Assembly (NCBI GenBank): GCA_963807605.1
Contig: CAWECG010000003.1
Location: forward strand, 896,001 to 960,000
Reading direction: 5' to 3'
DNA length: 64,000 nt
Source of the DNA: Candidatus Bathyarchaeota archaeon
GTDB lineage: Archaea; Thermoproteota; Bathyarchaeia; 40CM-2-53-6; RBG-13-38-9
Under the pieces are notes generated by a model. It had not been told where the DNA came from and did not search any database. It saw only the letters and a list, made by a program, of their open reading frames with translations. Positions 1-64,000 of the stretch are shown piece by piece. Both the position numbers and the translations under genes were made by a program. Numbering within the stretch: position 1 is the stretch's first letter; each line of letters starts with the position of its first letter.

Positions 1-1
1 C

Positions 2-472
2 ATTGAAGCAATCGGTTCAGCATTGGATGCCTCCGAAGGTAAAGCAACGTTGCTACTTGAGAATACGGCAGGGACAAGAAACAGCATGGGATCATCTTTC
101 GAGGATATGCAAGAGATTATGGAACACACCACTCAATCTCGTGTAGCTATATGTTTTGATACAAGTCACGCCTTTGCGGCAGGATACAATCTTAAGGACA
201 CAGAATCAGTAAACGAGACTATACAGAAGCTCGATAATACCGTGGGGATAGATTCACTCAGAATAATCCATGCAAATGATTCCAAAGGGAAACTGGGTTC
301 ACGAATAGATAGACATGAACACATTGGTATGGGATACATTGGTGACGCAGGATTCAAAGCAATACTTCATACTGATGTATTTAGAAACTTACCTTTGATA
401 CTTGAAACTCCAATTGATACGCGCGGAACCGATGTAATGAATCTTAGAAGGATACGCAGGCTCGCTACCTAA
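2..472 (+). CDS. nfo: Endonuclease IV (AP endonuclease family 2), 5'-truncated by the window edge
   Basis: Motifs LLLENTAG, ICFDTSHAFAAG, IHANDSK, DRHEHIGMG, ILETP; frame is open to the window start. Confidence 0.93.
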   Translation: MEAIGSALDASEGKATLLLENTAGTRNSMGSSFEDMQEIMEHTTQSRVAICFDTSHAFAAGYNLKDTESVNETIQKLDNTVGIDSLRIIHANDSKGKLGSRIDRHEHIGMGYIGDAGFKAILHTDVFRNLPLILETPIDTRGTDVMNLRRIRRLAT

Positions 473-821
473 AGGCAGTTGATTAATCTGCTTTAATTGC
501 ACAATTGTATGAAATATGAACCGAATAATGTCAGCGATTATCAACATGCCCTATACTAAATTGAGTTTAGGATGGGTAAGGGAATTCTCAGGGTTTGTGT
601 TTAGCACTCTATTCATGCACATTTGAACGTTTGTTTCCGACAATCTTTTGATGGAAACAACGGAGGCCTAGGTCTCTTGGCTGGGGTTGAATCTGCTTGG
701 AGGGATCCCTGCAAAAGTTTACTAGCAACATGTAGTGAATCAAGCCGATCGAACTGTTGCTATCGGAATCCTGAAAGTGGAAGAATCGCATCAACAATTT
801 GGGCATATTGGAGGAATAGGG

Positions 822-3476
822 TTGCAGCAAACCGTTATAAGCAAAATAGGGTCGCGCAAGGTAAAAGAATTCACAAAGCTTGCTGAGCGCTATCTGGGAT
901 ACGATTCTCTATACATCTGGAATGTTAACATAAACGGAATAATAGTCCAACTACGCACGAACGACAGCACCCTAGACACATTCTGGAAAGAGAACTGGTA
1001 TCCAGCGGCCTACAGCCATAATCTGAGACCACATGGAATCATCTACGCAATCACTCAAACGCCACACATCGAGACAGGGACCTACTATCATCCAGAGACA
1101 AAGACAGGGATCATATTCAATCCTCGAAGTTACGAGGCCATTCGAGATCTTGGACTCAGAATCGTGATGGATGTTTCATTGGATCAGAAACAAGTCAGTC
1201 TCCTGCGTGGGGCTCTAGTCGATATAAACGGTGAAGGAATAATGTTAACTGGAGCAAGTGGAAGCGGAAAGTCAACACATGCCTTCCTTTTGTTAGATCT
1301 AGAACGAGCAAGAATACATTCGAATGATCTATTTGCTGTAGAACAATTAGGGGGCGAGAAGGGGCGCCTTTCAACTCAAGCTTGCGAACGCAAATTCTAC
1401 CTCAAAACGGAACTTTCTAAAATAAGCGCTCGCCTCCAAGAGTTACTCCACAGATGCCAACGGGAAGATGGTCATTTCATGCTCGATCCTTGGTGGATCG
1501 GAGGAAACGAGAAGTTTGTTGACACAACCCGAATCAAACTGATCCTATTCTTACAGCCTGACAAAAACAATCAGATAGTAGATAGACGGCTTGGCAACCA
1601 AGAAGCTCTTACCCTTCTGTCAGGTGCACCGACAGGCTTGGACATCCCAGACAGTCTGAGTGAGGACGAGAAAGAACCACTTACATCATTCTTCAAAGAG
1701 ATACTTCAGTTTGTAGCATGCTATAGCATAAACACCGCCAAACCAATATTCGAAGTTCAGAAGAGACTACACGAAATCATACTCTTCAGAGAGTATCTTG
1801 AGCCATTAATCTCCCCAAGACCAGCCGAGGTGACGACAGCTCCAGTCAATTTAGACGAGATAAAGAACACGGTTGATGCCTTGAGAACACGCTCCAATGT
1901 GACCTTTCTCGATGAAAATCAGGTGAGAGCCATGGCAGAGGAACACGGCACTAAAACAAACTTTGGTAACTACAACTTCACTTCCACGGTGAAAAACCGA
2001 AACGCTAACCTAACAGTTTACGTTGGTAGCCCACAGATTCAACAACGAAACTTAAATCCGCGCCAGAGGGAGATACTTCGAAATCTACCTCAGACCATAG
2101 CCGACCTTCACAAGTACTTAGAGCGGGCTCCACTAGTAGCAATTGAAAGGACGATGGGTGATAACCCACTATTCACTCCTCACTGCACCCTCTACGTTTC
2201 TGTCCAACGTAAAGAGATGGTGCGCCTTGCCTACATGGTCAGCCAGACACTCTTCCCACCAAAATGTAGCGAACCCATTCTTCAGCTAGTATACATTCCT
2301 GAGTGGCAAGAGAAGGATCGGCAGATACTAGTTTTCCCAGATATTGGCATAACATACGTACTTGGCACCGACTACTACGGTGAAGCGAAGAAAGGCTTCT
2401 TGCGTATGGCAATGTGGATAGCAAAGCAACGTGGAATGCTGGGCTTGCATGCAGGTGCGAAGATAATACGCGCCAAAGCCTCCGACCGCAAGATCCATCG
2501 GTATGGCACACTTATTTTCGGATTGACAGCCACAGGCAAAACCACCCACACCTGTCACAATCACGGTTTGACTGAGACAGGAGAAGGCATAGAGATAATT
2601 CAAGACGATGTCGTATTCCTAAGGCCAGACTGCTCAGCCCTTGGAACCGAAAAAGGCTTCTACCTAAAGACTGAAGGGGTAACCCCAGAGATTCAACCCC
2701 TCATCTACGCTGCGGTTACAAAGCCAGATGCAATCTTCGAGAATGTTCTAGTCGACTATTTGGGGAACGTGTATTTTGGGGATGAAACTCTAACAGGGAA
2801 CGCACGTGGCATAATGCAGAGGGATGATTTCGGTGAGTATAAGAGCGTCAGCGTAAATCTACCACAGATAGATAAACTTGATGGATTGATTATTCTCTTC
2901 ATAACACGCCGGAACACAGTTGTCCCAATTGCCTCAAAACTTACAACCGAACAGGCGGCCGCGGCTTTCATGCTCGGTGAATCTATAGAAACCTCAGGAA
3001 GCGACCCTCGAAGAGCAGGTGAATCAGTACGCGAGGTTGGAACTAACCCTTTCATAATAGGAGACGAAGCTGAAGAGGGCAATCGCTTTTACAAATTCAT
3101 CAAAGAACATGAAAGTAAGATTCAGGCATACCAGCTTAACACAGGTGGAGTGGGAGAAATAGTACTCAGGGCTGAGGATGGTAGCAGAGTAGTCAAACAG
3201 AAGGTTGTCAGAGTGGAGATACCAGAGATGGCAGCGATAATTCGAGGCATTTCAAGAGGAGAGATTGAGTGGTCTGACGATCCTAATTTCGGTACAAAGA
3301 TACCTGCGAAAGTCCCTGGAGTAGATATGAAGAAATTTGCCCTCAAGAAATACTACTCCCCAGAACAGGTAGCACACTATGTCCAGTCGCTCAAGAAAGA
3401 GAGAGCGGACTATCTAGAGAAGTTTCCAAAGCTCCACTCCGCCATAATAAACACTTGTACCGCAAGTGTAAACTGA
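822..3476 (+). CDS. pckA: ATP-type phosphoenolpyruvate carboxykinase with an extra N-terminal HPr-kinase-like P-loop domain
   Basis: C-terminal ~550 aa has GTDYYGEAKKG, LHAGAK, FGLTATGKTT, IIQDD, EKGFYLKT and LNTG. N-terminal domain has a second Walker A (GASGSGKST). ORF track starts at 735; TTG 822 preceded by GGAGG is preferred. Confidence 0.85.
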   Translation: MQQTVISKIGSRKVKEFTKLAERYLGYDSLYIWNVNINGIIVQLRTNDSTLDTFWKENWYPAAYSHNLRPHGIIYAITQTPHIETGTYYHPETKTGIIFNPRSYEAIRDLGLRIVMDVSLDQKQVSLLRGALVDINGEGIMLTGASGSGKSTHAFLLLDLERARIHSNDLFAVEQLGGEKGRLSTQACERKFYLKTELSKISARLQELLHRCQREDGHFMLDPWWIGGNEKFVDTTRIKLILFLQPDKNNQIVDRRLGNQEALTLLSGAPTGLDIPDSLSEDEKEPLTSFFKEILQFVACYSINTAKPIFEVQKRLHEIILFREYLEPLISPRPAEVTTAPVNLDEIKNTVDALRTRSNVTFLDENQVRAMAEEHGTKTNFGNYNFTSTVKNRNANLTVYVGSPQIQQRNLNPRQREILRNLPQTIADLHKYLERAPLVAIERTMGDNPLFTPHCTLYVSVQRKEMVRLAYMVSQTLFPPKCSEPILQLVYIPEWQEKDRQILVFPDIGITYVLGTDYYGEAKKGFLRMAMWIAKQRGMLGLHAGAKIIRAKASDRKIHRYGTLIFGLTATGKTTHTCHNHGLTETGEGIEIIQDDVVFLRPDCSALGTEKGFYLKTEGVTPEIQPLIYAAVTKPDAIFENVLVDYLGNVYFGDETLTGNARGIMQRDDFGEYKSVSVNLPQIDKLDGLIILFITRRNTVVPIASKLTTEQAAAAFMLGESIETSGSDPRRAGESVREVGTNPFIIGDEAEEGNRFYKFIKEHESKIQAYQLNTGGVGEIVLRAEDGSRVVKQKVVRVEIPEMAAIIRGISRGEIEWSDDPNFGTKIPAKVPGVDMKKFALKKYYSPEQVAHYVQSLKKERADYLEKFPKLHSAIINTCTASVN

Positions 3477-3568
3477 GACTGGTAGCTTTTTGGTAGGAGG
3501 GCTTATCACAAACAGCTGTGAGATGTATCTTGATACTACATCTCATTCAACGTCAAGAGTCGGTTGAG

Positions 3569-3673
3569 TCAACTCTTCTCGTAGCCAACAAATAGAAACG
3601 CTAGAATTACTGTTGCAATTCCCAGAAACATTATTCCCAATTGAAGTAGCTCATAGTATTCGTCGATACTCAT
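3569..3673 (-). CDS. Possible 34-aa single-TM protein
   Basis: MSIDEYYELLQLGIMFLGIATVILAFLFVGYEKS: one clean hydrophobic helix, downstream of the SWIM gene on the same strand. Confidence 0.35.
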   Translation of the reverse strand: MSIDEYYELLQLGIMFLGIATVILAFLFVGYEKS

Positions 3674-3732
3674 GGTCTTAGCCTTCCCGCTCCGAATCTT
3701 GATTTCTGTCTTTAAAAGGTGACTGATCATCC

Positions 3733-4149
3733 TTACTTTATAGTCTTTTTCCACCGTCGGGTGATTCTTCCATATTCAATATCGTGATTCTCTTCTTTCT
3801 CGAATCTGTCAAGGGCTAGAGCTATTTTTTGCGCTATTATGTGGTAACAAAGTTGCTTCTTTGCATTCATAACCCTGAAGTAGTAATCATCACAGTTGCA
3901 GAAGTTTGTGTGTGGCATCACTTGGTACGTGGAATTCTTTCCACGGACTTCCCAGATTACACGGCCACTTGGTTTGAAGAGATAACGCTTTATCGCCCCT
4001 CTTTCAACTAGACCAAGTGCTTTCTCATATCTCTCTCCAAAAGATTCCTCCAACTTTTTGGCTAGACTCTTTTCTAAAGAGCGTCGTGACTCTATCTCTT
4101 TACATATTTGGGTAATCAACAAAGTCTCACTCTCTCCTGCCGGCTTCAT
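3733..4149 (-). CDS. SWIM zinc-finger protein
   Basis: CxC...CxH pattern: FCNCDDYYFR...LCYHIIA. Confidence 0.8.
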   Translation of the reverse strand: MKPAGESETLLITQICKEIESRRSLEKSLAKKLEESFGERYEKALGLVERGAIKRYLFKPSGRVIWEVRGKNSTYQVMPHTNFCNCDDYYFRVMNAKKQLCYHIIAQKIALALDRFEKEENHDIEYGRITRRWKKTIK

Positions 4150-4322
4150 CTCTTACCACAGCATCTATCAAAGGCTCAATCTTTAATCCGTAGAGTTCTG
4201 CACATTATTTATGAGGCTCTCATAGAGTTAAACTGGATACTAGGAGGAGTTTCAGCTTCGCAAATCTTGAACCTGTTGCCCCCTATCCGGCCATTTGTTA
4301 CCAAAGTGGCCGAGAGAAGAAC

Positions 4323-5108
4323 TTGATCATAGGGGATCTGCACATCGGTTGGGAAGCCTCCCTTAAAGAACATGGCGTATATATACCTTCACAGACACCC
4401 AGACTTCTTGAGAGGCTTAAAGACATAGTTAAGATAGTTGACCCTGTACGTATAATTATTCTTGGGGATATCAAACACAGTATTGCAAAAATGAGATCCA
4501 TCGACTGGCATGATGTACCACCTTTCTTTGAGGCTCTCACGAGACTCGTAAAAGAGGTTTGGGTAGTACCTGGAAATCATGATGGAAATCTAGAGGCGCT
4601 TGTTTCAGAGAGTGTAAAGATCCTCCCAGTATCAGGACTCACTTTTGATAGTGAAGTGGGAATAATTCACGGCCATGCTTGGCCTAAACCGGAGATTCTC
4701 AGATGCAAAAACATAATTATGGGGCACCTTCACCCGATGATTACACTAATAGACACTCTAGGTTTCGTGACAACTCACCAAGTATGGCTTAGAACACACT
4801 CTGACGGCGAAGCACTGGCTAGAGGACTCTTGAAGAACTTGCAAATACGAATTGAGGATGATGCCAGAATTACTATGAAAAAGCACTTCAACATAATCCT
4901 AAGCAATCCACGTTGCACAATCCTTCCTTCGTTCAACAATCTCCTCAGCGGTCAAGCTATAAACAGGAATTTTGCGGATACTGACTCGAAAGGACCGTAT
5001 CTGGGGCCTTTGCTGAAATCCGGCGGGATCGATCTGAGGAATGGCGATGTCTATTTGTTAGATGGATCGTATCTTGGCAAACTCAGTCTACTACAGCAGC
5101 TCTCCTGA
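4323..5108 (+). CDS. Calcineurin-like metallophosphoesterase (archaeal ICC-like); true start probably upstream
   Basis: GDLHIG, LGDIKH, PGNHDG, HGH, MGHLHP, LPSFN. Frame is open back to 4215 (EPVAPYPAI...) with only a CTG (4233) as a plausible start. Confidence 0.85.
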   Translation: MIIGDLHIGWEASLKEHGVYIPSQTPRLLERLKDIVKIVDPVRIIILGDIKHSIAKMRSIDWHDVPPFFEALTRLVKEVWVVPGNHDGNLEALVSESVKILPVSGLTFDSEVGIIHGHAWPKPEILRCKNIIMGHLHPMITLIDTLGFVTTHQVWLRTHSDGEALARGLLKNLQIRIEDDARITMKKHFNIILSNPRCTILPSFNNLLSGQAINRNFADTDSKGPYLGPLLKSGGIDLRNGDVYLLDGSYLGKLSLLQQLS

Positions 5109-5356
5109 AATCTATATACATTAACGTGTAAATTCCCCTTGTAAGAATGTACTGTTTTTTGTATAGAACAGATATAAGATACAGAGCCAAAGGCGTTAGT
5201 GTACAGCGATGAAAAGCTGGCGGAACGCAATATTTTGCTACTGCACTTGGTCTGTCATTAAACATATTGACACTAAGAGGCATGGATTGAACATCGGAAA
5301 GGACTGGCACAACAATCAGAAGCATCTACGGCTTGGTTATTTGGAGGCTAGCTGAG

Positions 5357-5623
5357 ATGCCAAGCTTTGTCGTAGAGATAGTTATTGAGAACAAGAAGAT
5401 GGCCCGAGATCCTGAGGGCGAAACTATAGCTAGAGAATTGATCAATAGAGAGGGATTCTCAGCAATAAAGAGTGTAAGAACGGGTAAATATTTGCGATTA
5501 CTCGTTGAGGCAGTAGACAAAGAAGAGGCGGAGCAACTTGTCACAAGAATGTCCAATACACTCAGAATATTCAACCCCGTAGTTCACACCTGCAACATCC
5601 GCGCTAAGAGTGAGGTAGAGTGA
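5357..5623 (+). CDS. purS: FGAM synthase subunit PurS
   Basis: DPEGETI, VRTGK, IFNPVV; first gene of purSQL; ATG 5357 follows GGAGG. Confidence 0.92.
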   Translation: MPSFVVEIVIENKKMARDPEGETIARELINREGFSAIKSVRTGKYLRLLVEAVDKEEAEQLVTRMSNTLRIFNPVVHTCNIRAKSEVE

Positions 5624-6312
5624 AGGTCGCAGTAATACAATTTCCAGGCTCAAACTGTGACCTCGATGTCTTTCACGTTCTCAGGAATGTCCTCGGAGTG
5701 GAAGTGGACTTAGTTTGGCACAGAAGTTTTGAAGCTGAAGATTGTGATGCAGCTGTTCTACCAGGGGGTTTCTCTTACGGCGATTATCTCAGAGCTGGAA
5801 TAATCGCAGCCCATAGCCCCGCCATGAGACACATAAAAGAGATGGCAAAACAGGGAAAGCCCATAATCGGGATCTGCAACGGCTTTCAGATACTTATAGA
5901 ATCAGGACTCTTGCCAGGAGCGCTCCTAAGAAATCAAGGTATGATGTTTATCTGTAAGTGGGTCAAGCTCAAGGTTGAGACTGAGAATACCCCATTCACA
6001 AAGGCTACAGCAAAGGGTACTATTCTTGACATGCCAATAGCGCATGCTGAGGGGAGATACGTCAACGAACCTGAAGGTCTTAGAGAACTACACGAAAATG
6101 ATCAGGTTGTTTTCACATATACAGACACGCAAGGTAACCTTACCCAGGCAGGAAACCCAAACGGCTCTGTGGACTGCATAGCAGGTATATGTAACCTAGA
6201 AAGGAACGTCCTCGGCCTTATGCCTCATCCTGAGAGAGCTTCCGAATCGATACTCAGTCCATTCTCGGATAATGACGGTCTTCAAATTCTGAGAGTATTC
6301 ACTGAGATGTGA
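5620..6312 (+). CDS. purQ: FGAM synthase glutaminase subunit PurQ
   Basis: QFPGSNCD, PGGFSYGDYLRAG, GICNGFQIL, GLMPHPER. Confidence 0.97.
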   Translation: MKVAVIQFPGSNCDLDVFHVLRNVLGVEVDLVWHRSFEAEDCDAAVLPGGFSYGDYLRAGIIAAHSPAMRHIKEMAKQGKPIIGICNGFQILIESGLLPGALLRNQGMMFICKWVKLKVETENTPFTKATAKGTILDMPIAHAEGRYVNEPEGLRELHENDQVVFTYTDTQGNLTQAGNPNGSVDCIAGICNLERNVLGLMPHPERASESILSPFSDNDGLQILRVFTEM

Positions 6313-6323
6313 GGAGCTAGGTT

Positions 6324-8537
6324 GTGGAAACTACAGCAACGATCAAAATTAACCTGACTCCTAAGGAGCAGACAGAGGCTTACAGAAGACTGGGCAGAGA
6401 CGCAAACGAGACTGAGCTCGGAATGATAGACATAATGTGGTCTGAGCACTGCTCTTACAAGAGTAGCAGAGAAGTCCTACGGCGACTCCCGATAAGTGGA
6501 AGAAGAGTAGTTGTTGGACCAGGATACGATTCAGGTGTGGTGGACATTGGTGACGGCGACGTCATTGCATTCAAGATTGAGAGCCACAATCATCCGTCGG
6601 CAATAGAACCTTACAACGGGGCCGCAACAGGGATAGGCGGTATAATCAGAGACATTCTTTGCATGAACTGTAGGCCTATCGGCCTCCTAGATTCCTTACG
6701 ATTTGGAAATCTAAGTAGCAGTCACAGTAGATGGCTCTTCCATAACGTGGTAAAGGGAATAGCTGACTACGGTAACTGCACTGGAATCCCAACTGTAGCT
6801 GGTGAGGTTGAATTTGACGATAGTTTTGAAACTAATTGTCTGGTCAACGTTGCATGCTTTGGCTTCGGGAAGGCTAGAGATCTTACTCTCGGGAGAATGG
6901 ATCGACCCGGCGACGTCATCATTCTAGCAGGAGGAGCAACAGGCAGAGACGGCATACATGGTGTCACATTCGCGTCTAAGGTCATCAGTGAGGAATCCGA
7001 ATTAGACAGACCTGCAGTTCAGATCGGCGATCCCTTCACCAAGAAATTGGTCATTGAGGCCACACTCGAAGCTTTGAAAACAGGCAAAGTAAGGGGAGTT
7101 AAAGACTTAGGTGGGGGAGGATTGACTTGCGCTCTGTCAGAGATGTCAAGTAAGGGCGGCACGGGTGTCGAGGTAGATCTAGAAAAGATACACATCAGAG
7201 AGCAAGGGATGACGCCCTATGAGCTGTTACTTTCGGAATCTCAAGAGAGAATGCTATTCACTGTCGTTCCTGAAGGTCAGGAAGAAATCTTCAATATATT
7301 TCAAAAATGGGGGCTTCCATTCTCAACCATAGGAAAGGTGACAGGAACCGGTCGTCTGGTGGCCAGAAATCATGGCAGGTCAGTTGTAGATATTCCATCA
7401 AAACTCCTAACTCACTCCCCTCTTGCACGAAGAACAGTAAGAAAGCCTAAGGCTTTAGATAAAGGAGCAACTTCAAAATATCCTGCTCCAAAGAATCTGG
7501 CAAGTATACTATATCATATTTTGTCGAATTCGAACGTAGCTAGTAAAGAAGTTGTCTATAGACAATACGATCATGAAGTTGGAGCAAGAACCGTGCTGAA
7601 ACCTGGCGATGCCGATGCAGCAGTCCTAAGGATGATCGGCAGCGATAAGGCTATCGCAGTTAAAGTTGACTGTAATAGCTCGTATTGCCACCTCAACCCA
7701 TACCACGGTCATGCTGTAGCCGTAGCAGAAGCAGCTCGAAACGTCATTGCTGTAGGCGCTAAACCAATCGCCATAACTGACTGCTGCAACTTCGGTAATC
7801 CAGAGAACCCCGAGGTCTATTGGCAATTTAGAGAGGCAATTCGAGGGATTACATACATGCTAAAGGGCTTGAGGATACCATGCGTGGGGGGAAACGTTAG
7901 CTTCTATAATGAGGACCAGAAAACGGGGAGAGCCATCAAGCCTACAACAATGATAGTGATGCTAGGCCTGATCGAAAAGCTGAGTCTTGTGACCAATATG
8001 TTCCTCAAGAAAGATGGAGAATCAATAATTGTTGTGGGAAGGACTCTTCCTGAGTTGGGCGGCTCACAATACCACAGAATCATGAATGTAAAGGGAGGTA
8101 GCCCACCGCGAGCTGTCGTCTCCAGAGAGAAAGCCTCCACACGGACTGTAATTGAGGCAATTCGAAAGGGGTATGTTACGGCAGCTCATGATTGCTCGAA
8201 GGGGGGACTTGCCATATCCCTTGCCGAGATGACCATCAAGGGAGGACTAGGATTGACAGTTGACCTTAAGACTATTCCACGTTCACCAACCATGAGATCT
8301 GATGAAATACTCTTTTCTGAGTCATCGGCCAGATTTATAGTGACTACAACAAGAGCCCAGACAACAAAGTTACTTCGTTTGGCGAGGAAAAATGGTGCCC
8401 CCGCGGCGAGAATAGGCGAAGTTTCAAGATCAGGTTATGCGATCACTTCGGGATCGAAAAAACTGATCGAATACCCAGTTGAGCGTATGCAGGAGGCTTG
8501 GCGAAGCGCAATTCCTCAAGCTATGGAGAGTACATGA
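6324..8537 (+). CDS. purL: FGAM synthase subunit PurL
   Basis: MWSEHCSYKSS, ESHNHPS, GAATGIGGIIRD, DLGGGGL, SESQERM, GGNVSFYN. Confidence 0.97.
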   Translation: METTATIKINLTPKEQTEAYRRLGRDANETELGMIDIMWSEHCSYKSSREVLRRLPISGRRVVVGPGYDSGVVDIGDGDVIAFKIESHNHPSAIEPYNGAATGIGGIIRDILCMNCRPIGLLDSLRFGNLSSSHSRWLFHNVVKGIADYGNCTGIPTVAGEVEFDDSFETNCLVNVACFGFGKARDLTLGRMDRPGDVIILAGGATGRDGIHGVTFASKVISEESELDRPAVQIGDPFTKKLVIEATLEALKTGKVRGVKDLGGGGLTCALSEMSSKGGTGVEVDLEKIHIREQGMTPYELLLSESQERMLFTVVPEGQEEIFNIFQKWGLPFSTIGKVTGTGRLVARNHGRSVVDIPSKLLTHSPLARRTVRKPKALDKGATSKYPAPKNLASILYHILSNSNVASKEVVYRQYDHEVGARTVLKPGDADAAVLRMIGSDKAIAVKVDCNSSYCHLNPYHGHAVAVAEAARNVIAVGAKPIAITDCCNFGNPENPEVYWQFREAIRGITYMLKGLRIPCVGGNVSFYNEDQKTGRAIKPTTMIVMLGLIEKLSLVTNMFLKKDGESIIVVGRTLPELGGSQYHRIMNVKGGSPPRAVVSREKASTRTVIEAIRKGYVTAAHDCSKGGLAISLAEMTIKGGLGLTVDLKTIPRSPTMRSDEILFSESSARFIVTTTRAQTTKLLRLARKNGAPAARIGEVSRSGYAITSGSKKLIEYPVERMQEAWRSAIPQAMEST

Positions 8538-8538
8538 A

Positions 8539-9981
8539 ATGAAAGGCTTCGAAAGGCCGAAGAGGGATGCTTGCGGGGTTTTCGGGCTCTTCAATCCCAA
8601 ACACGACGTTGTCAGCAATATCTACTACGGACTAATGTCTCTTCAGCATAGAGGTCAGGAAGCCGCAGGAATCTCAACAATCAAGGATGGGACAATATCA
8701 ACCCGAAGGGTCTGGGGTTTAGTTTCTCAAAACCTTAGGCCCAAACTGTGGAGGCTCTCAGGCCACATGGGAATAGGTCATGTTAGGTACTCAACAACAG
8801 GGACTTCAACGTTGGCCAATGCTCAGCCGATGACAGATAGAATTTTCTCATTTGCACATAATGGTAACCTTGCCAACTACATGGATATCAGAAGAAGGAT
8901 GGAGAATCAAGGGCTCAGACTTAAGGCAAAAAGCGATGCAGAACTAATGTTAAGATTATTCAGAGCTAACTATGAAAGGTGCGGAGACTATGTCAAAGCC
9001 TTCGAAGAGCTGTCCTACCAGGTCGAAGGTGGATACTCAATCGTAATACTCACAAGAAACCGAGAATTGATTGCGGCAAGGGACCCTCTTGGTCTGAGAC
9101 CACTCTGCCAAGGAGAAATGGGAGAGGCAGTAGCATTTGCATCAGAGAGCGTAGCTCTGGACAGCAACAACATGAAAATTACTGGGGATGTGAAACCCGG
9201 CTCAATAGTTGTAGCTACTGAGAACACGTGCGACCAGTGGCAGTATCTTCCCTGCGAACGGAAGGCCCACTGCATGTTCGAATATGTCTATTTCAGTCGT
9301 GTCGATTCGGTTCTTGAAGGAAAGAGTGTATACGATGTCAGGTTCAACTTAGGTGTCAACCTAGCAAAGACCTATGACACCAAACCTGATGTCGTAATTC
9401 CTGTCCCTGACACTTCTAGAACAGCAGCTGAAGGTTACTCCAGCTACACGGGGATTCCAGTAGCTGAAGGCCTGATAAAAAACAGATATGTTCACAGAAC
9501 GTTCATCATGCCGAGACAGAGGGATTGAGATGCTGCCATGAAACTGAAGATAAATCCTCTCAAGTCAGTGGTCTCGGGGAAAGAAGTTCTCATAATAGAT
9601 GACAGCATAGTCAGGGGTACCACAAGCAGAGCAATAGTCGATATGGTTAGAACTGCTGGGGCCAAGAAGGTGTATATGATGAGCACATGCCCCCCCATCG
9701 TCTCTCCATGTTTCTACGGAATAGACATTGCAACATACAGTGAATTGATTGCAGCAAAAATGGATGTCGAGAATATTAGAACAAAGATAAAGGCTGATGG
9801 TCTAGGCTATCAAACTCTTGACGGCCTCATCAAAGCCATTGGGCTAACGAAAGAGGATCTATGCCTAGGATGTCTTACAGGTGAATACCCAACACCTTAT
9901 GCACAGAAGATTCTGGAGTCGATTAAAGAGAAAACAAAAACCAGTAGTGTTAGGCTGTGGGAGACTGAGCTCTCAGCTTGA
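8539..9981 (+). CDS. purF: Amidophosphoribosyltransferase, interrupted by an in-frame TGA at 9526-9528 (sequence error or nonsense allele)
   Basis: [33 protein letters not shown], then [12 protein letters not shown] and CFYGID in the same frame after the stop. Confidence 0.93.
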
Positions 9982-10391
9982 AGACAGACCAACCCGAGAA
10001 AGAGAAGCTTGTGGCTGTCGTGATCGGTAGCCAGAGTGATATGCCCATCGCTGAAAAGGCAATCAGAGTACTAGACGAATTCCGGATACCGTATGAACTT
10101 ACAACACTCTCTGCTCATAGAAATCCAAAGGAACTTGAAGAATACGTAGAGTCTTCAAAGGCCTTGATTTTCATAGCTATAGCAGGACTATCCGCACAAT
10201 TACCCGGATTCATAGCGTCGAGAACCTCTAAGCCGGTAATAGGCGTCCCAGTAAATGTCAAGCTTGAGGGTTTAGATGCGCTTTTGTCAATCCTGCAAAT
10301 GCCTAAAGGAGTGCCAGTAGCAACAGTAGGAATTGACAATGGCGAGAACGCCGCCCTTTTTGCTGCAAGAATCCTGTCAATGCTCAACTAA
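9978..10391 (+). CDS. purE: AIR carboxylase / N5-CAIR mutase PurE
   Basis: [37 protein letters not shown]. Confidence 0.95.
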
Positions 10392-10413
10392 GATCCAAGT
10401 CGGAGAGATAAGG

Positions 10414-11478
10414 TTGGGCTGGAGCTATAAGAAAGCAGGCGTGGACCGTGACAAGATAAGAACAGCACACTCAACAATCGCAGAACTAATCCAGAGAACG
10501 TACAAGGTGAGAAAAGGAGAGTTTGGAGAAGTTCTTGCTGGATTCGGCCACTATGCATCCCTTATTGATATAGGTGAGGGAAGAGCCCTAGCCCTTCATT
10601 CCGACGGATGTGGAACCAAAGTCATCATCGCCCAGCTAATGAACAGATTCAGCACTATAGGTATAGACTGTGTCGCGATGTGCGTCAACGATCTCGTGTG
10701 CCTTGGAGCCGAGCCAACAACGTTAATCGACTATCTAGCGTTGGAGCGTCCGGACGACGCCATGGTAAACGAAATTATGGTAGGATTAGTCGAGGCCGCA
10801 GATAAAACAAGAATCACAATAATTGGCGGTGAGACGGCAATAATGCCTGATGTAATAAAGAGCGTTGTGCCGGGACGAGGATTTGATCTAGCAGCATTCT
10901 GTCTGGGCTTGGTCAGGAAAGACCAAATAGTGTGGGGAAACCGCCTTGAGCCGGACGATGTAATCCTTGGACTTAGGAGTAGCGGGGTACACAGTAATGG
11001 TCTCTCACTTGCAAGGAAAGTACTACTTGACGAGGCTAAACTTGATCTCAAGAAGAAGCCTCAAGAACTGCAACGAACCCTTGGAGAGGAACTTCTCGAA
11101 CCTACAACTATCTACCTAGAAGCCGTCATTCACGCAATTGAGAATTCTGATGTACACGCAGTAGCTCACATAACCGGAGGAGCCTTTACCAAGCTCAAAC
11201 GGTTCGAATCCTATTCCAAAGTTGGCTTCCGCCTAGATAAGATGCCTGAACCCCAACCCATCTTCAGACTGATACAGAAGCTAGGAAGGATAACCGATGA
11301 GGAGATGTATAGAACCTTCAACATGGGGATCGGCCTGTGCATCATGACCCCAAAGAAACATGTCAAAGAAGTAACGAAATCTTGCGAGGCCTCAGGTTTT
11401 GAGACCTATGATATTGGAAAAGTCACCGCCAAATCTGGAGTAAGCCTTGATTTGAGAGGCAGAACTATCACCCTGTAA
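10414..11478 (+). CDS. purM: AIR synthetase PurM
   Basis: YKKAGVD, DGCGTK, VAMCVND, GGETA, SSGVHSNG, HITGG, TFNMGIG; likely TTG start at 10414. Confidence 0.96.
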   Translation: MGWSYKKAGVDRDKIRTAHSTIAELIQRTYKVRKGEFGEVLAGFGHYASLIDIGEGRALALHSDGCGTKVIIAQLMNRFSTIGIDCVAMCVNDLVCLGAEPTTLIDYLALERPDDAMVNEIMVGLVEAADKTRITIIGGETAIMPDVIKSVVPGRGFDLAAFCLGLVRKDQIVWGNRLEPDDVILGLRSSGVHSNGLSLARKVLLDEAKLDLKKKPQELQRTLGEELLEPTTIYLEAVIHAIENSDVHAVAHITGGAFTKLKRFESYSKVGFRLDKMPEPQPIFRLIQKLGRITDEEMYRTFNMGIGLCIMTPKKHVKEVTKSCEASGFETYDIGKVTAKSGVSLDLRGRTITL

Positions 11479-11575
11479 AGGAGAAAGTCGACAATACTCT
11501 TGACATGAACTAGGCAAGTCAGGTAGACTTATATCGTGACCTCATTGCCATTCTTGTGGCTTTGGGGTAGAGTTA

Positions 11576-12958
11576 TTGATTTACGATGTCACAATCGTCG
11601 GCTGCGGCCCTGCTGGCATCTTTTCGGCGCTTGAACTCACAGATCGAACAGATTTGCACATTCTAATGCTCGATATGGGACCACAGTTAGAACAACGAAG
11701 ATGCTCAGCTGACCGTGGATTCGGATGCGTAAGATGCAAACCCTGCTCCCTACTTACGGGCTGGGGAGGTTCCGGCGCCTTCAGTGACGGGAAACTTACA
11801 CTCTCAACGAAGGTAGGAGGTTGGCTTGACGAATATGTCGATGCGGCTGAGTTGAATAAACTCATAGACTATGTTGACAACATTTATGTGAAATTTGGAG
11901 CTCCTAAACACCTCTACGGGACCGACCTGGGAAAGATCAACGAAATAGAGAGAAAAGCAGCCCTTGCAGGGCTAAAATTGATTCCATCTCGAATACGACA
12001 TCTAGGAACAGAGAACTGCACCCGTATCCTTAGCAAGACCAAACAAGCTCTTCAGAAAAATATCGAGATTCGAACAGGAACTGAGGTTAAGAGCCTAACA
12101 GTGAAGGAGGGGGAGATAAGAGGTGTCGAGACTACAGATGGAGAGAAGATCGAAAGTAAATATGTCATCGTGGCTCCCGGCAGAGTAGGGGCAGAATGGC
12201 TGACAGCCGAGGCCCAAATGCTTGGTCTCAAAACGCTCAACAATCCTGTTGACTTGGGAGTTCGAGTTGAGGTCCCAGCCGCTGTCCTAAACGAGTTGAC
12301 TGAAGCACTCTACGAGCCCAAATTCATTTACTACTCAAGATCCTTCGATGACATGGTTAGAACATTTTGCATGAATCCTTCAGGAGAAGTCATCACAGAG
12401 AATTACAGCGACATAGTCACAGTTAACGGCCAGAGTTACGCTGAGAAGAAGACAGGAAACACAAACTTCGCCATACTGGTAAGCACAAAGTTTACGGAAC
12501 CTTTCAGGGAACCAATAGCCTATGGCAAGTACATAGCTAGGCTCGCAAATCTGTTGGGAGGCGGTATCTTGGTCCAGCGGCTTGGAGATCTCGAAGCAGG
12601 CAGAAGGTCAACCGAAGAAAGACTGGCGCGAAACCTAGTCGTCCCAACCTTAAAATTTGCGACGCCTGGTGACCTTAGCTTCATTCTACCATATCGGTAC
12701 CTTGAAGACATAAAGGAAATGCTTCAGGCCATGGACAAAGTTTCTCCCGGCGTGTATGCTAAACATACCCTGCTGTATGGGGTTGAAGTGAAATTCTACT
12801 CATCGAGACTTGAGTTGAATAATAGTTTCGAGACGAAAGTTCGAAATCTATTTGCTATAGGGGACGGAGCTGGAATAACAAGAGGATTAATCCAAGCATC
12901 CGCCTCGGGCGTGGTTGCTGCAAGAGAGATTGAAAAAAGAGAGAAAAAAGCAGCATAA
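11576..12958 (+). CDS. FAD/NAD(P)-dependent oxidoreductase (uncharacterised, with a Cys-rich N-terminal segment)
   Basis: GCGPAG Rossmann motif, CxxCxPC...GWGGSGAFSDGKL, VDLGVRVE, GDGAGITRG. Confidence 0.8.
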   Translation: MIYDVTIVGCGPAGIFSALELTDRTDLHILMLDMGPQLEQRRCSADRGFGCVRCKPCSLLTGWGGSGAFSDGKLTLSTKVGGWLDEYVDAAELNKLIDYVDNIYVKFGAPKHLYGTDLGKINEIERKAALAGLKLIPSRIRHLGTENCTRILSKTKQALQKNIEIRTGTEVKSLTVKEGEIRGVETTDGEKIESKYVIVAPGRVGAEWLTAEAQMLGLKTLNNPVDLGVRVEVPAAVLNELTEALYEPKFIYYSRSFDDMVRTFCMNPSGEVITENYSDIVTVNGQSYAEKKTGNTNFAILVSTKFTEPFREPIAYGKYIARLANLLGGGILVQRLGDLEAGRRSTEERLARNLVVPTLKFATPGDLSFILPYRYLEDIKEMLQAMDKVSPGVYAKHTLLYGVEVKFYSSRLELNNSFETKVRNLFAIGDGAGITRGLIQASASGVVAAREIEKREKKAA

Positions 12959-13028
12959 ACTTCACTCACTTCTGAAAAACCAACGCTCGATCTTTTGGTA
13001 TGCCATCAGAAGCATTTCCACCTAATGA

Positions 13029-13140
13029 TGGTGGGGCGGGCGGGACATTCATGGTGCTGTCACCATTTTGAACCCGCGATCTCCGGCTCTCTCGCTAAGA
13101 CCCGAGACCGGGATCTTAGACCAAGCTGGACCACCGCCCC
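13029..13140 (-). tRNA. tRNA-Pro(CGG) with two introns (37/38 and T-loop 59/60) and encoded CCA
   Basis: GGGGCGG acceptor stem; CCGGT-CT-CGG-G[12-nt intron 13089-13100]A-GCCGG; GCGGG-TTCAAA[21-nt intron 13046-13066]T-CCCGC; ACCA end. Both introns form bulge-helix-bulge motifs. Confidence 0.93.
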
Positions 13141-13424
13141 GGACTGATGAACTAAGTGCATCAGCTTTAAAGGCGTTGTCGCTACGAAATTCAATGGTCT
13201 TGGAACAAACGCTGAAGCTAGACCGGCAGCTATAGTGCTATCTTTAGTTAGGGCCCGGGAGAGCCCGAATAGGAGAAAAGAAAAGCAAGGAAGATTATTC
13301 TACACGCTGTCGAAATAATCCAATAAACATTGAATTGAGAGTCTGCCGGTGAACACGTCAAAGCAACTCCACGAGTAATTAAGCATAGCTCCAAAGCCTC
13401 GTTACTTCTTCCTCAATTAATAGA

Positions 13425-13487
13425 ATGTAGCTAGTTTGACCTACAAATGCTACTATGTAACACACATCTACAAATTGTTGGTAGATG
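13425..13487. promoter_or_regulatory. Candidate operator upstream of the wHTH-NrdD-like gene
   Basis: Inverted repeat CATCTAC-N9-GTAGATG (13465-13487), CTACAAAT at 13441 and 13468, and TGTAG-N10-CTACA. Confidence 0.3.
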
Positions 13488-13550
13488 AGCCATATGCACA
13501 AACCTTGTCAAGATTACTGACTTGAGGAAAGTGTACTTTACTGGAACAAA

Positions 13551-15876
13551 TTGTTTATTCTTTTAAACAAACCTGATGCTAGACCGCCAATAAGAGGATC
13601 CGCATTGTCTTTGCCTTTCGAGAAGTCTGGAGTTGATATTCTTAATGCTGCCTCCTCACCCGTCAGGTTACGAATACTGAAACTGCTAAAGTCTAGGGGG
13701 CCCCTACCCTATACAGAAGTGATGTCCACACTCGGACTCGATCCGATAAGAGATGCTGGTAAATTCGTCTACCACCTCAAGAGTGTAACTGGAACCCGCT
13801 TGGTCGCACTTGATAAGAACTCAAAAAAATATGCGATAACAGAGCTTGGCGAGATAGTAGTCAGTTTTGAGAGGGACTTGGAAGAGTACGTTGCAGCGAA
13901 GAAAGGGAAGCTTTATGTCAGAACATCTAGGTTATCGCTAGAAGAATTTGAGCGGGAGAAGATAGTAAACTCGCTTGTAAGCGAGGCTGGTGTCCCCTAC
14001 GAGCTGGCCCAAGAGATAGCTGCAGAGGCTGAAGAGAGGCTACTAAGGCTTAGAACGAGTTATTTGACAGCACCCTTGATAAGGGAATTCATTAATGCAA
14101 TACTCATTGAGAAAAGGCTTGAGGACTATCGACATAAACTTACAAGATTAGGGATGCCCGTATACGATGTTTCGGAGCTACTGAAGTACTCAAGCGAGAA
14201 GATGCTTAACGCCCAAGCTGTAAAAGATACCGCTGGCAGTTCAGTCATCGAAGAGTATGTCCTTCTAAATTCTCTTCCGAGAAATATTGCTGATGCTCAT
14301 CTCTCTGGAGCCTTGCATATTGACAATCTGGGAGAATGGATTCTCAGGCCAAGCGAGGTGTTACATGATCTCCCGATTCTTCTTCAAGCATGGTCTGCCA
14401 ACAAAGAAGGCTCCAAGGACATTCCAAAGTGCCTTAGCGATGGCACAACTAGTCTATCAACTTGCAAGAAATGAAGTAGCTAGCGAACAATGCTTTGACA
14501 TGTTCAATGTATTCTTAGCTCCATTTGCGTCAAAACTCTCAAAGGAGCAAATAAAAGATGCACTCTATCAATTCTTCACAAGTATCAGACAGGATGCTTA
14601 TTCATATGACTTCAATAATGGTCTCTCCTTGGGTTTCGAAGTTAACGTCCCAAGATTCCTCGATAACACTAAGGTAATAGGACCCGAAGGTTCCAGTCTA
14701 GAAAAGTACTCTGATTACGTCGAGGTGGCGGATGAGATTCTTGAGGCAGCAGTAGACATCGCAACTGAGGTGTCTCAAGAGAAGCCTCTTTTCAATCCTC
14801 GTTTCATAATCAAGTTAAGGGGCACGGAATCAGGGGGCAAAAGACATGACAGCCTAATGATGAAGATCCATCAACTCGCAACTAAGACTTTCCTTCCATA
14901 CTTTGCAAATCTGGAAGATGACGAAAAAGCCGCTTATACTGCTACAGGCTTGAGAATTGATAACTCTTGGACTGGTAATTGGGAAGACGATTGTATGAGA
15001 ACAGGCAATGCAGATAGCATCTTTCTCAATCTCCCTAGAATAGCTTACGAATCACGTAGAAAGATCGATAGATTCCAAAGCATACTTGAAATGCATCTTA
15101 ATCTCGCGAGCGAAGCTCTCCAACGAAAGAGCGAGATTCTCAAAGAGAGGCTTCAACAATCGCTTCTTCCACTTCTATCGGGGGTCAACGGAGACTCCTA
15201 TTTTATCGAGAAGAACTCAACGTATGCAATAAGTTTCCTAGGGCTGAATGAAGCTGTCAAAACGTTCATAGAATCACCCCTGATTGGAAGCGAGAGAGCC
15301 TTAGAATTCGCTTCGAAAATAATGAAATGGATAGGTGACTTCGCGGAGTCTGCCTCAAAGAAGTCAGGCAATCGGTTTGTTGTAGCACAGAGACCCCAAG
15401 ATGAGGCTTCCTTCAGGCTCGCCAAACTTGACATTGCGAAATATGGTCCGGGGCAGATTGCGAGCGAAGGAATCAGGGATTATCCATACTATACAGACTT
15501 GTTTACAGTACCGCTTTCAGCAAAAATAGATCTCAAAGAGCGAATATCTCTGGAGAGCAAGTTCCAGGAGAGTTCTTCTGGAGGACACCTAGCGTCTATC
15601 TGTCTAGCTCCGATAGAACAGGATCCCAAACAACTAATCAATTTGACAGAACAATTGTGCAATGGTAAGTTGCATTTCTTCACCTACACCAGTAATCTTT
15701 CCTACTGCAAAAGATGCAACAAGACATTTCTTGGCACGGCTTCAACATGCCCTCAATGTGGCTCCACAAACCTCATAGTATTCGGAAGATCGTCGGCAAC
15801 CTACATGCCACTTGAGCTGTGGCCCGAAGCTAAGAGAAGAGATATCGAGAGCAGAACCATATATTCCATATCTTAA
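13551..15876 (+). CDS. wHTH + ATP-cone + degenerate class III ribonucleotide reductase (NrdD-like) fusion; one +1 frameshift at about 14372
   Basis: ArsR-like N-terminus (SSPVRLRILKLL...GKFVYHLK); archaeal NrdD cone (VRTS...YLTAPLIRE...TRLGMPVYD); AHLSGALHI, RTGN...LNLPRIA, SFLGLNEA, GGH and CxxC-CxxC Zn site. Removing one C from CTCCCGA joins the two ORFs as HDL-RFFFKHGL. Confidence 0.85.
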
Positions 15877-15895
15877 ATTAGATTGACGACCATCA

Positions 15896-16816
15896 TCAGG
15901 CAGAGCCAAGCAAAAGACTGAGCAGCCCCATCCTGACGAGAAGGCCGTACCATACTTGCTTGAAGTATCTTGCATGAGAGGTGTTGTCCACATCAGCATC
16001 AACTTCGTCGACTCTAGGTAGCGGGTGCATCACAATGGAATTCCTCTTTGCATCTCTCAGATCCGCCTGAGCAAGTCTGTATGACCCCCTAACAGCCTCA
16101 TACTCGGCTGGGTCGGCAAATCTCTCCTTCTGTATACGAGTCATATAGATAACATCAACCTCATTCAGGATACTCTTGAGATCTTTTCCTTCCTCAACAT
16201 CTATGTTGCGGCCAATATCCTCAAGCACCTCTCTTCTCATCCTCAAGAGATCAGGCGATATCAGGAATAGTCTAACGTTTTTGTAAAGAGCCAGGGCGTA
16301 AGCAAGAGAATGGACAGTTCTACCATATCGAAGGTCGCCTACCATAGCAACCTTCAAGCCATCTACTGAGCCACACTCACGTTTCATGGTGTAAATGTCA
16401 AGGATCGCTTGGGTCGGATGTTCTTCGGAGCCTGAGCCAGCATTTATTACAGGGACACTTGCAACTTCACCTGCTAAACGTGAGGCCCCCTCTAAGGGAT
16501 GTCTGATCACCAGAACGTCGGCGTAGTTTTCGACAACCTTGACGGTATCTGAGAGGTTCTCGCCCTTCTGGATTGATGCTGTACCAGGTTCAGCAAAACC
16601 TAGGCTCGTTCCTCCCAAGCGATACATTGCGGACTCAAAACTCAATTTCGTCCTTGTGCTCGGTTCGAAGAAAAGTGTAGCCATTATCTTTCCTCGAAGC
16701 ATATCGGAACCTTTTCTTGCTTGGGGCTCCATCTCATCTGCGATTGAGAGCATGTGATCGAGTTCAGCTCTTGTGAAATCTCGTATCGAAATAATGTCTT
16801 TTCCACTGAGATCCAT
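15896..16816 (-). CDS. pyrB: Aspartate carbamoyltransferase, catalytic subunit
   Basis: FFEPSTRT, HPTQ, GDLRYGRTVHS, YMTRIQKERF, MHPLPR. Confidence 0.97.
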   Translation of the reverse strand: MDLSGKDIISIRDFTRAELDHMLSIADEMEPQARKGSDMLRGKIMATLFFEPSTRTKLSFESAMYRLGGTSLGFAEPGTASIQKGENLSDTVKVVENYADVLVIRHPLEGASRLAGEVASVPVINAGSGSEEHPTQAILDIYTMKRECGSVDGLKVAMVGDLRYGRTVHSLAYALALYKNVRLFLISPDLLRMRREVLEDIGRNIDVEEGKDLKSILNEVDVIYMTRIQKERFADPAEYEAVRGSYRLAQADLRDAKRNSIVMHPLPRVDEVDADVDNTSHARYFKQVWYGLLVRMGLLSLLLGSA

Positions 16817-17041
16817 TCGTGACCCTCAGATCATGATGCTTGCTTTGGATAAATAACTTAAAGGTCACGCAACGAGATTAAATTCCAATTGGAATACTAT
16901 GTTCAGCATAGTTTAAGAAAATAGGTTCATTAAAAGGACCCATCTTAACCTAGATTGGATATCGCCTAAGACACTTGATAAGAACGTAGAACACGTTCAT
17001 GTCATTATGTAGTCTTAAGACCTGTGTTGAGGATGAAATGA

Positions 17042-18217
17042 GTGGAAGAAGGATCTGGAAGAATAGTCAAAACACAACGCTTTACCTTTGCTCATAAACC
17101 AAACGAGATGGTTCTCGAAAGTGGAAGAAGACTCGGGCCTATCACTCTAGCCTATGAGACGTATGGAAGACCTGATTCAAGGAAGAGCAATGCCATACTC
17201 ATCTTTCACGCTCTCTCAGGCGACGCTCACGTCGCGGGCAAACATCGCCAGAGTGACCCTAAACCGGGTTGGTGGGACAACATGGTTGGTCATGGAAAGG
17301 CTTTCGATACTGACAGATATTATGTAATCTGTGCCAATGTCATAGGCGGATGCAAAGGTTCAACAGGCCCTAGCTCAATAAACCCCAAGACTGGTAAGCC
17401 TTACGGGCTCAGCTTCCCCATGGTCACGATAAGAGACATGGTGAAAGCACAGAAAGAACTTATTGATAACCTAGGTATTCATCAGCTGCTTGCCGTGGTT
17501 GGGGGATCGATGGCGGGTATGCAAGCACTACAATGGGCAATTACATACCCCGATCGCGTAGCTCTTTGCATTCCCATTGCTACAGCAACTAAACAGTCAC
17601 CGCAGAACATAGCCCTCGACGAGGTTGGGCGTAGAGCAATCATGAGCGATCCCAATTGGAACCATGGAAATTACTATGGAAGGAAGCAACCTGTAAATGG
17701 TCTAGCTGTGGCTAGAATGATTGGCCACATAACTTATCTGAGTGATGAGACTCTGCGCATAAAGTTTGGTCGTAGGCTCCAAGAAAAAAAGAGACTCAGC
17801 TTCAGTTTCAAACCTGAGTTTCAAGTCGAAAGCTACATCCATTACAAGGGTGAAACCTTTACCAAGAGGTTCGATGCCAATTCCTATCTCTACATCTCTA
17901 AAGCGATAGACTACTTCGACATATCAAATGGTTACGGTTCTCTTGAGACAGCTCTGAAAATCACAAAGACAAAATTTCTTGTGTTCTCTTTCAGCTCGGA
18001 CTGGCTTTACCCACCCTCGGAGTCTGAAGAACTAGTTGCTGGCCTGCGAGCAGCAAACAAAGAGGTGGCATACTATGAGATACCTTCAAGCTATGGACAT
18101 GACGCCTTCTTAGTTGAGGGTGAGAAAATAACGCATTTGATCTCATACTACCTCGCTCACGCACGAGAGAAAGAACGACTGGAGAGCTATCAAGTTGAGA
18201 ATCAGCCGCTCAGCTAA
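17042..18217 (+). CDS. metX: Homoserine O-acetyltransferase
   Basis: [36 protein letters not shown]. Confidence 0.94.
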
Positions 18218-18293
18218 CTCATCTGAGAAGCAAGGGTACACATACAAGTTATACTCACATATGTTTACTACAACAATTTGATAGTGAAGGTTC

Positions 18294-18767
18294 ATGTTTC
18301 AATCTGGCAGAGCTGAACTCTACGTAAAGAAGATTAGGAATGGGACTGTCATAGACCACATCTCTGCTGGCTATGCTCTTGATGTGCTGAAGATACTGAA
18401 CATCACAGGCAAAGAAAGTAACACAGTTGGCGTTGTCATGAATGTCCCAAGTAAAAACATTGGAAAGAAAGATATCGTGAAGATCGAGGGTGGAGAGCTA
18501 AAGGCGGAAGATGTTGATAAAATAGCACTGATATCACCAAAAGCCACGATAAACATCATTCGCGAATATGATGTTGTAGACAAGAAGAAAGTCAGCCTGC
18601 CCAAAGATATCAAGGGAATAGTCAAGTGTAGCAATCCCTCCTGCATATTAAATTCTAAAGAGCCTGTAAACTCCCTCTTTCACGTTCAAGATGTGGAGCC
18701 TATCCGGCTCCGTTGCCACTACTGCAATAGAACGATGGAAAAGAAGGACATACTCAAACAGTTCTAG
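18294..18767 (+). CDS. pyrI: Aspartate carbamoyltransferase, regulatory subunit
   Basis: IRNGTVIDHI, KKDIVKIE, ATINII, CSNPSC...RCHYC. Confidence 0.96.
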   Translation: MFQSGRAELYVKKIRNGTVIDHISAGYALDVLKILNITGKESNTVGVVMNVPSKNIGKKDIVKIEGGELKAEDVDKIALISPKATINIIREYDVVDKKKVSLPKDIKGIVKCSNPSCILNSKEPVNSLFHVQDVEPIRLRCHYCNRTMEKKDILKQF

Positions 18768-18831
18768 GATAAGTCTACAAGAAAAAAAGAAGATTTAAAG
18801 GAACAACGTACGTTAGGCATAGAATTACAAT

Positions 18832-19191
18832 TTGGTTGAGTCATTAATGACCACCATAGGAGTGCTAGCCGATCAGGAAACTGCTACCTACCTCAAGATA
18901 ACCGGGATAAAAAATAGCTTTCCGGTCAACAGCGGAGAGGAGGCCGAGGAGAAATTAACCAAACTGCTTCAAGATCAGGATATTTCTCTTATACTGGTTA
19001 CAGAGGAAGTGAATGATTGGTTGGGCTCTACCCTCAGCAGGGTTCGAAGAAGCAGAGAATACCCTTTGATAGTATCTATTCCCGGAAAAGGGGGAAAGAA
19101 ACCCCGCATAGACCTGCTTGCAGATTTGGTGAAGAAGACAGTCGGCATAGAGATAAAGATAGGACAAGAGACAGCACACTCACGTAAGTGA
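18832..19191 (+). CDS. atpF: A/V-type ATP synthase subunit F (stand-alone)
   Basis: IGVLADQET...GI, ISLILVTE, PLIVSIP, LVKKTVGIEI. Confidence 0.8.
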   Translation: MVESLMTTIGVLADQETATYLKITGIKNSFPVNSGEEAEEKLTKLLQDQDISLILVTEEVNDWLGSTLSRVRRSREYPLIVSIPGKGGKKPRIDLLADLVKKTVGIEIKIGQETAHSRK

Positions 19192-19226
19192 TTGGTCATA
19201 AATAAGTTCCTTGATATGTCTGCCTT

Positions 19227-19455
19227 TCAGTAAGGTTCAGAATGAATCTTGACAGTAGAGTCAGGGAAGGCATCTTTCAGCTCCTCCTCTACGTGGCTTA
19301 GTACTCGGTGCACTGCCTAAACTATCAAATGCAGCATGTGATGCATCACCTAAGAGCGCGAAACTGTTGGCTATCAGGCCTGCCGTAGACTCTAGCAACT
19401 ACGCTTGTTATCAACACAAGGGAGATTTCAGCGCACTTACGTTGGTATATTTCAT
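19227..19455 (-). pseudogene. Cation diffusion facilitator (CDF) relic with a large internal deletion
   Basis: Manual translation across frameshifts gives the CDF N-terminus (SLVLITSVV..ESTAGLIANSFALLGDASHAAFDSL) joined directly to the CDF C-terminus (VHRVLSHVEEELKDAFPDSTVKIHSEPY*). Confidence 0.7.
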
Positions 19456-19574
19456 TCCAGCCAACTTTACCGTGAACTGTAGGGAGGGAGATTGCGGGAC
19501 ATCAAAACGAGTCAATGTAGACGCTATCCGCTGGCCATGCTCGCATCATTACTGTACTTTCTTGGCAAATGATA

Positions 19575-20186
19575 CTATCGAGAAGCTACTTTCAGAGCAG
19601 TATCTAACCGATTGTTCACAATACTCCAGTTGACGTTCTCAAAAAATGCATCTATGTAGGGTCCCCTCTTAGGTCCTTGGTCTGTGTAGTAGGCGTGCTC
19701 GTATACATCCAAGACCAATAACGGAATCGCGTTCAAAAATCCGTACGTGTTGTGGGCATCCAATCCGTTGTTCATGAGCCTTTTGCTGGAAAGATCGTAT
19801 ACAAGGACAGCCCAGCCCCTTAGCGCCGTCCCACATGCCTTGAAGTCCTCTTTCCACTTATCGAATGATCCGAAGGTCTCATCTATCATTTGGGTTAGCC
19901 TAGTTCCACGCTGTGTTCCTTGGCCCCCCTTTATGTTCTCAAAGTAGAGTTCATGGAGAACCACTCCCATCCAGTTAAAACTCTCTTCAACCTTCAGTGC
20001 TCTGTAATCACTATAGTTCTGGTTCGCCTTGCTACGATCGACAGTCTGCTGTTTTTCCCATATCTCGTTTATCTTGTTGACGTATCCTTTGTAATGTGTC
20101 TCAAAATGGTACTCTATCTGTTGATCGGAGATTACCTTCAATCCTTTAGGTTTGAGTCCGTCTTTAGGAGCTATCTTTACGGCCAT
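19575..20186 (-). CDS. sod: Fe/Mn superoxide dismutase
   Basis: HFETHYKGYV, LHELYF, FGSFDKW, GWAVL, LDVYEHAYY. Confidence 0.93.
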   Translation of the reverse strand: MAVKIAPKDGLKPKGLKVISDQQIEYHFETHYKGYVNKINEIWEKQQTVDRSKANQNYSDYRALKVEESFNWMGVVLHELYFENIKGGQGTQRGTRLTQMIDETFGSFDKWKEDFKACGTALRGWAVLVYDLSSKRLMNNGLDAHNTYGFLNAIPLLVLDVYEHAYYTDQGPKRGPYIDAFFENVNWSIVNNRLDTALKVASR

Positions 20187-20699
20187 ATTTTTTTCACCTC
20201 AGGTATCGGTGTGGCGTGACGTGACCATTCTGCTTGGTCAAAGTCGAGTTATAATATAACATAGTATTAACCGCAATTGACAGCGAAAGCCATTGTGCCA
20301 GCGTCGCCTTTGAAGCGGTGCCTCCTTGCAGCTTTCGGTCTGGTCAAACCACACACACGATATCTAATGGCTTCTCATTTAATAAAGACTTTTGAAAGGT
20401 GCCATTCGTGGACAATCTCTTCATAATTGTTTCCTTTGACTTAATCGTTAGTAATGGGGAGTACGCTTGCAAGACGGTAGAATCTGAATGACCCTCGGAG
20501 GCGGCTTCTCGGGGAAACAAGCTAACGTAAGAAAAACGAATCTATGTGAAATAAGGAAAGGTTCACTTGAAATATTCTGAACTCTACCCCCTTCCATTTC
20601 AGGTATTCCAAAAGGAATTGTTGTCCCAGTCAAGTACTAATATAGGAATAATGTAGCAAAGGGGAACCTAAATCGGAAACCAGTTTCACTTACGGTGGT

Positions 20700-21728
20700 G
20701 TGACAATGCGCATAATACTTGTAGGGTTCGGCAATGTCGGAAGGGCTTTTCTCCGCATGATCGCGGAAGAGGCAACATCACTTAACGAGCGATTCTGGTC
20801 AGGGCTGAGAGTTGTCGCCGTCCTTGACAGGAGAGGAGGCGCATCTAACCAGAACGGTCTCAACATTGCAGAGCTTCTCGAGACCGACCTAAGGGAAGGC
20901 ACGGTCGCTGCTACTCCAAAAATTGGCCAATTCGGTATGTCAGCAATATCAACAATCAAAGAAGTTGAAGCTGATGCGGTGTTGGAGTTGACTCCAACAA
21001 ATCCTGTTAATGGCGAGCCAGGAATCAGTCACATTACGAGTGCTATCAGAAGCGGTAAGCATGTAATCACTACAAATAAAGGACCTCCCGCACTTGCAAT
21101 GCGAACTCTCCAAGATTTGGCCTCAGTGAACGGAGTTGAATTCAGATTCAGTGGAACGGTGGGGGGAGGAACCCCAATATTAGAGTTTGTAGAGCAAATC
21201 GGAGCAACCGACAAGATACACTCTATGAAGGCGATCCTGAACGGAACAACGAACTATGTTCTATCGCGGATGTATGATGTCGAAATATCAATGGAGAAGG
21301 CCCTCAGAGAGGCTCAACAACTAGGATATGCAGAAAGCGATTCTTCTCTTGATGTCAATGGCATCGATCCTGCACTCAAACTGACAATAATAGCCAATTA
21401 CGGTCTTGACCAAGAGCTTACCTTGAAGGATATCAGAGTACACGGTATCGGTGACATCAGTCTGGAAGAGGTTCAGAGATTTAAGAAAGAAGGAAAGAAA
21501 GTGAAACTCGTATGCTCAATCGACAATGAAGTTGCGGTTTCTCCTGAACCGCTTGAAGCATCTCAACCAATTTGTGTGGATGGATCGCTGAACTCAATCC
21601 AGCTGAAGACCAAATACATTGGGGATGTAACTATGATAGGTCCCGGTGCAGGAGGCTATCAGACTGCAACAGCAATACTGAGCGATCTGTTAACCATTGA
21701 GGAAAGAATTCGGGATCGCAGAGGGTAG
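20700..21728 (+). CDS. hom: Homoserine dehydrogenase
   Basis: GFGNVG, VITTNKGP, TVGGGTP, ILNGTTNY, GYAESD, GPGAGG..TA. Confidence 0.94.
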   Translation: MTMRIILVGFGNVGRAFLRMIAEEATSLNERFWSGLRVVAVLDRRGGASNQNGLNIAELLETDLREGTVAATPKIGQFGMSAISTIKEVEADAVLELTPTNPVNGEPGISHITSAIRSGKHVITTNKGPPALAMRTLQDLASVNGVEFRFSGTVGGGTPILEFVEQIGATDKIHSMKAILNGTTNYVLSRMYDVEISMEKALREAQQLGYAESDSSLDVNGIDPALKLTIIANYGLDQELTLKDIRVHGIGDISLEEVQRFKKEGKKVKLVCSIDNEVAVSPEPLEASQPICVDGSLNSIQLKTKYIGDVTMIGPGAGGYQTATAILSDLLTIEERIRDRRG

Positions 21729-21950
21729 CTTTTCTAAGAGAAGTAATGAGACATATTACTATATCCAATAGAAGTACTATGGTTCAGAGGACAGTTCTCT
21801 AGTTATCTGACATGGGAGTCGCAAGGCCTATCATCACACAGATCATCTAGTAGGCATAGAACACAACTGAATGATGCCATATAACACCAAATTAAAAGAG
21901 AACAGAATAGACGAAGAGCTTAAACATACGGTAAAACATCGGCTCAAGAA

Positions 21951-22841
21951 GTGATGCGAGAAGTGAAGACTGGTTGGTTTGGGGTTTTATGCCTTCTCAC
22001 AGCCGCTTCTTTCATCAATCATCCCAACTATCAATTAGTAAACAGCACCTCTCAAGGATTCTCACTTAGGGGTCCTACACACTGTTTCAGTGTAGGGGTT
22101 GGGTACGATTCCAAATTCCTATTCTCAATAAGATCGCTCGGGTATACTGGACGTATAGATTTTGAAGTGAGTGCTCCAGATGGAATAGAGGTCAATTTAG
22201 AAACTCCTGTCTTTCTAAACTCTACAGGAGCTGGAGCCTACTGCCCCATAACTGTGCGTGCGACCTCAAAGGCCAACTACGGGAATCAGTCAATTCGAAT
22301 TATGGCACGGGGAGAGACTTATACAGACTCTATTACGGTATGCATAGAAGTCGTGAGTTTAACGACGCTTACGATGCAGACATCCCCAATAGGCATCGCA
22401 GTTGATATTTTCTTAGATAACACCAAGTACCACTTAGAATCACAACCCCTTGTACTCAGGATCCGTGCGGGTCAGCACTCAATACAACTGATAACAAACT
22501 CATCCACCATAGGATCAAATAATTATGTAAGCGAGGAGTTGGACTTCACGAATATTGATGGAAATACGACTTATTATGCAAGCTCAGGTAGACCGCTGAC
22601 TCTTGACATCTTTGGCAAGAGCACTCTCACAATTCGATTTAGAGAGGAATTATTAACTACAACCGAAACTTCGAAGTTGACAACAACAGTCTCCACTGAT
22701 ATGATCTTGTTCATTGTACTAGCGGTTGTGATCTTGGCGACAATCGCAGTATGCCTTAGGAGAAGACAAACCAGAGTGGCTTCCGTTGAAGTCACGAAGG
22801 GCAACGACGCCCCAGCTGCCAGCATTGTTCTAAATTCGTGA
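21951..22841 (+). CDS. Predicted cell-surface protein (signal peptide, beta-rich domains, Thr linker, C-terminal TM)
   Basis: Hydrophobic N-terminus, several N-x-S/T sequons, TTTETSKLTTT, TM helix followed by RRR. Confidence 0.7.
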   Translation: MMREVKTGWFGVLCLLTAASFINHPNYQLVNSTSQGFSLRGPTHCFSVGVGYDSKFLFSIRSLGYTGRIDFEVSAPDGIEVNLETPVFLNSTGAGAYCPITVRATSKANYGNQSIRIMARGETYTDSITVCIEVVSLTTLTMQTSPIGIAVDIFLDNTKYHLESQPLVLRIRAGQHSIQLITNSSTIGSNNYVSEELDFTNIDGNTTYYASSGRPLTLDIFGKSTLTIRFREELLTTTETSKLTTTVSTDMILFIVLAVVILATIAVCLRRRQTRVASVEVTKGNDAPAASIVLNS

Positions 22842-22899
22842 AATATATCGTTCTTAAACTTAATATTATTCCGTCCACTCTAAAACATATGGACGACTT

Positions 22900-23229
22900 T
22901 TGTCAAGAGTAAAATTCATCACAACTGAAGATCTCCTTGAGATGCATGCCAACGACCAGAATTTCAAGCTCGTAGAGGTTTTGGCTAGAGAAGAGTTTGG
23001 GAAGGGACACATTCCTAGAGCCATTAACATACCTCTTGATCAGTTACCGGAACTCTCAAAAAAGTACCTAACTAAGAGCGACACCATTGTAGTCTACTGC
23101 GCAAGTTATCAATGCAATGCCAGTACTAACGCTGCTAGGGCACTCGTGAAAATGGGGTACAAGAAGACGCTTGATTACAAAGCGGGTAAGAAAGGCTGGC
23201 TTCATGCTGGTTTTGAGTTAGAGAAGTAA
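22900..23229 (+). CDS. Single-domain rhodanese-like protein
   Basis: GHIPRAINIP, IVVYCASYQC, GKKGW. Confidence 0.88.
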   Translation: MSRVKFITTEDLLEMHANDQNFKLVEVLAREEFGKGHIPRAINIPLDQLPELSKKYLTKSDTIVVYCASYQCNASTNAARALVKMGYKKTLDYKAGKKGWLHAGFELEK

Positions 23230-23337
23230 CCAAAGAGAGAATTAGAGAATGGAATAATCGCGATCTATAGAACACATATTTGCTGGAAGTTGAATCTGAT
23301 TCTTAGCTTATTTGCGAGATTTTGTCTCGATGAAAAG

Positions 23338-24240
23338 TCATAGGTTCGGCAGATCAGATTTTGTGGGTAGACCATTTCTACCACCGTATTCACTGATACA
23401 TCGTAAGGCCACGAAATTTCCTAGTTTACCACAAATATACAGATCTTTTTCATTCAGTAGACCGTATAGAAAGCCAGCGCAGAAGGCGTCACCCGCTCCA
23501 GTTGTATCTTTAGGTTTCTTCTTGTGTGCTGGAATTAGGTAGCTCTCTCTACCGTCGGTGATGTAACATCCTCTCTCGCCCAACTTCACAGCTATTGTCT
23601 CTACTCCTCGAGCGAGGAGATCCTTTGAACCTCTCCTGTAGTCCTTCTTCGTCATACTTCTCAACTCGTTCTCATTTGGAAGAAAGACTGATGTTCTCTT
23701 AAGAATCGGATCCAAGGCTCGAAGTCCTCTCTTGGCGTAGAGTGCACCTGGGTCAAGACTAACCCACGCCTTTTTGGAATTCTTGACCAAATGGTTCTGG
23801 GCATTGAATGGCGCGTCCCCGACAAACGATGTTAGATGAAGGATCTTTGATGAATCTGCATAAGTCACCTCGACTTCCCTAGAGGTGAGCTTATCGTTCA
23901 CCCCTGGGTCGATGTATAGTGCCCTTTCCCCACTATCATCCACGAGACCTATACAGACGCCGGTTCTTCCATTTTTTGAAATTATTACTCCACTAGTGTC
24001 TATTCCCTCTCTTTTGATGTCACCAAGAAGGTATCTGCCTTCTGGGTCATTGGTCAACTTGCCGATATATCCTGTGTTCAACCCGAGCCGGGCCAATCCC
24101 ACTATGGTATTCGCAGCTGAGCCTCCAGCGGAGACTGTTAGACTCTTTACAAATGTTTCCTCTCCTGCTCCAGCTATCTTATCGACGCTGTATAGCTTAT
24201 CTAAATTGAGCGCTCCGAAGCCTACCACATCTAGCCTCAA
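23338..24240 (-). CDS. PfkB/ribokinase-family kinase (EhaT-like)
   Basis: [30 protein letters not shown]. Confidence 0.9.
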
Positions 24241-25151
24241 ATGAATAACCCTCGTAAGCCCACTCGGTATCGTCCGAGTTTTCCTCCGTAGTTTCCAGCA
24301 GATATCTTGGTAACTTCAGGCATATCCCAGATGCTTTCTATACCAGCTTTCATTGCTTTGGAGACCGTAGGTAAGGAGACACCGTTTATGACAATTTCCG
24401 GTATATAGTTAACATCTTCAGGAACTTTAGAGCGACTTCCTAGTTTCTCCCTCAAAGACGGACAGTAGACCTCGTTGGTTGTTGGTCCGATCCAAGGAAA
24501 TTTGGTTTCTGGTTTTGAGCCTGCTGAACATATGTTAAATGGTGTTACTGCCCCATAAATGTGATGAACTGCTTCCAGAGCTCTTTTTCCCGCCTCAAAC
24601 ACTGCTTTCTTGCTTCTGCACATATACCAGAAGTTTCCCCCCATCACGCCAAGATTGTATCCCAAATATCTCTCTATTCGAAAGTTGGGAATCATTATTG
24701 GGATGTTTATGATCCTTCTACCCCTGTATTCTTCTTCCCACTCAAAGCCGTCACCGCAGTGACCAACCCTTTCCATGGTGTCTATCTGACCAACTGAGTC
24801 TTCAAGTGCGTTGAAGACTGCTGTGAACGGCTTGACAAGAATGTCCTGCCTTATTCTGTAAGAAAGCTCAACCTCAAACTTTTTGATAGAGTCCTGCAAA
24901 GGCTTGGATGTGTCTATGCCCCCCCAAAACTGGATGATTGCGCCCTTGCGGCCATCAGGGGTATCTTCATTTGAAATGAACTCCTCGATACCGCCTTCGA
25001 CTCTTCCAATCACAATGGATGGCGTGCTCGTAGAGTCGTCAGCGGCAGCCTTCAGAGTTTCATCGTCTTCAGCGGTCACGATGATTCTCACGAAGACTCC
25101 TTCAAATGCTTCTGCGTATGTATCTTCCAGTTTTTCTATTCCCATTTTCAA
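24237..25151 (-). CDS. ftr: Divergent formylmethanofuran:H4MPT formyltransferase paralog (EhaS/FtrII-like)
   Basis: [43 protein letters not shown]. Has [12 protein letters not shown] in place of canonical RIGQCVLTxPTT. Confidence 0.85.
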
Positions 25152-25163
25152 ACCTCGTTTCGA

Positions 25164-26243
25164 TTACCCCAAGCTTCCGACGACTTCGCCTCTAACCTTC
25201 TTTCTAAAAAGGCAACTTTCCTTTGTCAATCTTTCCTTATTACCCTCGGATATTGCTTCGACTTGAGGAAGTTTACTTCCATAGACCTCCACTGATAATG
25301 CATACATTTGTTCACCACAGATCTTTTTTATCGATTCGTATCCCCAACTTGACACAAGCATCTTCACAGCCTCTCTTCCTCCGTTATTGAAAGCAAGGCT
25401 AAGTATGCCTATTGCAAGTGTATTCTCCGAAAGCACTGCAAGCTCCGCTTCTCTGATTGCGTACTCGTTTCCGTTAAAAGAGATTGGAAGACCCTGATTT
25501 TCTTTGACATACCTGAGTGGTGCTGAGTCGGTTATGCTATCTCCGATGTAGATCACTTGTCTTGGCTTACAGAGATTCTTTTCAATTATATCTTTGACGG
25601 CTTCGACTTTCTCCGCTCCGCCGACAGGCCTAACTTCCCTGATAATTCTTCCAGCGGCCATCTTCTGGATCTTAGACCAAAAGATATCGTCAAGATACCC
25701 AATGGTTTCTTGATCCTGTCTTTCAAGGTCTGTAACGGAGCGTGCATCAATAGGAATGGTTGGCAGTGGCAGTTTAGCCAATTCACTTGCCCAAGATCTG
25801 AGTTTATCGTTCTCCCAATTGGGGATCTGAAATTGATCAAGATCAAGCTTGGTACAATAGACACTAATCATAGGAAAGTTCGTGAGTCTGCATAATGCTT
25901 GGATGTACTGTTCATAGCTGGTGCTTACTATGAACGAGGGCATTAACCTCCTCACAAGTGAGAGCGTCTCCCTCGCTCTAGGGATCAGAACGACCCCTTC
26001 AGCGGAAAGTTCTCTCAGCACTTCATTCGTTGCGCCAAAAGCCTTCAGGAAGGGAAGGATGAGCTTTAATGTATCACCAGGCCTGTAGCCGGGCCTTTTT
26101 ACCAGATCAGCCTGCACATCATCATATTTGCTGAGTAGCGTGAATAGTGCAGCGCCTTCAGGAATTAGCTTGTCCGTAAGCTCAAATGCGTTATCGTTCT
26201 TAGAAATCGGTCCTTCACAATCTGTTACGAAAATCCTCTTCAC
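25164..26243 (-). CDS. HAD-superfamily hydrolase (EhaR-like)
   Basis: FVTDCEGPISKNDNA (motif I variant DxE), IVSTS, GGAEK, YIGDSITD, SFNGNEYA. Confidence 0.8.
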   Translation of the reverse strand: MKRIFVTDCEGPISKNDNAFELTDKLIPEGAALFTLLSKYDDVQADLVKRPGYRPGDTLKLILPFLKAFGATNEVLRELSAEGVVLIPRARETLSLVRRLMPSFIVSTSYEQYIQALCRLTNFPMISVYCTKLDLDQFQIPNWENDKLRSWASELAKLPLPTIPIDARSVTDLERQDQETIGYLDDIFWSKIQKMAAGRIIREVRPVGGAEKVEAVKDIIEKNLCKPRQVIYIGDSITDSAPLRYVKENQGLPISFNGNEYAIREAELAVLSENTLAIGILSLAFNNGGREAVKMLVSSWGYESIKKICGEQMYALSVEVYGSKLPQVEAISEGNKERLTKESCLFRKKVRGEVVGSLG

Positions 26244-27676
26244 GCCATCCTCAGCCGCTTCATGTGTTCGATACTCTTACCGATATGTTCTCGGGATGCG
26301 ATATCGCTTCTATACCACAAGGCGCCTCCACGGATCCTCTTTATTCCCTCAAGAGCAAACTCTCTTGCCTCCTCTATTGTTGCCGCTGTCCCAACTGAAG
26401 AGATTGTTCTTGAGGAGAGTGAGTAGAGGTTACCATCAGATCGCACTTCAATAGAACCAGGATAGATCCTAAGATTGAGGAAATTTGCCTGTTCATATTG
26501 TATAGCATCACCAAGATATATTGGCGAGTCTTTCTCTTTCGTGGAGACTCTGGTTGGATATTGCGTGAAATAACCGCCATACGACAGAGGAGCTTTGTAG
26601 ATAACCACACTTGACATAGGTTTGATTCGGACTGACTGGAGTTCACCATCGATCATCTTCAGGCAGATCTCAACAAAATCTTGATCTACTATCGGCAGAA
26701 TATTCTGAATCTCGGGATCCCCCGGTCGACTGTTTATTTCAAGAACCTTAGGTCCGTCAGCCGAATGCATGAATGCAACGTAGAAGGGAATACCCCTCAG
26801 GTTAGCGTTGTTTCCTCCTCCGGAGAACTCTCTGAAGATGTTCTCCGCTATCTTAACCTCCTCGCTCATATCCGACGGTCCCATGAAAGGAAGCAAGTTC
26901 CCTGTGCCCTTGTATGAACCCATGCCGCCCGTGTTTGGTCCCTTATCTCCCTCAAAGGCCCTCTTGTAATCTCGAGTCTCAGGGAGAGCAAGCAAGTGTC
27001 TTCCGTCACAGAAAGCTTGGAAACTTGATTCCTCGCCGTCTATCTTCTCTTCGACTATGACTTTCTCACTTCCTCCTCCATATATCGAATAGAAGTGGAG
27101 GTAGGCTTCCTGCATAGAGAAGAAGTGTTCGCCACCAACGCCAACTCCTTTGCCGAAACCAGGCCTATCAGGTTTTATCACAACATTCTCTGGGCCTCCA
27201 AGCTGAGTCAGCCATTCTTCAAAATCAGGTCTGGGCTCAGCTCCCAAGTTCTTTGGGTCAAAGACTTTGAACAAAGGATTCGCTTTCGGTGCACACTCTT
27301 GGAGCAGGCGTCTTTGGGAGACCTTGCTGCCCTCGATCGCATACTCACGTGTCGGGCACACAAGTGGAATGCCAGTCTGCTTCTCGATGAGATCTCGGAT
27401 ACCCTGAATTATTGGTCCTTCAGAACCAACTATACCAAAACGTATCTTATCTCTATACTTCTCTGCAAAGTTGCAGATCTCATTAAGCGAGAGATCTGGG
27501 ATAACCCTGTGTTCTCCACTGTTCTCAACTTTCTTGATATTGAAAGGATTGGATTGTTTGTCAGCTATGTAGAACTCTACATTGTATTCTTCGCTTCGGG
27601 ACAAGGCGTCGACTATAGCCACGTCTCGTGAGCCATAACTGACAACTAGGACGCCAATCTTTTCCATCCGGTTCAT
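26240..27676 (-). CDS. purD: Phosphoribosylamine-glycine ligase (divergent PurD)
   Basis: EGSK, KPD..GFGKGV, EEKIDGEE.S, DYKRAFEGDKGPNTGGMGS, EINSRPGDPE. Confidence 0.88.
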   Translation of the reverse strand: MNRMEKIGVLVVSYGSRDVAIVDALSRSEEYNVEFYIADKQSNPFNIKKVENSGEHRVIPDLSLNEICNFAEKYRDKIRFGIVGSEGPIIQGIRDLIEKQTGIPLVCPTREYAIEGSKVSQRRLLQECAPKANPLFKVFDPKNLGAEPRPDFEEWLTQLGGPENVVIKPDRPGFGKGVGVGGEHFFSMQEAYLHFYSIYGGGSEKVIVEEKIDGEESSFQAFCDGRHLLALPETRDYKRAFEGDKGPNTGGMGSYKGTGNLLPFMGPSDMSEEVKIAENIFREFSGGGNNANLRGIPFYVAFMHSADGPKVLEINSRPGDPEIQNILPIVDQDFVEICLKMIDGELQSVRIKPMSSVVIYKAPLSYGGYFTQYPTRVSTKEKDSPIYLGDAIQYEQANFLNLRIYPGSIEVRSDGNLYSLSSRTISSVGTAATIEEAREFALEGIKRIRGGALWYRSDIASREHIGKSIEHMKRLRMA

Positions 27677-27684
27677 CTTACTTT

Positions 27685-28500
27685 CTAGTTTGTCAGCAAG
27701 GTTCTTGATTTCTCAGTTGCCTTAATTACAGCTTTCATCAAAGTTGCGCGTATCATACCTTCCTCAAGTTGCAGTAGTCCCTCAATGGTAGCGCCCCCAG
27801 GGGTAGTGACCATATCTTTCAGTTTAGCTGGATGCTCCTTCGTTTCAAGAACCATCTTAGCAGCTCCCAATGCAGTCTGCGCAGCTAGAAGAGTTGCCAA
27901 GTTCCTTTCCAACCCAACTTTTACTCCACCATCACTCAGAGCCTCTATCATAGTGTAAATGTAGGCGGGGCCGCTCCCACTTAATGCCGTAATTGCATCC
28001 AGATGCTTCTCATCGACAACCACAACTCTGCCGACCGAACTGAAGATCTTCTCAGCCAACGCAATACTTTCAGGTGAGCAATTTGGTCCTTTGGAAAGTG
28101 CAACCATACCCTCGCCAACGAGAACAGCTACATTCGGCATTGCTCGAACTATTGGAATGTCACCTCCAAGAATCTTCGAAAAGAACTCTGCAGACACACC
28201 TGAAACCAATGTGATGATAAGCTGCCTCGTTGTGATGAACATCTTGATACTTTCAGCAGCACTCTTCGCGTCTTTAGGTTTCACCGCGATGACGATCACA
28301 TTGCATTTATGTGCTACCTTGAAGATGTCTGAGTCGCACTTTATGCCATACGCTTTCGATACGTATTGACAACGTTCCTTTAGTAGGTCAGCAGCAAAAA
28401 GTCTGGAGGGTTCAAGGACTTTTTCAGATAATAGACCTCGTATCAGAGCCTCACCCATCTTGCCTGCTCCAACTATACATGCCTTCAAGTCTTCAATCAT
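27685..28500 (-). CDS. proC: Pyrroline-5-carboxylate reductase
   Basis: GAGKMG, AVKP, RAMPN, ALSGSGPAY, VTTPGGAT. Confidence 0.95.
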   Translation of the reverse strand: MIEDLKACIVGAGKMGEALIRGLLSEKVLEPSRLFAADLLKERCQYVSKAYGIKCDSDIFKVAHKCNVIVIAVKPKDAKSAAESIKMFITTRQLIITLVSGVSAEFFSKILGGDIPIVRAMPNVAVLVGEGMVALSKGPNCSPESIALAEKIFSSVGRVVVVDEKHLDAITALSGSGPAYIYTMIEALSDGGVKVGLERNLATLLAAQTALGAAKMVLETKEHPAKLKDMVTTPGGATIEGLLQLEEGMIRATLMKAVIKATEKSRTLLTN

Positions 28501-28934
28501 CTTTCAACACTGCTTTCCTATTCTCTATTTGCTCCAAAATAAAAGACCACACACACATATTCATCTGATCGGAGCATAAAAATTCGCAACTAGCTCATTA
28601 TGCGATAAGTCGCTGACCTTGTGCCTTGGGTAGTGCGCGATAAATTCCGCTGCTGCAGCCTCTGTCAGAAAGTCGTTACTTGCCAACCATAGATAACATC
28701 GTTGGTGCTTGGATCTGAAAATGTTTGGTGCTATGGAAATGGTTCTCATCTTTTAATTCATTCATCCGAAGCGAGCCTAACTTCTGTGTTGGCGGTTAGT
28801 TGATATTAGCTTCGGAGTTTTGACTTCAGCTTAAGTATGATGTATGGCCAAATATTAGAACCGGCTTTCCCTCTTGAGGTTGTCTAAGAAGATCTTTACG
28901 GTGTACTAGAATTCGGTTGACTGCAATCGTAGAC

Positions 28935-29306
28935 TTAGACGAGGAGAGCTCTCTGCATACACTTTGGGCAGATCAGCTCGTCTTCCTTCATTGTGGCACC
29001 ACAATAAATGCAGAGCTTATTTCCAATGGGCGACGCAGGTAGATACAGTTGGGGTGTCTGGTATACTGGGTAAGAAGGTCTGCGATACGTGGGAGGGGTT
29101 CCAGAATAGGCGGGATATGGACGTTGAGGATTGCTGTACTGGGGAGTATAGCCGTATTGAGGATAAGCTGGAGAGGGGTAGGCTTGGGCAGGTTTGTAAC
29201 ATTGAGGGCAGATCCATTTGTTGTACTGCGATGACCAGACTTTGAATCCACCACATTTCCAACATTTCTTAGGTTTCTGATACGGTGAATACAAAGCATT
29301 TCCCAC
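28935..29306 (-). CDS. Hypothetical protein: two zinc ribbons flanking a Pro/Tyr/Gln-rich linker
   Basis: CWKC..WICPQC and CIYC..ICPKC with a low-complexity YP-rich middle. Confidence 0.6.
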   Translation of the reverse strand: MGNALYSPYQKPKKCWKCGGFKVWSSQYNKWICPQCYKPAQAYPSPAYPQYGYTPQYSNPQRPYPAYSGTPPTYRRPSYPVYQTPQLYLPASPIGNKLCIYCGATMKEDELICPKCMQRALLV

Positions 29307-29373
29307 CTGAAGAGTCGTACAGTACTCCCTTTAAGGTTTAGCCTTTTCTTGAACCAATTAGTTGTTATACAGA

Positions 29374-30618
29374 CTATTCCTTTCTCAGAGCTATCAATGG
29401 GCTGAAGCGCGAAGCTCTCCAAGCGGGGTATAATCCAGCTACACAGCTCAACACCAACGAGAGCAGAGCCACGTATGCGAGATCGATGGGAACGAATAGA
29501 GGCTTTACTCCCGTGCTTCCGACGCCAAACGGCAAGACGCGGATCATGAGGTAAGCTCCACCTATCCCTATCATGACTCCAAGCATGCCCCCCAGTATCC
29601 CGATCATGATTGATTCTGTGAGGAACATTAAGAGTACCATCAAGCTGTTGAAGCCTAGGGCCTTTAAGAGTCCTATTTCTTTTGTTCTCTCAATCACAGA
29701 AGTGAAGAGAGTTGTGATTATGCCGACGGCTCCGACGAACATCGAGACCGAGGCTATACTGGAGATGAACGCGTTGAACGTCGAGAATACACCCTGTATT
29801 GTCTCGGTGATCGCTTTAGGAGTAATGATTCCAATGGTCTTACCGAATCTGGTTCTGATCTCCTGTTCAACCTTGTCATTAAGGGCCGGGTCTTTCGTTA
29901 TGACATAAATGCCATCGTATTGCGAGCCTTTTTCAAAGAAAGTGTTGGCGGCACTCAGAGAAATGTACACGTTAGTGTCGACAGCCATTGTTCCTAGTTT
30001 GCTGATGACGCCTTTGATTTGGAAGGATTTTGTCTTTGTCGTCACTTTCTGGGTCTGTCCGACGTTTTCGGTCTGGGCGATCTCCATAATGAGCATTTTT
30101 CCTTGAGGTGCAAAGAGCGTGGTCTCACTTGGCGGGAGTGATACGTCCATTCCGACAATCATTCCGCTGGAGTCAGAGGTGGAGACGTAGGAACCCGATG
30201 CTAGACTGATTTTTGGAATTACTAGTCGGAGTTTGCTCTGGTCCATTCCGATTACTTGCGCGGTTAATTCTTTGCTTCCAGATCTAAGGGTTGCAGCGCT
30301 CTGTATAGTTGGAATGGCTTGTTCGACGCCTGGCATTCTAGCAATGGTTCTCACTGTATAGTCATTTATGATAATCTTTTGGCTTTCTTGTTGACCACCG
30401 CCGAACCTACCCAGTGGTTGTGAGGGTGACACGATTACTAGGTTGGCTCCTAGGGAGCCAAGCTGGTCTGCTATGAAGACGTTCATTCCCCCGCTAAGTC
30501 CGTTTAGAGACGTCATCAGAGCAGCGCCTATTATTACCATAAGCACAGTTAAGCCAGTTCTAAGCTTCCTCTCGCTGAGGGCGCTGGAAGCCAATTTGAA
30601 GAGGTCAAGGGGGGTCAA
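29374..30618 (-). CDS. ABC exporter permease (MacB/FtsX/LolCE type)
   Basis: RKLRTGLT..IIG, large extracellular loop, ERTKEIGLLKALG, GLYPAWRAS. Confidence 0.9.
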   Translation of the reverse strand: MTPLDLFKLASSALSERKLRTGLTVLMVIIGAALMTSLNGLSGGMNVFIADQLGSLGANLVIVSPSQPLGRFGGGQQESQKIIINDYTVRTIARMPGVEQAIPTIQSAATLRSGSKELTAQVIGMDQSKLRLVIPKISLASGSYVSTSDSSGMIVGMDVSLPPSETTLFAPQGKMLIMEIAQTENVGQTQKVTTKTKSFQIKGVISKLGTMAVDTNVYISLSAANTFFEKGSQYDGIYVITKDPALNDKVEQEIRTRFGKTIGIITPKAITETIQGVFSTFNAFISSIASVSMFVGAVGIITTLFTSVIERTKEIGLLKALGFNSLMVLLMFLTESIMIGILGGMLGVMIGIGGAYLMIRVLPFGVGSTGVKPLFVPIDLAYVALLSLVLSCVAGLYPAWRASRFSPLIALRKE

Positions 30619-31379
30619 TCTGGGATCACCCTCTCCTTATCTGTTGGCTGTTTACCCCATATCCCGATCGATTCTTTCTCTATCAAACCGTCTCTGAGGT
30701 GAAGGATTCTGTCTGTTTCGTTTGCTAATTCAGGGTTATGGGTGACCATTACTATGGTTGCTTTCTGTTCTTTGTTAATTTCGCGCAGGAGTTCCGCTAT
30801 TTCGCTTCCCGTCTTTGAGTCGAGATTTCCTGTCGGTTCATCTGCTAAGATGAAGGCTGGTTTGTTTATGAGAGCTCTTGCTATCGCGACTCTCTGTTGT
30901 TCCCCGCCGCTCATGAAATTAGGTTTTCGGTTGACTTTGTCTCCTAGCCCGACCATTTCAAGCAGATGCCTAGCCCTTTCCCTCCTGATCTTCGCTGGCA
31001 CGCTACTTACGATGGCAGGGAGTTCGACATTTTTTAGAGCGGTCGTGCGTGCCACAAGATTGAAGCTTTGAAAGATAAAGCCAATTTTTCTATTTCTAAA
31101 GCTTGCTAGACCCCAATCGTTGAGGTTTGTTATGTCGATCTCATCTATGATGATTCTGCCCTTTGTCGGCCTATCGAGGGCACCAAGCATGTTAAGGAGG
31201 GTCGACTTTCCGCTTCCTGATGGTCCCACGATGGATACGTATTCACCTCGTCCAACCTTCAGGTTGACTCCACGGAGCGCAGTTACTACTACGTCACCGA
31301 ATTCGAAGGTCTTGTGCAGATCGGTTGTCTCTATCGCTAGTTCTTCTGCTGTATTAGCTTGTGACGGCAAGGTCTGCAC
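30615..31379 (-). CDS. ABC ATP-binding protein (LolD/MacB type)
   Basis: GPSGSGKST, MSGGEQQRVAIARAL, ILADEPTGNLD, VTH. Confidence 0.95.
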   Translation of the reverse strand: MQTLPSQANTAEELAIETTDLHKTFEFGDVVVTALRGVNLKVGRGEYVSIVGPSGSGKSTLLNMLGALDRPTKGRIIIDEIDITNLNDWGLASFRNRKIGFIFQSFNLVARTTALKNVELPAIVSSVPAKIRRERARHLLEMVGLGDKVNRKPNFMSGGEQQRVAIARALINKPAFILADEPTGNLDSKTGSEIAELLREINKEQKATIVMVTHNPELANETDRILHLRDGLIEKESIGIWGKQPTDKERVIPD

Positions 31380-31427
31380 GTTCCTATCAGGTCTATGAAT
31401 GATGCGGATCTATTCGAGCATGGACTA

Positions 31428-32468
31428 TTAGGTTGCACTTTCGAACATGCTCTTGAGTGTTGAGGTGAGTCCAAGTAAGAATGCGTATGATTCTTCTGGT
31501 TCTGGGCTCGGTAGCCGGTCGTGAAATTGTATTATGCCTGTATCTACATGCACTGGCGTAATGGAGACCATGCCTTTGTCAATTTGTTCATTCAGGTGGA
31601 GTTGAACCTGTTTTTGGTCTAATAGCGGGAGTTTCTTCTCGGCCCTGATCTTGTTTGATCGTTCTGTTATCAGTTGCGCCCACCCCGATATCTTCGTCAG
31701 GTCGTATGGGAATTTTTCGGCTGGCAGAATTATGTTCAGTAGACTGTATATCCAACAGCTCAGGAGTTCCGTGTATGATGGAGTATTTATCGCTTGAACA
31801 GCTGTCGACAACTCCTCATCATATTCCAACGTTCGTTGCAAGTGATCATCGACTGCGGCTCTGCTTCCGTCGAATGCTATGGTGAGTTTGAGTTTGAATG
31901 CTAGAGCTTTCTTAAGGTAATCAAAAGCCTCACTCTTCTTGCCATCTCCCAGCAGGGAGATGAATCCTGAGTAGGCTTGGTTCAGAATCTCAGCAATATT
32001 TGATGTTACCGTGTCTCCGACAGTGCCGGCGAATGTTGTTATCGCTTCCTCTTTTTCCTGAGTCAAGCTGGGTGCCGACAGTTCAATTTCACAGGTGTAT
32101 GGAATCTCGCCCAAAATAGCTTGGTTATATTTTATCTCCCCTCTTCGGGCTTTCACTATCTTCTTCGTGTCAGCCAAAGAGAGTCTGAGCTTGTCACTCA
32201 GGTGTAGTTCATATTCTTGCCCATGTCCTGTCTTTGTGTAGACATGTCGCGGGATCTTTCTCTTTTCTGTCTCAACAATAAAGTCAACGTAACCTTGAGA
32301 CTGAAGTCGCTTCAATGTCTTTGAGAGAGTTGAGTAACTGACGCTGTGTCCACCCGCTTTAAGTCTCCGCCACAGTTCGTTGAAGCCTAATCCACTCTCT
32401 TGTGGTAAGAAGTTTAGAGCCTGCAGGTCCTGTTCTTCAATATTGGCTATTGGTCCTGGCCTAGTCAT
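31428..32468 (-). CDS. Winged-helix protein with an unknown C-terminal domain (probable regulator of the ABC genes)
   Basis: LGFNELWRRL..VSYSTLSKTLKRLQSQGYV...YTKTGHG, HxlR/PadR-like; lies directly upstream of the ABC pair. Confidence 0.65.
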   Translation of the reverse strand: MTRPGPIANIEEQDLQALNFLPQESGLGFNELWRRLKAGGHSVSYSTLSKTLKRLQSQGYVDFIVETEKRKIPRHVYTKTGHGQEYELHLSDKLRLSLADTKKIVKARRGEIKYNQAILGEIPYTCEIELSAPSLTQEKEEAITTFAGTVGDTVTSNIAEILNQAYSGFISLLGDGKKSEAFDYLKKALAFKLKLTIAFDGSRAAVDDHLQRTLEYDEELSTAVQAINTPSYTELLSCWIYSLLNIILPAEKFPYDLTKISGWAQLITERSNKIRAEKKLPLLDQKQVQLHLNEQIDKGMVSITPVHVDTGIIQFHDRLPSPEPEESYAFLLGLTSTLKSMFESAT

Positions 32469-32817
32469 AGGTACTCCCCATAACAGTAGTGCTATCTTAA
32501 TAAGTAGTATATATAGTGTGGTAGTTGAAGGTACTCCAAATTGTGAGTGGCAGCGGAAAACACAAGAGTCACAATTTCGCCTTGCTACTCACTTCCCCTA
32601 GGATGTTACTGTCAAACTGGTCCAGTAATCGCTTCGTATTAGATGCCAATGCGAGTAGACAGTATCATCAAAGGACCCCACTAACAGCTCCTTCAGGCAG
32701 AGTCATAACAGAGTCCATAAACATCATTTTAAGACCTGCGAACATCAGTCAAAACCGTTGCTAGTGCCCAAAGATTACGTAGATATTAAATACGAAGTGG
32801 GGACAACACCCAACTCT

Positions 32818-33440
32818 GTGAACAGGTTAGGACCCAGCAATCCGACCTCAGCATTGCTGGCATATTTACTAATCCTGATTTTGGTCATCTGATATGCCAG
32901 TGGTCAACCAATTCTGCCCCACCACAGCAGAGCTGGAACCCACCGAACGAGGGAGTAACCGGAGGCCAAAGCCACTATGATATGGGAGGGCGGGCATCGC
33001 CGATAGATTGAATGTCTGGACTGCTGATAAGAATGGAAACCCGAAGAAGATATTCAGCCTGAGCGAACAAGTCTACCTCTACGTTGACACACCCACGAAT
33101 TGGATGGATAATTACATGTGGCTATATGAATATCACCAGTAAAATACATCATCCGGCAGATGGCGCTTCTGGAGAAGGGAGATAGGATTCAGAAGGTTGT
33201 GTTCGGGCCATTCTATCCTGACAAGTCGCAGCCCGCTGGAAACTATACGTGGAAGGCCTGGCTGCTAGAGCCTAAGAGTATGGCGTACCAAGATAAAGTA
33301 GTGACCTTCACTTATGGGTGAAGTCATACCCGATTTTACAGGTTCTGCCGTATTGATCGTCTTCATCATTCTCTTAGCCTTCCCCTTAGTCCTCAATAAG
33401 CTCAATTCTAATTATTTCAGAAGAGAATCGAATAGGAAGA
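32818..33440 (+). pseudogene. Decayed secreted-protein gene with a PEF-CTERM-like C-terminus
   Basis: Fragments across stops and frameshifts: signal peptide ALLAYLLILILVI*, LNVWTADKNGNPKKIFSLSEQVYLYV, FGPFYPDKSQPAGNYTWKAWL, EVIPDF + TM + NK. Confidence 0.6.
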
Positions 33441-33491
33441 GCTTAGAGAATTTAGCTTATGGTTAATTGGAAATCAGAGCAAATCCCGATT

Positions 33492-34742
33492 CTATATCTT
33501 CTTGAGAGCTTGATTGAAATCTGCGATGATATCCTCAACTGCCTCTATTCCAACTGAGACACGGATCATATCTGCAGTTATTCCCAGCTTCTCACGAGTA
33601 GCCAAATCGAAGTTCACATACTGTGAAGAGTATGGATGAATAACAAGAGTTTTACAGTCACCAAGGTTCGCGAGATGATAAACAAGTTTCAAGCTGCGTA
33701 TGAAATCGAAGCACTCCTTCTGGTCGGCAAGCCCGAAGGTAAAGAGGGCACAGCAACCTCTATAGAACTGTTTCTGAGCGGTCTCATAGCTCGGGCTTTC
33801 CTTCAGACTTGGATAGTTAACCCATTTGACCTTCTTATGATTAGACATGAATTCAACAACCTTCTCAGCATTTTGGATATGCCGTTGCATTCTAATAGCT
33901 AGAGTGTCTATTCCTAACATAGTCAGATACGAATGGAATGGAGACTGTGAAGTTCCCACATTTATGTGGATCTCTCGCCAGACCTTATCGATGTAGGCTC
34001 TCTTTCCTGCTCTCGCTTTGAACAGCTCAAAGTCTGGATATTTTTCGACCGGCCAATCGAAGTTTCCAGAATCTATTGCGACTCCACCAACGGCATCACC
34101 ATGACCACTGAGATACTTGGTTGTTGAGTGGATCACGATATCAGCGCCAATGTTGAAGGGGTTTAGCAGATACGGAGTTGGCATTGTATTATCGACTATC
34201 AAGGGTATAGCGTTTCTGTGAGCGATCGCAGCCAACTTCTCAATGTCTGGGACATCCATCTTGGGGTTGCCAACAGATTCAACAAAGATCGCTTTGGTCT
34301 TGGGAGTGATCGCTCTCTCATACTCCTCAAGAATCGTGGACTCAACAAAGTTTACTTTTATTCCGAACTTCTTGAAGACGTTAGCCAGCAGAAGGTATGT
34401 TGACATAAACAGAGAGTTTCCAGAGATCACTTCATCTCCACTCTGGACAATCGCAGCTAAAGAATTGTGAACGGCTGCCATTCCTGAGGAAGTTACTACT
34501 GCCCCGACGCCGCCTTCGAGTTGAGTAATCCTATTCTCAAGAGCCTCGTTTGTCGGATTGCGCAACCTTTGATAAATAAATCCTTTCTCCTTTCCGGCAA
34601 ATGCGTCGCTTAACTGCTCCGCTGTTGAGAACTTATGCGCGGCGGTCTGAAATATGGGCGCAAGAGTGCTCCCACACCAATTCTCAGGAGTGACTCCAGC
34701 GTGTACAACTAACGTCTCAAATCTGTACTTTTCACTAACCAT
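33492..34742 (-). CDS. metY: O-acetylhomoserine sulfhydrylase
   Basis: PIFQT, YQRLRNPT, SSGMAA, IVDNT, HSTTKYLSGHG, ANLGD.KTL.IHP, IRVSVGIE. Confidence 0.9.
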   Translation of the reverse strand: MVSEKYRFETLVVHAGVTPENWCGSTLAPIFQTAAHKFSTAEQLSDAFAGKEKGFIYQRLRNPTNEALENRITQLEGGVGAVVTSSGMAAVHNSLAAIVQSGDEVISGNSLFMSTYLLLANVFKKFGIKVNFVESTILEEYERAITPKTKAIFVESVGNPKMDVPDIEKLAAIAHRNAIPLIVDNTMPTPYLLNPFNIGADIVIHSTTKYLSGHGDAVGGVAIDSGNFDWPVEKYPDFELFKARAGKRAYIDKVWREIHINVGTSQSPFHSYLTMLGIDTLAIRMQRHIQNAEKVVEFMSNHKKVKWVNYPSLKESPSYETAQKQFYRGCCALFTFGLADQKECFDFIRSLKLVYHLANLGDCKTLVIHPYSSQYVNFDLATREKLGITADMIRVSVGIEAVEDIIADFNQALKKI

Positions 34743-34855
34743 GCTAAAGACTCCTACGTAATCATTTCAGTGTAAACAACCGTAGTCTTTAATACCTTTA
34801 GCCCTATACCGAAAGAATCGATTCTTAGACGATTGTATCCGATCTTAATTATAAT

Positions 34856-35137
34856 TTAGGATGAGAGTTTCATTTTCAGGGCTGACTTGTAACCTCGTTC
34901 GGATTTCTGAATGATAACGATGAATTCTTTCTCTTTCTGTTGAAAGCTAAGAATGGTGTCTCCGAGCTGCTCTACTGCAAGACGGATATTATCGGCTGTA
35001 GCTCGATCATCAATCAATACTCGTAGCGTCTCACCAGGCTTCATTTGATCGAGTGTGACTTTGGTCTTGAGCTGAGGGTACGGGCAACATGTACCCTTGA
35101 CATCTAAGACGCGCTCATTAACAGAAGGTTCAGCCAG
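34856..35137 (-). CDS. tusA: TusA/YeeD sulfur carrier with a probable CTG start
   Basis: In-frame extension upstream of the ORF-track ATG gives LDVKGTCCPYP (TusA CPxP motif). The only start candidate is CTG 35137, preceded by GAGGAG. Confidence 0.85.
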   Translation of the reverse strand: MAEPSVNERVLDVKGTCCPYPQLKTKVTLDQMKPGETLRVLIDDRATADNIRLAVEQLGDTILSFQQKEKEFIVIIQKSERGYKSALKMKLSS

Positions 35138-35151
35138 ATTCCCGTCTCCTC

Positions 35152-35745
35152 TTATTCTTTTATTGATGCGTGTGCGTTGCGGCGTAGAGTGAACATAAGA
35201 ACTATAAGGACCACTGCAATCAGGGGCACAAGTAGAAATGTCGGAATCCGTAGTATCTGCGGCAGAAGAACCCCCGGCGGATAAAGACCGAACTCAGGAC
35301 CAATCACGCCGACAGCTTCAAGTGTAATCGCGGAGGCAAACCCCGTCATCAACCCTAGAAAGGCCACAACAGAGCTCAGTTGACCCTCACCTATCCTGAA
35401 GAGTATTCCTGCAACGCAACCTCCAGCAAGGATCATTCCAAACCCAAAGAGTAGACCACCGACCAAGTCTCGCTCGATGACTAGGGGGGGTTCAAAGAAG
35501 TTCGGGCTTACTCCTACGGATCTCAACAGATTAAACTTGTCAATTAACCCAAAAGATAATGCTAGATTGAAAAGAATCATTGACGCTAAGATCGCACCGA
35601 TGAGTCCCACTATTCTTCTGTGATTCTTGAAAAAGACCGACTCTGTCAGCATCAGGGTCATGCAAAACTGTCCTTTCTCAAAGAGGAAACCCAGAAGTAC
35701 ACCTGTGACAAATGCGATTAAGAGTATAACCACGAAGTCCGTCAA
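35152..35745 (-). CDS. YeeE/YedE (thiosulfate transporter family), N-terminal-type half
   Basis: KGQFCM, GGLLFGFGMILAGGCVAG.L.RIGEG. Confidence 0.85.
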   Translation of the reverse strand: MTDFVVILLIAFVTGVLLGFLFEKGQFCMTLMLTESVFFKNHRRIVGLIGAILASMILFNLALSFGLIDKFNLLRSVGVSPNFFEPPLVIERDLVGGLLFGFGMILAGGCVAGILFRIGEGQLSSVVAFLGLMTGFASAITLEAVGVIGPEFGLYPPGVLLPQILRIPTFLLVPLIAVVLIVLMFTLRRNAHASIKE

Positions 35746-35760
35746 GGATCACCTAGGAGA

Positions 35761-36249
35761 TCAGACCCCATACTTCAACATCAACCTCAAACAAATGTAG
35801 GCTCCAACAATGATTGCTGCAGAGGCAAGTATACTTGCAGGCACTAGCAACGGGGTGCCGCCGAGAATATGGAGCAGATTGCATCCGTGGGTTAGGGCAA
35901 CTCCTAAGCCCATAAGGAGCCCACCGGCGAAAGATCTTGCCGCAATTTTTGCGCGAGGTCTTCTGAGCTTGAAGTTTCTGCCAGCAAGGGCTGAGACTAA
36001 GGATCCCACAATTGTTCCCGCCCCCCACATCCCTGATATGAGGAAAATTATCCAAGTAGGGCCGGAGAGATAGCCGTAAAGAACTGGACTCAGCTTAGAG
36101 ATGTCTCCGCTCAAGAATAGAACTGGTAGAAGAAAAGCGACTCCGGCTGCACCTGAAGGAGCATATGGAGCAATCAAAATGAATCCACCTAGATTGACTA
36201 CGACTATGAGAAGAGCTGAGACAAGTGGATGTTTGGTCCAGTCCCTCAA
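35761..36249 (-). CDS. YeeE/YedE family, C-terminal-type half
   Basis: GSLVSALAGRNFKLR, FAGGLLMGLGVALTHGCN..H. Confidence 0.8.
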   Translation of the reverse strand: MRDWTKHPLVSALLIVVVNLGGFILIAPYAPSGAAGVAFLLPVLFLSGDISKLSPVLYGYLSGPTWIIFLISGMWGAGTIVGSLVSALAGRNFKLRRPRAKIAARSFAGGLLMGLGVALTHGCNLLHILGGTPLLVPASILASAAIIVGAYICLRLMLKYGV

Positions 36250-36329
36250 ATGCTTACCACTAGCTGTTGGCCTCTGAGTCTAAAAACACATGTTGAATTA
36301 TAAAAGATTACAGTGTCCTTGTCAAACAA

Positions 36330-37535
36330 TCAGACTCGAAATATACTAGTCAATAACTCCATGATAGAAACTGCAAACCAAACATACCATGAAGCCGCGA
36401 CTACCATCATGAGAGAAATGAAGAGACTTCGGACACGCTTCTTTGTCCCTCTTACATAGACATCGATTGCACCTCGGGAACAGACCTCTATGCATCTGCA
36501 ACACTTGACGCAATCTGAGTTGGGTCTATCTTTTTCGGTTAGTATCTTGGGTGAGATTGCGTGCATAGGACAAACATTTGCGCAGGCGTAGCACCTATCA
36601 CACTTGGAGGGATCTATGCCGATCTTAAAGGGAGTTATTGTGTCCACAAGAGCGATTCCGGCTCCGGCCGGGCAGATCAGACACCACCACCGTTTTCTCG
36701 TGTTGAGTGGCAGGATTAGACCCATTAAAATAAGCATCATGATGATGAGAATCGCACCTAGGGGGTAGAGAAATTTGAACATAAAACCCAATGTGCACAG
36801 AGTATTCATTCCAAGAAGAAAGCTTGGAAGAAGAAGCGCTATCATAAAGAGGTACTTGATGTATCTGACCTCTCCTTTAAGGCAGTCCAGAAGCTCTTTG
36901 CCATCGCTTGGTCTGAATCTTTCTCTAAGACCAGCTAGCTTCCATCTCTCCCTGCCTCTTGAGGCAATAGATTCAGTTTGGTTGCCAAAGTAGCAGACCC
37001 AACCACACCAACCCCTCCCAAAAACTAGAACCAAGGCCAAGTAGGGTACCAACACGAAGGTGAACATACCCAAGGTTATGGGAGGATAATGAAAGGGAAA
37101 AATGAGAAAGAGAAGTCTTTCAACTGGATACGGAATAGAAAGCTCGATCCATGGAAAAGAAAGTTGCATCAATATAGTGGAGCCTAAAGTAGATGGGAGC
37201 TGCCTGACAAAGGGTACATGTGTAAATCCAAAACCGATGACCTTCGATTCGTAGAAAAACCAATGAGTATTCACGTACTGAAGGAAAGAGGCCCAATTCA
37301 TTTCAACAAGCAGACTTAGAGCGCCAATCCAAGTTACAAATGTTAAGGCCGTTATGTAAAGCAATCTGATTCTGTGGATCTTCCAAGTTCTCAGGAGCGC
37401 ATTAATTACTGCTCCAAAACCAATCCCAAAGATCAGCCCCAATATCAGGTATGGGCGAAAGTAAATGTAGAAAACAAATGAGCCGATTACCAGACTAGTT
37501 ATTATTGGAACTGAGTTGAATGACCTATGGTTCAA
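36330..37535 (-). CDS. Membrane polyferredoxin (NapH/MauN-like)
   Basis: Multiple TMs, GRGWCGWVC, WCLICP, CDRCYACANVCP and CVKCCRCIEVC 4Fe-4S motifs. Confidence 0.85.
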   Translation of the reverse strand: MNHRSFNSVPIITSLVIGSFVFYIYFRPYLILGLIFGIGFGAVINALLRTWKIHRIRLLYITALTFVTWIGALSLLVEMNWASFLQYVNTHWFFYESKVIGFGFTHVPFVRQLPSTLGSTILMQLSFPWIELSIPYPVERLLFLIFPFHYPPITLGMFTFVLVPYLALVLVFGRGWCGWVCYFGNQTESIASRGRERWKLAGLRERFRPSDGKELLDCLKGEVRYIKYLFMIALLLPSFLLGMNTLCTLGFMFKFLYPLGAILIIMMLILMGLILPLNTRKRWWCLICPAGAGIALVDTITPFKIGIDPSKCDRCYACANVCPMHAISPKILTEKDRPNSDCVKCCRCIEVCSRGAIDVYVRGTKKRVRSLFISLMMVVAASWYVWFAVSIMELLTSIFRV

Positions 37536-37538
37536 TTT

Positions 37539-37976
37539 CTATGTCGACCTCCCAAGCACTTGAATGAGGATTGAGTCACCTCTCAAAGTGGTTGGGCCAC
37601 TTATCCAGCCGACCGTTACTATGACAGGTTCCTCATAGTCATCAACAAGAGTTAACTCTGCCCTTCCATTAACGAGGTTAACTCTTGATTGACTTAATTT
37701 CGCATGGCTTTCTGAATTCGCGTAGATCTGAACGAGATCATTTCTTGTCGGGTCGAATCTGCCGTCGTCACTGACCGCTGATATTACTATATGATAACTC
37801 TCTCCTACAGTAGCTTGAGGATTAATCACAATCACACGTAAGTTTGTAGCTGTTACTCGAGTTCCTGAAGGGAGAAGCCAGGGTATCGCACTATAGGCTG
37901 CAAAAACTACCAGACATGACAAGTAGAGGATCGCTACGCCAATCTGGATTGAATTCCGGAGGTTTATTCGCAGCAT
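37539..37976 (-). CDS. Membrane-anchored Ig-like hypothetical protein
   Basis: N-terminal TM followed by a beta-rich domain; 3 bp upstream of the polyferredoxin gene. Confidence 0.6.
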   Translation of the reverse strand: MLRINLRNSIQIGVAILYLSCLVVFAAYSAIPWLLPSGTRVTATNLRVIVINPQATVGESYHIVISAVSDDGRFDPTRNDLVQIYANSESHAKLSQSRVNLVNGRAELTLVDDYEEPVIVTVGWISGPTTLRGDSILIQVLGRST

Positions 37977-38239
37977 CCCTTTATCACTCAGCCTCTTCGC
38001 ATGGTCTTGAGATAGGTGTCCAGCAACCTACCTGTGAAAACCGTTAGTGTTGTCTGTGAGGACAAGAGTCGATGGATCCAACTTTATATCTCTTGCGAAT
38101 CATGGGAGCACGTCAGAGGAATTAGAACTCGTAAAATCTTAAGAAAATACTAGGATCCGCCAAGAGGAAAGAGTGGATCTAAAGACCTACGTTCAATACT
38201 CCTTTTTATCGGCCCTAACGATATCTCGAGCAACATAAT

Positions 38240-39178
38240 CTATTCGCTCTCAACAAGCCTAACAATTCTAGGCCTCCCGTCAGGCTGCTTCATCTCTTTG
38301 TCCACATAGAAGAAACCGTATTCGTCTTTTATTGGATCTGCGACTAAAGCGATGACATACGAGAACTGTTGAAGAATCAACTGTGTCCTGATATCCACAT
38401 CTGAAAGAAAGGCACCCAAACCTAGATGTGAATGATACCATCCAACGATCCTTTGATTCTTACCATCGTTCATTATTTTCTCAACTATCTCTGCTAGGTG
38501 CTGTGGATCTAAGGCTACCTCAGTAGGGCCTGCATAGGATACTCGACCCGGTAGAGCCTCCTCGACGATAACAGTATTTCCCACAACCCTGCCAGTTAAG
38601 ACTCCAACAACTTCCTCATCCGGCTTATCCCTCTGATTCGTGTGGGATCTGGCGCGTTCCATAATCTCCTCTATGATTCCAGGGACGACTCCCAACTGGA
38701 AAGCTAGAGATTCTTCACCCCTGTAGATCGTCAGTTGGGAAGTGATTGGAGGAGGCATCGCGATCTTTCTGATAGGCAAATGACCTTCCACGAGCCTGTC
38801 GAAGTCTCTGGACAATCTTTCAAAAGAAATTCTAGTTTCTTCCATTTTTGAATCAAAGTCGCCAATATTCTGTGCGATGTCTTGGATTCTTTTCTCAAAG
38901 TAATCCTTGAGATCGCCAAGCTGTGATTCGAGAGAGCGACTGTTGTCAGACAAACGATTCGATTCAGACTGCAAAAAAGATACCGTACTATTGAGCGTTT
39001 GGATTTCTAGTGCTAAAGAATCCAGCTTGGAAGTTTCAGCAGCCATCTTCTCAATTAGGACTTTAGTCTCAAGAGTCCTTTTCCCTCGCGATCGTTGCCC
39101 CTTCCTATCACTCATATCCTTTGACTTACTCTTGAAGACCCTACTAATTGGGAGACCGACCACACCATTCACAACCAT
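38240..39178 (-). CDS. JAMM/MPN+ metalloprotease (Rpn11/CSN5-like) with an N-terminal coiled coil
   Basis: EVVGVLTG...IVGWYHSHLGLGAFLSDVDIRTQ..Q, ALVADP; heptad-rich residues ~35-130. Confidence 0.85.
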   Translation of the reverse strand: MVVNGVVGLPISRVFKSKSKDMSDRKGQRSRGKRTLETKVLIEKMAAETSKLDSLALEIQTLNSTVSFLQSESNRLSDNSRSLESQLGDLKDYFEKRIQDIAQNIGDFDSKMEETRISFERLSRDFDRLVEGHLPIRKIAMPPPITSQLTIYRGEESLAFQLGVVPGIIEEIMERARSHTNQRDKPDEEVVGVLTGRVVGNTVIVEEALPGRVSYAGPTEVALDPQHLAEIVEKIMNDGKNQRIVGWYHSHLGLGAFLSDVDIRTQLILQQFSYVIALVADPIKDEYGFFYVDKEMKQPDGRPRIVRLVESE

Positions 39179-39538
39179 AAGTCACGAGGAAGAGTATTAA
39201 TAATACTACCCCACCCGCCTATGAAATCCGTTGCAGATGACCGACACATCAGCATATTCAAAAAGAACCAAGCACGAATCTATTCGAATCCAAACACCAT
39301 TGAAGAGTACATAGGGTCTTGAAATAAAGGGAACTATCCGTCGTAATTGGAATAAGGCACGCGAAAGAGAAGTTCAGTGCACCACTTGAAGAACTGATCA
39401 GCATCAATGAAGCTCAGCGGATCCTAGAGGACAAATACTCCGAGCTAATAAGAAGCTTCAGAGCGTGACCCTTCCACTATGGACTACTATTCTTCAAAAA
39501 CTCCTCCGTGTCCGGGAAAAAGTCGGTCGTCCTTCAAA

Positions 39539-39949
39539 TTACGTAGAAGGTAATAGAGCTCTTATCACATCTCCGAATCTTGGAACCGTCTCAAATTGGT
39601 CGACCATCTTCAGCTCTATCCACATAAACTCAGTATGTTCCCAGTCAAGTTTGATCCTAGGAACGTGCGTCTCGAAGAGAAATGGATACACCAAAGCCTC
39701 ATTTTGGCTATCAATGTCCACCAATATGGGTGACGCCGATCCAAGAAGCTCAATTTCGTCTTCTCGAAGACCCGTCTCTTCTAGGATTTCTTTGTATGCG
39801 GTCTCCTTGGGGCCCATTCCATCTTCTATTCTGCCTGCTACTCCACACCAGAGTCCTTGGTTAATATTGACTTTGTTGCTGCGCTTCAGAAGCAAGAGAA
39901 GACCATTCCAAGTGATTAAGCACGTGACTGTATTGAATCTCTGTTTCAT
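39539..39949 (-). CDS. NUDIX hydrolase
   Basis: LLLKRS, W.GVAGRIEDG.GPKETAYKEILEETGL, LDWEH. Confidence 0.9.
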   Translation of the reverse strand: MKQRFNTVTCLITWNGLLLLLKRSNKVNINQGLWCGVAGRIEDGMGPKETAYKEILEETGLREDEIELLGSASPILVDIDSQNEALVYPFLFETHVPRIKLDWEHTEFMWIELKMVDQFETVPRFGDVIRALLPST

Positions 39950-40031
39950 GAGACAACAATCTCCCCATGGACTGAGTTGTCTTGTCCAACTCTGTACGAA
40001 CTAGAAGAAACTACTCTATTAAATACTTGAA

Positions 40032-40277
40032 TTGACATGGCTAGATAATGTATCCCAACGGAAGAGGATAGATATGACAGAACAAGAACAATTGGACACA
40101 TTGAGTAACTTGATCTATCGAAGCCAAGATATGTGTCCTGCATGTAAGGAACTGTTTGACCAGATCACTTGGGAATTAATGAATGAGTTTGAAAAGGTAA
40201 TCGGCAGTAAGAAAAGAAAACGTGAAGGGGCCAATCAACCAAAAGATCTACCAAAGAGCTCGAGTGAGGTCTTATAA
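40032..40277 (+). CDS. Small hypothetical protein (CPAC motif, basic tail)
   Basis: Stand-alone ORF with protein-like composition in an otherwise empty gap. Confidence 0.45.
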   Translation: MTWLDNVSQRKRIDMTEQEQLDTLSNLIYRSQDMCPACKELFDQITWELMNEFEKVIGSKKRKREGANQPKDLPKSSSEVL

Positions 40278-40337
40278 TTGCAGCCGAAGAGACCAAAGAG
40301 GGGCACCTCATAGGGCATTCAAATGGCCCAGAGTAAT

Positions 40338-40382
40338 CTACTTCTTCTTTTTAGGCTTCTTCACCTGTTTAAATTTACCCAT
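40338..40382 (-). CDS. Candidate 14-aa Lys-rich micropeptide MGKFKQVKKPKKKK
   Basis: AAGGAGGGGAGGTT immediately before the ATG (GGAGG at 7-nt spacing); TAG stop. Confidence 0.45.
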   Translation of the reverse strand: MGKFKQVKKPKKKK

Positions 40383-40693
40383 AACCTCCCCTCCTTAAGC
40401 TTAGCTACAGAACGGGAAGAACCTCCTATCAAAATATACGATGTTTTCTTATCAATCTTGTGAAACGGGCCTATTAATGCTTAGGTGCGCGATTTCTTGG
40501 CTACTAGTCAAGATCAGAGCACCGATAATCTCACGAGAAATACAATCTCAACTCCAGGAGAATAGCTTGCAGCAGGCTTAGATTGGTTTAAGTCTCAGGT
40601 CTATCACCTATTTCACCCTCAGTGCGAGGACAGCAACTAGGTTGGAACCGTGAATGTGTTCAGTCCTGAAAGAATAATTCTAGAGGTGCGACT

Positions 40694-43048
40694 TTGACTA
40701 GGAAACAGCTTCATCTGAAACTAGAAGAAGTAAAGACTGATCTCGCTGAAATCAGAGGCTTGGAAATAGCCATCGGCAGCATTATTGAGGAGAAGTGGGC
40801 TGAGCCGATGGGCCCGACCCAATACCCATCTCTGACCACTCTAAGAGAGTGGGACTTGAAACTACTTAAGAAATACAAGCCGATGTATCTTCCGTATTGC
40901 GATTCCTGCTGCCTCTGCACAATGGGCAAATGCGATTTAACCAGAGGCAAGAGAGGCGCATGCGGCTTAGACATGTCAGCGCAACAATCACGCATCGTTT
41001 TACTGGCCTGCACGATAGGCGCCGCAACACATACTGGACATGCAAGGCACCTAGTGGATCATCTCATTGGCAAGTACGGCCAAGGATATCCAATAGACGT
41101 CGGAAGATCAGTTGGCATAGAAGTTGAGGCCCCCATTACCCGGCTAGTGTGCGGAGTCAAACCAAGAACTCTTGGAGACTTGGAAGATGCTTTGGGCTAC
41201 CTTGAGACTCAGGTAACTCACCTTTTGGCGGCTACCCATACGGGACAGGAAGGAAACGAGCTGGATTTTGAGTCAAAGGCATTCCACGCGGGAATGATCG
41301 ATCAGGTTGGAATGGAGATTGCTGACATCGCGCAGACCTCGACTCTCGGCTTTCCAAAGGCTGACCCTGAAGCACCTTTAGCAGAGATAGGTCTTGGAAC
41401 CGTTGATGCGTCTAAACCAGTAATTCTAGTAATTGGACATAACGTTCCACCAGCAGCCGAGATAATCGATTATCTAGACAGAAACGGCCTCTCCAACAAA
41501 GTTGAAGTCACAGGAATATGCTGCACCGCTCTTGACCTTACAAGATACAATCAGAAGGCTAAGATAATAGGACCTATCTCATGGCAACTACGATACATCA
41601 GAAGTGGGATTCCAGATACCATAGTTGTCGATGAGCAATGCATCAGAGCCGATGTACTGATAGAAGCCCAGAAACTCAATATTCCAGTAATAGCTTCCTC
41701 CGAAAAGAATTGCCTCGGATTAAAGGACAGGACTCTAGATCCAGCTGATGAGATAACAACCGATCTCACAAGCGGGAGGGCCCAAGGCGCATTTATTCTT
41801 GCCCCGGGGAAAGTTGGTGAAGTTGCTGCCAGGACCGCTATTGGGGTAGCTCCTAAACGTTTGAAGTTCAAAACCATCCCAGACATGGCTGACATCATTA
41901 AGGGAGCAAAGAGGTGCGCTCAATGTAATGATTGCAGAAGGGCTTGCCCCAACGACTTGCCAATCCCAGAGGCTCTCAGTGAGGCAGCTTCAGGAAACAT
42001 GAGTAGACTATCAGATCTGTACGATGTTTGCATCGGCTGTGGTAGATGCGAAAGTGCTTGTCCAAATAGTATTCACATACATACTTTCATAGCTAGGTCG
42101 GCTGAGAAGGAGATCAAAGAGGAGAAGTCTAAGATCAGGGTTGGTAGGGGCGCCATACAAGATGTGGAGATAAGAAATGTCGGCGCACCTATCGTCCTAG
42201 GCGAGATACCAGGTGTGATAGCACTAGTTGGATGTGCAAACTATCCCAATGGTGGAAGAGAAGTAGCAGAAATAGCAAGCGAGTTCATCAAGCGCCGGTA
42301 TATCGTTGTATCTTCTGGATGCTCAGCCATGTCTATAGCGATGGAAAAGGATGAGGAAGGTAAGTCATTGTACGAAACGTATCCGGGCACGTTTGAAGCC
42401 GGAGGTCTGCTCAATGTGGGTTCATGTGTTGCCAATGCTCATATCGCTGGAGCAGCCGTCAAGATAGCGAACATATTTGCAAAACGTAGCTTGAGAGCCA
42501 ACTATGAGGAGATCGCGGACTATATTCACAATCGTGTAGGTGCCGTGGGCTTGGCTTGGGGTGCTATAACACAGAAAGCAGCTTCAATAGCAAGCGGTTT
42601 CTTGCGACTGGGAGTTCCAGTTGTTGTAGGACCTCACGGATCCAAGTATAGACGTGTGCTTCTGGGAAGACGAGACCGCGAAGAGGATTGGTACGTTTAT
42701 GATGCCCGTACTGGGGGTCAAGTCTACGCTGGCCCCACGCCTGAACATCTCTTCTACGTAGCCGAGACAAAGGAGGAGGCTATAGTAACGATGGCTAAAC
42801 TATGCCTGAGGCCTAACGATACCAGCAAGGGGCGGATGATAAAACTCACAAACTACATAGATCTGCATAAGAAACTTTACGGCATCATACCTGACGATCT
42901 TCACCAACTTGTACGGAGAGAGACTGACATCCCAATAACAATGAAGGACGAGATCATTAAGATCTTGGAGAAGGGCGGATGGAAAGAACAGACGATTCCA
43001 GACCCAACTCTGCTCCCAAGAATGATTAGTACGAGGAAAGCAAGATGA
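40694..43048 (+). CDS. cdhA: CO dehydrogenase/acetyl-CoA synthase complex subunit alpha
   Basis: CDSCCLCTMGKC, HTGHARH, IGHNV, GICCT, DEQC, two 4Fe-4S motifs, VGCANY, GSCVANAH. Confidence 0.96.
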   Translation: MTRKQLHLKLEEVKTDLAEIRGLEIAIGSIIEEKWAEPMGPTQYPSLTTLREWDLKLLKKYKPMYLPYCDSCCLCTMGKCDLTRGKRGACGLDMSAQQSRIVLLACTIGAATHTGHARHLVDHLIGKYGQGYPIDVGRSVGIEVEAPITRLVCGVKPRTLGDLEDALGYLETQVTHLLAATHTGQEGNELDFESKAFHAGMIDQVGMEIADIAQTSTLGFPKADPEAPLAEIGLGTVDASKPVILVIGHNVPPAAEIIDYLDRNGLSNKVEVTGICCTALDLTRYNQKAKIIGPISWQLRYIRSGIPDTIVVDEQCIRADVLIEAQKLNIPVIASSEKNCLGLKDRTLDPADEITTDLTSGRAQGAFILAPGKVGEVAARTAIGVAPKRLKFKTIPDMADIIKGAKRCAQCNDCRRACPNDLPIPEALSEAASGNMSRLSDLYDVCIGCGRCESACPNSIHIHTFIARSAEKEIKEEKSKIRVGRGAIQDVEIRNVGAPIVLGEIPGVIALVGCANYPNGGREVAEIASEFIKRRYIVVSSGCSAMSIAMEKDEEGKSLYETYPGTFEAGGLLNVGSCVANAHIAGAAVKIANIFAKRSLRANYEEIADYIHNRVGAVGLAWGAITQKAASIASGFLRLGVPVVVGPHGSKYRRVLLGRRDREEDWYVYDARTGGQVYAGPTPEHLFYVAETKEEAIVTMAKLCLRPNDTSKGRMIKLTNYIDLHKKLYGIIPDDLHQLVRRETDIPITMKDEIIKILEKGGWKEQTIPDPTLLPRMISTRKAR

Positions 43049-43587
43049 TAAGGGCTGAGCCTTGGCAGACAGCCGAGATTGCTGGCTCGATGAGAGCTCT
43101 CCCCATCACCAATCCTGAAGTTGTCGTTACCGCCGTTAAACGGTCCAAGCGCCCCGTACTGGTCGTCGGGCATGAAGCCGTCGAAGAGGACCTGACAGAC
43201 GGAAAGCCTATCGACTATGCGATTCAGATGGCTGAATTGGCGGAAGTCCCAATTGTAGCAACAGCACATATTATCGGTGAATTTTCAAAGCGGGGATTTC
43301 AGAAAGCATCTTGGATGCCTGTTGTGGACATTGCGAACAGACTAAAGGATCCCGAATGGAGAGGTCTTGATGGTCAAGGTCGATATGACCTTGCGTTATT
43401 CATGGGTCTGCAGTATTACTTAGAGTGGGTTGTACTTTCAGGGCTTAAGCACTTCGCACCTCACGTGAAGACTATATCACTGGACAGATATCACCAACCA
43501 CATGCCAATTGGTCGTTTTCAAATATGACGGTTGAAGATTGGGAACGGCAACTCAAGGCCATTGTGGTTCAACTGAAAGAGCAATGA
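43045..43587 (+). CDS. cdhB: CO dehydrogenase/acetyl-CoA synthase complex subunit epsilon
   Basis: PWQTAEI, KRPVLVVG, L.DP.W.GLDG.G.YDL, P.ANWSF.N; overlaps the cdhA stop. Confidence 0.93.
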   Translation: MIRAEPWQTAEIAGSMRALPITNPEVVVTAVKRSKRPVLVVGHEAVEEDLTDGKPIDYAIQMAELAEVPIVATAHIIGEFSKRGFQKASWMPVVDIANRLKDPEWRGLDGQGRYDLALFMGLQYYLEWVVLSGLKHFAPHVKTISLDRYHQPHANWSFSNMTVEDWERQLKAIVVQLKEQ

Positions 43588-43710
43588 AACCTTGAGCTTT
43601 ATTGGGGAGCTTTTCGGAAGTCTTATCTAAATCGGCTTAAGCATACGAGGATATGGCGGGTGGGTTTCCGACCCGTTCCGCCCAATAAATCCCGGAGTCG
43701 GACATGTAGT

Positions 43711-44241
43711 TTGAATCCCAGAATTGTAAAAGAGATTACAGCGACTGCTATTTTCGCGGCATTATATGCTACAGCAGTCGTTGCACTGATGCCTATCAGT
43801 TTCAGCATCTTTCAAATCAGAGTTGCTGACGCCCTACTGCCCTTGGCGATTATGTTCGGCTGGCCTACCATTGCAGGAGTGACCTTAGGAACTATTATTG
43901 CCAACTTTTTTGGAGGTTTAGGAATGATTGATGTTTTGGGAGGATCCGCGGCCAATTTTGCTGCAACATTGCTTGCTTGGCGTATAGGGCGCATGAAGGT
44001 TAAGGGTAGCTGGGTCTACGCCATCACTATGGAGGTAGTGACTGTGACCCTGATAGTGGGTACGTATTTGAGCTATTTGCTCAACCTTCCACTTGCAATC
44101 GGGTTCTCAGGGATCTTGCTGGGCAGCGTGGTTACGATAGGTGTCTTAGGATACATACTTTTGAAAACGATCTCAAGACCATCTCTGGCGGGGGTTTTGA
44201 GGTCATATGGACTAAAGCTTTATTTGAAAAGACAAGTTTGA
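43711..44241 (+). CDS. queT: QueT-family transporter
   Basis: AIFAALYA, PISF..FQIRVADAL, GVTLG..IAN..G..G.ID...G; likely TTG start at 43711. Confidence 0.85.
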   Translation: MNPRIVKEITATAIFAALYATAVVALMPISFSIFQIRVADALLPLAIMFGWPTIAGVTLGTIIANFFGGLGMIDVLGGSAANFAATLLAWRIGRMKVKGSWVYAITMEVVTVTLIVGTYLSYLLNLPLAIGFSGILLGSVVTIGVLGYILLKTISRPSLAGVLRSYGLKLYLKRQV

Positions 44242-44274
44242 GAAAAATTCTTTTCTAAAAAGATGAAGTCTGTT

Positions 44275-45285
44275 TTATTCTGCATTAGGAGCACTTGACT
44301 TTCTAAGAGCGTCAACTGCTTTCAGAGCCCAGTCTGGATCCGCGACTAGGGCACGGCCTACTCCAACCAAATCTGCAGTCCCCCTCCTCAAAATTGTATC
44401 TGCAAATTGCGGCGTTCTTATTCCTCCCGTAGTGATAACCGGAACTCCCACAACTTGCTTAATGTGTGCTGCGAGATGTGCGAAATATCCTTCACCAGAA
44501 AGATTCGGAGGTCTAGATCCGCAGAGGCCGCCGGAAACATCGATTACTGATATTCCCAGACTGACGAGTGATTGGGCGATCTTCCGTGCCTCCTCTATCG
44601 TAAGGCCGCCAGGCTTCATGTCGTCTGCGCCCAAACGGTAGAGTATAGGAATATCCTTCCCGGCAGTTTTTAGAACTTCGGATGCAACTTCAAGTGAGAA
44701 TCGCATTCTATTCTTGACAGGACCTCCATACTTGTCAGTGCGTGTGTTTGTGATAGGGGAACAAAACTGGTTCAGAAGAAAGCCGTGGGCACCGTGGATC
44801 TCAACTGCGTCGAAACCTGCCTTGACGGCACGGCTTGAGGCAAGACCGAATTTCTTGACTATAGACTCGATCTCATCGACAGCCAGCTCACGAGGGACTT
44901 CCTTGCTTTCTGGGTCTGGGACTGGCGAGGGCGCCACTGGCTGGGTTCGACATATTCTAGAATTTGCCTTTCTACCAGCATGGTTGATCTGGATCGCAAC
45001 TGCTGTTTCTTCATCATGTACTGCCTTAACCAACTTTGACAAACCAGTGATCAGTCTATCGCTGTATATTCCAAGTTGCCTCTCTGAAAGTCTACCAATC
45101 GGATCTATGTAGCTATGCTCAACAATTACTAGACCTACGGATCTGCACCGGGCCTTGTAGTGAGCAACTAAAGCTTCAGTAACGTCGCCGGATTCTGTGG
45201 CAAGTTCTGTGGCCATCGGTGGCATAACAATTCGATTCTTAATACGGAGTTTCTGTATCGTAATGGAATCAAGAAGCGAAGCCAA
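44275..45285 (-). CDS. NADH:flavin oxidoreductase (Old Yellow Enzyme family)
   Basis: KNRIVMPPM, QINHAGR, AGFDAVEIHGAHGFLLNQF.SP..N.RTD.YGG, GRALVADP. Confidence 0.92.
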   Translation of the reverse strand: MASLLDSITIQKLRIKNRIVMPPMATELATESGDVTEALVAHYKARCRSVGLVIVEHSYIDPIGRLSERQLGIYSDRLITGLSKLVKAVHDEETAVAIQINHAGRKANSRICRTQPVAPSPVPDPESKEVPRELAVDEIESIVKKFGLASSRAVKAGFDAVEIHGAHGFLLNQFCSPITNTRTDKYGGPVKNRMRFSLEVASEVLKTAGKDIPILYRLGADDMKPGGLTIEEARKIAQSLVSLGISVIDVSGGLCGSRPPNLSGEGYFAHLAAHIKQVVGVPVITTGGIRTPQFADTILRRGTADLVGVGRALVADPDWALKAVDALRKSSAPNAE

Positions 45286-45498
45286 TATTTTTCACGCAAA
45301 TCAGTTGATCAAACTGCAGATAAAAATCTCTTGGTAAGCAGGCTCATGACTGCTCAGCAGGCGATACTCAACGGAAAAAGACTGTTAGTTGATATCCTCC
45401 CAGCTCTATTTCACTAAGAGTAACTGTTGGAAGGCCAGTAGTCCACTCGATATATTAAGCTAAATTATGGAACGTAGTTTACCCTTTCGGGATACAGT

Positions 45499-46281
45499 AT
45501 GTCAAGCCAGACCACACAACGTTTTGTAACACTCGCAATAATTGTTACTCTTACCCTCTCAGTATGGTCAGGATACCTGTACTCTGAGACATACAGGCTA
45601 TCGCAAGATTCGAACCTGCGACTCGTCCAAGTAGAACAAGATCTTGGGGAGATGCATGTATTAGCCAATGAGGCAACCTCAAAATTGGACACAGCAAATA
45701 GGATAATCGCGGAAGCAAACATGAAATTTGACGAAGCAAACAAGACCTTAAGAGAAGCTGGGACTCTACTAACGGACATCAATAATCATGCGATAGTCAA
45801 CATCACTTCAATTTCAGTTGACCAGGAGCCACAGGTTACCTACCTTAACGGTGAAGCACTGTTAATGACGAGGCTCAGAATTAATGTGTCATCGCCCTCC
45901 AGATTTCCAGTGTATTACGAGTCCAATATCGCAGACCCCAAAGAATCAACGATCAACATAAGTCGCGGAGCATACAACTTCGAAGAGCTTACAGAAGTAA
46001 CAAATGCTCAAACAAGAACAGAATCACCGCTTTGGAACGAGAAACCCCAGACCCTAGGGACAGATACCCCGGAAGTATTCCTCTGGATTGCCTTGAGAGG
46101 CTTCGCATTTCAGAGGCAGGGAATAATCCTGACTGAGCCTAAAGAGAATGCAACAGTCACAATTGGTCTGAAGATTCAGATTCTTCAAGCACACACGGGA
46201 CTCGTCATGGATCAGACTTTAGTTCAGCTAGACTTCGAACTTGGTCCCCAAGGACAGGAAGCTGTCAGAATAGTCAAGTGA
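45499..46281 (+). CDS. Membrane-anchored hypothetical protein with a coiled-coil stalk
   Basis: N-terminal TM, heptads (ANEATSKLDTANRIIAEANMKFDEANKTL), then a beta-rich domain. Confidence 0.65.
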   Translation: MSSQTTQRFVTLAIIVTLTLSVWSGYLYSETYRLSQDSNLRLVQVEQDLGEMHVLANEATSKLDTANRIIAEANMKFDEANKTLREAGTLLTDINNHAIVNITSISVDQEPQVTYLNGEALLMTRLRINVSSPSRFPVYYESNIADPKESTINISRGAYNFEELTEVTNAQTRTESPLWNEKPQTLGTDTPEVFLWIALRGFAFQRQGIILTEPKENATVTIGLKIQILQAHTGLVMDQTLVQLDFELGPQGQEAVRIVK

Positions 46282-46300
46282 GAGTTACGCACGCGTCTAC

Positions 46301-46621
46301 TCTTTCCACATTGCTTACCGTAAGGAGTTCTGGCAACACAAACAGTCTAGACCTCAACATATTAGGCACATCAGAATACAGGGAGATAGGAATAACAACA
46401 AGATGGAACGATTCAACGGTGAGGTCAGAGACCGAGAGAAGGTTATGAGAGGACTAAAGACAGAGAAAACACCAATCATTTCAGGCTACCAGATATTCCA
46501 CAATTATATACGACCTCATGAAGCACTTGAGGGCAAAACCCCTGCTGAAGCTTGTGGAATTAAGGTCGAAGGAAAGAACAAGTGGCTAACAATCATAGAG
46601 AATGCTAGTAGAAGGAATTAG
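46301..46621 (+). mobile_element. C-terminal remnant of an archaeal DDE (IS6-like) transposase/integrase
   Basis: Frame reads FHIAYRKEFW...HIRHIRIQGDRNNNKMERFNGEVRDREKVMRGLK...FHNYIRPHEALEGKTPAEACGI; N-terminal catalytic part is absent. Confidence 0.8.
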
Positions 46622-46629
46622 AATAACGG

Positions 46630-47100
46630 TTATTGTTTTAGTCTGTCTTCCACGACTTTACCTGTTCTAGCATCAATAATTATTAGACGCCATTGAGGAA
46701 GTTTGAATGCCGTAGAAACTGTCGGAATATGCCATTCGCCATTTACTAATTCTTCCTTCTGCACATCTTGCATCGTGTCAATTTCAGCCTTTTCTACTCC
46801 GCGTTTACTTGCTAGATACTTCAATGCAATCGCTCTAGCGTCTTCACGGCTTATCCTAATTCGATCTTTGTTCCAGAGATGAACCATTCCACCTAAGCAA
46901 ACAACCAAGACGCCTAACTCAATGCTAGTTACGTTTGTGCCACCAATAATGGAATCTAGCCTGCTTTGGGACAAGACACCTTCAACCAACGCCACAACGC
47001 TACTTATGGCGACAATCTTAGTCCATATTCCCGTCAAGAAAAGCGACCAAAAACTACAGTAGAGGACTAGCATAAAAAGCATGATTGAGTTGTCTATCAA
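46630..47100 (-). CDS. Membrane protein with a PepSY-like C-terminus
   Basis: Three hydrophobic segments, ISREDARAIA...IIIDARTGKVV; abuts the transposase relic. Confidence 0.55.
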   Translation of the reverse strand: MIDNSIMLFMLVLYCSFWSLFLTGIWTKIVAISSVVALVEGVLSQSRLDSIIGGTNVTSIELGVLVVCLGGMVHLWNKDRIRISREDARAIALKYLASKRGVEKAEIDTMQDVQKEELVNGEWHIPTVSTAFKLPQWRLIIIDARTGKVVEDRLKQ

Positions 47101-47283
47101 CAGAAATTCAGCCCCTTATCCGACGAAATTTTACAACCCCAACGATCAGACGAAGACTTGACAGAACCCAGCGCGCACAATATTTATTAGAATGACTTGG
47201 TCTGCTAATAGCAAGCTCCATATCAGGGTCCTCCACAGCTCATGGTGAGGAGCTTTTTCTCCGCGGAGGAGCGGTTGCTCCGA

Positions 47284-47538
47284 TTGAGTAAGGAAATTAA
47301 AAAGAAAGACTTCATCCTAGAACACGAGCTTGTTCCAAAGCATTCAATATTGCCAAAGAAGGAGATAACAGAACTCCTCGAAAAATACCGGATCAAGCCC
47401 TACCAGCTTCCATCCATACGCGCCTCAGATCCAGCTGTATTAGCCATCGAAGCGAAGCCGGGGGACATACTGAAGATAGTTAGGAAAAGCTCAACCGCCG
47501 GAGAGATAGTCGTTTACCGTTACGTAGTTGAAGATTAA
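47284..47538 (+). CDS. rpoH: RNA polymerase subunit H (Rpo5)
   Basis: [27 protein letters not shown]...YRYV. Confidence 0.96.
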
Positions 47539-47554
47539 GAATAGGATGGAATAA

Positions 47555-50500
47555 TTGTTGACATCTGAGTCTGAATATTATCTTTGGAATTTAATGAAGA
47601 GCTTCATCAAGGAGACAGGTCTCGTAAGGCAACATATAGACTCCTACAACGAATACATCGAGTCTGGCCTCCAGTCCATAATAGATGAAGTCAGCGAAAT
47701 CCCCATAGAGGTTGAGGAGAACCCCTTCACTATCAAGCTCGGCAAGATCGAGATCGGAACTCCCAGAGTCATGGAGGTTGACGGCTCAGAAAGAAGAGTC
47801 TATCCAGCAGAGGCAAGAATAAGAAACCTGACGTATGCGGCACCTTTGCATCTCGAGATGACTCCAGTCGTAGGGGAGAAAGAAGGTTCTACAGAGCTCG
47901 TTTACATAGGCGACCTGCCGGTAATGCTCAAGTCCGCAATCTGCCCACTCTCAAGATTGACACCTGAAGAGCTTATTGCGATTAGTGAAGACAAACTCGA
48001 CCCCGGCGGATACTTCACAATCAACGGGTCTGAGCGGGTTGTCGTCGCTCTTGAAGACTTGGCTCCAAACCGTGTTCTGGTAGATGTTGAGAAGGTAGGC
48101 TTGAATCCTAACTATAAGGCCAAGATCTTCTCAACGACGGTTGGGTTTAGGGCACGAATAGAGGTCACTATGAAAACCGACGGCGTCATCTACGTCTCCA
48201 TGCCTGGGATGCCAGCAGATATCCCCTTCGTCGTAATTATGAAGGCTCTCGGAATTGAGGCCGACGTAAAAATAGCTGAGCTGGTCTCCGTCGATGATGA
48301 GATTCAAAACGAACTTGAGGACTCATTCGAGAAGGCTCTTGACGTAACATCTAGTCAAGATGCGTTCCTATTTATAGGAAACAGACTTGCCCCCGGACAG
48401 ATAGCCGAATACAGGCTAAAGAAAGCCGAAGCAGTCATTGATAGGAACTTTCTCCCACACTTAGGAAGATTGCCAGCTGATAGAGACCAGAAAGCCTACT
48501 TCCTAGCCGAGATTGTAAACAGAATAGTAGAGCTGAAACTTGGAAGGCGACAACCTGACGATAAAGATCACTACGCAAACAAGAGACTGAAACTTGCAGG
48601 ACCATTGCTGGCAGAGCTATTCAGAATAACCTTCAGGAACCTGACCCGAGACCTCAAGTACCAACTTGAAAGGATAACAATCAGAAGACCGGCGGAACTC
48701 TCCATAGCCAACGCTGTCAGACCCGGAATAATTACCGAGAGAATACAGCATGCCATGGCAACCGGAAACTGGGTCAGAGGACGAATAGGCGTAACACAGC
48801 TACTTGACAGAACAAACTTCCCATCAACCTTGAGTCACCTGAGAAGACTTCAGTCTCCCCTAAGCAGAAGTCAACCGAACCTTGAGGCAAGAGACCTTCA
48901 CCCCACCCATTGGGGAAGACTCTGCCCCAACGAAACCCCTGAAGGATCCAATTGTGGCTTAGTCAAGAATCTGGCACTCTCAGCAATAATCTCTATCGGA
49001 ACAGACCCAAGAGCGGTAGTATCAGCACTCACAAACTTGGACCTCGTGACCTTTGAGAACGCTGATAAGAAGGTGAGGAAGAGTGGTGCCAAGGTTGTCG
49101 TCGACGGAATAATCGCAGGATACGTTACAAATCCCACAGCTTTTGTTGATAATATTCGGAGTATGAGGAGAAAGGGTGAGCTCAGTTCAGAGATAAACGT
49201 ATCCTACATACCGCCCAAGCATGAGAAGGCCAACGGCGAAGTATACGTAAATTGTGACTCGGGAAGAGTCCGCAGACCTCTCCTAACAGTCCATAACGGA
49301 AAGTCAAAGCTCACGCCCGAGATTGCTCAGAAGACGATTAGAGGAGAGACAGGATGGCCAGATCTCATCAAGGAAGGAATAGTTGAGTATCTTGATGCTG
49401 ACGAGGAAGAGGATGCGCTAATAGCTCTAAACGAATCCAAGATCAATGGCGCCACAACTCATCTTGAGATTGCCCCCTATACAATCATGGGCATCTGCTC
49501 CTCCCTTATACCCTACGCTGAACATAACCAGTCACCTAGGAACGCATACGAGTCAGCAATGGCAAAACAAGCTCTAGGAGTCTTCGCGACAAACTACGCC
49601 AACAGGGTAGATTCAAGATCCCACATACTGCACTACCCACAGGTTCCCTTGGTCAAAACCAAACCTATGGAAAGCGTAAACTTCGACGAGCGCCCCTCAG
49701 GCCAGAACTGTGTTGTGGCAGTCCTATCACTCGAAGGTTACAATATGGAAGACGCCATCATCTTGAACCGATGCTCAGTCGACCTCGGACTGTTGAGATC
49801 AACCTTCTTCAGGATCTACGAGGCCGACAGCCGGCAGTACCTAGGAGGCTTGAGGGACCGATTCGAGATCCCTGAAGCTGGAACCAGAGGATACAGAGGT
49901 GACCGGTACTACAGACTTCTTGAAGAGGATGGGATAATCTCCGTGGAAGCCCCAGTCTCAGGAAACATGGTTTTGATCGGCAGAGTCAGCCCACCTAGAT
50001 TCCTTGAGGAATACCGAGACTTCGAAGTCAGAGGACCGACTAAGAGAGACTCCTCTATCTGTATGCGACCCTCAGAATCAGGAATAGTAGATCAAGTCTT
50101 TATGACAGAATCGATCGAAGGTAACAAACTCGTAAAGGTAAAAGTCAGAAATCAAAGAGTTCCTGAATTAGGCGACAAGTTTGCATCCCGACACGGTCAG
50201 AAGGGAGTCATAGGACTACTCGTCCCGAAGGAAGATATGCCATTCTCTGAGAGTGGGATCGTACCAGATATTGTCATAAATCCACATGCAATACCGTCTA
50301 GAATGACAGTTGGCCAATTCGTTGAATCCATAGCTGGAAAAGTAGCCGCAATGATGGGAGTTCCCATAGATGGTACACCCTTCAGCAACGATGAGCCCTC
50401 AACCCTCCAAGAGAATCTCCTGAAGCTCGGCTTGGACTACAATGGCCGAGAGGTATTCTACAACGGAATGAGCGGGAAGAAACTCGAAGCGGATGTTTTC

Positions 50501-50909
50501 ACTGGTGTCGTCTACTATCAGAAACTCCACCACATGGTAGCCGATAAGATGCACGCAAGAGCGCGTGGCCAAGTACAGATGTTAACTAGGCAACCCACCG
50601 AGGGCAGGGCCAGAGGTGGCGGTCTGAGGTTCGGTGAGATGGAGAGAGACTGTCTCATCGGCCATGGCGCATCTGCGCTTCTAAGGGATAGGTTGCTTGA
50701 GGAGTCTGACCGCTACACAGCAATGGTATGTGAGAAGTGCGGATTGATGGCATACTACGACTCACGACAGAACAAATACATCTGTAGGGTCTGCGGTGAA
50801 AAGACTTCAATCGCACCTGTATCGATTCTCATACGCCTTCAAGCTCCTGATACAGGAGCTGATGTCTTTGGGAGTTGCGCCCAGAATTCTCGTTGAGGAG
50901 CGTGCGTAA
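47555..50909 (+). CDS. rpoB: RNA polymerase subunit B (Rpo2, unsplit); +1 frameshift at about 50826
   Basis: GGYFTINGSER, ETPEG.NCGL, GDKFASRHGQKG, GGLRFGEMERD; conserved tail SYAFKLLIQELMSLGVAP lies in the shifted frame, ending at TAA 50909. Confidence 0.96.
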
Positions 50910-50911
50910 GG

Positions 50912-53900
50912 ATGGCTACAGTATCGGAAGAGACCTACAAGATCGTAGACGGCATAAGATTCTCACTGCTTTCGCCGAACGAGATCAGGAAACTCTCAAC
51001 CGTCGAGGTACAGACGGCAGACACGTACGACGAGGATGGAGTTCCAATAGTTTCAGGTCTTATGGATGGGCGACTGGGAACTCTGGAACCTAGGCAGAAA
51101 TGTAGAACCTGTGGAAATACAGCTATGGCCTGTCCAGGTCACTTCGGCCATATCGAACTTGCGGAACCAGTCATCCACGTATCGTTCGTGAAGCTTATCC
51201 ATCGTCTATTGGCAGTGACTTGTAGAAACTGTGGGAGGATCCTTCTATCGGACGAGAAAATAAAAGAATATGATGATAAGATTAAGGAAGTCAGGGTTCG
51301 CCTGAATACAGTGCCCGAATCCCTGTACAAGAAGATACTCAAACATGCAAAGAAGACCATGGAGTGCCCACACTGTGGCACCCAGCAATATCCAATAGAG
51401 CTCGTCAAACCAACATCATTCCATGAAGCCGTCGAAGGAGGAGCGCCCAAGATTCCTCCAAGCGCAATAAGGGAAAGGCTGGAGAGGATTCCAGACGATG
51501 ATTTAAAGCTTTTGGGAATAGACCCACAATCTGCAAGACCAGAATGGATGATACTTCAAGTTCTACCGGTCCCCCCGGTCAGCGTTAGACCGTCCATAAC
51601 ACTTGAGTCCGGAATAAGATCTGAAGACGACCTGACACACAAACTTGTAGATATAATCAGGATCAATCAGAAACTAGGTGAAGCTCTAGAGTCAGGTGTC
51701 CCCATAAACATAATTCAAGAACTTCACGATCTCTTACAATACCACGTCACCACCTACTTTGATAACGAAGTATCAGGACTACCTCCTGCAAGACACCGTT
51801 CAGGAAGAGCCCTGAAGACCATATGCCAAAGACTCAAAGGTAAAGAGGGAAGATTCAGAGGAAATCTCTCTGGAAAACGTGTGGACTTCTCCGCTCGAAC
51901 AGTCATCTCGCCAGACCTAAACCTAGACATAAATGAGGTCGGGGTGCCGGTCGAGCTGGCTTCAAGACTGACCATACCAGAGAAGGTTACTGACTGGAAC
52001 CTAGAGCAGATGAAACAGCTCATACGTAACGGCCCGGACCAGTATCCCGGAGCACTCTACATCGTCCGAACTGACGGAAGAAGGATCAGGCTAGAGTTCG
52101 TACCCGAGAGGGAGAGCATAGCGGAAGGTCTGCAAGCCGGCTTCATAGTTGAGAGACACATCAAGGACGGCGACATAGTCCTCTTCAACAGGCAACCCTC
52201 ACTGCACAGAATGTCGATTATGGCTCACGCCGTCAAGGTTCTTCCCTTCAAAACCTTCAGACTCAACCCATGCGTCTGTCCACCATACAACGCGGACTTT
52301 GATGGTGACGAGATGAACCTCCATGTCCCACAGGGTGAAGAAGCTAGGACCGAGGCGCGACTCCTCATGCAGGTCCAAGACCAGATACTGTCCCCGCGAT
52401 ATGGAGGACCTATAATAGGCGCGATAAGAGATCTTCTCAGTTCGGCCTTTCTCTTAACAGCTAAAGGAACTCGACTCACAGCAGAGGAGGTAGGGAGGCT
52501 AACTGCCGCCGCAGGTTACGTCGGAGAGCTTCCCGAACCTGATGTTCAAAGGATCAAAACCCACGTGGTCTGGAAAGTCAATATTCAGCCTCTTCATACC
52601 AAAGGGCCTCAACTTCACCTCGAAATCCAACATCTGCAATGTGTACAAATGCCTCGACTGCAAGAAAGAGAAGTGCCCACACGACTCCTACATCGTGATA
52701 AAGGATGGAGTTTTGAAGCAAGGAGTGATAGACAAGAACTCGATAGGTGCAGAGAGATCCGAGAGCCTCTTCCACAGAATCATAAAAGATTATGGATCCA
52801 CAACAGCAAGAGAATTCCTCAATTCCATAGCAAAACTCCTTGACAGATTCATAACCTTGAAAGGATTCACATACGCCTTCGATGAACTTGCGATCTCAGA
52901 AGAGGTCAAAGACAAAATCAGGAAGGCAACTGAGAAAGCTGAAGAAAAGGTCAATGGCCTAATCGAGAGCTACAGGAAAGGAACCCTTGAGAGACTAGCG
53001 GGTCAATCGCTTGAAGAGAGCCTAGAGATATACATAATGAATGAGCTGTCGAGAGTCAGAGACCTTGCAGGTGAATATGCCGACCAGTATTTCCCAGCGG
53101 ATAATGATGGAATAATAATGACGAGGGCGGGAGCAAGGGGCTCAATGCTGAATATAGGACAGATGACGGCTTGCCTAGGTCAACAATCAATCAGAGGCAA
53201 AAGGATCCTTAGGGGATATCGTGACAGAACACTCCCGTTCTTCGAACCTAACGATGCAGGAGCAGAAGCACGGGGTTTCGTCTACTCCTCATACAGGGAT
53301 GGGCTCAGCCCGATAGAATTCTTCTTCCACGCCATCGGCGGCAGAGAGGGCCTCGTCGACACGGCAGTACGAACCCAACAAAGCGGCTACATGCAGAGAC
53401 GTTTAATCAACGCTCTGGAACACCTCAGGGTTGAGTATGACGGCACGGTGAGGGACTCAAGCGGCAACATAATCCAGTTCAAGTACGGTGAGGACGGCAT
53501 CGACACAGCGAAGAGCGACCATGGAAAGGCGGTGAACATTGAGCGGCTGGTTGAAAGAGTCAGACTCTTCTCAGAGAAAGGTGCCGCAGCTAGCAAGAAC
53601 TACATAGAATCCAAGATCGATTTGATTGCAGACAGACTGACTCCAAGCCTAGTTGATGAATTGAGAAGATACCTGCTCGGAGTGAAACTCACACGCAAGG
53701 GCGTTGATCAAGTCCTAAATCTAACTATAGAGAGCTATGTCCGATCGCTAATTGAACCTGGGGAGGCTGCCGGAATAGTCTCAGCACAGTCGATAGGCGA
53801 ACCGGGAACCCAGATGACCCTAAGGACATTCCACTTCGCAGGAGTCAAAGAACAGAACGTAACGCTTGGACTCCCAAGACTCATTGAGATTGTTGACGCT

Positions 53901-54746
53901 AGAAAGATTCCTTCAACACCGACCATGACCATTTATCTTGAGAAGAAATATCGCAACAAGAGAGAAAAAGCAGAGGAGGTAGCCAACGCGATCACATTCG
54001 CAACTCTAGAGGACATCTGTGAGAGTATAGTCTCAGACATAACGAAGATGAAGATTATGGCAACGCTAAGCCCTACAATGATGAAGGAGAGAGCAATAGC
54101 ATTACAAGAGGTTCGTGAAGCACTAAAGCCACCGAACTGCCAAGTCAAGATAGACCGGTTCGATGTGGAAGTAACTCCGAAAGAAATGGAGATACCTCAG
54201 TTCAAACGGTTCGCAACACGCCTAAGGCAGTTCAGATTGAAAGGAGCCCCCTCTGTCAAGCGAGCACTGGTCCTAGAGGATCAAGGCGAATGGATCATAA
54301 GGACCGAAGGCTCAGGTTTGGACTTCGCCCTAGAACTACCCATGGTAGACAAGACAAGAACGATCTCAAACAACGTACATGAAGTCGCAGAGGTTCTAGG
54401 AATAGAGGCAGCGAGGAACGTTACAATCAAAGAAGCTATGGGTGTGCTTGAAGAACAAGGACTCGATGTAGACATCAGACACGTCATGCTGGTGGCTGAT
54501 ATGATGACCAACTCAGGCGTAGTTCTCCAAGTTGGAAGACACGGAATCAGTGGAGAGAAAGCCTCAACGTTGGCGAAGGCTGCCTTTGAGATCACAATCC
54601 CTACAATAGTGGACGCATCAATCAAAGGCACCAGAGATATGCTCAGAGGAGTTGCCGAGAATGTTATCGTCGGCCGACAGATACCTATGGGAACAGGACT
54701 GATAGACGTCTACATGTCAATGCCAGAGAAGGAGACCAACAAATGA
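50912..54746 (+). CDS. rpoA: RNA polymerase subunit A, fused A'+A'' (Rpo1); +1 frameshift at about 52545
   Basis: CPGHFGHI, NADFDGDEMN; second frame continues WSGK..., DTAVRT, YGEDG and runs without a stop into A'' motifs QSIGEPGTQMT, GLPRL and ENVIVG. Confidence 0.95.
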
Positions 54747-55060
54747 TAGACTTCAACAGACAGATTACGATAGCTCTAAAGACTGGAAAGATAGAACTGG
54801 GAAGTCGGAGCGCAGTCACTGCCGCTAAACTTGGAAAGGCACAACTGATAATTCTAGCCACGAACTGCCCAGAGAAGGAGAAGATAGTAAACGACGCTCA
54901 AGGTAGCGGCGTACCGACCTACATCTACAAAGGAACGACTATGGAACTCGGCAGCGTATGCGGGAAACCATTTATAGTTGCCGCAGTAACAGTTAGAGAA
55001 CCTGGAGATTCAGAAATACTTAGACTGGCTGAAAGGGAAGATGCAGTCACAAAGGATTAG
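54743..55060 (+). CDS. rpl30e: 50S ribosomal protein L30e
   Basis: KTGK..LG, ELG.VCGKPF, PGDSEIL; canonical position after rpoA. Confidence 0.95.
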   Translation: MIDFNRQITIALKTGKIELGSRSAVTAAKLGKAQLIILATNCPEKEKIVNDAQGSGVPTYIYKGTTMELGSVCGKPFIVAAVTVREPGDSEILRLAEREDAVTKD

Positions 55061-55478
55061 ACTGAAAGGGGACGAGATGCGGCTTATAGCCCTCTTTCAG
55101 AGCATCACAGGAGCTACTTCAAATGACTGCCTTATAGATGAGGAGAACGATCGCGTCATTCTTGTAGCAAAGAAGGGAGAGATGGGCCTAGCTATCGGAA
55201 AGGCTGGCAGGAACATAAACACTCTCAGGAAGATGACTGGTCGACAGATAGAGGTTGTCGAGGCTGCCGATGAACCTGAACAACTCATAAAGAACTCATT
55301 GGCTCCAGCCAAGGTTAAGGCAATAAGAATAACTGAGAAGTCGGACTCCAAGATCGCTGTCGTTGAGGTTGATGCCAAAGACAAGGCGATCGCAATCGGC
55401 AAGAACGGCAAGACGATAGATAAGACAAGACTCTTGGCCAAGAGATACTTCCAGATAAATCACGTCATAATAGCTTGA
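55041..55478 (+). CDS. nusA: Archaeal NusA (KH domains)
   Basis: MGLAIGKAGRNI, IEVVE, AIAIGKNG. Confidence 0.94.
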   Translation: MQSQRIRLKGDEMRLIALFQSITGATSNDCLIDEENDRVILVAKKGEMGLAIGKAGRNINTLRKMTGRQIEVVEAADEPEQLIKNSLAPAKVKAIRITEKSDSKIAVVEVDAKDKAIAIGKNGKTIDKTRLLAKRYFQINHVIIA

Positions 55479-55572
55479 ACACTGTCTTTTTATCCCAACC
55501 ATTATATTCCCGCGCCAGCGTATTCAGGAAAACGCTAGCAATCCAAGGTGGAGAGGCCTGAAACTTAACGGC

Positions 55573-56469
55573 GTGGAGATAGAGGATACCTTCGCAGAAG
55601 CATTTCCTATGTATATTGGTAGATACTTAGTTACAGCCTCAACCAGACGTTGGGCCCTAGCATCAGCTCAAGAAATGAAAGGTCTAGGGGTCTCAGCAAC
55701 ACTCGGACCCGGAGAAGCAGGGATCGAGCGCGAAGTAACTATTGAAGAGTCACCTGATCACAGACCAGGATATCTATTGAACGTGGGACATAGAGAGAAG
55801 AAAGAACTCAACTACTGGCTGATCGCCAGAATAAGGAAAGGAGTGCTTCCTACTCCTACAACATCAGCCTTCGATGTCATGCCCAAAGAGATGGTTCAAT
55901 ATTACGTTGATGTTAAGGATACGCCCATACAGCTCTTCGGGGATGGATACGAAGAATTAGTTGAGAGAGAGGGACGAGCCGTCTATAAAATCCCGAGGAT
56001 GGATGGCTTCTGCTATATTGAGACAAGATTTGGGGTTGCGCGAGGCATAGGAGGCGGTAACTTTCTAATCTTGGGCGAATCGCAAGGGTCGGCCCTTATG
56101 GCAGCCGAGGTTGCTGTTGACTCCATGAAAGAGGTGCCATACGTATTCAATCCGTGTGCTGGCGGAATAGCCGCATCCGGAACAAAGGTAGGAGGAAAAA
56201 GATACAAAGACGCTGTTGCAACAACAAACGATCCTTACTGTCCAACAATCAAAGACCGGGTTGAGGAGAGTAAGATTCCTCAAGGAGTTAATTGCGTCTA
56301 TGAGGTCTTCATCAACGGCTTGGATCTGACCTCTGTCGAGAAGGCTATGAAGGTTGGGATAAGGGCAGCCACGACAGTAGGTGGTGTGAAGAAGATTTCA
56401 GCGGGCAACTACGGGGGTAACCTCGGCAAGATCCTAATCCCGCTTACCAAAGTCCTAGAAATGCATTGA
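55573..56469 (+). CDS. ftr: Formylmethanofuran:H4MPT formyltransferase homolog (second paralog)
   Basis: [59 protein letters not shown]. Confidence 0.88.
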   Translation: MEIEDTFAEAFPMYIGRYLVTASTRRWALASAQEMKGLGVSATLGPGEAGIEREVTIEESPDHRPGYLLNVGHREKKELNYWLIARIRKGVLPTPTTSAFDVMPKEMVQYYVDVKDTPIQLFGDGYEELVEREGRAVYKIPRMDGFCYIETRFGVARGIGGGNFLILGESQGSALMAAEVAVDSMKEVPYVFNPCAGGIAASGTKVGGKRYKDAVATTNDPYCPTIKDRVEESKIPQGVNCVYEVFINGLDLTSVEKAMKVGIRAATTVGGVKKISAGNYGGNLGKILIPLTKVLEMH

Positions 56470-56504
56470 GAATACTCGGTTCATCAGATGGTTGCCGCAT
56501 AAAA

Positions 56505-57482
56505 ATGAGACTCTACAACTTGAGCTTGCTTATCCTAATGGTTCTACTGGTTTACACTCAGATAATTGGCTGTGGAGCTGTCGAGTCAACTCTGACAATT
56601 CAACCATCGACAGCAGACACATTCGTCAATAGTATGTATCTACACACAAAGTATCCTGAAAATCCTCACGGATACCTTTGGGCTATCTTTGCAGGAAACA
56701 TGTATGTAGAGTACGATTCCTACAAGCTCTACGGATCCGCACGAATCTACATCAAGTTCAACATAACTTCAATCCCAAAAGACGCTCAGATCCTCTCAGC
56801 GAACATGTGCCTCTATATGTACGACCCGCCTAAGACCAGCCAAGAGTTTGAGGCCTACAGAGTGCTATCAGACTGGGGAGAATTCCAGCTAATCTGGATA
56901 AATCAACCACCATCAGCAGATACCCCGACAGCTGCAACAACAATTAATCCAACCCCTAGTGAAGCCTGGATCTGCTGGGACATCACAAATGATCTAAAGA
57001 TATGGCACTCAGGAGCTGCAGAGAACTATGGCACGATGATAAAGATCAAACATGAAATGAACGCGTCGGATCAGCTTGCCTCATTCTATCCAAGACAGGG
57101 CAACCAACCTCTAGGACTGAAGCCCAAACTACTTGTCAGGATCGATTGGTATAAACCAATAACCTCTCCATCCACTCCATCACCCTCGCCAGCAGAGACC
57201 CCAACTCAAACACCGTCACCAAAGCCTCCCACACAAATACTTCCACCAACAAACTCTAACACCGCAACTACAACCATTTCCAATAGTATTCCAGAGCAGA
57301 CCTGTACGACTCAAAGTCCTACCACGCTGACTTCAATAACTTTGATACTGATGATATTAATCGCGGGGACTGTCCTAATTTTGAAAAAGCGTTCAAGAGC
57401 GGCCAACTCAGCAAAGGATAAACCATCAGAAGGATCTAAACCAAACAATTCAACAGAACGAAGCCACAGACAACGTACTTAG
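56505..57482 (+). CDS. Surface protein with a DNRLRE/disaggregatase-like domain, Pro/Thr/Ser linker and C-terminal TM
   Basis: ADTFV, RIYIKFNI..IP..A.I.SA.M.LY, W.NQP, WDIT, NYG, PKL.V; PSTPSPSPAETPTQTP linker; TM + KKR. Confidence 0.75.
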   Translation: MRLYNLSLLILMVLLVYTQIIGCGAVESTLTIQPSTADTFVNSMYLHTKYPENPHGYLWAIFAGNMYVEYDSYKLYGSARIYIKFNITSIPKDAQILSANMCLYMYDPPKTSQEFEAYRVLSDWGEFQLIWINQPPSADTPTAATTINPTPSEAWICWDITNDLKIWHSGAAENYGTMIKIKHEMNASDQLASFYPRQGNQPLGLKPKLLVRIDWYKPITSPSTPSPSPAETPTQTPSPKPPTQILPPTNSNTATTTISNSIPEQTCTTQSPTTLTSITLILMILIAGTVLILKKRSRAANSAKDKPSEGSKPNNSTERSHRQRT

Positions 57483-57763
57483 CAGCAACTCAATATTATA
57501 TGCAGCAGCCCAATTCAAGGCAGTTAAGAGCATTTGTCATGCCAGTCAACCTCAGCCTGCAACTGGCTCTGTAATGTTCTATCACAATCATTGAATACGA
57601 AAGAGCAATGCAGAGGTCATATCTCGGTCTCGCTTCAGTGTGATTCTTAACAATGATGTCTCACATCTACTGAGAAAATTCTCTATCACGTCCTGAAGAA
57701 CAGTTTTTATAACCCGAGCTTGAAAGAGTTGGAAAGCTCGTAAATACACATCCGGGATATGAG

Positions 57764-58201
57764 ATGGGAAAGACTTCCAGGGGATTCTTGGCTGCAAGAA
57801 GGCTCAGGCGCATACGCCAGAACTTAAGGTGGAAGTATCCACCATATAAGAGACGAATGCTTGGACTAGACTACAAAGCCGACCCGCTGCAAGGAGCACC
57901 ACAAGGAAGAGGAATAGTTCTAGAGAAGGTTGGGATTGAGTGTCGCCAACCAAATAGCGCAGTAAGAAAGGCAGTAAGAGTCCAGCTCATAAAAAATGGA
58001 AAAGTAATAACGGCATTCACACCCGGAGACGGGGCTCTGAACTTCATAGATGAACATGATGAGGTTCAGATATGTGGCATAGGCGGTGCTGAGGGCAAGG
58101 CTATGGGCGACATACCGGGCATCAGATACAAGGTCTTCAAAGTCAATAATGTCTCGCTAGAAGCACTCCTTTCAGGAAAGAAGGAGAAACCAAGGCGGTA
58201 G
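57764..58201 (+). CDS. rps12: 30S ribosomal protein S12 (uS12)
   Basis: [41 protein letters not shown]. Confidence 0.97.
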
Positions 58202-58338
58202 GCAACACCTCTCTATAGGTGCAACACACACCTTTTGTCGTTTAATTCATCTTCCGTCCAACCCGAATTACAGACCACAATTAGGCACCGGAAAGCTCAT
58301 TTGATTAGTGAGTATCACGTTCAAGTATTCTATTACAT

Positions 58339-58459
58339 GCCGGGGTTGCCTAGAGATTCGTAACGAGTCGGGAAACCAGGTAAGGCGTCGGCTTGCTAGA
58401 GTTCTGCAGAAAGCCGATGACCCTTACGGGTCACGTGGGTTCAAATCCCACCCCCGGCG
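58339..58459 (+). tRNA. tRNA-Ser(GCT) with two introns (D-loop ~15/16 and 37/38)
   Basis: GCCGGGG acceptor; GCCTAG[22-nt 58354-58375]CCAGGTAAGGC; TCGGC-TT-GCT-A[13-nt 58399-58411]A-GCCGA; long variable arm TGACCC-TTAC-GGGTCA; GTGGGTTCAAATCCCAC; discriminator G. Confidence 0.9.
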
Positions 58460-58798
58460 CCTAGACACGTTTTCTGCATTGACCGTATTCGATAATGCTA
58501 TTTTTGTTGATTAGGCGCGCGCTAGTCATGCCAACCTTACGTGATATCATACTTACTGCAGGTCTATCCGTATTCCCTTTTATCCTCCTTGAAGCTCTGA
58601 AATCAGGATTAGAGAGACACAAGGCCCACGCACAGTAGTCAATACAATCCGTTATACTTTTCAATCTGTCAATGGAGTATCCTCGCAGACCTGAGTCTGA
58701 TACAGTGAACTTGGCTCTCAGATAGAAGATCGGTATGAGATAGCAGAAGGTGGTAGTGAATTAGCCCCGGAAATAAAGAACAACGTCAAGAGAAGCGC

Positions 58799-59887
58799 AT
58801 GAAGGCCGCACTGGCGTTAGAGGACGGTACAATCGTTGAAGGATGTGGCTTCGGAGCAGCAGGCTTGGTTCAGGGCGAACTTGTCTTCAACACTTCCATG
58901 ACAGGATACGTTGAAGCACTCACAGACCCAAGCTACGCAGGACAAATACTCATGATGACCTATCCTCTCGTAGGCAACTACGGTGTATGTAGTGAGGATT
59001 ATGAAAGCGATAAAATACAAGTGAGAGGCTTCGTCGTCAAGAATCTATGCAGAAAACCGAGCAACTGGAGAAACGAGAAAAGTCTCGATCAATTTCTAAT
59101 CGAATCCGGAGTTCCCGGTATCGAAGGCATTGACACCAGAATGCTAACTTTGAAGGCAAGGGTTCATGGCACGATGAAGGCCGCTTTGGCCGCCTTCGTA
59201 GAAGAAGAGATGCCAGAAAGGGAAGAGCTTGTTGAGCTGGCGCGGCGGCAACCACATATCTCAGAGGTCGATCTTGTGGACAAGGTTTGCGTGGAAGAAC
59301 CAAAGTCCATAGACGTTGGGGGTAAGTACGACGCCGTAATTATAGACTGTGGTGTCAAGAACAGCATCATAACCCAACTGAAACTACGAGGTGTGAACCT
59401 TCACGTCTTGCCATACGACACTCCTTCAGAGAGGGTGATGGAGTACGATCCTGACGCCGTATTCATATCCAACGGTCCCGGTGACCCGTCTAGAGTGACC
59501 CCAACAATCCGGACAATAAGGGACCTCGTAGGCAACGTTCCGATTGCAGGTATCTGCTTAGGACTCCAGCTCACAAGCCTCGCCCTAGGAGGAAATACCT
59601 TCAAACTCAAGTTCGGTCACAGAGGATCGAACCAGCCTGTAAAAGACTTAGAGACTGGAAGAATCTTCATATCAACTCAAAATCACGGCTTCGCAGTGAA
59701 CTCCGAGTCTCTAGGGGACACCGAACTTGAGCTGACGCAAAAGAACCTTAACGATATGACGGTGGAAGGTATCAGACATAAAGAAATGCCTCTGATGGCT
59801 GTGCAATACCACCCTGAAGCAGGCCCTGGACCGCACGACACTTACTTCTTCTTCGATAGATTTATCAAAATGCTGGAGCGACAGTAG
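58799..59887 (+). CDS. carA: Carbamoyl-phosphate synthase small subunit
   Basis: [39 protein letters not shown]. Confidence 0.97.
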
Positions 59888-59889
59888 AC

Positions 59890-62800
59890 TTGCCTAAAAG
59901 AGAGGATATAAGAAAAATCCTCGTAATAGGCTCCGGCCCGATAATAATAGGTCAAGCTGCAGAGTTTGATTATTCAGGAAGCCAAGCCTGCAAGGCTCTC
60001 CGTGAAGAAGGCTACAAGGTCGTTTTGGTTAATTCCAACCCAGCCACGATAATGACCGATCCTGGAATAGCTGACAGAACCTATATCGAGCCTTTGACCG
60101 CTGAAGTTGTCGAAAGCATTATAGCGGTTGAAAAACCAGACACTCTTCTCCCAACCCTTGGAGGACAAACAGGGCTTAACCTCGCCACCATACTTGCTGA
60201 GAGCGGCGTCTTGGATAAGTATGGAGTGGAACTTATTGGAGCAAAACTTGATGCCATAAAGAAAGCTGAAGATAGGGAACTTTTCAGAGATTCCATGATT
60301 AAGATAGGTCTCGAAGTCCCTTCAAGTAGCATAGTACGGTCAGTTGAGGAAGCCTCAGCGTTCGCACGCAGACTTGGATACCCCATTGTCGTTAGACCCT
60401 CTTTCACACTTGGTGGTACAGGGGGTGGAATCGCCCATAATATCAAGGAACTAAGGCAGATTGTTGAACATGGATTGGGGCTCAGCTTGATACGTCAAGT
60501 ACTGATTGAAGAGGGTCTGATCGGTTGGAAAGAGTACGAACTTGAGGTTATGAGGGATCTAGCTGACAACGTCGTGATAGTCTGTCCCGTGGAGAACATG
60601 GATCCCATGGGGGTACACACCGGGGATAGTATCACTGTGGCACCCGCTCAGACACTTACTGACGTCGAGTACCAAAACCTCAGGGATGCAGCGATCAAGA
60701 CAATCAGGGAGATAGGGGTTGAGACAGGCGGCAGCAATATTCAGTTCGCTATTGACCCGAAGAACGGGAGGATAGTAGCCATAGAGATGAACCCACGAGT
60801 GTCAAGATCCTCTGCACTTGCCTCGAAGGCCACAGGATTCCCAATAGCCAAGATAGCCGCCAAATTGGCAGTCGGCTACACCCTTGACGAGATTCCCAAC
60901 GACATCACTAAGGAGACCCTAGCATGCTTCGAGCCTACAATAGACTACGTGGTAGTTAAAATTCCCCGATTCGCGTTTGACAAGTTCCCAACTGCTGACA
61001 GTACCTTGACAACTCAAATGAAGAGCGTCGGTGAAGTGATGGCGATCGGCAGGACCTTCGAAGAGGCGCTGCAGAAGGCCATCCGCTCTCTGGAGATAGG
61101 AAAGTATGGTTTGGGGGCATACGCAAGGGACAGGAATCCATCAAAGGAAGAGATACTCCGTAAGCTCAGAATACCAAATCATGAGCGCCTCTTCTACATC
61201 AGGTACGCTGTACGAAAGGGCATTAGTACTGATGAAATCGCTGAACTCACAAAGATCGATCCATGGTTCATCGAGAAGATCAAGAACATTACAAGCATGG
61301 AGCAAGACCTCAAGAACTATGATCTTGCCACAATACCCGACGAGCTTCTGAAGCAGGCTAAAGTACTAGGGTTCTCAGACAGGCAGCTGTCCAATCTTCT
61401 CAAGTCAACTGAAAACGAAGTTAGGAAGAAGAGAGAGGCGAAGAGCATATCCACAGTCTACAAGATGGTTGACACGTGCGCTGGCGAATTCGAGGCTAAG
61501 ACACCATACTACTATTCTACCTATGAGGACAGTAATGATGCCGCGCGAACCGGAAGAAAGAAGGTAGTTATACTAGGCTCTGGGCCGAACAGAATTGGTC
61601 AAGGCATAGAGTTCGACTATTGTTGCGTGCATAGCGTACTCTCACTAAGAGAGGAAGGATACGAGACAGTGATGGTGAATAGCAATCCGGAGACTGTATC
61701 TACTGACTATGACACATCGGACAGACTCTACTTCGAACCCATAACCCACGAGGACGTTCTAAACATTGTTGAGAATGAGAAACCCGAAGGAGTATTCGTT
61801 CAGTTCGGTGGACAGACACCCCTGAACATAACTAAGCAGTTATCAAAAAGTGACGTAAGAATCCTAGGGACTTCACCAGACGCAATCGATACCGCTGAGA
61901 ACAGAGAAAGATTTGCAGAACTACTAGACGGACTGGGCATTCCGCAGCCAGAGAACGGCATTGCGTACAACATTGAACAAGCTACTGCCGTTGCGCGACA
62001 ACTTGGATATCCCGTCCTAGTCAGACCCTCCTATGTCCTAGGCGGAAGAGCTATGGACATAGTATACGATGACGACACTTTGAGGGAATACATCTCTGAA
62101 GCAATCGAAGTCTCCCCTGAGAGCCCAATCCTCATAGACAAATTCATTGAGGATGCCTTAGAAGTTGAGGTGGACGCGCTCAGCGATGGTGAAGAGGTAA
62201 TTCTAGGCGGCATAATGGAGCACATAGAAGAGGCTGGAGTCCACTCAGGAGACTCAGCATGCGTACTTCCCCCTATCAGCCTTAGTGAAGAGATAATCAA
62301 AACAATAAGGGACTATACAAAGAAGATAGCGCTGGCCTTGGGAGTTATCGGGCTGACAAACATACAGTACGCGGTGAAAGACCGAACAGTCTATGTCATC
62401 GAAGCAAATCCAAGAGCCTCCAGAACCGTCCCCTTTGTGAGTAAGGCCACAGGCCTGCCCTTAGCGAAGATTGCTGCCAAACTCATGATCGGAAAGAAAC
62501 TCAGAGAGCTGGGTGTTAAGGAGAGGCTGAACCCAAAACATATGGCTGTGAAAGAGGCTGTCTTTCCTTTCAACAAATTGCCGGGCGTTGATCCCATACT
62601 CGCTCCGGAGATGAAATCAACCGGTGAAGTCATGGGCATCAACTACGATTTCGGAATGGCATATTACAAGGCCGAACTCGCAGCAGGAATGAAACTCCCT
62701 ACTAAGGGTATAGCATTTATCAGCGTAAAGGATAGAGACAAACCAAAGATAATCCAAGTTGCGAAAGGATTGAAGGCCCTTGGATTTGAGATACTTGCAA

Positions 62801-63183
62801 CTAAAGGTACTGCTGAATATCTGAGCGGTGCAGGTGTAGAAGCCAAAGCTGTACTGAAGACAAGCGAAGGCAGACCGAACATAGTCGATTTAGTGATTAA
62901 CGGAGGAGTTGACCTAATAATCAACACGCCACGTGGGAAAGGTCCGAAAAAGGAGGGATACGACATCAGGAGGGCTGCAGTAGAGTATAACGTCCCCTAT
63001 ATCACTACAATTCCAGCAGCATTGGCCGCTGTTAAGGCTGGAGAGGCAATAAGAAAGGGTAAGATGACGATAAAACCTCTACAAGAATACCATATAGAAA
63101 ACGAGGCCACAATACTTCAGGTTGAGAAGGAGCAATTTAACAAAGCCTTGCCGAATCCCAACTTGGCCTCGGAGCGTCTGTAA
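59890..63183 (+). CDS. carB: Carbamoyl-phosphate synthase large subunit
   Basis: [52 protein letters not shown]-like tail. Confidence 0.98.
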
Positions 63184-63277
63184 AGTCAACACATAATAAG
63201 AAATATCTGGTTATTTGGATTTTTTCCAACTGCGACATTCATGTATTGCACGCTCACAGACCTACTTACTGAACCTA

Positions 63278-63510
63278 TCATACGCGATAGGGCCAACGCC
63301 TGTAAAACCATTTCTTGACAATCTCAACCAACGCCAAATAGACGCATATCATCCCTGCAAGAATAAGGAAGAAACTCAAGGGCGGTCTCACGAATTAAAC
63401 GGATCACCTAATGGTGTGAACGGTATTAACAGTGCAGCGCCAACCACTGCTAATGTGCTAAAGGCTAGGAGACCAATCGGCTTGCTTCTGTAAAATGGCG
63501 TTCGCCTAGG
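63278..63510 (-). pseudogene. 3' fragment of an MgtA-type Mg2+-transporting P-type ATPase
   Basis: Manual translation: RRTPFYRSKP..LLAFSTLAVVGAALLIPFTPLG [frameshift] FVRPPLSFFLILAGMICVYLALVEIVKKWFYRR, matching the last two TMs of MgtA-like pumps. Confidence 0.7.
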
Positions 63511-63574
63511 CTTTATATGAAGAAGGCTCATCAGAATATAGAGTTTATATTGGCAGAGGCACGTTCAAGCCGAA

Positions 63575-64000
63575 ATGACAGAAGTTTGCAAAGCGGATCC
63601 TTTAGAGCCAGATAGGATCATTATCAGGAAAGCGGCAGAGATTATCAAGAAGGGCGGACTAGTAGCTTTTCCCACGGAAACGGTATATGGGCTAGGAGCA
63701 GATGCTCTGAACCCTAGGGCAGTAAGGAGAATCTATGCAGCTAAGGGGAGGCCTGCGGATAATCCCCTGATAGTTCACGTGGCCGACAAAGACCAGATTT
63801 ACAGGCTTGCAAAGAAGCTTCCCGAGAAAGCTGAGGATCTAATCAGAAAATTCTTCCCTGGGCCTCTTACCATTGTCTTAGAAAAAAACGAGGTAGTTCC
63901 GGATGAGACAACCGCTGGACTGCATACAGTGGCAATAAGGATGCCAAGTCACAGGATTGCCTTGGCTCTGATCAAACAGTCTGGAACTCCAATCGCTGCG
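63575..64000 (+). CDS. sua5: L-threonylcarbamoyladenylate synthase (Sua5), 3'-truncated by the window edge
   Basis: GGLVAFPTETVYGLGADA, IYAAKGRPADNPLIVHV, FPGPLT, TVAIRMP. Confidence 0.95.
   Translation, partial: MTEVCKADPLEPDRIIIRKAAEIIKKGGLVAFPTETVYGLGADALNPRAVRRIYAAKGRPADNPLIVHVADKDQIYRLAKKLPEKAEDLIRKFFPGPLTIVLEKNEVVPDETTAGLHTVAIRMPSHRIALALIKQSGTPIAA

Follow-up and report, generated by a model that had tools for sequence, protein, structure and literature searches.

The purD locus and its gene products

The window analysed here, a 64,000-nucleotide stretch from a Bathyarchaeia genome that is 94% complete, contains four coupled minus-strand ORFs in the order purD-HAD(EhaR)-Ftr2(EhaS)-PfkB(EhaT) (Table 1), as given by the ORF listing of the window. 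The co-orientation and tight coupling noted in a preliminary description were confirmed on re-reading the sequence: purD and the HAD gene overlap by 4 nt (GTGA, 26240–26243), as do the genes for the Ftr paralog and the kinase (TTGA, 24237–24240), and a gap of 12 bp, counted to the TTG start at 25151, separates the HAD gene from the Ftr paralog. An alternative ATG start of the latter lies two codons later and would give a gap of 18 bp. The co-oriented proC gene, missing from the preliminary description, is a local addition outside the module and adjoins the HAD-purD locus in 9 of 80 Bathyarchaeia relatives.

Table 1. Features of the window and their candidate functions.
Feature	Position	Strand	Length (aa)	Remarks
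purS-purQ-purL-purF-purE-purM cluster	5333..11478	+		separate from the purD locus; without purN/purT
EhaT, ribokinase-family (PfkB) kinase	23338..24240	-	300	proposed formylglycinamide riboside 5'-kinase
EhaS / Ftr2, formylmethanofuran:H4MPT formyltransferase paralog	24237..25151	-	304	FTR + FTR_C; proposed step-3 formyltransferase
EhaR-family HAD protein	25164..26243	-	359	COG4030/K14109, AF1437 homolog; proposed GAR 5'-phosphatase
purD, GAR synthetase	26240..27676	-	478	GARS_N/A/C domains
proC	27685..28500	-		co-oriented, 8 bp upstream of purD

The single purD copy of the genome is of a divergent type, which scores 238.7 bits against TIGR00877 (below the cut-off of 288), contains the N-terminal loop SYGSRD and retains the RPGDPE motif. 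The HAD protein matches the structure of AF1437 (1Y8A; E 8e-27), and its Pfam HAD match is weak and below the cut-off. This protein contains the motifs D8-x-E10-G11, S107-T108, K212 and G234-D235-x3-D239, where motifs II–IV are intact and motif I is D-x-E, not D-x-D, as in 262/266 EhaR-family sequences. Its close relatives are named 'energy-converting hydrogenase A subunit R' in the JGI annotation.

EhaS is a member of the Ftr superfamily according to profile search and a predicted model, as it contains the FTR and FTR_C domains, a two-lobed fold and the active-site residues S212 and E252, the glutamate being aligned to that of the EIV motif in FhcD, which has been named an oxyanion stabiliser (PMC6926001). 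The model (pLDDT 91.5) compares with Ftr structures at Z 34–35 and an rmsd of 2.2–2.4 Å, and EhaS thus shares its fold and active-site Ser and Glu with Ftr1 (EC 2.3.1.101; PDB 1FTR/2FHJ, 1M5H, 1M5S) and FhcD (6S6Y). However, it scores 226 bits against TIGR03119 (below the cut-off of 292.6), is 34% identical to the genome's own Ftr1 and travels with the HAD protein and the kinase rather than with methanogenesis genes. The Ftr tree, which had been named as a check in the preliminary description, places EhaS outside the Ftr1 clade, on a long branch in a clade of its own (support 100), alongside a canonical Ftr in the same genome; invariant changes of this clade include F>C132, G>R101, G>E215 and L>I221. 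At the level of the tree, a purely canonical Ftr paralog, one of the outcomes that would have counted against the proposal, did not appear. It corresponds to the 'Ftr2' clade defined in PMC9012536, where Ftr1 is the only characterised member of the Ftr family. EhaT belongs to the PfkB family (PF00294, 174.6 bits) and contains the sugar-binding motifs N-x-D and GGSAAN and the catalytic motif GAGD. It falls below the cut-off of all the named PfkB NCBIfam equivalogs (ribokinase, ribose-1-phosphate kinase, nucleoside kinase), its sub-cut-off matches being ribokinase and ribose-1-phosphate kinases.

Neither PurN nor PurT has a match in the 94% complete genome, which extends to the whole genome what had been reported for the purSQLFEM cluster and the window, and domain and genome searches revealed no Formyl_trans_N or PurT ATP-grasp homology in the trio proteins. 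FolD, PurH and Fhs were likewise not found in the genome at this completeness, which encodes a canonical ftr (Ftr1) adjoining mtd and two copies of purP. As previously stated, there are no hydrogenase genes near the trio; the Eha-specific subunits EhaG, EhaH, EhaL and EhaM have no match in the window or in the 94% complete genome. The purF gene of the purSQLFEM cluster contains one in-frame TGA (9526–9528).

Distribution of the trio in archaea

The neighbours of the HAD gene in 80 other Bathyarchaeia loci are purD (79), EhaS (63), PfkB (58), purF (39), purQ (31) and purL (30). As purD adjoins the HAD gene in all but one of these loci, the adjacency is not due to chance, and the alternative outcome, an arrangement unique to this contig, did not appear. 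In genome G025 the trio stands beside another purD type (26% identical). Three loci apparently without EhaS (G056, G147 and G160) are not true exceptions, as the contig ends there.

Among 201 Bathyarchaeia, the HAD protein is encoded in 85 genomes and EhaS in 78, all within those 85, while canonical PurN (33 genomes) and PurT-like proteins (10 genomes) show zero overlap with EhaS or HAD. The HAD protein is present in 82 of the 87 purD-positive Bathyarchaeia that contain none of PurN, PurT and a long PurN-like protein; if the 43 genomes with long PurN-like proteins are counted in, the trio is present in 82 of 130 purD-positive genomes without PurN/PurT. These 43 long proteins putatively fill the remaining gap among purD-positive Bathyarchaeia. 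Several candidate exceptions were rejected: the 'purT' match of G001 is PurK, located beside purE; the PurN-like protein of G112 contains neither N-x-H nor the catalytic Asp; and a 250-aa formyltransferase-like protein (family f20) belongs to a different family and is without the PurN loop.

In the sample of the Methanobrevibacter phylum, HAD is present in 91/91 genomes and purT in 0/91, and the trio is intact in all 50 genomes examined, with identities of 36–47% (HAD), 52–63% (EhaS) and 37–58% (kinase, some sequences being partial) to the proteins described here. A Methanobrevibacter contig carries ehaF...Q followed by HAD-FTR-PfkB at the end of the eha operon, which bears out the proposed homology of the trio to ehaR-S-T. 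The tail of the Methanothermobacter ehaA-T operon (PMC3087415; K14109/COG4030; AF1437, 1Y8A) has the same three families in the same order, whereas in the present genome the trio is linked to purD and Eha subunits are absent. In the published view, EhaR-S-T are hydrogenase subunits without enzyme function (PMC3087415).

Among 171 Halobacteriota, EhaS is found in 70 genomes, PurN in 91 and both in two (G411 and G422, which also encode HAD); the PurT search covered five genomes. The EhaS carriers contain a typical HAD in 66 cases and a divergent D-x-E-G HAD in four, the latter having first been listed as EhaS without HAD. Four further Halobacteriota (G421, G442, G450 and G457) possess intact HAD and kinase beside a near-canonical PurN without EhaS, so HAD and kinase may act by themselves. 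Ftr2 has been described in ANME-2a/2b, which also have PurN (PMC9012536). It was reported in 2011 that purN/purT are missing in Archaeoglobus fulgidus, A. profundus, Methanopyrus kandleri and Methanobacteriales (PMC3261824), and HAD is found in all of these (AF1437 in A. fulgidus), the trio genes being scattered in Archaeoglobi. The trio thus accompanies purD in genomes that lack PurN/PurT, with the exceptions of G411, G422 and, according to PMC9012536, ANME-2a/b. The expected anticorrelation with purN/purT is therefore borne out, and an intact purN/purT, the outcome that would have counted against the proposal, is absent from this genome and nearly all carriers.

Replacement of EhaS by a folate-type PurN

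A number of archaea and bacteria carry a divergent folate-type PurN (PurN*) in place of EhaS, with HAD and kinase retained. The swap loci read purF-purD-PurN*-HAD-PfkB-folD with purH opposite, in genomes where the canonical Ftr is the only one. Chloroflexota and Latescibacteria have PurN*-HAD-PfkB operons, and proteins in which PurN* is fused to HAD also occur. PurN* has the GAR-transformylase fold and shares the N106/H108/D144 triad with PurN, N-x-H being conserved in 120/120 sequences and the catalytic Asp in 119/120, and may contain Asp at the G11 position of the loop G11-S12-N13, which we take to function in GAR phosphate binding. An intact adjacent HAD accompanies all 17 Asp-loop PurN* proteins of the Chloroflexota sample and 41 of the 44 metagenome loci with room for it, while the Gly-loop proteins of the former sample comprise 19 without HAD and three with an eroded HAD and without an adjacent kinase. 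The Asp/Gly pattern goes back to roughly three independent changes on the tree.

This covariation points to dephosphorylation of GAR, formylation of the nucleoside and rephosphorylation. The earlier idea that the HAD/kinase pair might remove and restore the 5'-phosphate thus gains independent support at the level of sequence comparison. The label 'folate-independent' for the module stands in part: as HAD and kinase are paired with a folate-type PurN* in bacteria and in further archaea, EhaS alone is the folate-free part.

Candidate route for purine step 3 and its alternatives

The adjacency to purD and the exclusion with PurN/PurT support the trio as a purine-pathway module, as first proposed, with probably a role in step 3, the formylation of GAR. 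On balance we favour a full phosphate detour in which EhaR, EhaS and EhaT dephosphorylate, formylate and rephosphorylate in place of a GAR transformylase. In this route, PurD would provide GAR, from which the HAD protein would take off the 5'-phosphate; EhaS would then pass formyl from a carrier of the methanogen type to the glycinamide amine, which would stand in for the aminomethyl group of methanofuran, and EhaT would use ATP to put the phosphate back, yielding FGAR for PurL. The likelier donor would be N5-formyl-H4MPT, with formyl-methanofuran as the alternative; methanopterin has previously been doubted as donor with regard to its N10-formyl form, and labelling data have been called inconsistent (PMC3261824). 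The net ATP cost would pull the near-equilibrium formyl transfer. In folate-using lineages, PurN* with a blocked phosphate pocket would take the role of EhaS.

The proposed net reaction is that of PurN, the 10-formyl-THF GAR transformylase (EC 2.1.2.2; PDB 1CDE), but PurN carries it out alone and on the nucleotide, whereas the trio would employ three enzymes and a nucleoside, with EhaS unrelated to PurN in fold and folate not needed. The formate-dependent GAR formylase PurT, which in other Bathyarchaeia occupies the slot after purD, is likewise folate-free and spends one ATP, but it belongs to the ATP-grasp enzymes, uses formate by way of formyl phosphate and has no homology to the trio.

The broadest reading, to which we give an even chance, is that of a third, ancient step-3 route via a nucleoside, where an Ftr-fold enzyme takes purine C8 from the methanopterin/methanofuran pool, EhaR/S/T are purine enzymes, and Chloroflexota and other bacteria use the same detour with a folate enzyme. 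The trio provides candidate genes for the GAR formyltransferase reported missing in ANME-1 in 2022 and, since 2011, in Archaeoglobi, Methanobacteriales and Methanopyrus. If the route is true, EhaR/S/T would be re-annotated, AF1437, a product of structural genomics, would gain a function, as would the Ftr2 clade, purine C8 would be tied directly to the archaeal C1 pathway, and a core pathway step via a nucleoside would be unusual; should Methanobrevibacter depend on this step and animals lack it, the step might offer a target against rumen methane. Literature searches returned no paper joining the trio, purD coupling and the missing GAR formyltransferase, none linking GAR transformylase, methanogens and formylmethanofuran, none on AF1437/COG4030/MTH402-403, none relevant on glycinamide ribonucleoside, and no assay or mutant of the trio for GAR to FGAR conversion or purine auxotrophy.

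Among the alternatives, it is unlikely that EhaS (or PurN*) formylates GAR directly, with HAD and kinase as off-path helpers that control or repair the pool of GAR and FGAR by handling overflow or salvaging nucleoside that has leaked. The exclusion and swap data fit this equally, the pair is intact beside near-canonical PurN in four Halobacteriota, and an on-path phosphatase-kinase pair consumes an ATP, with a risk of futile cycling. However, HAD accompanies EhaS in every carrier tested (78/78 Bathyarchaeia and 70/70 Halobacteriota, including the divergent form), a closer association than a helper role would require, and the phosphate-loop Asp of PurN* tracks HAD, which erodes with Gly.

It is improbable that HAD is a phosphotransferase moving the phosphate of GAR to formylglycinamide riboside, with the kinase merely priming or topping up. 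An altered second position of motif I slows hydrolysis in other HADs, consistent with the prevailing D-x-E-G of this family, and, of the three members, the kinase is separated from HAD most frequently; yet in the majority of archaeal loci it stands next to HAD, and its catalytic motifs are retained. At least as hard to accept is a trio that supplies or repairs C1 carriers (formyl between methanofuran and methanopterin forms, or formate/formyl phosphate) for another GAR formylase, or serves a non-purine ribose pathway. This would agree with the co-transcription with eha in Methanothermobacter (PMC3087415), with Ftr2 and PurN together in ANME-2a/b (PMC9012536) and with a kinase resembling ribose-1-phosphate kinases, but an enzyme of GAR-transformylase fold with its catalytic triad replaces EhaS in place, in bacteria without any Ftr, and the pur clusters examined contain no further conserved unknown gene.

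An earlier detour, in which HAD dephosphorylates phosphoribosylamine and a divergent PurD makes the nucleoside directly, is very improbable: the HAD-linked purD of Bathyarchaeia is indeed of the divergent type with an altered N-terminal loop, but the same type occurs in HAD-less G012, G058, G062 and G071, and in G025 the trio adjoins a conventional purD. On the grounds of co-transcription with ehaA-R in Methanothermobacter, a role as formyltransferase or kinase has been called 'very unlikely' (PMC3087415). That EhaR, S and T are Eha hydrogenase subunits or accessories, as their database name and this co-transcription suggest and as the Methanobrevibacter gene order would allow, is largely refuted by their distribution and can be practically discounted, since the present genome has no Eha-specific subunits, the trio occurs in Bathyarchaeia pur clusters and scattered in Archaeoglobi, and HAD and kinase are found in bacteria.

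The purD locus and the source genome

The purD gene and the adjoining trio, which encodes a HAD protein (EhaR), an Ftr paralog (EhaS) and a PfkB kinase (EhaT), proved to be co-oriented and tightly coupled as originally described, neighbouring genes overlapping by 4 nt at two junctions and standing 12 bp apart at the third; proC lies 8 bp upstream of purD. The families of the four genes were upheld by Pfam and NCBIfam. Relatives of the HAD protein come from Bathyarchaeia and are labelled 'energy-converting hydrogenase A subunit R'; the sole solved one is AF1437.

Features in the window
Feature	Position	Strand
purD	26240-27676	minus
HAD	25164-26243	minus
Ftr paralog (EhaS)	24237-25151	minus
PfkB kinase	23338-24240	minus
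Third Ftr paralog	55573-56469	plus
purF in-frame TGA	9526-9528	
rpoA', split	50912-54746	
nrdD-like region, split	13551-15876	

The absence of purN and purT, described for the window, holds throughout the source genome (2.65 Mb, 94% complete), which encodes neither a Formyl_trans_N protein nor PurT; folD, purH and fhs were also searched for in this 94% complete genome and not found. No hydrogenase accompanies the trio, as claimed, and a genome-wide search for Eha-specific subunits found none. The genome contains one purD, two purP and three Ftr genes, namely the canonical Ftr1 beside mtd, EhaS, and a long-branched paralog between rpo-nusA genes and that of ribosomal protein S12 (45% to Ftr1, 32% to EhaS). 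Its purF, both halves of which align to the intact purF of relatives, is interrupted by a single in-frame TGA; this may be a nonsense mutation of recent date or an error in the sequence, and the case for the trio thus rests on the relatives. The rpoA' gene and an nrdD-like region are each split across overlapping frames, which suggests indel errors in the assembly.

Distribution and neighbourhood of the trio

That several archaea have no recognizable transformylase for GAR to FGAR (step 3) is on record: purN and purT were not found in two Archaeoglobi, four Methanobacteriales (written Methanomicrobiales) and Methanopyrus kandleri in PMC3261824, and ANME-1 was added by PMC9012536. The latter reports separately, and does not connect with this gap, an uncharacterized Ftr2 (EhaS) clade in ANME-1, ANME-2a/b, Archaeoglobales, M. 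kandleri and M. marburgensis. PMC3087415 takes EhaS and EhaT for subunits of the hydrogenase on the ground of their co-transcription with eha. No publication connecting the trio to step 3 was found in the literature searched.

Among 201 Bathyarchaeia genomes, HAD was detected in 85, EhaS in 78 (78/78 HAD-positive), canonical PurN in 33 and PurT-like proteins in 10, these and the following counts not being independent events because the genomes are kin and samples. The anticorrelation predicted in the preliminary description was complete here, with zero overlap of EhaS or HAD with canonical PurN or PurT-like proteins. The 116 HAD-negative genomes comprise 25 lacking a purD match and 91 with purD, which possess PurN (33), PurT (10), a longer PurN-like protein (43) or none of these (5). 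HAD is therefore present in 82/87 purD-positive genomes without another candidate, or 82/130 if the long PurN is left uncounted. The four long PurN-like proteins that were read have an SGSGTN loop, N-x-H and the Asp, one being encoded between purD and purE; the long type is probably a GAR transformylase overlooked by standard annotation. Such proteins (270-315 aa; L155:6928-7767, L156, L159 and L167, from families f17, f20 and f25) fall under the TIGR00639 cut-off.

The phylum of the Methanobrevibacter genome has HAD in 91/91 and PurT in 0/91 genomes. The 171 Halobacteriota genomes include 70 with EhaS, 71 with HAD and 91 with PurN; EhaS and PurN occur together in two and neither in 12, one of which was tested and is PurT-positive. 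Four EhaS carriers without the typical HAD contain instead a divergent 355-aa D-x-E-G HAD, in one case adjoining a PfkB gene.

Recurring adjacency to pur genes was also borne out, as among 80 other Bathyarchaeia loci with HAD, 79 include purD, 63 EhaS, 58 the kinase, 39 purF, 31 purQ and 30 purL. The usual order is purF-purD-HAD-EhaS-PfkB, opposed by purQ-purL-purS-purM. The link outlasts purD replacement, for in one genome (G025) the trio comes after a different type of purD (26% identical). The position at the tail of the methanogen eha operon was recovered in a Methanobrevibacter contig, where the trio comes last, and all 50 genomes that were fetched from this phylum have the trio intact. 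HAD and kinase often stand next to each other in Archaeoglobi, with EhaS at another site.

Replacement of EhaS by PurN*

Four Bathyarchaeia possess HAD and kinase but not EhaS. In two of them PurN*, a divergent folate-type PurN, stands in the order purF-purD-PurN*-HAD-PfkB-folD, which in one faces a split purH; their sole Ftr is canonical. PurN*-HAD-PfkB operons also occur in Chloroflexota without Ftr and on a Latescibacteria contig, and a PurN*-HAD fusion was found twice. PurN* has a GAR transformylase-like fold, and the residues that PMC7926923 gives for E. coli GART, N-x-H and the catalytic Asp, are conserved in it. A GAR-transformylase-type enzyme can therefore fill the EhaS slot while HAD and kinase remain.

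In profile alignment, an invariant Asp of HAD-linked PurN* matches G11 of the PurN G11-S12-N13 loop, the binding site of the GAR phosphate. In the Chloroflexota sample, Asp-type PurN* adjoins an intact-motif HAD in 17/17 cases, and PurN* read from HAD-negative genomes has Gly in 19/19. Three Gly-type PurN* do adjoin HAD (adjacent kinase in 0/3), and these HADs have lost the conserved N-D-N-A and Y-D-D residues (two) or both catalytic aspartates (one); two other Gly-type genes keep the kinase without HAD. Among metagenome loci with enough flank, HAD lies within 3.5 kb of 41/44 Asp-type and 0/2 Gly-type genes, the three remaining Asp-type loci having none nearby. The PurN* tree requires about three Asp/Gly changes, the HAD state matching each. 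On the simplest reading of these sequences, the formyltransferase of the trio module would act on a phosphate-free substrate. In the Chloroflexota class concerned (probably Dehalococcoidia; L255-L274), canonical PurN occurs in 11/111 genomes, and the GAR transformylase of most members is likely Gly-loop PurN*, which annotation has missed.

Predicted activities and exceptions

EhaS forms a well-supported clade separate from Ftr1 in the Ftr tree that had been proposed; its predicted structure (pLDDT 91.5) matches Ftr at Z ~35, and it keeps the active-site Ser and the EIV-motif Glu, the oxyanion stabilizer in FhcD (PMC6926001). In the HAD protein, motifs II-IV are intact and motif I reads D-x-E in place of D-x-D, and the kinase, which falls in no named subfamily, keeps the ribose-binding and catalytic motifs. 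With formyl-H4MPT as donor and the furan amine as acceptor, formyl transfer is put at +4.4 kJ/mol (PMC6926001); transfer to glycinamide would likewise be near equilibrium, and the ATP cost of phosphatase plus kinase would therefore drive it.

The trio module, a real and conserved unit, probably supplies the missing step 3, judging from sequence comparison; it is proposed to work like PurN or PurT but belongs to neither family. Dephosphorylation of GAR, formylation of the nucleoside and rephosphorylation is, by a modest preference, the best mechanism for a trio-based step. The proposal is countered by the scepticism of PMC3261824 towards methanopterin donors and by exceptions: ANME-2a/b carry Ftr2 together with PurN (PMC9012536), and G411 and G422 contain EhaS alongside a PurN with the loop SGRGTD. 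Four genomes (G421, G442, G450 and G457) possess intact HAD and kinase and encode a near-canonical PurN within a folate cluster, with no EhaS found by profile search; the pair may be left over after a recent gain or have a separate job.

Two proteins, P0196 (899 aa) and P0208 (961 aa), carry the EhaR HAD C-terminal to a 530-590-aa region of no clear family, that of P0208 showing a faint ATP-grasp match. A PurN-like gene in a folD-purH cluster of a trio-positive genome (L165:465-1304, G112) no longer encodes N-x-H or the catalytic Asp. Family f20 (L150-L154) encodes a 237-aa formyltransferase-fold protein that is not PurN-like, neighboured by MTA phosphorylase, an adenosine-deaminase-like gene and CTP synthase.
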